A program made the position numbers and the translations under genes. From positions 270,001-302,000 of the forward strand of contig JBDHVY010000001.1 of the NCBI GenBank assembly GCA_039809905.1: a stretch of DNA of 32,000 nt, read 5' to 3'. Positions 1 through 32,000 of the stretch are shown one piece after another (position 1 is the stretch's first letter; the number at the start of each line of letters is the position of its first letter). A model generated the notes under the pieces. That model saw nothing but the letters and a program-made list of their open reading frames with translations, had not been told where the DNA came from and did no database searches. This DNA comes from Candidatus Babelota bacterium. GTDB taxonomy: Bacteria > Babelota > Babeliae > Babelales > Vermiphilaceae.

Positions 1-1
1 G

Positions 2-526
2 AGCTTCACTATTAAGTCGTATCTAAAACACACACATAGAGATATTCGTAATCTGAACGATGTTGAAAAAAGACCTTTATACTATTTTATTGACATCAAC
101 AATACAAAAGAAATTTTACTTATAAAAAACAATTTGGATCACTATTATATTTATGGCGCCATATGTTTAACATATAATCAGCAAATAATTATGGACTTTA
201 CTTATTATGATCTTATTGATCAATTATGGGGATATTTTTTAAATATGATTGAAGAATTCTTAGAAAAGAAAAAATCAGAAATGTCTTTCCCTGACCAACC
301 TCTACCAATATCTATGCACAAATTATCTGATGAATACATTCTTTTTTCAGTAGGATTTGCTGAATGGACTCTACCAAAATATGAATTTTTTAATGCTCTG
401 CTCACAGGAGCTAAAGACTTTTTTGAAAAAATGATGTTATTAGTTGAGGAAAATAACAATTATCACATCTATGCTTTAAAAAAAATAAAAAACCTAGAAA
501 ACAAAATTTCGGATTTAAAAAGATAA
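2..526 (+). CDS. hypothetical protein, probably 5'-partial (reading frame open to window edge)
   Basis: The track ORF 134-526 starts at TTG. I translated the same frame upstream and found no stop back to position 2 (SFTIKSYLKHTHRDIRNLNDVEKRPLYYFIDINNTKEILLIKNN...). No recognisable motif. Confidence 0.4.
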   Translation, partial: SFTIKSYLKHTHRDIRNLNDVEKRPLYYFIDINNTKEILLIKNNLDHYYIYGAICLTYNQQIIMDFTYYDLIDQLWGYFLNMIEEFLEKKKSEMSFPDQPLPISMHKLSDEYILFSVGFAEWTLPKYEFFNALLTGAKDFFEKMMLLVEENNNYHIYALKKIKNLENKISDLKR

Positions 527-600
527 TGTTCACTGTAAAATCCTATATCAAATATCCGAAAAAAATATTTATAACCTTAATTTAGAAATTTAATAAAATC

Positions 601-1044
601 ATGAAAAATATATTTAAACTTCCCGCATACGTTGGCATTATTCTCAAAAAAGAAAATCAGATTTTACTCGTACAACGTCATAACACTGATTGGGCCTCCG
701 GTTATTGGAATTTTCCCGGCGGATTGCTTGAAGAAAATGAAACATTAACAACTGCAGCTGCACGTGAAACCGCTGAAGAAATTGGAGTGAGTGTTAATCC
801 TACTGATTTTATTTTTTCTCATGTTTTACACATTCGTGCAAATAACAAGAATACACAGGATATCATCGGATTTTACTTCATCGCAGAACAATGGAATGGC
901 ACTATAGAAAATAAAGAGCCACATCGTCATAGCGATGTGGCTTGGTTTGACTTGAATAATTTACCAACAGATATTACGGAACATGCATTGCTGGCAATAG
1001 AAAGCATCAAAACTCATAAACAATATTTTGAAAATGGCTGGTAA
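601..1044 (+). CDS. NUDIX hydrolase
   Basis: Nudix box GLLEENETLTTAAARETAEEIGV fits G-x5-E-x7-R-E-U-x-E-E-x-G-U. Confidence 0.85.
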   Translation: MKNIFKLPAYVGIILKKENQILLVQRHNTDWASGYWNFPGGLLEENETLTTAAARETAEEIGVSVNPTDFIFSHVLHIRANNKNTQDIIGFYFIAEQWNGTIENKEPHRHSDVAWFDLNNLPTDITEHALLAIESIKTHKQYFENGW

Positions 1045-1521
1045 TTATAAACCGCTTTCTTCAATATCTCGTAATGCATCTTGCATGCCAACAAAACTTT
1101 TAACCTTAACCCATTTGCCTGGTTCTGTGCTTTTGTAATTTTCAAAAAAGTGTTTGATCATGTTTTTGGTAGCATCATCAAGATCTGCCAAATCATTGAT
1201 ATTGGCATAAAAAGGATCAACTTTTTTGGTTGGGACAGCAATAATTTTGTTATCAATTCCCGCTTCATCTTCCATTTCAAGCATGCCAATCACGCGTGAA
1301 GGAATAAATGAACCTGCTTGAACTGGATATGATGAAATAACCATTACATCAACCGGATCACCATCTTTTGCAAGCGTATTTGGAATATAACCATAATTAA
1401 ATGGATATGCCATAGCAGTATACATAAAGCGGTCTACCACCAGCATTCCTGTTTCTTTTTCTACCTCGTACTTAATCATCGAATTTTTAGGGATTTCAAT
1501 CAAAACATTGATTTGTTGCAT
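1045..1521 (-). CDS. ppa: inorganic pyrophosphatase (family I)
   Basis: Typical family I PPase sequence (YEVEKETG...VDRFMYTAMAYPFNYGYIPNTLAKDGDPVDVMV) and length of 158 aa. Confidence 0.95.
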   Translation of the reverse strand: MQQINVLIEIPKNSMIKYEVEKETGMLVVDRFMYTAMAYPFNYGYIPNTLAKDGDPVDVMVISSYPVQAGSFIPSRVIGMLEMEDEAGIDNKIIAVPTKKVDPFYANINDLADLDDATKNMIKHFFENYKSTEPGKWVKVKSFVGMQDALRDIEESGL

Positions 1522-1613
1522 AAATTACCTTTGAAAACATAATTATATTTGAAACTTATAATAAGTTTACCAAAGAAAACAGCTTCTATCTATAGCATGA
1601 AAGTATAAGATCA

Positions 1614-2801
1614 TTATAGTTTTTTCATAAGCAACAAAATCATTGCTCCAAAACTGAGCATAGCCGCATACGTTAACCCTATAGTCGGCGATCCATAAGA
1701 CCATAAAAGACCTACTATAACGCTAGAAATCAAATCGCCAACCCCGTCAAGAGAATGCAATATGCCAAACCCTACTCCACGCATAGGTTCTGGTAGCATA
1801 AAAGATGCCTGTGCTTTTTCCAATACTTTCACGGTACCCGCGCTTAATCCAGCACATCCAAAGAAAAGTAACCAAAACCATAATGATGCAGTATTGACCA
1901 TAAAACCAAGTGCGGTAATACCAAAGCCACCAAAACCAAGCACTGCAAGTAATGTGGTACGATTACCATAATCGCTCAGCGTTCCAATACCAAACTCACT
2001 GATCGCTCGTATAATATTAAAAAATGCATAGAGCAGCACACCTTCTGCCGTGGCAACAATTGCTGATTGTTCATACCCAAGCAGCTCCTGTACACGATAA
2101 ATAAGCAATGCCTGATTAAAATTACCACAGCCAAACAAAAACATAATCGATAAAAAATAAATAAATTCTGAAGGAAGTTGTTTAATTGTTGAAAAAAATG
2201 TCACTTTCTCATCTTCATGATACTCACGTTTTTCTTCTGTTGTTATCAATAAAATAGAAAGTGCGGCACACAAACCAGGAATGAATGCTATAAAAAAAAT
2301 AGAGGGAAATGCATAATTCATTTTCAAAAGAACGAATGTTAGAATAGGGCCAATAAGCGCTCCCAAAGTATCCCATGCACGTTGCAATCCAAATGCTTTT
2401 CCATATGATGATGCAGACACAACACTTGCAAGCCATGTATCACGCATAGGTTCTCGCAAGCCTCTGCCAAACCATGCAACAATTTTATACAGAAGAATAG
2501 CAATTATTGATTGTGCTGTTCCAATTAAAGGAAGAAAAATGGCCACCAAACCATAGCCAATAATTAAAAATGGTTTATAGAAAGGAACCCTATCGGATAA
2601 CCATCCAGAAAATAATTTTGCAGCAGTTGAAACAGCATCGGAAAAACCTTGGATAAGGCCTAAAGCTAACGGTGCGTATGCTGCTCCGATTAATTGTGCA
2701 ACAAACATCGGCAAAATTGCGGTACTCATTTCATGGCACCAATCACCAAAAAAACTAGCTGAACAAAAACCAATAACATTTCTATTCAACCAGCTTTTCA
2801 T
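1614..2801 (-). CDS. MFS-type transporter
   Basis: 395 aa with about 12 hydrophobic segments. An MFS-like loop motif (GWLSDRVPFYKP) follows TM2. Confidence 0.75.
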   Translation of the reverse strand: MKSWLNRNVIGFCSASFFGDWCHEMSTAILPMFVAQLIGAAYAPLALGLIQGFSDAVSTAAKLFSGWLSDRVPFYKPFLIIGYGLVAIFLPLIGTAQSIIAILLYKIVAWFGRGLREPMRDTWLASVVSASSYGKAFGLQRAWDTLGALIGPILTFVLLKMNYAFPSIFFIAFIPGLCAALSILLITTEEKREYHEDEKVTFFSTIKQLPSEFIYFLSIMFLFGCGNFNQALLIYRVQELLGYEQSAIVATAEGVLLYAFFNIIRAISEFGIGTLSDYGNRTTLLAVLGFGGFGITALGFMVNTASLWFWLLFFGCAGLSAGTVKVLEKAQASFMLPEPMRGVGFGILHSLDGVGDLISSVIVGLLWSYGSPTIGLTYAAMLSFGAMILLLMKKL

Positions 2802-2834
2802 ATATCTTTCCTTAATAATTTACTTCACTCTACT

Positions 2835-3137
2835 TTATTTTCTTTTTAAGTTGTTCATAGTTTGGTTATGGCGTGCTGTAGTATTATGGCTTGTTGCATT
2901 TAAACGTGCTCCAAAACTAGCATGAGGATTAATACTTACTGTTTTTGCTGACCCAGCTTTCTTAATGTCTTCTTTCATTTTTCGATCAATTTGTTCTTGT
3001 CTGCGTTTTTGCGCTTCAGCTTCTTGTCTTTGTCTTTCTTTTTGCGCTTGATCCCGTGCAGATTGTGCAGCAAATATATTATTTGAACTAGCTAATAATA
3101 ATATTACCAACGACAAACTTCTTTTTGTGATGCGCAT
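2835..3137 (-). CDS. small secreted Q/K/R-rich protein
   Basis: Signal peptide (MRITKRSLSLVILLLASSNNIFA-AQ) followed by a charged coiled-coil-like stretch (QKERQRQEAEAQKRRQEQIDRK). Strong SD: TAAGGAG 6 nt upstream of the ATG on the minus strand. Confidence 0.6.
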   Translation of the reverse strand: MRITKRSLSLVILLLASSNNIFAAQSARDQAQKERQRQEAEAQKRRQEQIDRKMKEDIKKAGSAKTVSINPHASFGARLNATSHNTTARHNQTMNNLKRK

Positions 3138-3294
3138 GATTAGCTCCTTAGGTGGTAGTTATTTATGATAATACACACAAAATAATACTTGTTTTTATGC
3201 AGAAATTATAGATTTAAAAAAATAAAAAACTACACTTTTGAGTTTCTTCATTGTATAAAAATTAACATATACTTTTAACTTATCAAGGAGATTT

Positions 3295-3633
3295 ATGAAA
3301 AATACAATGAAGCTATGCCTTATTATAATATCATGCATATCTGCTACTACATATTGTGCTGAAAAACCACTGAATGCTGACAAAATTATTAGAAAAGCGC
3401 ATGCTACAGGCAAACCAATACCACAGGAAACAGTAAACAAAATAATGCAACAACAGCAGGATTTTCTAAAGCAACAATCATTCGATATGGCAAGAGTATC
3501 AATAAATAGTTATATTCACGCTCAACAGCCCATTCCTAAAAGAATTATTCGAATGGCAGATCAAGAAAGTGCTGCATTAGCAACCGCACATAACACAAAT
3601 CTTCTTCAACAAAAAATACAAGAACAAAAATAA
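3295..3633 (+). CDS. small secreted Q-rich protein
   Basis: Signal peptide (MKLCLIIISCISATTYCAE). SD AAGGAG about 6 nt upstream of ATG 3295. Confidence 0.6.
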   Translation: MKNTMKLCLIIISCISATTYCAEKPLNADKIIRKAHATGKPIPQETVNKIMQQQQDFLKQQSFDMARVSINSYIHAQQPIPKRIIRMADQESAALATAHNTNLLQQKIQEQK

Positions 3634-3638
3634 AATTT

Positions 3639-3670
3639 AGCTCAAATGATAGTTGCCTATCACTTGAGCT
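3639..3670 (+). terminator. stem-loop just after the stop of the 3295-3633 gene
   Basis: AGCTCAAATGATAG-ttgc-CTATCACTTGAGCT forms a 14-bp stem with one mismatch. The T-run (GTGTTTTTT) lies about 12 nt downstream rather than adjacent. Confidence 0.4.
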
Positions 3671-3718
3671 TAGACAAAGCTGTGTTTTTTACTTTAGAGT
3701 TCCGAAGATTATCTAAAG

Positions 3719-3888
3719 TTTTTAATTTTTATCCCCGCGCTCACCCTGAACTTGTTGAAGGGTTTCTTTGAGCGCTCGTAAAGAAACCCTTCAACAAGTT
3801 CAGGGCGAGCGCAGCGAGAAATGAACGCAGTGTTTACTGATAACCTTGTCGATGCATTAGGGCGAGCACATGGAATAAAAATTAAAAA
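3719..3888. repeat. MITE-like / palindromic intergenic element with GC-rich 33-bp hairpin core
   Basis: Terminal inverted repeats TTTTTAATTTTTATCC (3719-3734) and GGAATAAAAATTAAAAA (3872-3888). The core is inverted repeat 3737-3769 / 3780-3812 with one A/C mismatch. Imperfect flanking direct repeats are GAGTTCCGAAGATTATCT (3697-3714) and GAGTTTTCGGATAATCT (3903-3919). Confidence 0.45.
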
Positions 3889-4040
3889 AAATGAAATTTC
3901 TTGAGTTTTCGGATAATCTCTTAGCTAAAAAAATAGCTATATTTTAAAAAAAACTCATCTGATGGGGGCATTTGTTTCTTGGGGACAAAAATGAGATAAT
4001 AGTAAAGATACTTAAATATCACATATATAAGGCTATTTTT

Positions 4041-4631
4041 ATGAAAAAAATATTTCTCATTGTCTTTGCACTATTCTTTCAGCTTGGCGCGAATTCTCTA
4101 CAGCCTATCCAGCCATCTCCATCAGAGACTCCTCCCTCTGTTCCGTATTATTTAACTCCCGCTTATATAGAAGAAGAATCAAAAAAGCCTAATTTTTACA
4201 TTCGGCATGGAGAGGATTCTAACTGGTTCTATGGGAAAATTCATAATTTTTACGATGAAAAAATTTTCTTTGATAGAGATATATCAGGAAAACCCATTTA
4301 TAAAAAAATATCCGAACATGCCGCTGATAATCCTAAATTTGGCAAAGTTCTTTTGGTTCTTTATTACCACAAAAAAAAATATAAGAATCAATTTGTGATT
4401 ATGGGAACTTACTCAAATCAAGGTGCTCTTAAAAAATTCTTACGAAAAATGCAAACATTGTTCGGTTATTCACGCGGTGCAGCAACGTGGTGCCCGAAAC
4501 AAAATGCCCTTATTTTTCGCGCAATTGATATTAAAGTTGATTCAACAGGACATAGCGCTGATATTTCATTTGATTCACAAATAGGCAAAAAGTTTGAACA
4601 ATGGCTCGCGTCAAAAAAGACAAATAATTAA
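4041..4631 (+). CDS. secreted hypothetical protein
   Basis: The track ORF starts at TTG 3972. ATG 4041 gives a canonical signal peptide (MKKIFLIVFALFFQLGANS). No recognised domain. Confidence 0.6.
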   Translation: MKKIFLIVFALFFQLGANSLQPIQPSPSETPPSVPYYLTPAYIEEESKKPNFYIRHGEDSNWFYGKIHNFYDEKIFFDRDISGKPIYKKISEHAADNPKFGKVLLVLYYHKKKYKNQFVIMGTYSNQGALKKFLRKMQTLFGYSRGAATWCPKQNALIFRAIDIKVDSTGHSADISFDSQIGKKFEQWLASKKTNN

Positions 4632-4660
4632 GAGCTAATTATTTGTCTTTTTTTATTTTT
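4617..4660. terminator. intrinsic terminator, probably bidirectional
   Basis: Perfect 14-bp stem AAGACAAATAATTA-agagc-TAATTATTTGTCTT followed by TTTTTTTATTTTT. An A-run lies on the other side. It sits between convergent genes 4041-4631 (+) and 4700-5887 (-). Confidence 0.75.
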
Positions 4661-4699
4661 CTATGGCAAACGTCTTGCATATATCCTCTGGTAAATCAT

Positions 4700-5887
4700 T
4701 TAAAATAAATTCACGATTCGGTCTTTTACTGCATTCCAATAATTTAAAGCTTTAGTTTGTAATTCATTTAAAAAAGAGCTCCTTTGTAGAAGCTCTTTTT
4801 TTTCTATCAAAAAATAATTGGTAGTTCCATATAATCCCATTGTTATATCATCTTTAATAATATACACGGGAATGCGTTGCAATAATGGTCGCTTACTTTC
4901 TACACAGCTAAAATATGCAGGTAAGAAAATAGAAGAGAGCATTTCTGGATGCTCAGTTGCTGTTTCTCCAACTAAATAAATACCACCAAATGGCAATGTA
5001 TTCCATACAAAATTGTATACAAAGCGTGCATAAAAGGTATAAAACAATTCGGCTGCTTTTGCACAACATGCATCATCTTGCGCATTGGCCAAAATATTCA
5101 TAGCATCTGAGTAGTTTTTATCTGATGAACAACCTTTATAGTTCATATCTTGTAAAATGCGGTATAAACATTCAATTCCTGGTTGTGCTACAAAAAATGC
5201 CCAATGAATCGTTTTAAAATTACGCATTTCTCTCATGCGCAATGATAACTCTAATTCAAAAGCATCAAGCGCGGGAAAATCTCCCGTGCCCGCTTCTGCC
5301 GGAAAACTAATATAGGTCTTCTGCTCATCATTCCAAATCATGGAAACAGTACCCAATCCTGCACCAGCACCAATGATAACTCTTTTACCATTTTTCTCTG
5401 CTGAGGCATCATAGAGAGTGGTAATTTTGTTATCATCTACAAAATTCACTCCGTAACTCAGTGCTAAAAAATCATTTACTATGATTGCTGATATGAGATC
5501 ATCATTTTGTGCAATAATTTCTTTTGCATTAATCACGTATGGTAATCGCCAATGCTGCAAGTAATCTTGGTCAGCAGAAGGAACTCCGGGACCAGCAAAA
5601 CACGCATATTGTATGGTCATACCATAAATTTCATTCACATATGATAAAAATGTCTTGATTGCATCACTAAACGTTTGAATATCTTCATTTTTAATATGCG
5701 TTGAAAGAAGCAATTGCGGCTTATTGTCTTCAATAGAAAAAACTCCGCAATCTACTCCTTTATCACCACTTATAGTGGATAAGATGAGGTTATGCTTATC
5801 TGCCACACTCATATGCTCTTGGATTGTATACTTTTCAATTGCACTTAAACTGCTTGCACTGAGCAATAAAAATAAAACATATTTCAT
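4700..5887 (-). CDS. glucokinase-family (Glk-fold) protein, divergent, with N-terminal signal-like peptide
   Basis: By eye it aligns with E. coli Glk blocks: INDFLALSYG (INDFTAVS), RVIIGAGAGLGTV (AVYGAGTGLGVA), FPAEAGTGDFPA (LPGEGGHVDFAP), QPGIECLYRIL (GPGLVNLYRAI), GGIYLVGE (GGVFIAGG) and PVYIIKDD (PVYLIVHD). Confidence 0.6.
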   Translation of the reverse strand: MKYVLFLLLSASSLSAIEKYTIQEHMSVADKHNLILSTISGDKGVDCGVFSIEDNKPQLLLSTHIKNEDIQTFSDAIKTFLSYVNEIYGMTIQYACFAGPGVPSADQDYLQHWRLPYVINAKEIIAQNDDLISAIIVNDFLALSYGVNFVDDNKITTLYDASAEKNGKRVIIGAGAGLGTVSMIWNDEQKTYISFPAEAGTGDFPALDAFELELSLRMREMRNFKTIHWAFFVAQPGIECLYRILQDMNYKGCSSDKNYSDAMNILANAQDDACCAKAAELFYTFYARFVYNFVWNTLPFGGIYLVGETATEHPEMLSSIFLPAYFSCVESKRPLLQRIPVYIIKDDITMGLYGTTNYFLIEKKELLQRSSFLNELQTKALNYWNAVKDRIVNLF

Positions 5888-5952
5888 TAAGATGTCCTTA
5901 CCGTTTATAGCAGTTTACGGTTAATCAGAATTAATCTTTAGATCGTATCATT

Positions 5953-6621
5953 CTATACCAAATCAAGCAACCGCTTCATTGTGCGTTTGGCATACAACCA
6001 ACCAATAAAGGTAAAGCAACATAAAGCAATACAACACCAATGCCACGGCAAGCAATCACCTTGCCCCAGAAGCGCTGCACGAATACCTTCCATCACGTAC
6101 AAAACAGGATTGCATAAGAATGCATACGCAAGCGGCTGTGATAATTTATAAATTGAAGCCCATGAAAATTGAAAACCACCCATAAACCAGAGTGGAAAAA
6201 TAAAACGTGTCCACACATTTTCCATTTTGGATAATGCTCCAACATGCGCAGTAACAGCAAGCGTAAATACGCCAAAGAATATATTTGATAAAATCAATAT
6301 GATAACAAATTTAAGCCATGATATTTCTGCAAGGCTAAAATCGTTCCAAAACAATAGTTTGCCAAACGGTATCAACCCAAAACTTAAAATAATACCTATA
6401 AGTGAGTATGAAAATATAAGACTCCACAATAAAACCGTAGGACTCAATGGCAATGTTAAAAGATAATTGAGATGATTATCTCCTTCAATATCTGAGATAA
6501 AGCGAAAAGAATTACCATATATTTCAAAGAGACCCACCGTTGCTATCACTGTTGCCAACTGAAAACACCCATAACTTTGCGTAAGGCCATATTCCTGCAT
6601 AATATAACCCATGACCATCAA
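5953..6621 (-). CDS. ABC-2 type transporter permease, N-terminally interrupted by an in-frame TAA (possible pseudogene; conceptual gene 5953-6744)
   Basis: Paralog of the 7526-8317 permease. The same frame upstream (ATG at 6744) encodes MNNGLFRFSDILCKLTKTHFYIARQ-TAA-LVDKTINLYIWAFCSLMVMGYIMQ, colinear with the N-terminus of the paralog. Confidence 0.7.
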   Translation of the reverse strand: MMVMGYIMQEYGLTQSYGCFQLATVIATVGLFEIYGNSFRFISDIEGDNHLNYLLTLPLSPTVLLWSLIFSYSLIGIILSFGLIPFGKLLFWNDFSLAEISWLKFVIILILSNIFFGVFTLAVTAHVGALSKMENVWTRFIFPLWFMGGFQFSWASIYKLSQPLAYAFLCNPVLYVMEGIRAALLGQGDCLPWHWCCIALCCFTFIGWLYAKRTMKRLLDLV

Positions 6622-6753
6622 TGAGCAAAAAGCCCAAATATATAAATTAATTGTTTTATCAACTAATTATTGTCGTGCAATATAAAAATGAGTTTTGGTG
6701 AGTTTACATAAAATATCAGAAAATCGAAATAAACCATTATTCATATATATTCC

Positions 6754-7500
6754 CTATTCATCGCCAGATGCATTATTATCCATCAATGCAATAAATACAT
6801 CTTCTAAATTTCCCATATTAAAATCTGCTTTTAATTTATCAGGCGTTTCAATTAATTTAATCAATCCACCATCAAGCACACACACACGATCAGAAAGTTG
6901 TTCGGCTTCATCAAGATAATGCGTTGTTAAAATAACGGTTACACCAAGTGCCTTTAAATCCTTAATTTGTTGCCATAATTGACGCCTAATATGAGGATCA
7001 AGACCAACTGTTGGTTCATCCAAAATAACCAGTTGTGGATTATGCATTAATGCTCGCGCAATCATAAAACGCTGTTTATAACCACCAGAAAGAACTGAAG
7101 CCTTTTGATGTAAATACTGAGCCAAATCAAATTGAGTAACCAATTGCTCAAGACGTGTATTGATCTGTTCTTGTGTCATCCCATAATAACTACCAGAAAA
7201 ACGTAAGTTTTGTTCGAGAGTCAGTTCTGGATTTAAATTTGGCCGCTGAGGACAAAAACCAATATGATAGCGATATGTTGCGATATCGGAGTAAATTGAT
7301 GCACCTTCAAATTCAATATCACCTTCTGTTGGCGGATGAAGCGTTGCAATAATTGATGATAATGTCGTTTTCCCCGCACCATTAACACCTAAAAGTCCTA
7401 AAATTTCGCCTTTATAAATATCAAGAGAAACACCTTTGAGCGCTTCTTTTGAGTCATATTTTTTTTTGATATTTTTTATCTTTAATAAAACATCATTCAT
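6754..7500 (-). CDS. ABC transporter ATP-binding protein
   Basis: Walker A GVNGAGKTT, signature LSGGYKQR, Walker B LVILDEPT and H-loop TTHYLDEA. Confidence 0.95.
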   Translation of the reverse strand: MNDVLLKIKNIKKKYDSKEALKGVSLDIYKGEILGLLGVNGAGKTTLSSIIATLHPPTEGDIEFEGASIYSDIATYRYHIGFCPQRPNLNPELTLEQNLRFSGSYYGMTQEQINTRLEQLVTQFDLAQYLHQKASVLSGGYKQRFMIARALMHNPQLVILDEPTVGLDPHIRRQLWQQIKDLKALGVTVILTTHYLDEAEQLSDRVCVLDGGLIKLIETPDKLKADFNMGNLEDVFIALMDNNASGDE

Positions 7501-7525
7501 GTAATTTTTCCTTTATGATTAATTT

Positions 7526-8317
7526 TTATACAAAATCGAGTAAGCGTTTCATTTTATAGTACGCATAAGACCAACAAATCATGATGTAACAACAAAGAGC
7601 TGCGCAGCAAAACTCCCATGGTAAAAATGCCGATGTACCTAATAATGCTCCTCGCATTCCTTCAGCAACAAAGGTAATAGGATTACACAAAGTCAAATAC
7701 GCAGCAGGAGCTGATACTACATACAAAGCTTTCCATGAAAATTGGTAACATCCCAAAAACCATAATGGCCAAATAAAACGCATCCAAATATTTCTCATTT
7801 TTGAGATTTTTCCAACATGCGCTATCATCGCAATGGTGAACAGAGAGAAGAAGGTATTTGCCAAAAGCGCTATGATAATAAACTTAATCCATGATATTGC
7901 AGCAATATCAAAGCGATTATAAAGAACTAATGAACCAAATGGTAATAATACAGCAGTCAAAAATAAGCTCACGAGACCATAAGAACACGCCATACTCAAT
8001 AACACTGTTGCCGGTTTTGCAGGAAGCGTAAGATAATATGAAATATTACGATCTCCACCAATATCCATAATGGTCTTTGTTGCTGAATTATAGACTTCAA
8101 AAAGACCTACAACCGCAACAATTGATGCAAACTGAAATACGCCATAGCCACTAGCCAAACCAAAGTTCTGCATGATATATCCCATAATAACGAGCGTTAT
8201 ACTGGTCCATATATATAAATTAATGATCTGATCCCACAAACCCTTGCGCGCGATCAATAACTGAGTACTCACCAATTTACAAAAAATATCAAAATATCGA
8301 ACACATCCTATGCCCAT
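7526..8317 (-). CDS. ABC-2 type transporter permease
   Basis: 263 aa with six hydrophobic segments. Adjacent to the ABC ATPase and paralogous to 5953-6621. Confidence 0.85.
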   Translation of the reverse strand: MGIGCVRYFDIFCKLVSTQLLIARKGLWDQIINLYIWTSITLVIMGYIMQNFGLASGYGVFQFASIVAVVGLFEVYNSATKTIMDIGGDRNISYYLTLPAKPATVLLSMACSYGLVSLFLTAVLLPFGSLVLYNRFDIAAISWIKFIIIALLANTFFSLFTIAMIAHVGKISKMRNIWMRFIWPLWFLGCYQFSWKALYVVSAPAAYLTLCNPITFVAEGMRGALLGTSAFLPWEFCCAALCCYIMICWSYAYYKMKRLLDFV

Positions 8318-8384
8318 ATTTTTATCCTTATATGTTTGTTGAAAACATGATTAAAAAAATGTCTATTCAATAGCTGATTCATCG

Positions 8385-8436
8385 CCAAAAAAACTAAAAA
8401 AAGTATAAAAAAGAAATCTGCTTGTAGTGTACAAGC
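8385..8436 (-). terminator. terminator/attenuator-like hairpin plus U-tract inside the leader of the ABC-2 operon
   Basis: On the minus strand, GCTTGTA-cac-TACAAGC (8436-8420) is followed by AGATTTCTTTTTTATACTTTTTTAGTTTTTTT. No upstream minus-strand gene ends here. Confidence 0.4.
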
Positions 8437-8493
8437 GGAATACAGACCCTCTGTGGTAAAAAGCTTTACCAATGAGGCTTTATAAATGAGTAA

Positions 8494-8517
8494 TTAACCT
8501 AAAAAAGTGATTTCCAT
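8494..8517 (-). CDS. candidate 7-codon leader peptide (MEITFLG)
   Basis: On the minus strand, GAAGGAG lies 8 nt before ATG GAA ATC ACT TTT TTA GGT TAA. It sits between a promoter-like element and the hairpin/U-tract. Confidence 0.3.
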   Translation of the reverse strand: MEITFLG

Positions 8518-8560
8518 AATAGTGGCTCCTTCAACAGGAATATATTTGATCTTATATATT

Positions 8561-8588
8561 ATGATAGCAAACAAAAGAACCTCGTCAA
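8561..8588 (-). promoter_or_regulatory. sigma70-like promoter for the ABC-2 operon leader
   Basis: On the minus strand, TTGACG (8588-8583), 16 nt, then TGC-TATCAT (8566-8561, extended -10-like). Confidence 0.4.
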
Positions 8589-8675
8589 GCACATTATGAG
8601 AAAATTTATTATGATTTTAATCATTTTTGTATTACCATAAAAACAATATTTTATCCTTCAAATAGAAGATACCTG

Positions 8676-8879
8676 ATGAAAAAAAAATACCATTGCTGTT
8701 TTTGCAGCACAGAAATTATATCTAACACCGTTGATGTAACCGGTCTTATTGTGATCACCAACTTTGATAAAAGTGAGAAAAAACAAGAAGTACAACAACT
8801 ATTTTGCCATATTTATTGTTTAAAAGATAAGCTGCCATTAACCATTGATTTATACGGACTCAATCCAGAGAAAAATTAA
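8676..8879 (+). CDS. small Cys-containing hypothetical protein (possible zinc-ribbon-like)
   Basis: 67 aa with the cysteine pattern CC-x-C ... C-x3-C (HCCFCSTE ... FCHIYCL). Ends 1 nt before the next gene's ATG. Confidence 0.4.
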   Translation: MKKKYHCCFCSTEIISNTVDVTGLIVITNFDKSEKKQEVQQLFCHIYCLKDKLPLTIDLYGLNPEKN

Positions 8880-8880
8880 T

Positions 8881-10029
8881 ATGTCATACAAAAAATCATT
8901 ATCTTGTGCCTTAGCTCTATTAATGACAACCAACAGCCTAGCAATCGAAAAAGAAAATAATCTTGTTTTTCGCAATGGTGTTTTATTCTTAACAGTTGCC
9001 GCTATTGGAGTTATCGCATTCTCACCAAAATTACGATCATGGTTTAGTCAACGGATAAGTAATTTTTTCCATAAATCTACTACCAATAAAGAATCTACTA
9101 CTGATACGAATACAAACATACAATGGGAAAACTTTTCTCTCTCGGGAAATGATTTAATCATCAATGATGATAAAACGTTGGAAGCAAAAAACCTTCCTTG
9201 TATTAAACCTTCTGGAATACTTGAATCAATAAATTTTAATTCTCCCATAGAAACAGTACGTATTGTTTTTCCTATTGCAACCATTGCTATTAATGATGAT
9301 GAAGAGCCTCGCATTATACGAGATAAAGCATTCAAAGATATTATATTTATAGTTGATGACGGTGTGTTAACAGCAACCACATCTGACGGAAAACCGAGAA
9401 AATTTGAATATAAAGGCACACCCTTATGCACTGTATATGCGCGATTAAAAAGTACCACCCTAAAAACTTCTTACGGCTCACGGGTAATAATTCAAAATCA
9501 AGAATTACATAACATAGAATCTTCTGGATCATCTCAAATTAGTGGATCTCTTAATGGCAGCAGCTGCGAACTCCTTCATATGAAATGCGATGGAGCATCC
9601 AAAATAATACTTAAAAATATAATGTCAGATTTGATCAAGTTACATATAAGCGGAAGTTCAGTAATTACCGCCCAGGGTAAAGCAAAAAATCAAACGGTAA
9701 CAATTAAAGGTGCAAGCAAATACCATGGACTAGAGCTTATGTGCAACAATGGTGTTATCAATGCAACCCTTTATGGCTGCTCCGAGGCTTTCCTAGCCGG
9801 CACATCAGCAAACCAAGAAATCAATCTTTCAGGCTGTAGCACGTATCATGGCTATGCATTATCCGGTACAGATGCCACAATTAATCTTTCTGCTTGTTCC
9901 AAAGGTTATGTAAATGTTACCAATATCATTCAAGGTAAGATTTCAGGTGCAAGTCATATTTATTATAAGCAACATCCGAGAACATCAGTGATATGTTCAG
10001 ATGTTTCTAAGTGTCACCGGATAGAATAA
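8881..10029 (+). CDS. secreted protein with DUF2807 / GIN-domain-like C-terminal beta-repeat region
   Basis: ATG 8881 gives a signal peptide (MSYKKSLSCALALLMTTNSLA). The C-terminal half has repeated SG(S/A)S-x-I units (SSGSSQISGS, CDGASKIIL, ISGSSVITAQG, IKGASKYHG, LSGCSTYHG, ISGASHIYYKQHP), recalled as typical of DUF2807. Confidence 0.65.
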   Translation: MSYKKSLSCALALLMTTNSLAIEKENNLVFRNGVLFLTVAAIGVIAFSPKLRSWFSQRISNFFHKSTTNKESTTDTNTNIQWENFSLSGNDLIINDDKTLEAKNLPCIKPSGILESINFNSPIETVRIVFPIATIAINDDEEPRIIRDKAFKDIIFIVDDGVLTATTSDGKPRKFEYKGTPLCTVYARLKSTTLKTSYGSRVIIQNQELHNIESSGSSQISGSLNGSSCELLHMKCDGASKIILKNIMSDLIKLHISGSSVITAQGKAKNQTVTIKGASKYHGLELMCNNGVINATLYGCSEAFLAGTSANQEINLSGCSTYHGYALSGTDATINLSACSKGYVNVTNIIQGKISGASHIYYKQHPRTSVICSDVSKCHRIE

Positions 10030-10054
10030 TAATTCAGCAAGCTAGAAAATATTT

Positions 10055-10087
10055 AAAGCGCCGCGTAAAAGCGGCGCCTCTTTTTTA
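10055..10087. terminator. bidirectional intrinsic terminator
   Basis: GCGCCGC-gtaaaa-GCGGCGC (10058-10077) is flanked by an A-run upstream and CTCTTTTTT downstream. It lies between convergent genes. Confidence 0.85.
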
Positions 10088-10091
10088 CCAA

Positions 10092-10865
10092 TTACTGAAA
10101 CAAACGCTCAGATGATTTTTGTAGAACACCCGATTGATCTACTTTACATTCTAATACCACAAGATATCTGGTATCTATTGGATGATGTGGATCTTGTATT
10201 GGATTTTTATCTTCTACAAAACCACATGTTTCCAATACTTTCAGAGCAATCTGATGTGTTGGTCTAACCATAGTAAATACGCGTTTAACTTCAGGCAGCA
10301 CACGAATAAGTGAGCCTAACAACAACTTTTCAAGGCCTTGGTTTTGTGCTTGTGGGCAAATAATCAAATTAATAAGTTTGATATTTCCTTTTGCAAGCGC
10401 GGGAGTAATAGAACTCATTACAAAACCCAAAAGTTGCGATGTCGCTTGCTCACGCACCAATGCAAAAAAATACAGATCACCGATAAGCCTATTAATAATT
10501 TCTTGCCCAAACTTACTCAAATCAGCAAGATAAAATTGTTTAATGGTTTCTTGTAATTTCTGCTCAACAGCCATCCAATCAACCTGATCTGCACCTTGTG
10601 CAAGCAAATCCTCACAACTCTTTAAAAATCCTCCGCTTGATATCGCATCAGGAAAATGTTTTAAAAATTGAGCTTCTGATACAGCAGTCACCTGACTTGC
10701 AAGATCACTTACTTCTTTTTTAAATTGTGCCAATTCTGGTGCAACAATATTAGCTATATGCCATTCTATTACAACATTACGCCCATCTTTATCGGACGCA
10801 AAAAATTTACCATATTTTTGGCTTTGATGATTATTCATCTTTTTACTTTCTATGTAAAAATTCAT
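10092..10865 (-). CDS. GNAT-family N-acetyltransferase with unknown N-terminal domain
   Basis: The C-terminal block LIICPQAQNQGLEKLLLGSLI ... CGFVEDKN resembles the GNAT acetyl-CoA binding motif (Q/R-x-x-G-x-G/A). The start could instead be the second ATG (10838). Confidence 0.55.
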   Translation of the reverse strand: MNFYIESKKMNNHQSQKYGKFFASDKDGRNVVIEWHIANIVAPELAQFKKEVSDLASQVTAVSEAQFLKHFPDAISSGGFLKSCEDLLAQGADQVDWMAVEQKLQETIKQFYLADLSKFGQEIINRLIGDLYFFALVREQATSQLLGFVMSSITPALAKGNIKLINLIICPQAQNQGLEKLLLGSLIRVLPEVKRVFTMVRPTHQIALKVLETCGFVEDKNPIQDPHHPIDTRYLVVLECKVDQSGVLQKSSERLFQ

Positions 10866-11084
10866 ATAAATTTAAAAACGCAAAAAACCTCTGGCATAAA
10901 TACCAAAGATAAAAAAAGAACGCTTAAAAAAGTACTTTTAAACTTTTTATAAGGTTTATTGGATAATGAATAGACTTTTCATAATTGGAGTTCCTTTTGG
11001 CAACGTTAAGCTGCTTTCATTTTTAATCCTAGCACCCTGAACTCTTTTGTCAAACCAGAACTGGGCATATCACTCCAAGAAAAT

Positions 11085-11116
11085 AAGGTGCACCAGAAAT
11101 GATGCACCTTATTTTT
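11085..11116. terminator. stem-loop terminator downstream of the 11136-12263 gene
   Basis: AAGGTGCA-ccagaaatga-TGCACCTT forms an 8-bp perfect stem. T-rich runs lie on both sides (ATTTTT on plus, ATTTTCTT on minus). Confidence 0.55.
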
Positions 11117-11135
11117 AACTCTCAGAAGCTTTATT

Positions 11136-12263
11136 TTAGATCCACGGTATTTCTATGAGATCATCTTCAATCAAGTGTGTTTTTTCATTATTTATCCAAC
11201 GAGGAATCAGTTTTTTTGCATACACAAGATAAGCATAAAGACCATTTTTTGCTATTTTCTGACCATTAAAAATACCTGTTGGTGGAAAGGCTATACCAAT
11301 ACCATATAAATCTTCATCAATAATTCCTGTATGCTCATCAAATGTTACATCAGAGGAACCATTAACAAGAATCGCATTTGATTCATATCCAACTGCATAA
11401 ATAGCTTTGGAGCATGTTGGTAATATCTGTTCTATATTTTCAGGAGTACTCAATACACGAATGAGATTCGCTGGCGGATTTTTTTCAAGTACATCTTCTG
11501 CCCACATAGATGCAACACCTTCTAACCCCGGTGATCCATGAAAATAATCTTCTAGATAAAAATTTATTATGTTTTTTACAGATAATTCAGATAAATTTTT
11601 TAAAACGAGTATTGCTGAATGCATACCACCAAACACTGCTATGCTATCATCTGGTGATATAAAATTAATTAATTTTTTTTTATTAAATGCATCATCAAGA
11701 GGTATTTCTGCAATATCATAATCAAACCGTTTTGGATGTGCACCAATTGCCAAAACAACTTTTTTAGCGCAAAAAGTTCCATCAGAACTTTCTAAAATCC
11801 AACAATTATCAACGCGCTGCAACGATGAGATACAATCTTTAATCGGCACCACCATATTTTGCAAATGCGCAGTAAAATCTAATAAAGGATCGACAATCAC
11901 CTGCAATTGTTGAAACTGCTCAGCAGGATATGTATACAGTGTTAACAAAGAAGGAGAAATAATAGTTTTAAAATAAGGACACTTTTCTACATATTCTATC
12001 AAATGTTTTGTTTGTATATTGCCAGGTACTTCACCATAATATTTCCCTACTCGGCCAACATTAAATTCAGGATCAATCCATGCAACAGCTGATGGATCAA
12101 CCCCTGCATCGAGCAAAACAGCAAGAGCTGTAATTCCTGCAAATCCTGCTCCTACAATTGCCCAATCGTAAGATAGGGGCTGATTTTTGGTTACTTCAGC
12201 ATGTAACATATTTTTAGAAGGAATGAGCAATACAAAAGCAACACTAAAAAACATTTTTCTCAT
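11136..12263 (-). CDS. FAD/NAD(P)-binding oxidoreductase with N-terminal signal-like peptide
   Basis: Dinucleotide-binding motif WAIVGAGFAGITALAVLLDAG and a second Rossmann-like IAVFGGMHSA. The N-terminus is MRKMFFSVAFVLLIPSKNMLHA. SD GGAG is 4 nt upstream. Confidence 0.7.
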   Translation of the reverse strand: MRKMFFSVAFVLLIPSKNMLHAEVTKNQPLSYDWAIVGAGFAGITALAVLLDAGVDPSAVAWIDPEFNVGRVGKYYGEVPGNIQTKHLIEYVEKCPYFKTIISPSLLTLYTYPAEQFQQLQVIVDPLLDFTAHLQNMVVPIKDCISSLQRVDNCWILESSDGTFCAKKVVLAIGAHPKRFDYDIAEIPLDDAFNKKKLINFISPDDSIAVFGGMHSAILVLKNLSELSVKNIINFYLEDYFHGSPGLEGVASMWAEDVLEKNPPANLIRVLSTPENIEQILPTCSKAIYAVGYESNAILVNGSSDVTFDEHTGIIDEDLYGIGIAFPPTGIFNGQKIAKNGLYAYLVYAKKLIPRWINNEKTHLIEDDLIEIPWI

Positions 12264-12365
12264 GATACTCCATCTTTTTTTAAACAGACGCTGTTTTGTT
12301 CAGGTTATACAAAATAGCGATATTGAATCAAGAGCGCATAGTTTTTTATTAATACCTCTTGTTTT

Positions 12366-12761
12366 TCAAAAAACTTCAGGATATTTATCTGGATCTGCTC
12401 GGCAATATTTTTCACCAAAACTTCCTACAGCATGTTCTGCTATTGTAACAAATGTTCGTTCAAAAAATCCGCCTCTTTTATCACGTTTTTCTTGTTGGAT
12501 TGCACGCACATTTTCCAAGGATATGTTGTGCAAAGCACAGAGTGCATCGATAACTTCGAAAACATCTGCCAATTCTTCTATCAATTCTTTTGTCTCTTGA
12601 GCAGCACAAACTTCTTCTATTTCTTCTCGTAACTTAATTTTTAGTTGTTCTTCATACTGCACATCATCTAATTGTTTGCTGTGGATAATTGAACCCGTTG
12701 CTCTCATTAACTCTGGAGCTTTATCTCGCCATAACTTATTTTGCAAAAATTTGTGCATCAT
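12366..12761 (-). CDS. MazG-like nucleoside triphosphate pyrophosphohydrolase
   Basis: KLWRDKAPE plus the acidic helix pair EEIEEV ... ELIEELADVFEVIDAL is characteristic of all-alpha NTP-PPase (MazG/YpjD-type) proteins. Confidence 0.75.
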   Translation of the reverse strand: MMHKFLQNKLWRDKAPELMRATGSIIHSKQLDDVQYEEQLKIKLREEIEEVCAAQETKELIEELADVFEVIDALCALHNISLENVRAIQQEKRDKRGGFFERTFVTIAEHAVGSFGEKYCRADPDKYPEVF

Positions 12762-12870
12762 AGCTTTTCCTTGAAACTGTATTTATGTGATACCTTAGTT
12801 TATCATTAATGCAAAAACTGAGTTACATACTATTTCAAGTTTTATCAAGATATGACAAGAGAGAAATCAT

Positions 12871-13587
12871 ATGAAAATAAAAAACTTACTTTGTTATTCC
12901 ATTTTACCATTGCTGTTGTACATTACATCCATCAAACCTGAAAGTTTTTTTCCAAATAAGTTGGTTAAAACAACATTAGATTCCTCTTGCGTTGAACAAT
13001 TAAAATCTAGATATCTTATTCTTTTTTATGCTCTTGATAACAATCATCTTGTTAATAATACCATTCCTGTTGTGGTTGTTTATTTTCCTGTAATTATTGC
13101 AAAAGCTATTCCTGTAATACAAACATGCCTTACTGCGGCAACAACATTTTTGGGTGTTCATTTTGCTAAGAAAGCTCAACATAAATTACGTGCATCATCG
13201 CTGAATTCTTCTTCATCAAATAATTATAGCAGTTATTATCCTGATCCAAATGATCCCAACAATGACAAAAACAAATCAAATAATAAAGAACATCCTCATG
13301 GTATTTATAAAGATGCAGACTATCACCACAAAAATTCTACAAACAGAAAAAGCCCTTGCCCTGATAATGGACAACGTTGTCTCGATTATTCTATACAAGT
13401 AGGAGAACAACGAATTGCAATAGAGGGAGATCATTTTGTAGTCCTCCGACTTACTCGTCCAGGAGAATATCATGGCTTTAAAGTTTCTTGGAACAAGCTA
13501 GATGATAAATTACAGGCAGCGCTTATAAAAAACGGATTTGTTAGAAAAACAGGCAAAATAATATGCCAAATAACCGAAAAATTTTAA
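12871..13587 (+). CDS. A1: signal peptide + hydrophobic anchor + His-rich C-terminal domain protein (candidate toxin/effector)
   Basis: 238 aa. Signal peptide MKIKNLLCYSILPLLLYITS, hydrophobic aa 64-100, S/N/D/P linker, and a C-terminal domain with KEHPHGIYKDADYHHKNS, NGQRCLDYS, RIAIEG, PGEYHG. Paralog of A2. Confidence 0.7.
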   Translation: MKIKNLLCYSILPLLLYITSIKPESFFPNKLVKTTLDSSCVEQLKSRYLILFYALDNNHLVNNTIPVVVVYFPVIIAKAIPVIQTCLTAATTFLGVHFAKKAQHKLRASSLNSSSSNNYSSYYPDPNDPNNDKNKSNNKEHPHGIYKDADYHHKNSTNRKSPCPDNGQRCLDYSIQVGEQRIAIEGDHFVVLRLTRPGEYHGFKVSWNKLDDKLQAALIKNGFVRKTGKIICQITEKF

Positions 13588-13589
13588 CC

Positions 13590-14225
13590 ATGACTAAATA
13601 TGAAATCACATTTATCATTAATGATAAAACTAAAATAATTATACCACTTAAAGACCCAATGGAGTTTTTAGGACCAATTTACATAGAAAAAATTTTATTA
13701 ATATTCAATGGACATAAAGCACTACTTTCAAAAACCACTATTTATCATGATATGCTGCATTTCTCAGACCTGTTAAAAAAAGCTCTGAACCAAGAACTTT
13801 TTCTCCATTATTCCATCACACTCGATATTGGTTATCATCATAATGAATATCTTTATATAGGCGTAAACAATCCCAAAAATCTCTTTACGGATAACAATGA
13901 CGATGGCTGGAATGGTTATGATTATAATCTTTGGAGTGCAAGAAATAAGCTCACTAGCCTAGATACATGGATATACAATGCATCCGATGGATCAATTATA
14001 CTCGAAGTAACCCCAATTTATCCTTATCTTTTTTCTGAACCAGAAGAAGAACCAAACTACATACCTTATGAAGAATGGATCAAAACATATAAACCATATT
14101 TTATTACCACTCTATCGAGAGAAACAGCAGAACAGTGGATCGAACAAGCTGAACAAATCATAAGAATGGTTGAATATAATGAAAAAAGAATGCAGTATCG
14201 TTCAAAAATAGATGTTGAGAGTTAA
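13590..14225 (+). CDS. B1: cytoplasmic partner protein (candidate immunity/antidote)
   Basis: The track start 13563 overlaps A1. ATG 13590 (MTKYEITF...) aligns with the B2 N-terminus and gives the same 211 aa. It lies 2 nt after the A1 stop. Confidence 0.7.
   Translation: MTKYEITFIINDKTKIIIPLKDPMEFLGPIYIEKILLIFNGHKALLSKTTIYHDMLHFSDLLKKALNQELFLHYSITLDIGYHHNEYLYIGVNNPKNLFTDNNDDGWNGYDYNLWSARNKLTSLDTWIYNASDGSIILEVTPIYPYLFSEPEEEPNYIPYEEWIKTYKPYFITTLSRETAEQWIEQAEQIIRMVEYNEKRMQYRSKIDVES
14036..14225 (+). repeat. 190-bp near-identical block, copy 1 (3' end of B1)
   Basis: 14036-14212 is identical base for base to 15395-15571. The only two differences in the whole block are 14213 T/C and 14219 G/A, both synonymous. 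Confidence 0.9.
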
Positions 14226-14232
14226 AAAAGTT

Positions 14233-14952
14233 ATGAAAATAAAGAATTTACTATGCTCTTTTATTTTCTCTTTCTTTTTCTATGCTCCACATATAAAATC
14301 TGAAGGTTTATTACCTCAAACAGCCGTTAAAAAAGCATTGGAACATTCTTACATTCAACGCTTTTTTCCACTCAAAACAAACCACATTCCTCAACTTAAT
14401 ATTCTTGTTCATAATACCATTCCTATTGTGGTTGTTTATTTTCCCGTAATTGTTGCAAAAGCTTTTCCTGTTATACAATCCTGCCTTACTGCAGCGGCAA
14501 CCTTTTTGGGTATTCATTTTGCTAAGAAAGCTAAAAATAAATCAAAAATGTCATCCATGGATTCTTATTCATCAAATAATTATGATAGTTATTATCCTGA
14601 TCCAAATGATCCTAATGATGATAAAAACAAAACAAATGATAAAGAGCATCCACATGGTATTTATAGAGATGCGCCATATCATCATAAAAACTCTAGCGGA
14701 AGCAAAAGTAAAAGTCCTATGAATGGCCAGCATTGTCTTGATTATTCATTGCCAACAGAAACCAATCAGAGAATAGCTATCGAAGGTAAAAATTTTATTC
14801 TTCTTAAATATACCTCTCCAGGCAATTATCATGGATATGTTATTACATGGAAAGAGCTTGATCAATCAATAAGAAATATATTGGTCAAACACGGTTTTGT
14901 AAAAATTTCTGGAAAAATAATCAAACAAATAATGGAAAAGTCCTCACTATGA
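14233..14952 (+). CDS. A2: paralog of A1 (candidate toxin/effector)
   Basis: ATG 14233 (MKIKNLLC...) matches the A1 N-terminus; the track start 14212 overlaps B1. 239 aa with the same architecture and invariant motifs. Confidence 0.7.
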   Translation: MKIKNLLCSFIFSFFFYAPHIKSEGLLPQTAVKKALEHSYIQRFFPLKTNHIPQLNILVHNTIPIVVVYFPVIVAKAFPVIQSCLTAAATFLGIHFAKKAKNKSKMSSMDSYSSNNYDSYYPDPNDPNDDKNKTNDKEHPHGIYRDAPYHHKNSSGSKSKSPMNGQHCLDYSLPTETNQRIAIEGKNFILLKYTSPGNYHGYVITWKELDQSIRNILVKHGFVKISGKIIKQIMEKSSL

Positions 14953-15584
14953 ATAATACTCATTACATAACTTTTAATATCGATAAAAACTCAAGAATTA
15001 TTATTCCCTTACAAGACCCGATTGAATGGCTCGGCGCCATTTATGAAGAAAACATTTTGTTTTATCATAAAAAACAAAAATTATTTTTATCAAAGCAAAC
15101 TATTTATCATGACATGTTAAATTTAGCCGAGCTTCTCAATAAAGCCTTAAATAATGAATTATTTTTGGATAAGTCAATCAATCAGGATATAGGTTATCTA
15201 GTACATGAATACCACATTGATGAAAATAAAGTCGCTTTATGTGATTTTGATTCTGGCATTCGCAGTTGGGTAGGATATAAATATAAATTATGGGAAGCTA
15301 CTAATAAAAACCTATGTTTTATGTCATGGATATATAACTCACCAGATGGATCAATTATTTTTGAAATAACACCTTTTTATCCCTACATGTATTGTGAACC
15401 AGAAGAAGAACCAAACTACATACCTTATGAAGAATGGATCAAAACATATAAACCATATTTTATTACCACTCTATCGAGAGAAACAGCAGAACAGTGGATC
15501 GAACAAGCTGAACAAATCATAAGAATGGTTGAATATAATGAAAAAAGAATGCAGTATCGTTCAAAAATAGACGTTGAAAGTTAA
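14949..15584 (+). CDS. B2: paralog of B1 (candidate immunity/antidote)
   Basis: 211 aa. ATGA start/stop overlap with A2. The last 63 aa are identical to B1. Confidence 0.7.
   Translation: MNNTHYITFNIDKNSRIIIPLQDPIEWLGAIYEENILFYHKKQKLFLSKQTIYHDMLNLAELLNKALNNELFLDKSINQDIGYLVHEYHIDENKVALCDFDSGIRSWVGYKYKLWEATNKNLCFMSWIYNSPDGSIIFEITPFYPYMYCEPEEEPNYIPYEEWIKTYKPYFITTLSRETAEQWIEQAEQIIRMVEYNEKRMQYRSKIDVES
15395..15584 (+). repeat. 190-bp near-identical block, copy 2 (3' end of B2)
   Basis: See copy 1. The offset between copies is 1359 bp. Confidence 0.9.
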
Positions 15585-15623
15585 GAATGAACGTTAGAAT
15601 AGACGTAAATAATGGGTATTATT

Positions 15624-16034
15624 CTACATCATTTTTATAAATATTACACTGATAACAGCGGCGAATCCTGACCACAGTGTACCCCAGCTTATATCAATTA
15701 ATAAAAATGATAAGGGCCAATTATATAGCGTGGCATAATTAGTACATTCATAGATCCCATACATACATAAACCCAACAGTGCACCATGTAAGAAGATTGT
15801 TTCTAAGGGGGCATGAATTAAAGGAACTACCACAAAAACTGTCAATGCGATTGATAAGAAAAGATAAGCGAATAAAGCTGCACCATAATTTATTGAAACA
15901 CCTGAATGAGATACATTCATTAAATGATGTATTTTTGGCACCAACAATCTATTCATTACGCTATAAATCCATAACAAATCACCTACAAAAAATACAGCAC
16001 TTGTTATCAGCCAAGCTTTCAGAAAATACATCAT
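15624..16034 (-). CDS. DUF2177-family membrane protein
   Basis: 136 aa with 4 TM segments. The block YECTNYATLYNWPLSFLLIDISWGTLWSG matches my recollection of the DUF2177 signature (Y-x-x-TN-x-ATL-x-x-WP). Confidence 0.7.
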   Translation of the reverse strand: MMYFLKAWLITSAVFFVGDLLWIYSVMNRLLVPKIHHLMNVSHSGVSINYGAALFAYLFLSIALTVFVVVPLIHAPLETIFLHGALLGLCMYGIYECTNYATLYNWPLSFLLIDISWGTLWSGFAAVISVIFIKMM

Positions 16035-16100
16035 TTTTTCCTTTTTTTAAATTCATACAATAACAAAAACTAAACAAAAAATAATGGTGAAAATATATTT

Positions 16101-16580
16101 TTAGGCATTGTAATGCCATATATAAAAATTTAAATATGCTGCAAATAACAACCATAATAAATAAGGCACCAACAAAAGCGAAACAATCCTGAGCATTTTA
16201 TACGTTTTAAAAATAATAATACCAACCAACAACACAAGTAACAAAATACAAAAAAAAGCTGTTCCAGTTAAATGGTAGGTGAAAAACAAGGGAGTCCAAC
16301 TCCAATTCAAAAAAAGCTGAGCAATGTATAACTTTTTTACAGATCTGACCAGCTTTGATTTGTTTTGCCAAATAAACCAACCACTTATACCAATGATCGC
16401 ATATAAAATACTCCAAACTATTCCAAAGATATAATCTGCAGGGGTTAATGGTGATTTATTGAGAGCCACATACCAAGCATTAATATCATTTTTAGTTAAA
16501 TTGCCTATCAAAGCACCTATAACAATAAGACCAACAACCCACAAGATTAAAGCTCTATAATTTTTATTTGCACTATCCAT
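16101..16580 (-). CDS. tspO: TspO/MBR tryptophan-rich sensory protein
   Basis: 159 aa with 5 TM segments. Motifs WYVALNKSPLTP, FGIVWSILYAIIGISGW and LFLNWSWTPLFF. Confidence 0.9.
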   Translation of the reverse strand: MDSANKNYRALILWVVGLIVIGALIGNLTKNDINAWYVALNKSPLTPADYIFGIVWSILYAIIGISGWFIWQNKSKLVRSVKKLYIAQLFLNWSWTPLFFTYHLTGTAFFCILLLVLLVGIIIFKTYKMLRIVSLLLVPYLLWLLFAAYLNFYIWHYNA

Positions 16581-16645
16581 AGTCTACCCTTATAAATAAT
16601 TCATTCCCTAGCTTGCATAGTTCTGCAGATACTAACCGATAAAGC

Positions 16646-18109
16646 TTATTTTAAATATTTGCCAGCTATCTCAAGATGTTTTTTAAGTTTTTCACGTTTC
16701 ATTTTTTTTAATAATCCAATTATCAATCCCATGCGAGCATTAGATGAAAACATTTCCTTATGTTTATCTATAAAGCTCCAATACAAAGCATCCCAAATCT
16801 CTACCCATGAACCAGATCTATAATTCGACATTTTTTTAATATAGGAGGAGGCAGAACAATAAGGCTTTGTTACCATACTTCCTCCATCTGCATATTGACT
16901 CATCCCATAGACATTAGGAACCATCACCCAATCATAGGCATCAATAAACATCTCCATAAACCAATTATAAACTTCATGTGGATGAGTTTCTGCTAATAGC
17001 ATAAAATTACCCAATACCATTAATCGCTCTATATGATGCGCATAAGCATATTTTAAGACATTCTTGATAACATTATCAACAGGATTTATTCCAGTAGTTG
17101 CCGACCAAAAAGTTTTTTCTAGACGGTTTTTGTGATGAAATACATTTTTTTTACGCTGAACGTTTCCAGCAACTACATAGATACTCCTAACAAACTCACG
17201 CCATCCAAGAACCTGACGGACAAATCCTTCTATTTCATTCATAGGTATTTTATTCTGAAATCCATAATCAACTACTTGCCGAACAACATCATCCGGAAGT
17301 AAAAGGCCAACGTTAAGAAGAGGAGACAACAATGAATGGAAACCAAACGGATGCTCAATATGCATAGCATCTTGATAAGTACCAAAATAACGTAGCTTAG
17401 TTTGTAAAAAATTCTTAAACCAATCTTCAGCTTGCTGGTGAGTTACAGGATATATAAAACAATCAACATAGCCTGGATTATGTGTAAAATACTTTTTTAC
17501 ATAAGCTCTTGCTTGCCTGACATACAAACATTCATTTGTCTCCGGAGTTTTATTAAAATGCACGCTACCATCAAACATTTTTCGGTTTTGAACATCAAAA
17601 CTCCATTTACCTCCACGAGGCCTGCCATGATACATCAAAATATCATACCGTTTACGCATGTATTGATAAAAAGAAACCATCGAATAGTGTTTTTTCCCCT
17701 TAAAATAAAGCTCTACATCTGGCAAAGATAAGAAAAATGATGGAGAATTATGCATTGTTATAAAAAATTTAGCTTCATCTGCAGTCTGTAGAATTTTTTT
17801 TGCCAAGGCTTTATCAATAACATCAAAATAATCAGCTTGATTAATTTTCTCTTTTTTAAGCAGCAAAAAAATTTTTTTCAACCCACTTTTGCATTCATCA
17901 TGCTGATAATAGATAACACGCTTACCCTTCTTCTTAAGTAATGCTGCATATGCTTGCATAGTAGCCCGATGGAACATGATTTTTTGCTTATGAAATGCAA
18001 AAGCATGAAAAAAGTGTGGATCTTCAATAAGCACTATATGTGAATGTTTCTCAATCAATTCATGATGCTTAAAAAGCTGATGCGGAAACAACAACAATGA
18101 ACTCTTCAT
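16646..18109 (-). CDS. cryptochrome/photolyase-family protein of the PhrB/CryB (FeS-BCP, COG3046) type
   Basis: N-terminal LLLFPHQLF, GWREFVR, YAHHIERLMVLGNF, FIDAYDWVMVPNVYGMSQYADGG and KPYCSASSYIKKMSNY are hallmarks of the COG3046 photolyase-related family. Confidence 0.85.
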   Translation of the reverse strand: MKSSLLLFPHQLFKHHELIEKHSHIVLIEDPHFFHAFAFHKQKIMFHRATMQAYAALLKKKGKRVIYYQHDECKSGLKKIFLLLKKEKINQADYFDVIDKALAKKILQTADEAKFFITMHNSPSFFLSLPDVELYFKGKKHYSMVSFYQYMRKRYDILMYHGRPRGGKWSFDVQNRKMFDGSVHFNKTPETNECLYVRQARAYVKKYFTHNPGYVDCFIYPVTHQQAEDWFKNFLQTKLRYFGTYQDAMHIEHPFGFHSLLSPLLNVGLLLPDDVVRQVVDYGFQNKIPMNEIEGFVRQVLGWREFVRSIYVVAGNVQRKKNVFHHKNRLEKTFWSATTGINPVDNVIKNVLKYAYAHHIERLMVLGNFMLLAETHPHEVYNWFMEMFIDAYDWVMVPNVYGMSQYADGGSMVTKPYCSASSYIKKMSNYRSGSWVEIWDALYWSFIDKHKEMFSSNARMGLIIGLLKKMKREKLKKHLEIAGKYLK

Positions 18110-18204
18110 AATTCTTTTTTATTATTCAAAAGTGTTTATCTATATTTGGCAGCTTACAAAAATAGATCTTAAAAATAAAGTCCTTAAAAAATTGGTAACT
18201 TTTT

Positions 18205-19176
18205 TTAATAAATCCATTGATAACACCTATTCCATCTCACACGTCGCCAATAATCAATAGGATGCTTAATTAAATCAACAATCCACCACCCTTCATCACT
18301 ATCAATTGACCATAAGCGAATAATTAATCGTCCATGAATATGTTCTTTTTTAATTGGTCCAAAAAAGCGACAATCTTTACTACCTAAACGATTATCACCC
18401 ATCCCCCAATATTCATCATCGCCAAGTTTGACAAAAAACACATCTGATTTGTTCCAATTATTGCGTGTTTCATCTGGTGATAATTTACCATCTCGTGGAT
18501 AAAGCGGTGTACCAGGTACCGTGAGCATCAAATTTCCTTCTTCATCACGTAAAACACGGTCCTCATGAAAACGATAAAATGGTTGTTGTTCATATGATAC
18601 AGTTGAATCATACGATCGCGGAGCAAGAGCTTCTTGTGATATACGCTGAGCAATATAACGATCGATTTTTAACTGATCAACCTTCTGTTCGCGTGATAAA
18701 TTACTAACTTCTGCTTCTATATCTTTTATTATAGCATCAACATCTTGTGATAACTCAGTAAGCAATGGATATGCATTAACATAAGGTTCATTCAATTTTT
18801 CACCATTACGATATATAACAGGTTTGCCATTTTCAATAGCACCACGAATAGTATCACCAGGAATTCCAATGATACGCTTTGTCCAATTCTGAGGTCCATA
18901 CACATATCGCTCAAATAATCTTTTAAAATAATTATCAGAATATTCATATTCTGGATCATTCATAGCAATAATTTCACCATGACGCGGGCCTCTAAAATTA
19001 TAAGTTAATTTATCAGACAAAAAACGTTCGCCAACTAAAATTGTTGTTTCCATAGAACCAGTTGGAACCTGATATAACCCAAATCCATAGGTACGGATAA
19101 GAAATACAATAATAAGGAGACCAACAATTTCAATAATATTCTTACCTTGTTGGTTTTTGGTTGTGTGATGAGACAT
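18205..19176 (-). CDS. lepB: signal peptidase I
   Basis: N-terminal TM segment, Ser box VPTGSMETT, Lys box KRIIGIPGDTI and GDNRLGSKDCRFFGPI. Confidence 0.9.
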   Translation of the reverse strand: MSHHTTKNQQGKNIIEIVGLLIIVFLIRTYGFGLYQVPTGSMETTILVGERFLSDKLTYNFRGPRHGEIIAMNDPEYEYSDNYFKRLFERYVYGPQNWTKRIIGIPGDTIRGAIENGKPVIYRNGEKLNEPYVNAYPLLTELSQDVDAIIKDIEAEVSNLSREQKVDQLKIDRYIAQRISQEALAPRSYDSTVSYEQQPFYRFHEDRVLRDEEGNLMLTVPGTPLYPRDGKLSPDETRNNWNKSDVFFVKLGDDEYWGMGDNRLGSKDCRFFGPIKKEHIHGRLIIRLWSIDSDEGWWIVDLIKHPIDYWRRVRWNRCYQWIY

Positions 19177-19199
19177 ACAATTCCTTTTTTTATTTAAAA

Positions 19200-19751
19200 T
19201 TATCTACGTTTATTTATTTTTTCATGATCAATAAGCCATTGTTTTCGCGCAATTCCTCCACCATATCCACCAATATTGCCACCCTTTCTTATAATACGAT
19301 GACAAGGAATTACAATTGCTATGTAGTTAGCTCCATTGGCATTAGCAACTGCACGATAAGCAGTAGATTTTCCAATAGATGCTGCTTGCACTGCATATGT
19401 TATTGTTTGACCATAAGGAACATATGTCAGCTGATTCCAGGAGCGTTTCTGAAATGCACTACCCACAAGATATAGCGGCGTTTTGAATTCCTCAAGCAAA
19501 CCTTCAAAATAAGATGTTAATTCTTGAGTAATTGATGTGATTGGATTGGTCACACCTGAGATAATAATTGCATTTGCCTTGAGTCTAAATTTTTCAATTT
19601 TATCTTCTAAACCTTGCTTATCTGCAAAATCTAAAAAATAAAGATCTTTCTCATCACCAATTGCAACCATTCGGCCAAGCCTTGTCTCAATTAAAGATGA
19701 TTGTAGGATTTTCTTCGAATCAGTTTTTTGTTTATACACATCGGTAATCAT
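19200..19751 (-). CDS. ogt: methylated-DNA--protein-cysteine methyltransferase
   Basis: Active-site IPCHRIIRKGGNIGGYGGG, plus YGQTITYAVQAASIG and AYRAVANANGAN. Confidence 0.9.
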   Translation of the reverse strand: MITDVYKQKTDSKKILQSSLIETRLGRMVAIGDEKDLYFLDFADKQGLEDKIEKFRLKANAIIISGVTNPITSITQELTSYFEGLLEEFKTPLYLVGSAFQKRSWNQLTYVPYGQTITYAVQAASIGKSTAYRAVANANGANYIAIVIPCHRIIRKGGNIGGYGGGIARKQWLIDHEKINKRR

Positions 19752-19840
19752 TAAAATCCTATCATTAATTTCATTAATATAAGTTGCATCTCTAGCTATT
19801 ATCAGTTTACTTCAAAGCTTTTTTTATACAATTCTTGTTT

Positions 19841-19869
19841 TTTACAAATTAAAAATGCTATTATAAAAT
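19841..19869 (+). promoter_or_regulatory. sigma70-like promoter for the 19922-20437 gene
   Basis: TTTACA (19841-19846), 17 nt, then TAAAAT (19864-19869). AT-rich background makes chance matches likely. Confidence 0.3.
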
Positions 19870-19921
19870 ATGTAAAAAATATAATGCCTTATGGGACATA
19901 TTTATATAAAAAGGATGATTC

Positions 19922-20437
19922 ATGAAGAAATTATTACTTTCAATCGCTATGACGCTTGTAGTAACATCAGGATTGCACGCAATGTCAAGAAGTGACATTG
20001 CACGAGAAATAACATCTGCATTAGGAAATCTTCAATTGAACGCGCTGGATCCCCGAGAATCCGTTGCTAAACAACAAACAGCTGTAACCAATTGGACCAA
20101 TGCTGTTGATAAAGCAAAAAAATTCGTTGTTGAGAACAGTAAAGATTTACTGAAAAAAGTTGATCCGGATTTAGCTCAGGGCTTATCAAAACTAGATCAG
20201 CTCAACAATGATTTTACCAATACGATAAAAACAATCCGAGGAACTATGCCTAATGCCCCGATTAGCAAATTGTTGCCAATATCAAACGATGCAAAAAAAC
20301 TTGGTGAGCAATTTCGATCAAAATCATTTGTACTTTCAGGAAAAAAAGATGCAGCTTTGCTTATATCAGTAGTAGCAGAATGTATAGCAAGCGGTGCAAA
20401 ATATCTTTACAATGATCTTCTTTCAAAAAAAAGATAA
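19922..20437 (+). CDS. secreted helical hypothetical protein
   Basis: Signal peptide MKKLLLSIAMTLVVTSGLHA. SD AAAGGA is upstream. Confidence 0.6.
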   Translation: MKKLLLSIAMTLVVTSGLHAMSRSDIAREITSALGNLQLNALDPRESVAKQQTAVTNWTNAVDKAKKFVVENSKDLLKKVDPDLAQGLSKLDQLNNDFTNTIKTIRGTMPNAPISKLLPISNDAKKLGEQFRSKSFVLSGKKDAALLISVVAECIASGAKYLYNDLLSKKR

Positions 20438-20469
20438 GTAATTTTTAATCAGCTTAAAGATCAAAGCTT

Positions 20470-20521
20470 TTATGAATAAGATAAATATAAAAACCAACTT
20501 TTATATTTATCTTATTCATAA
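20470..20521 (+). terminator. long AT-rich perfect hairpin downstream of the 19922-20437 gene
   Basis: 23-bp perfect inverted repeat TTATGAATAAGATAAATATAAAA-accaac-TTTTATATTTATCTTATTCATAA. Confidence 0.5.
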
Positions 20522-20668
20522 TCTCATATCAATAAAAACTAGACCCATCATAGCCAATTTTGGCCAATTATAGCCAAAAAACAAAGTCATAATCATTGCC
20601 ATAATCATTGCTTTTTTCTTGACAATGCGCTTATATAAACATAAAAACTGTTACAAAAAAGGAAGAAA

Positions 20669-21121
20669 ATGATGTGCCATTCCATTGTATTACAAGAACT
20701 TGGGCTAACCATAATTCGTATGAGTTTTGGTGTTATTTTTACCATATTTGGTTATACCAAATTATTATCTGGATCAGCTAAACTCACCGAGCTAGGAAGT
20801 GCAATGGGATTATTCGGCATAAAGTGGGGCTATCTTTTTTGGGGATATGCGGCAGCATTAACCCTTCTTTTTGGAGGCCTTGCTTTTGTACTTGGTATGT
20901 ATACCCGTATTGCATCTCTTCCATTACTATGGTTTTTGATAGTAGCTCTTTATTTTCATTTTCAGAGAAATGATCCTTTTACTCAATGGGCTTTTGCATC
21001 GCTTTGTTTATGTATTGTTGCAGCATTTTTTATAGCAGGAAGTGGAACATATTCATTAGATCATGCAATAGAAATGTGCACAGCATGTAAAAAATCTGAA
21101 CAAAAAACTACCAATAGCTAA
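20669..21121 (+). CDS. DoxX-family membrane protein
   Basis: 150 aa with 4 TM segments. The N-terminal LGLTIIRMSFGVIFTIFGYTKL is typical of DoxX. Confidence 0.75.
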   Translation: MMCHSIVLQELGLTIIRMSFGVIFTIFGYTKLLSGSAKLTELGSAMGLFGIKWGYLFWGYAAALTLLFGGLAFVLGMYTRIASLPLLWFLIVALYFHFQRNDPFTQWAFASLCLCIVAAFFIAGSGTYSLDHAIEMCTACKKSEQKTTNS

Positions 21122-22575
21122 ATCCAATTACGTGGATCAAGAAGCTGAGAACAGGTAATAATATCATCAAAATAGGCGCGCTTAATAAGCGCGTCTTCTG
21201 CTCCTTCACTGCAAATAAGCACCTTATGAATTGTTTTATTTCCTTTATTAGGAAACAAGGATAATTTTTTTTCAAATTCTGCAATAACACTGGTACCAAC
21301 TTTGCCTTGCAAATATTTCATTTCACAAATGGTATAGACATTATCAGCACGATCAAAAATCAAATCAATTTGATAACCAGGATTTTCTTTATCTGTTGCA
21401 CGGCTAAAAAACACTCCGGAACGATAGTGCACACCAGAAAAATATAAGATCTTTGCAATTACATGATGATACTTTCTGCAAAATCGTTCAAATGCAAAAC
21501 CAAGCCACTTAATATAGCTATCAACTTTTAATGCGGCTCTTGGGTTATTATCATATACACCTGTTTCAATATTTTTTTGTAAGGGCTTAATAAATTTACA
21601 ATAAAAATGCATATAATTATCATCTATTGCGTAGCGCGTTAACATCGTAGTTTCTTCAAGATTAAATGGATAATAATGGGTAATAAAACCAGATTTTTCC
21701 AAATCAAGTAGCACATTAGTCAAGCTTCCTCCTGATGAAGCTCCAAGAAGTTCAGCCAGCTCCGTTCGCGTTGCAAATTTACGCGTACTGAGAAGATCAA
21801 TAATTGCTCGATAATATTTATTATTAGACATGCTACTGGTGAAAATACGCTCATATTCACGAGCAAAGAAACTACCCGATGTAAAAGAATTTTTACATAA
21901 ACTAATAAAGACTGAAGATTCCTTATTAATCCATTTTAAATATTCAGGAACTCCACCAATGGTTAAATAGGCATCAAATACTTCCCTATTGCTGCGCTTT
22001 TTAAGAAATTCTTTAGCTTCGTATACATTAAACTCTTTGAGATGAAATTCATACTGAGATCTATTGTATAATGCTTTTGAATGCAAAACATGATCTATCA
22101 TAAATGATGGAGCCGATCCACAGAGCACAATAACGAGCTTAGGATTATGACGAAAATAATTATCCCAAACATACTTTAATTCAGCAATTAATGTATCATC
22201 ATAGCGCGCAAGCCATTGTAACTCTTCTAAATAAATAGTCCACGTTCCCTTACGAGTATAATCATACAAAACTTCAAAAAACTCTCGCCAACTATGCAAT
22301 ACTGTTTTTGTCAGCAGATTACTTTCGGCATATTTTGCCAATTGGTTCACCGCGTGAGCCAACTGTGCTTTATGAGATAAACCCTCAATACCTTCAAATT
22401 TTAATAAATTCCTGTCTCTAAACGCTTGCTCGAGTAATTCGGTTTTACCTATTCTTCTTCGACCAAACATGATGATAATTGAAGCTTGTCCCGATGTACC
22501 AATTTTATCCAAACGCTCTAATTCAGCAACTCTTCCAATAAAATTTTTCTTTATTTTTATGCGTAATGGTTTCAT
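21118..22575 (-). CDS. AAA+ ATPase (COG1672 / archaeal-ATPase type) with DUF234-like C-terminal domain
   Basis: FIGRVAELERL ... MFGRRRIGKTELLEQAF (Walker A). C-terminal QIDLIFDRADNVYTICEMKY is a PD-(D/E)xK-like D...E-x-K. I prefer ATG 22575 (SD GAGAGGA 5 nt upstream) over the track's TTG 22599. Confidence 0.85.
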   Translation of the reverse strand: MKPLRIKIKKNFIGRVAELERLDKIGTSGQASIIIMFGRRRIGKTELLEQAFRDRNLLKFEGIEGLSHKAQLAHAVNQLAKYAESNLLTKTVLHSWREFFEVLYDYTRKGTWTIYLEELQWLARYDDTLIAELKYVWDNYFRHNPKLVIVLCGSAPSFMIDHVLHSKALYNRSQYEFHLKEFNVYEAKEFLKKRSNREVFDAYLTIGGVPEYLKWINKESSVFISLCKNSFTSGSFFAREYERIFTSSMSNNKYYRAIIDLLSTRKFATRTELAELLGASSGGSLTNVLLDLEKSGFITHYYPFNLEETTMLTRYAIDDNYMHFYCKFIKPLQKNIETGVYDNNPRAALKVDSYIKWLGFAFERFCRKYHHVIAKILYFSGVHYRSGVFFSRATDKENPGYQIDLIFDRADNVYTICEMKYLQGKVGTSVIAEFEKKLSLFPNKGNKTIHKVLICSEGAEDALIKRAYFDDIITCSQLLDPRNWI

Positions 22576-22593
22576 AGCAATCCTCTCTTTTTT

Positions 22594-22682
22594 AGCCAAC
22601 TAGCTCTATTTTAACTCATACTTGGCTAAAATTGCAACTAAACATTTAAGCCAAGTATTATCCTTTGTGAAGCTACTTGGCT
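22594..22682. promoter_or_regulatory. array of four (A/C)TA(C/G)TTGGCT motifs in alternating orientation upstream of the AAA+ ATPase gene
   Basis: AGCCAA at 22594-22599, TTGGCT at 22622-22627, AGCCAA at 22649-22654 and TTGGCT at 22677-22682, spaced 27-28 bp. Three copies share TACTTGGCT exactly. Confidence 0.4.
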
Positions 22683-22848
22683 GTCAATCGTCTATTTTCA
22701 AATAGATGCCATTATCACCTATCATCGCAATAGCAGAATAAAACTCAAAAAGTCTTGCTTTATCTCATACTTTCCATAAACTATAACCAGGCAAAATAGG
22801 CGGAATAATATAATGGCTCTTACAATATATATACAATAAAGGATACTC

Positions 22849-23235
22849 ATGTTGAAAAAAATGGCACTTAGCGCATTATTAGCACTATCAACTATTGTCT
22901 CAGCACAAATCAATCTTGATCTTGACCTTATGATTTCTGATACAGCTACTGAACGTCACGCAACAGGATCTGTTGTAATTGATGAAAATGTAGTAACATC
23001 TATCATTTTTAACGGTCTTGAATCACTTATTATTACAGTAATCGCACAAGAAAATGAAGAAGGTGTAACTGTTCAAGCACAATTTTTCCAAAAAATGGAA
23101 GATGATGAATTAGTTCCTATGACTGAACCTCTTGCAGTACAAATGGCACGTAATGAACCAGGAACAATAACAATCAATGAACCAGATAATAACGGCTCAC
23201 TAGTTCTTATTATCACTCCATCTTTCGTGGAGTAA
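22849..23235 (+). CDS. small secreted hypothetical protein
   Basis: Signal peptide MLKKMALSALLALSTIVSA-QI. SD AAAGGA is upstream. Confidence 0.6.
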   Translation: MLKKMALSALLALSTIVSAQINLDLDLMISDTATERHATGSVVIDENVVTSIIFNGLESLIITVIAQENEEGVTVQAQFFQKMEDDELVPMTEPLAVQMARNEPGTITINEPDNNGSLVLIITPSFVE

Positions 23236-23275
23236 AATTATTCCCATATCCTATTTTGCTAAAAAAACAAAAACA

Positions 23276-23313
23276 GGGTTCTTAGGCATTGACCTTAGAA
23301 CCTTTATTTTTTT
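23276..23313 (+). terminator. intrinsic terminator
   Basis: GGTTCTTAGG-cattga-CCTTAGAACC forms a 10-bp stem with one mismatch, followed by TTTATTTTTTTG. Confidence 0.7.
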
Positions 23314-23379
23314 GCTCTCATCACAATTATTCAACACACATATTTTTTAATAACATACTAACATCACAAAAGATAACTC

Positions 23380-23634
23380 ATGAAAACAACTATTTCACTT
23401 GCATTACTTTTCTGCGTAATTACATCTACAACAAACACCATGCACAAATCCAATACAACAGACACTATGTATAAAACCAAAAGTAATCAAAAGCCTTATA
23501 GAAAAGAGCAATATCCACAGATAATGGAAACGAGAACAAAGAAAAAACAGCAAGCTATAGAAAGAAAAGAAAAACAAAAACAATTTACCTTGCAACGCTC
23601 ACAAGAATTATCTCAGAAATATAATAGAAAATAA
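23380..23634 (+). CDS. small secreted basic K/Q-rich protein
   Basis: Signal peptide MKTTISLALLFCVITSTTN followed by a highly basic tail (TRTKKKQQAIERKEKQKQ). Confidence 0.5.
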   Translation: MKTTISLALLFCVITSTTNTMHKSNTTDTMYKTKSNQKPYRKEQYPQIMETRTKKKQQAIERKEKQKQFTLQRSQELSQKYNRK

Positions 23635-23680
23635 CTCTCATTAAAAATCTCATAAAATATACGTCAATAATTCATAATAC

Positions 23681-23718
23681 AGTATTGGGCTCGTCCACAA
23701 AAGGAATAGCCCAATACT
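23681..23718. other. 11-bp perfect stem-loop in an intergenic region
   Basis: AGTATTGGGCT - 16 nt - AGCCCAATACT. There is no adjacent T-tract, so terminator function is uncertain. Confidence 0.35.
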
Positions 23719-23831
23719 ATCAAAAATGTTTATCTTAAAATCTGCTCTTGCTTAACCAGTAGATAATTATATTGAATTGTAAAACATAAACTTGTTAACT
23801 TACCATCTGATTATTTAAAGGAACTTCTCTA

Positions 23832-24815
23832 TTGGAAGGAAATCTAACAGTGTACATGTTTATAATTTTGTTATTATCTAGTTTTATTTATCCTAATATC
23901 TATGGTGAAATCATTAATCATTCAAACAAACAACCAGATATTGTATCAATTGCCACTCAATTAGCTGCAGGTCGTCAGGGCGTACGAAATAACAATCTAT
24001 CGACAACAAAAAAACGTCATCGTTCCATTGCTGATACCAACCAGAATGATGCAACACCTCAACGAGCTATTATTATTGGTGCTTCTGTGGGAATGGGAAA
24101 AGAATTATCCAAAATGCTTGCTGCTGATGGATACATCGTTGGTATGACGTCTCGTAGAATTGAATTACTCCAAGATATTCAACAAGAAATTCCTACACAA
24201 ACGTATATTGCTCAGATGGATATCTCTCAACCAGAGCAAGCAATAGATACACTCAATAAATTAATTGAAGAAATGGGCGGGCTCGATTTAATAGTTATTG
24301 CAGCAACTGGTTTTTGGGATTGCGATTTTGATGATAACGATTGGCAAAAATCATTACCTGTATTAACTGTTGATGTTGTCGGCTTTTTTGCAGTTGCACG
24401 GACCGCACTTAATTTTTTTGAGGAACAAGGCTACGGCCATCTTGTTGGATTTTCATCTATGGATGGAGTACGTGGAGTTGCTGGCGCTCCAGCGTATTCA
24501 GCATCGAAGGCATTTTGCTCACGTTATTTAGAAGCTGAACGTAATAAATTTATGCAAAAAAATATGCCTATTCATGTTACTGAATTATGTCCTGGTTGGA
24601 TTAATAGCAGAGGAGATCTTGATTTTGATGAGTTACCGCATGCTTATTGGGTTGAATCACTTGATGATGCAATGAAAGATATTATGGAAGCTATCAAAAA
24701 CAAAGAACATGTTGCCTATATTACACGTCGTTGGCAAAAAGTTGCTGAGTTATTACATTACATTCCTGCAGATCTTTATAATGCACTAAGCGCACGCCCA
24801 GGTGGAGGATTTTAA
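23832..24815 (+). CDS. short-chain dehydrogenase/reductase with N-terminal hydrophobic leader
   Basis: Cofactor motif IIIGASVGMGKEL and catalytic YSASKAF. The start is ambiguous (TTG 23832, GTG 23850 or ATG 23856). Confidence 0.85.
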   Translation: MEGNLTVYMFIILLLSSFIYPNIYGEIINHSNKQPDIVSIATQLAAGRQGVRNNNLSTTKKRHRSIADTNQNDATPQRAIIIGASVGMGKELSKMLAADGYIVGMTSRRIELLQDIQQEIPTQTYIAQMDISQPEQAIDTLNKLIEEMGGLDLIVIAATGFWDCDFDDNDWQKSLPVLTVDVVGFFAVARTALNFFEEQGYGHLVGFSSMDGVRGVAGAPAYSASKAFCSRYLEAERNKFMQKNMPIHVTELCPGWINSRGDLDFDELPHAYWVESLDDAMKDIMEAIKNKEHVAYITRRWQKVAELLHYIPADLYNALSARPGGGF

Positions 24816-24832
24816 TAAAAAATAGAGACGCT

Positions 24833-25618
24833 ATGTTAAAAAAAAGAATAGTTTTATTACTTTTCGTTTCATTACCATCGTATTGCGCTATGGCTCCTGC
24901 AATGAGGCAGTTAATTATCAGTAAACCTTTTTTTGATAATCCTCATAATATTATATGCGCTATCAAAAAAACTATCGACAAAATCGAACGCAAACGATTA
25001 TCTTATCCTGATTATGCAGCAAGAAAAGGAATTATTTGGAGCGATTTTTGGATAAATACACAAACACCATCAGTAATTGAGGAATGTAAAAAAAACATAA
25101 AAATAACTTTGATAGATAACAAACTACAAAAACATAATCCTGAATCTATCTTCAATTATCCAACATTAAAGAATATTCTCTGCCAAGATATCTTGCCAAA
25201 AACATTGACGCTCATCAAAACGAGCGGTTGGTCTCGTTTACCAGAGAAAGTGTTTGCACAATTTTTCCTTCAACGATGCGAAACAAGCGAACCAATGGAT
25301 TGGCACCAAGATCCGGGAGAAGATTATGATACAATGGCAGATTTTTCTTTAGCGCTCATGCTCAGCAATCAAAATGATCCAGTATACGGTTGGCAAGGAG
25401 GAACATTTAAAATACGATCTGGGTTACCATTGGATGCATACAGTGAAAATGATGTTGAAACTATTATTCCTGAATACAACCAAGCTCTTTTATTCAATAA
25501 TAAAATACATAGCCATGCAGTAACAGCAATTACAAGTACCCATGGAAAGCGAGACCTTATTGTAGTTCCCTTATATCTGGGAAAAGAACCCAAACCAATC
25601 ATAGAATTTAAAGAATGA
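24833..25618 (+). CDS. 2OG-Fe(II) oxygenase-like protein with signal peptide
   Basis: H-x-D (WHQDPGE) plus a distal His (KIHSHAVTAI) and a following basic residue (GKRDLIVVP) fit the facial-triad pattern. N-terminus is MLKKRIVLLLFVSLPSYCAMA. Confidence 0.6.
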   Translation: MLKKRIVLLLFVSLPSYCAMAPAMRQLIISKPFFDNPHNIICAIKKTIDKIERKRLSYPDYAARKGIIWSDFWINTQTPSVIEECKKNIKITLIDNKLQKHNPESIFNYPTLKNILCQDILPKTLTLIKTSGWSRLPEKVFAQFFLQRCETSEPMDWHQDPGEDYDTMADFSLALMLSNQNDPVYGWQGGTFKIRSGLPLDAYSENDVETIIPEYNQALLFNNKIHSHAVTAITSTHGKRDLIVVPLYLGKEPKPIIEFKE

Positions 25619-26539
25619 TCATTCTTTTTGTTGTTTATATCGACGAGCAAGAATATTTCTTATAGTTTGTGTCAAATCGTTAAAAGATTTAGGATCTAGT
25701 CCGGCATCTGGATATTCTTGAAAAATTTTATAATTATCAGAAAGCCATACTTTATCAATGTCATATGACTTACATTTAGAAAATGGAGAAAATGGATAGT
25801 TATCAAAATTCCTTACCGTAGCATCATGAGAATCTAAAATATTTTTAAGCAACACAGGAAATTTTAAAAATTCTACTAACTGTATTCGCAACGGCTCAAT
25901 ATTTTGTCGAAAAGACAATAATTCACATGGCAATTGCTCGCTTATAGTAGATTCAACAACTCCTTTCCATATTGCGGAATCTAGCCTAAAACCAGGATCA
26001 CGATAGACATTTTTTACAAATCCATGAAAACAAAGTTCATTATTTTTGTTAAAAAACGGTGATGGATTGTGTGATAATTTTGCTTGAAAGTTATTCCAAA
26101 AAATTATTTTAGGTATAATCGGCTGGTTACCATCTGATATGCATGAAAACATTCGTAATCTGTTTGAAACTTCGCTATTATCTATTTCTTCAGAAAGAAT
26201 ATCAACTGCTCCAAATGCCCGCCAACTTCTATGATACACAAACTGCGCATTATCTTGAAAATCAATACCCTGTTTAGTAATAACATTCGATATGCTTGCT
26301 TTTCGCTTACCTTGAATTTCATATATTAATACACAATTATTACGACTAGTTTGCGCAAAAGAATGCTCATCATCATATGGTAATATATCTCGCGCATGGG
26401 TAAAAAATAGATTCCACACAACAGCTTGTGGTTGAAGCATTATCTGCTGATCCATTGCTTGCGCTGCATAAGATAACAAAACTGATAAACATAAAATTGA
26501 TTGCATAAAAAAATTTTCATTAAGTTTTTTGAATCCCAT
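25619..26539 (-). CDS. secreted hypothetical protein
   Basis: 306 aa with a signal-like segment MQSILCLSVLLSYAAQA. SD GAGG is 7 nt upstream of ATG 26539. No recognised domain. Confidence 0.55.
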   Translation of the reverse strand: MGFKKLNENFFMQSILCLSVLLSYAAQAMDQQIMLQPQAVVWNLFFTHARDILPYDDEHSFAQTSRNNCVLIYEIQGKRKASISNVITKQGIDFQDNAQFVYHRSWRAFGAVDILSEEIDNSEVSNRLRMFSCISDGNQPIIPKIIFWNNFQAKLSHNPSPFFNKNNELCFHGFVKNVYRDPGFRLDSAIWKGVVESTISEQLPCELLSFRQNIEPLRIQLVEFLKFPVLLKNILDSHDATVRNFDNYPFSPFSKCKSYDIDKVWLSDNYKIFQEYPDAGLDPKSFNDLTQTIRNILARRYKQQKE

Positions 26540-26690
26540 GCTCTATGCCTCTACAAATATTTTTTAATAAAATTGTCAATGATTATACCAGTAGATTATG
26601 TTATAATCCAATTTCCTTATAAGCCTATCTTCAGTAAAAATGAACTTCTTCAAGTTAATGAAAAAAGTACGAATATTACAAGGATTTATC

Positions 26691-27995
26691 ATGAATAGAA
26701 ACTATGTATTTTTCACAACGAGCATATTTATTGTCAGTACAATTTTTGGAATGGATTTGCCATATCAAATAGAACGTTTTTCATATAAAGTACCATCTTT
26801 ACACGATACGATTATCGAAGCTGTTACCACTGGTTATGGAAAAACTGAAATCGAATGCAAAAAAAACAGTGCCCAACTTATTACGGCTCTACAGAAAAAG
26901 CATGAAAACTGCAGCATTTTATTAGGATATGATACGATAGAAAAATGTAAAAATAGATACATCGGTTTATACGGTTGGCGTGCTTCTAATCTCAGCTCAA
27001 CAAACTCTCATCCTTTGAATTTGAGTCAATTATTGCCTTATGATCGAGACAAAGATCTTTATATAATAAACGATGGCAAAGAAATCTACCTTTTTGATAT
27101 GAAAGAACATAAAAAAGAAAGAATAATTGCTCAACCTAAAAATTCCATTCAAACGTGTACTACTGCTCGCCAAGGCCAAATCATTATTCTTGCTACGTGG
27201 TCCGATAGCCCAATTAGTTTATGGAACACAAAAACCAATAAGCTCATCTATTCTCAACCAAATGTTTCTGTCTTAGATTTAGCATCAGACGATAATGTTT
27301 TCGCATCTTCAGATGTCAATGAAAATGTTAAAATATGGGATATTTCATCAGGAAAATGCTTAAACACCTATGTCCAAGATTATGATCCTATGGGAACCTT
27401 TGACTCTCTTGCTATAAACAATGGAATATTGTATGCAGGAGAAACAACACAAATGTCTTTTTTTGAACAAAGAAAATCCAAAATTGTAGTGTTTGATTCT
27501 AGGCTAGATAATGCAGCACAAACCTGGATGGCACATAAAAAAGCCATATCTTGCTTTATTTTTTCTAAAAAAAATTCATTTTTAATGTATTCTGGATCCA
27601 AGGATCACTCGATTAAACAATGGGACATAAGAAATACAAGTGTTCATACAAAAAAAATGAATTTGAAGCATGCTACTGGTTATAAAAGTCATGAAAACTT
27701 GAACGTTCACAATATCTACGAAAGCAGCAATGGAAAAAAAGTATTTGCTACTGATATGAATCGATTATTGATATGGGATATATCGCAACAGGAACCACAA
27801 TTAACAACAAAAATTTATTTACACTCTCATATTATAAAAAACTCCATGTATATGAATAAAAACGAAACAAAATTATACATAGGCACAAATGAAAACTCAG
27901 AAAAGTATTTTTTAAAAACTATTAGCCCATCTAGTTCGTTTGAGAATCTTATTGAAATGTATAATCAAGAAGACAATGTTTCTAGAGTAGAATAA
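26691..27995 (+). CDS. WD40-repeat protein with N-terminal hydrophobic anchor
   Basis: ATG 26691 is preceded by AAGGA at 6 nt. WD-type repeat ends are NVKIWDISSGK, SIKQWDIRN, ISLWNTKTN and LLIWDISQQ. Confidence 0.8.
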   Translation: MNRNYVFFTTSIFIVSTIFGMDLPYQIERFSYKVPSLHDTIIEAVTTGYGKTEIECKKNSAQLITALQKKHENCSILLGYDTIEKCKNRYIGLYGWRASNLSSTNSHPLNLSQLLPYDRDKDLYIINDGKEIYLFDMKEHKKERIIAQPKNSIQTCTTARQGQIIILATWSDSPISLWNTKTNKLIYSQPNVSVLDLASDDNVFASSDVNENVKIWDISSGKCLNTYVQDYDPMGTFDSLAINNGILYAGETTQMSFFEQRKSKIVVFDSRLDNAAQTWMAHKKAISCFIFSKKNSFLMYSGSKDHSIKQWDIRNTSVHTKKMNLKHATGYKSHENLNVHNIYESSNGKKVFATDMNRLLIWDISQQEPQLTTKIYLHSHIIKNSMYMNKNETKLYIGTNENSEKYFLKTISPSSSFENLIEMYNQEDNVSRVE

Positions 27996-28061
27996 GAAAG
28001 ATAATGGTAGTGATATTATTGCGTATTTTAATTTTGGTGAATATATTCAGAGTTTATATCA

Positions 28062-28364
28062 ATGAACATTATTGAGGAAATTGTAGTGAAAAATATATTT
28101 TTTTTGATATGCATATGCGCATCTTTAACCTCGTTTACTGCAGAAAAAAACTTGAACATTCAAGAAAAAAACCAAAAAGTGATATCACTCAAACAGCACA
28201 CACGAGAAATCTATCTACTTGAAAGTAAGCATGCTCAAGAAAAAGCCCGCTATCAAGCACAGATAGCAAGCCTACATGAAGCATTAGAACAAGCTCGAAA
28301 TCCAAGAACAATTGCAAAACTTACTTCTCCAATGATAGAATCATTTAGAGGAACATTTTATTAA
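28062..28364 (+). CDS. small membrane-anchored/secreted coiled-coil protein
   Basis: Hydrophobic N-terminus (NIFFLICICASLTSFTA) followed by a helical Q/E/A-rich segment. Confidence 0.45.
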   Translation: MNIIEEIVVKNIFFLICICASLTSFTAEKNLNIQEKNQKVISLKQHTREIYLLESKHAQEKARYQAQIASLHEALEQARNPRTIAKLTSPMIESFRGTFY

Positions 28365-28388
28365 ACGAGCAGCAGAATAATTAGAATT

Positions 28389-28952
28389 TTAATCACTATC
28401 ATCATTCATAAAAAATTGGATATTAGAAGGACTACCCAATTCAAGGCGTGCTGCCAATGGTTTATCTTTGTACATTAATTCGTCTTCATTAACCATCATT
28501 TTATCAATATTAGCTTTTTGATCTAAAATAATATCTTTACCTATAACTTTTTTATTAGGTAATGTAACTCCATCGCCAGGTGTTACATAATATCCTTTTT
28601 TGGTTGAAACAACCTGATAGGCAACATTAAATAATGTTGGATTATCTTGCAGATAGGGACCTTCCCATTTCTCTGGATGCACCAAATTCATAGGTCCAAC
28701 TTCTGAACCAGTAAATTTTTCTACATTCAAAAAATTAATAGGATTTTTTTGTGCATCAAAATCAATAATGGTACATGTTTTATGAATGCGATGGAAAATA
28801 TCACGTAAACGAATTACTTCTGATGCAATCATAAGAGCTGGATCATTTTTTGCGTGGTATAATGTATCAAAAAACGTAGTTCCAACAAAGAAAGCAATTA
28901 CTATGATAGCAACAATGGGAAGATAGTAATGAATTTTTTTACGCATGTTCAT
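28389..28952 (-). CDS. membrane-anchored hypothetical protein, weakly GspG/pseudopilin-like C-terminal domain
   Basis: N-terminal TM segment (YYLPIVAIIVIAFFVGTTFF). KWEGPYLQDNP ... GYYVTPGDG resembles the W-x-GPYL ... G-x-DG pattern of type II secretion major pseudopilins. The start may be ATG 28946 (AAGG 6 nt upstream). Confidence 0.55.
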   Translation of the reverse strand: MNMRKKIHYYLPIVAIIVIAFFVGTTFFDTLYHAKNDPALMIASEVIRLRDIFHRIHKTCTIIDFDAQKNPINFLNVEKFTGSEVGPMNLVHPEKWEGPYLQDNPTLFNVAYQVVSTKKGYYVTPGDGVTLPNKKVIGKDIILDQKANIDKMMVNEDELMYKDKPLAARLELGSPSNIQFFMNDDSD

Positions 28953-28958
28953 CCTTTT

Positions 28959-29966
<1,008 letters not shown>

Positions 29967-29992
29967 TTACTTTTCAATTTCATGTATCTGTA

Positions 29993-30715
29993 TTAACTAT
30001 TTTTTTTATGAAATCCATATAGCTGCCTAAACCCATTATTATAAAAATAACATGCTCCCCAACATGTTAACCCAACAATAATATTACCTGCTACAATAGA
30101 ACAGGGCAGTAAACAATTAGCAGAAGCAAACCACAAAGAACAGATTGTATTGCGAGGTTCATTCCAATCATAACAACACCATAATTGTCTATTATCAAGA
30201 ACTAGATCTGAGTCACTGGCAAATTTTAGCATAATACCATAATTATTTTCAGAAATTACTAATCCAGATTTTCTCCCATCATTCAAACAACAAAGGCTTG
30301 TTCTATCTTTCTGTATTCGATCTAATATGGAAAATAGTTTTTCACATTCACTATCATTAAGATTCTCAAATTGAGGCCATTCAAAAAATGAAGATCTATT
30401 GAGCTTACTCTGTTGAATCGAATGTTTATAAAGTTGTTTTTGATAAAAATATTTCAACGTACTCGAAATGCTTCTTTCTTGAACCATATTTTTAAGTTTT
30501 TGATCATTACATTCAAAAACTTCGATCATGATTTTAACCCCAAGCTCTTTAGGCAATGTAATAACCTTACGGGAAAATGATGTATTCCAATCAGCTATGT
30601 TAGGATTAGACTTTTCAGACAATATAGTCTTTTTTTTATCCAATCGCACACTTATTTCAGCAGTGTTAATAAGAAAAGAAAAGAAAAATAAAAATATATA
30701 CCTACCTATATGCAC
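29993..30715 (-). CDS. hypothetical protein with signal peptide and Cys-rich C-terminal hydrophobic tail
   Basis: MHIGRYIFLFFFSFLINTAE at the N-terminus. The C-terminus is WCCYDW...CSLWFASANCLLPCSIVAGNIIVGLTCWGACYF. Confidence 0.5.
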   Translation of the reverse strand: MHIGRYIFLFFFSFLINTAEISVRLDKKKTILSEKSNPNIADWNTSFSRKVITLPKELGVKIMIEVFECNDQKLKNMVQERSISSTLKYFYQKQLYKHSIQQSKLNRSSFFEWPQFENLNDSECEKLFSILDRIQKDRTSLCCLNDGRKSGLVISENNYGIMLKFASDSDLVLDNRQLWCCYDWNEPRNTICSLWFASANCLLPCSIVAGNIIVGLTCWGACYFYNNGFRQLYGFHKKNS

Positions 30716-30888
30716 GTTATATTTCCTTAGCTAGATTTTATTAAAAAAATCTCTTTAATCATACATTCACCTTTGAAAAACACCAAATTTCATGACTAAT
30801 ATTGCAAAAAAAGCATTAAAAGAGATACATCTTAATTGAAGCAAAATAAAAATTGAACTTAATTCAATATGCCCAAAGGAATTAACAT

Positions 30889-31659
30889 ATGTTATATGAT
30901 TTATTACTTCGTGATATTATCGAAATAACATTGTATTCATCATGCATATTCCTGTTTTGTACATGGCTAAAAACAGATAAAACAAAAAATCTTCTTGGCT
31001 ATTTTTTTGCCTATAGCGCACTCATATTGTGTGCATGGGTCATACAATTGCCCACGCTCACTCCATTTTTATTTTCGTATGCACCAATCGCACTTCTCCT
31101 TTTTATTGTATTGCACGAAAAAACACTGCAACGCAATTTAGTTGCATTACGCTCTATAACACCAGCACAACACATACCACAAGATTGGCTTGATACGCTT
31201 ATTAGTAGTTGTTTGACAACTATCAATGCAAATAAGCATATTACCATTGTGATTGAACACAATGATTCATTAGATCATTTTTTAGACGTACCTTTTATGC
31301 TTAATGCCGATATAAGTAAAAATGTTTTTGATCTTTTACTTTCGAGTGAATCATATGATGAACAAAAAATGATCTGGGTAACAAAAAAAGGACAAATACG
31401 GGGAATTAATGTTTCTTGGATTTCTCATGAAAAAACATTCGATAATACTTTGTTCTATACAATACAAAGTGATGCACTAGTACTGAGCGCACATCCAATT
31501 AATAGAATGTTTATGCTTACCTACAACGGCAAAGAAATAAAAAATATCTCTGCTCATCAGCTGCTTACTATGATCAAAAAACAACTTTCTGTATCTTCGC
31601 CAAAACACAAAGGAGCTTATCGTGAAAGCACTCCGCCTGAAAAACCTCTTTCTCTCTAA
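30889..31659 (+). CDS. CdaA-like (diadenylate cyclase fold) membrane protein with non-canonical catalytic motifs
   Basis: 3 N-terminal TM segments, then blocks colinear with CdaA: LFIVLHEKTLQRNLVAL vs IIFQPELRRALE-LG, and ITIVIEHNDSLDHFLDVPFMLNADISKNVFDLLL vs GALI-RDTGM-DYIETGIPLNAKISS-LLINIF. Followed by a YbbR-like gene. Confidence 0.55.
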   Translation: MLYDLLLRDIIEITLYSSCIFLFCTWLKTDKTKNLLGYFFAYSALILCAWVIQLPTLTPFLFSYAPIALLLFIVLHEKTLQRNLVALRSITPAQHIPQDWLDTLISSCLTTINANKHITIVIEHNDSLDHFLDVPFMLNADISKNVFDLLLSSESYDEQKMIWVTKKGQIRGINVSWISHEKTFDNTLFYTIQSDALVLSAHPINRMFMLTYNGKEIKNISAHQLLTMIKKQLSVSSPKHKGAYRESTPPEKPLSL

Positions 31660-32000
31660 TGCACCTCTTGCAATCATCAGTATTTTATTGGGATATAGTT
31701 TTTGGTATATTGCAAGTTATAATCACATAGTAAGTCTACGGATTAATATTCCTCTCTGCTTTTCTGAACCAACAAACTCATATACAGTACACGCTCCCGA
31801 AAAAATAGCTGTTACCTTAATGGGAAAACGTTCTGATTTGTATTCATTAGAGCGAGAATCACTTGCAGCGCACATTAATATAAACAAGCTTTTACCAGGA
31901 AAGCATGGTATAATCCTGACTGAACAACATTTATTTTTGCCAAAAAACATTGCATTAATCAATTATAAACCTACAAACTTATGTATCGTTATTTCTGAAA
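31622..32000 (+). CDS. YbbR/CdaR-like protein, 3'-partial, GTG start (not in the ORF track)
   Basis: AAAGGAG lies 6 nt before GTG 31622. The frame is open to the window end. Translation is VKALRLKNLFLSNAPLAIISILLGYSFWYIASYNHIVSLRINIPL...IAVTLMGKRSDLYSLERESLAAHININKLLPGKHGIILTEQHLFLPKNIALINYKPTNLCIVISE, i.e. a TM segment plus the YbbR-domain pattern. Confidence 0.6.
   Translation, partial: MKALRLKNLFLSNAPLAIISILLGYSFWYIASYNHIVSLRINIPLCFSEPTNSYTVHAPEKIAVTLMGKRSDLYSLERESLAAHININKLLPGKHGIILTEQHLFLPKNIALINYKPTNLCIVISE

Follow-up and report, generated by a model that had tools for sequence, protein, structure and literature searches.

The concept of polymorphic toxins that carry a pretoxin HINT domain was reportedly developed by Zhang, Iyer, Aravind and colleagues. 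Among toxin heads, the Cupriavidus taiwanensis CdiA-CT class (CDD cd20695) is located at residues 3391–3469 of C. taiwanensis CdiA and corresponds to the rCRCT-3a toxin in Rickettsia (PMC9111745). For the antidotes encoded beside the Rickettsia toxin, C. taiwanensis CdiI provided no modelling template, and lone antidotes are frequent (PMC9111745; bioRxiv 10.1101/2023.02.26.530123). One of them, rCRCA-3, was likened to a helical bundle by Phyre2 modelling (Verhoeve et al. 2022, PMC9111745; bioRxiv 10.1101/2023.02.26.530123).

Here we analyse four genes in a window of 32,000 nucleotides (the whole stretch of DNA studied) from a Candidatus Babelota bacterium. We consider it probable (about 0.75) that this locus represents two cassettes of a polymorphic toxin–immunity system specific to Babeliales (Dependentiae/TM6), in which A is the toxin and B the immunity protein.

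The A–B units and the putative toxin head of A

The ORF call confirmed four same-strand ORFs forming two A–B units (Table 1); this layout, its coordinates and its junctions, as described in the earlier note, can be read directly from the sequence. A1 and B1 are separated by 2 nt, B1 and A2 by 7 nt, while A2 and B2 share an ATGA overlap; an alternative ATG lies upstream of B1 at 13563, and another is available for A2 at 14212. The two A proteins are 57% identical (140/244, E=1e-97) and the two B proteins 67% (137/206, E=3e-95), the last 62 residues of B being identical; at the DNA level, unit 1 and unit 2 are 69% identical overall.

Table 1. Features of the two A–B units, in window coordinates
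Feature	Coordinates	Strand	Description
A1	12871–13587	+	238 aa; apparent HINT-deleted polymorphic toxin with CdiA-CT-type head (ORF, homologues, 5T87 match, AF2 model)
A1 residues 1–22	12871–12936	+	Signal-peptide-like N-terminus, MKIK plus hydrophobic core
A1 residues 23–62	12937–13056	+	Putative remnant of pretoxin HINT domain
A1 residues 63–98	13057–13164	+	Predicted hydrophobic membrane segment NTIPVVVVYFPVIIAKAIPVIQTCLTAATTFLGVHF, then K/R-rich flank
A1 residues 99–137	13165–13281	+	Basic flank and low-complexity S/N/D/P linker (YYPDPNDPNNDKNK)
A1 residues 138–160	13282–13350	+	Invariant His/Tyr motif KEHPHGIYKDADYHHKNS, N-terminal part of putative toxin head
A1 residues 161–238	13351–13584	+	Structured core of putative toxin head, homologous to Cupriavidus taiwanensis CdiA-CT
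Gene-conversion tract 1 (putative)	13040–13318	+	Hydrophobic segment and linker; ~84–87% identical to 14396–14674
B1	13590–14225	+	211 aa; acidic, cytoplasmic (predicted); candidate cognate immunity protein of A1, family unnamed
Gene-conversion tract 2 (putative)	14017–14230	+	3' end of B; 94% identical to 15376–15590
A2	14233–14952	+	239 aa; second putative toxin that has apparently lost HINT; allelic type differs from that of A1
A2 residues 61–96	14413–14520	+	Hydrophobic segment
A2 from about residue 136	14638–14949	+	Putative toxin head
B2	14949–15584	+	211 aa; candidate cognate immunity protein of A2; overlaps A2 stop (ATGA)

When a profile of 22 A homologues was searched against the PDB with hmmsearch, it matched 5T87_E (E=2.7e-15, 59.6 bits), profile positions 255–323 being aligned with chain residues 1–73. 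The AF2 model of A1, whose core has a pLDDT of 78–97 and whose His/Tyr motif is of low confidence, was superimposed by Foldseek on 5T87_G with a TM of 0.81, an rmsd of 1.5 Å and 35% identity. Over chains E–H of 5T87 these values ranged over 0.77–0.81, 1.5–1.9 Å and 35–36%, and the PDB matches that came next had E>0.1, so that no other fold was comparable. Profile and model alike indicate that the C-terminal domain of A belongs to the Cupriavidus taiwanensis CdiA-CT toxin family (5T87). The earlier note could assign neither protein to a family: this still applies to B, which has no Pfam or NCBIfam family, but no longer to A, whose head falls in the 5T87 class. For the same reason A cannot be called undescribed, its head class being known and its ancestral architecture containing the Pfam domain PT-HINT.

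The motifs already listed for A proved invariant or nearly so across the 22 homologues. In the His/Tyr motif of A1, the invariant residues are H141, P142, H143, G144, Y146, Y151, H152, N155 and K160, and both A1 and A2 keep every residue that is invariant in these 22 sequences. This motif accompanies the 5T87-class head only and is absent from Ntox21 and Cytotoxic heads. With a toxin-head profile, 1038 cluster representatives were retrieved at E<=1e-3. Most of the 150 top matches start no later than profile position 17 and hence include the His/Tyr motif; among the best 142 of the 1038, the head occupies the very C-terminus in ~80%, and 65 possess a HINT domain. The head combines the invariant HPHG-Y-x4-YHH-N motif with an alpha/beta core. 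It is basic (net +5/+6), and many of its invariant residues are His, Tyr, Lys or Arg, from which we infer a nuclease, most likely an RNase; no activity of a 5T87-class toxin was found in the literature searched.

The N-terminal part of A and the B protein

The N-terminus of A is predicted to be a signal peptide, by its n-, h- and c-region pattern and its conservation in all full-length homologues. In most A homologues (~330 aa), a pretoxin HINT domain lies between signal peptide and hydrophobic segment; homologue P0002, for instance, matches PF07591 PT-HINT (E=2.5e-13, 50.9 bits, cut-off 27.7). Neither A1 nor A2 matched Pfam, hence neither holds a complete PF07591 PT-HINT. The homologue alignment revealed that A1 keeps the N-terminal block 'ESFFPNKLVKT' and a C-terminal 'LVNN' (LVHN in A2), while ~90 central residues are gone, and on this basis A1 and A2 appear to be in-frame HINT-deleted versions of the ~330-aa proteins. 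The earlier note had overlooked this HINT remnant.

The hydrophobic segment of A reaches a Kyte-Doolittle 19-residue maximum of 2.3, and the AF2 model of A1 places a helix at 72–110 and gives the linker a pLDDT of 40–44. The number of K/R per 15 residues is 0–1 before the segment and 4–5 after it (0 and 4 in A1). Hydropathy and charge favour the prediction that A is bitopic, with its toxin domain facing the cytoplasm beside cytoplasmic B, which agrees with the topology put forward in the earlier note.

B is acidic (net -11) and, as had been noticed, has no signal peptide; it has no membrane segment either, its hydrophobic maximum being 0.9. Searches of Pfam, NCBIfam, PADLOC and PDB sequences gave no match to B; hhalign against the PF18228 protein of locus L004 gave a probability of 0.1%; no profile match to C. 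taiwanensis CdiI was obtained, and none of the 50 top-ranking Foldseek matches in the PDB was a 5T87 CdiI chain. The model of B (pLDDT 92.4) describes a mixed beta/alpha protein. Its best PDB match is the CdiI 5FFP (prob 0.96, TM 0.41/0.51 over 180 columns), a weak match with E=0.03, 12% identity and an rmsd of 6 Å; we found no paper on 5FFP in the literature searched. The Foldseek check suggested previously thus led from A1 to the 5T87 CdiA toxin and, weakly, from B to the CdiI 5FFP. In all likelihood B represents a new family of immunity proteins, and it is B alone, not A, that constitutes an unnamed family in the A–B system.

Pairing, divergence and polymorphic-toxin context

B lies directly 3' of A, usually with a 4-nt overlap, in 27 of the 27 A genes for which downstream DNA is present; the neighbourhood survey that had been proposed therefore saw no A without B among the 27 assessable A genes. 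B also occurs without A, as an orphan in L001, L031 and L032, L031 being a syntenic locus in which A was lost. The nearest relatives of A1 and of B1 are found at the same loci and in the same order, and likewise those of A2 and B2. Identity in the toxin core correlates with identity in B residues 1–140 (Mantel r=0.76, p=5e-4, 23 pairs), a correlation confounded by shared phylogeny. Homology to 5T87, B as the invariable next gene and the covariation of core and B all argue for the toxin-immunity-like pair suggested in the earlier note.

Between the two units, the toxin core (A1 residues ~161–238) is 52% identical and B residues 1–140 are 49% identical, close to the half estimated by eye for the A C-terminal domain and the first ~145 aa of B. 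The conserved flanks around these diverged parts had been taken for a pattern of co-diversification in tandemly duplicated units, a reading that the divergence data do not support. Synonymous divergence in tract 1 is 0.21–0.30, against 0.56–0.77 in the adjoining parts of A; B residues 146–211 have a pS of 0.10, against 0.74–0.84 for residues 1–145, and tract 2 holds an identical run of 177 nt (14036–14212 = 15395–15571). Low synonymous divergence in the conserved blocks, which the earlier note overlooked, points to recent gene conversion, not to stronger constraint. Compared with the orthologous pair in L001, dN/dS was 0.16–0.23 for the toxin head and 0.06–0.28 for B, so that positive selection is not indicated by this crude test. 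The toxin core and B residues 1–145 appear to be anciently diverged and under purifying selection, and the two units are anciently diverged alleles, each of which has closer relatives among the pairs of other genomes than in its tandem neighbour.

Long paralogues in other Babeliales, in L032 (621 aa), L033 (617 aa) and L034 (633 aa), share ~480–540 N-terminal residues that are 45–65% identical and carry different heads: Cytotoxic/colicin-E3-like in L032 (27.2 bits, cut-off 22), Ntox21 in L033 (E=2.8e-27) and, as in A1 and A2, 5T87-class in L034. The point at which the heads switch is just past the linker equivalent to that of A1; such head swapping on a common scaffold is seen in relatives, not within the window. 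In L033, an orphan toxin head and a B gene stand downstream of the Ntox21 toxin. Orphan B genes also lie within islands of other toxins and immunity genes (e.g. DUF6980), and mixed immunity arrays occur in L004 and L034; the L004 island includes an E. cloacae-type CdiI (PF18228) that matches 4NTQ_B (E=1.5e-11). One scaffold with varied heads, together with orphan cassettes nearby, points to a polymorphic toxin system.

Proposed mechanism, alternatives and comparison with known systems

In the mechanism that we propose, the ancestral A would comprise signal peptide, HINT, hydrophobic segment, low-complexity linker and toxin. HINT lies at the mature N-terminus, and its +1 residue is Gly in 49 of the 54 cases; with Gly in place of the Cys nucleophile and the terminal His-Asn kept, only cleavage by Asn cyclisation at its C-terminus would be possible. 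Such cleavage would free the hydrophobic-segment–toxin piece from the periplasmic HINT, and A1 and A2, minus their signal peptides, would resemble this already processed product. B would be made in the cytoplasm via translational coupling, and would bind and neutralise the cognate toxin head. Specificity would reside in B residues 1–145 and the toxin core, since these covary. The old, distinct alleles standing in tandem would undergo homologous recombination through the two shared tracts; recombination via shared tracts is the usual means of cassette swapping at such loci.

A tentative and rather doubtful extension is that the order signal peptide–HINT(Gly1...His-Asn)–hydrophobic segment–linker–toxin forms an undescribed, self-contained deployment device that needs no dedicated secretion system, in one of two forms. 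In form (a), periplasmic HINT would cleave itself and the hydrophobic segment would ferry the toxin across the membrane of a rival bacterium or of a host organelle; in form (b), A would be a bitopic 'sensor-effector' whose toxin faces its own cytoplasm and is released from B on an envelope signal. If such a device existed, A1 and A2 would be constitutively 'pre-processed', and B would found a Dependentiae-restricted immunity fold family.

A head in the producer's cytoplasm, as predicted from the strong hydrophobic segment and its K/R-rich flank, would be awkward for an exported weapon. A self-directed module, in which A is tethered to the membrane, faces the cytoplasm and is checked by B as an addiction (toxin-antitoxin-like) or abortive-infection/stress suicide device, the ancestral periplasmic HINT being a trigger or maturation device, is nevertheless unlikely. 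It would fit the hydropathy and positive-inside charge that put the head in one compartment with B, a hydrophobic segment that begins straight after HINT (a median of 3 residues past its 'HN' in 49 of 142 relatives), the reduction of P0020 and P0100 to an N-terminal membrane segment plus toxin, and repeated N-terminal losses alongside purifying selection on head and B. No secretion-system gene was found among the window genes scanned, the neighbours being housekeeping genes. Members of the lineage are obligate intracellular parasites, Babeliales relatives being intracellular parasites of amoebae, and would thus have little contact with competitors. However, swappable heads, orphan head/immunity cassettes and orphan immunity arrays are hallmarks of inter-cellular toxins; most homologues conserve signal peptide and HINT; PADLOC defence models gave no match for the A–B system; and the hydrophobic segment of some long paralogues has a hydrophobicity so marginal that it could be translocated.

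The absence of HINT from A1 and A2, together with the varied loss of N-terminal parts in several other homologues, could mean decay, but it is very unlikely that both are inactive relics and that B alone matters, as orphan immunity against the toxins of other Babeliales. Although ~90 HINT residues were lost in frame and A1 reads LVNN instead of LVHN, P0003, from another metagenome sequence, is likewise HINT-less with similar deletion boundaries, a hint that the variant is maintained. L025, L026 and L030 do contain frameshifted or truncated copies of A, and A was lost beside the orphan B of L031, yet both A ORFs of the window are intact with all invariant head residues, toxin-head dN/dS is 0.11–0.23 and the tight A–B coupling is preserved. 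The closest relative of A2 (P0018 in L010) lacks signal peptide, HINT and hydrophobic segment, whereas A1 and A2 keep the signal peptide and the hydrophobic segment. We regard it as extremely unlikely that B instead serves the hydrophobic segment of A as a chaperone or adaptor, in the manner of the Eag chaperones of type VI effectors with membrane segments, and that the immunity factor lies elsewhere. This segment would need shielding if exported after translation, and the homogenised regions are the C-terminal third of B and the hydrophobic/linker block of A; but B is also found beside heads without a hydrophobic segment (the L033 orphan head; P0018 in L010), its variable two-thirds track the toxin core rather than that segment, and an Eag-type chaperone is absent from its 50 best Foldseek PDB matches. 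The recognised CdiI-type gene that follows the B genes in L004 is of the Enterobacter cloacae type, for a different (rRNase) toxin, and the window holds no candidate immunity gene besides B1 and B2.

Under the preferred toxin–immunity reading, the locus resembles CdiA-CT/CdiI of C. taiwanensis LMG 19424 (5T87) in having the head at the extreme C-terminus and the protective gene next to it. It differs in that A has 238 aa and would be exported by means of a Sec signal peptide, HINT and hydrophobic segment, and in that B is unrelated to the CdiI of that system; moreover, the crystallised 5T87 chain begins past the His/Tyr motif that is invariant in the A family. The features of a CdiB/CdiA/CdiI contact-dependent growth inhibition system (type Vb secretion) are lacking: A1 and A2 (238/239 aa) show no TPS domain, FHA repeats or VENN motif by Pfam, their homologues carry HINT only, and no CdiB-type transporter was found among the window genes scanned. 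The 5FFP CdiI of Burkholderia dolosa AU0158 is, like B, small, cytoplasmic and encoded beside a CDI-type toxin, but B is ~55 aa longer and has no sequence similarity to it by profile search. A type II toxin-antitoxin module pairs a small, soluble cytoplasmic toxin with a labile antitoxin, usually upstream and DNA-binding, by which the operon is repressed. Here the toxin gene precedes that of B, A is equipped with signal peptide and membrane segment, and no DNA-binding domain was recognised in the acidic B.

The Rickettsia rCRCT-3a/rCRCA-3 modules, which are small or degraded and belong to bacteria with an obligate intracellular life, likewise carry the CdiA-CT class without CdiB. They come from Alphaproteobacteria and not Dependentiae, are tied to Rhs or hemagglutinin-type toxins and not to a signal peptide–HINT–hydrophobic scaffold, and pair with an rCRCA-3 likened to a helical bundle, where B is modelled as mixed beta/alpha. 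With the HINT polymorphic toxins (PF07591), the A–B system shares a constant N-terminal scaffold, interchangeable heads, an adjacent immunity gene, orphan cassettes, recombination and the C-terminal His-Asn of HINT. In contrast, HINT abuts the toxin in those systems, while in Babeliales the two are set apart by a hydrophobic segment, to which the long forms add a coiled coil of ~300 aa; no secretion-system trafficking domain is recognisable here, and the window copies are without HINT. A–B is a known type of bacterial weapon in an unusually trimmed-down form, not a wholly new system.

Gene layout and mosaic history of the two units

The four open reading frames form two tandem units, A1-B1 and A2-B2, and they match exactly the coordinates and junctions claimed in the earlier note. 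We read a 2-nt gap between A1 and B1 (TAA-cc-ATG), a 7-nt gap between B1 and A2 (TAA-aaaagtt-ATG) and a 4-nt overlap of A2 with B2 (ctATGA). Promoter and terminator scans at the locus stayed at chance level. The window has a G+C content of ~33% and the neighbours of the module are ordinary chromosomal genes, among them a MazG-like pyrophosphohydrolase, an FAD oxidoreductase, DUF2177, TspO, a photolyase-related protein, signal peptidase I, Ogt and DoxX; the right flank of the module is syntenic with L001, a locus on a related 1.05-Mb contig. The MazG-like (PRA-PH) gene adjoins the module in the window and in the related loci L003/L005, on opposite sides in the two genomes: in the window, the gene and A1 are oriented divergently, and in L005 the gene converges with B. 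This arrangement points to a local rearrangement, or to the module having inserted on different sides of the gene. Another gene, lying a few kb before the module, encodes a possible surface protein whose N-terminus resembles a signal anchor and which carries a DUF2807 domain ('putative auto-transporter adhesin head GIN', E=2.4e-20). The window also encodes a WD40 beta-propeller protein of eukaryote-like type, and faint ankyrin-repeat matches occur in L001 and L034; eukaryote-like repeat proteins are common among host-associated bacteria.

Positions of the A-B module, of neighbouring genes and of features in related loci (L numbers)
Feature	Locus	Position	Strand	Description
A1	window	12871-13587	+	ORF
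B1	window	13590-14225	+	ORF
A2	window	14233-14952	+	ORF
B2	window	14949-15584	+	ORF
MazG-like gene	window	12366-12761	-	
MazG-like gene	L003/L005	6936-7331	-	
DUF2807 protein	window	8845-10029	+	394 aa
WD40 protein	window	26640-27995	+	451 aa
Orphan B	L031	4001-4645		
Long-form protein	L032	1379-3244		colicin-E3-like Cytotoxic head (27.2 bits, cut-off 22); next small gene DUF6980
Long-form protein	L033	1194-3047		Ntox21 head (E=2.8e-27); next small gene, a 170-aa protein
Orphan head	L033	3641-3979		113-aa ORF, uncalled
Long-form protein	L034	2103-4004		5T87-class head; next small gene B
CdiI-type gene	L004	8199-8669		156 aa
B-head ORF	L023	5438-6319		294 aa, stop to stop

A1 and A2 are 57% identical (E=1e-97) and B1 and B2 67%, their final 62 residues being identical. 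Synonymous divergence (pS) between the units is saturated in the toxin core (A1 residues 161-238; 0.75) and in B residues 1-145 (0.74-0.84), and high in the signal peptide and HINT remnant of A (0.56-0.77); it is 0.21 in the hydrophobic segment, 0.30 in the linker and 0.10 in B residues 146-211, where a run of 177 nt is identical (14036-14212 and 15395-15571). The pattern of conserved flanks around a diverged core noticed in the earlier note stands; its interpretation as co-diversification of a simple tandem copy is not supported, given the tracts with pS of 0.10-0.30. The two units are old alleles, each nearer to pairs in other genomes than to its neighbour, in which two tracts, the hydrophobic segment with the linker of A and the 3' end of B, were homogenised recently through gene conversion. 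These tracts bracket the toxin head and the N-terminal part of B, that is, the specificity-determining cassette, as expected if they are recombination handles. Comparison with the orthologous L001 pair gives dN/dS values of 0.16-0.23 (toxin head) and 0.06-0.28 (B), implying that both are under purifying selection; this simple test gave no sign of positive selection. The locus is a worked example of how gene conversion, not selection, can yield conserved flanks around a diverged core.

HINT remnant and toxin head of the A proteins

Scans of Pfam, NCBIfam, PADLOC and PHROGs assigned no significant family to A1 or A2; a DUF4692/RHEX match of A1 (E=0.012, below cut-off), covering the hydrophobic segment and linker, was discarded as noise. 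A search of 5.8 billion proteins returned only 22 close relatives, most of them ~330 aa long and carrying a pretoxin HINT domain (PF07591; E=2.5e-13 for the homologue P0002). Their alignment reveals the full layout: a signal peptide, the HINT domain, a hydrophobic segment, a basic flank, an S/N/D/P-rich linker and the C-terminal domain. The HINT domain starts with 'EGF..T.VKT' and ends with 'VHN', directly followed by the hydrophobic segment, and this part of the family profile matches the bacterial intein-like domain 2LWY in the PDB (E=4e-16). In A1 and A2 the first ~20-30 and the last ~10-20 residues of HINT are aligned and the ~90 between them are missing; on this alignment, both are in-frame HINT-deleted derivatives, and the metagenome sequence P0003 has similar deletion boundaries. 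Of 54 cases, 49 have Gly at HINT position +1, and the terminal His-Asn is retained, so that, by the well-established chemistry of inteins and HINT domains, the N-terminal reaction would be lost and only C-terminal cleavage by Asn cyclisation would still be possible. The hydrophobic segment of A1 (residues 63-98) reaches a Kyte-Doolittle maximum of 2.3; the 15 residues preceding it contain no K/R, the 15 that follow contain 4-5. Because the segment is strongly hydrophobic and its C-terminal flank basic, A1 and A2 are predicted to be bitopic, with the head in the cytoplasm of the producer.

The earlier note could assign A to no named family; both profile and structural searches now place its C-terminal domain in one. 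The C-terminal part of the A-family profile matches the 'CdiA toxin' chain of 5T87, the CdiA-CT/CdiI complex of Cupriavidus taiwanensis (E=2.7e-15). The AF2 model of A1, confident in the core alone (pLDDT 78-97, residues 161-238), superposes there on 5T87 with a TM of 0.81, an rmsd of 1.5 Å and 35% identity, no other PDB fold being close. This head class is cd20695, which occurs as 'rCRCT-3a' in Rickettsia (PMC9111745; bioRxiv 10.1101/2023.02.26.530123). The most conserved part of the A family in the alignment is a His/Tyr motif, HPHGIY-x4-YHHKN, located just upstream of the crystallised 5T87 fragment and modelled with low AF2 confidence. It lies within most of the best 150 matches to the toxin-head profile (1.84 billion representatives searched) and, among three ~620-aa Babeliales proteins with a common scaffold, only in the carrier of a 5T87-class head, which argues that it belongs to the head and not to the scaffold. 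We infer that this motif may supply catalytic residues. The head is basic (net charge +5/+6) and B acidic (-11), as is usual for nuclease toxins and their inhibitors; our search of the literature found no published activity for the 5T87 class. The head profile also matches P0088, a 3015-aa protein, over 16 repeats (summed E=5e-35); the protein is of the eukaryote-like PKD/REJ repeat type and the match a repeat-driven false positive, a caution for users of the profile.

The B family as candidate immunity protein

B has no relative in Pfam, NCBIfam, PADLOC or PHROGs, and its profile matched no PDB sequence even at E<=10. The profile search gathered 96 clusters, none annotated, and every named homologue is a 'Candidatus Babeliales bacterium'; a contig scan with a narrow back-translated pattern found one related locus, in a 'candidate division TM6' genome. 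A few clusters are B-B fusions; the two top-scoring proteins, P0224 (401 aa, 430 bits) and P0225 (433 aa, 341 bits), are about twice the length of B and appear to be tandem fusions of this kind. Hydropathy reveals no hydrophobic segment in B. The AF2 model is very confident (pLDDT 92.4, pTM 0.87); along the chain, four strands and one helix are followed by a helical insert, a second set of four strands and a long helix at the C-terminus. Its best PDB match is the Burkholderia dolosa CdiI 5FFP (prob 0.96, TM 0.41/0.51, 12% identity), a suggestive but weak resemblance between a model and a structure; B is unlike the CdiI co-crystallised with the 5T87 toxin. In BFVD, the model has only weak matches, to several small Bacillus phage proteins that are uncharacterised (prob 0.96-0.99, TM ~0.5) and to a single moumouvirus protein. 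A description of B as two beta4-alpha, Whirly-like halves is not claimed here, its basis being only predicted secondary structure and a weak MRP1/2 match (prob 0.25), and hhalign of the N-terminal against the C-terminal half found no internal repeat.

The genomic evidence for the role of B is stronger than this fold match. Firstly, B lies directly 3' of all 27 A-type genes with downstream DNA in the window and 30 related loci (in the other four loci, left out of the count, the contig ends just past A); among these 27, the neighbourhood survey proposed in the earlier note found no A without an adjacent B. Secondly, B does occur without A: in L031, in the toxin/immunity island of L032, and in L033 after an orphan toxin head. 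The site of the L031 orphan is syntenic with the A-then-B loci L002 and L003, and there the toxin was lost and the immunity gene kept; this orphan sits on a 1.52-Mb contig among Sod, DivIC, S41 peptidase, DUF2608 and NUDIX genes. Thirdly, toxin cores and B residues 1-140 covary in identity (r=0.76, Mantel p=5e-4, 23 pairs), a figure inflated by shared ancestry. More telling is that A1 and B1 have their nearest relatives in one and the same set of loci, ranked identically (L001, L006, L007, L003, L002), and that for A2 and B2 alike the closest relative is in L010. From this strict adjacency, the orphan B genes in islands, the covariation and the paired nearest relatives, we infer that B is the immunity protein cognate to A and that specificity resides in its first ~145 residues. 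B would be a concrete candidate immunity family for a toxin class with a solved structure.

A common scaffold with exchangeable heads

The toxin-head profile has 1038 matches at E<=1e-3. Among the best 142, the head is at the extreme C-terminus in ~80% and 65 carry a HINT domain; in 49 of these relatives, the hydrophobic segment begins a median of 3 residues past the terminal His-Asn and the linker to the head has a median of 35 residues. The ~620-aa proteins of L032, L033 and L034 have in common a signal peptide, a HINT domain, a hydrophobic segment (only marginally hydrophobic in these long forms) and a coiled coil of ~300 residues. They are 45-65% identical over their first ~480-540 residues, diverge completely past a 'GSPQNNNND'-type linker, and end in three different heads, each followed by a different small gene. 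In L033, downstream of the Ntox21 toxin/immunity pair and immediately 5' of a B gene, an uncalled ORF encodes a complete orphan 5T87-class head (HMM E=1e-44) devoid of signal peptide, HINT domain and membrane segment, and in L034 a DUF6980 fragment follows B. In L004, A is followed by two B genes and these by a CdiI gene of the Enterobacter cloacae type (PF18228, E=1.8e-25; 4NTQ_B, E=1.5e-11). We rejected the latter as the 'true' immunity gene of A, since it matches a CdiI specific to another toxin; it is an orphan immunity gene whose toxin type is absent from L004. In L023, an ORF joins a B domain (residues 5-195) in frame to a downstream toxin-head fragment (residues 209-290) and represents a fusion or, alternatively, an orphan cassette that has decayed.

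Polymorphic toxin loci are defined by a scaffold that stays constant while the heads are swapped, by orphan cassettes and by arrays of mixed immunity genes. The presence of these traits here indicates, with a probability of roughly three in four, that the A-B units are toxin-immunity cassettes of such a system. A would enter the Sec pathway; in the complete forms, HINT would fold in the periplasm and cleave itself at His-Asn, leaving a piece made of hydrophobic segment, linker and toxin. The HINT-less A1 and A2 would yield a similar product directly, and B, translated from the same message, would block the head. The predicted cytoplasmic head of A1 and A2, like the 'tethered effector' proposed in the earlier note, fits a purely self-directed module as well, in which the head is held in the producer for addiction or suicide; we consider this improbable, as the polymorphic-toxin traits point to other cells as targets. 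Within the polymorphic-toxin reading we therefore lean towards inter-bacterial use, the hydrophobic segment perhaps aiding membrane passage.

Polymorphic toxin-immunity systems would now extend to Dependentiae/Babeliales, a link for which our literature search found no paper. Bacteria related to this lineage live as obligate intracellular parasites in protists and have genomes of ~1-1.5 Mb; that several toxin/immunity cassettes are kept in such small genomes suggests that inter-bacterial conflict, or addiction, matters within host cells. The recurrent compact layout, with HINT at the mature N-terminus and the hydrophobic segment at once behind it, raises the question of how, or whether, these toxins exit the cell. 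New here are the B family, this layout, its HINT-less derivatives and the occurrence in Dependentiae; toxin head, HINT domain and overall logic were already known. A strict CDI system has CdiB, a TPS domain, FHA repeats and a VENN motif, none of which belongs to the A-B system, and the toxin/immunity cassettes of these Babeliales are paralleled by recent, published findings in Rickettsia.
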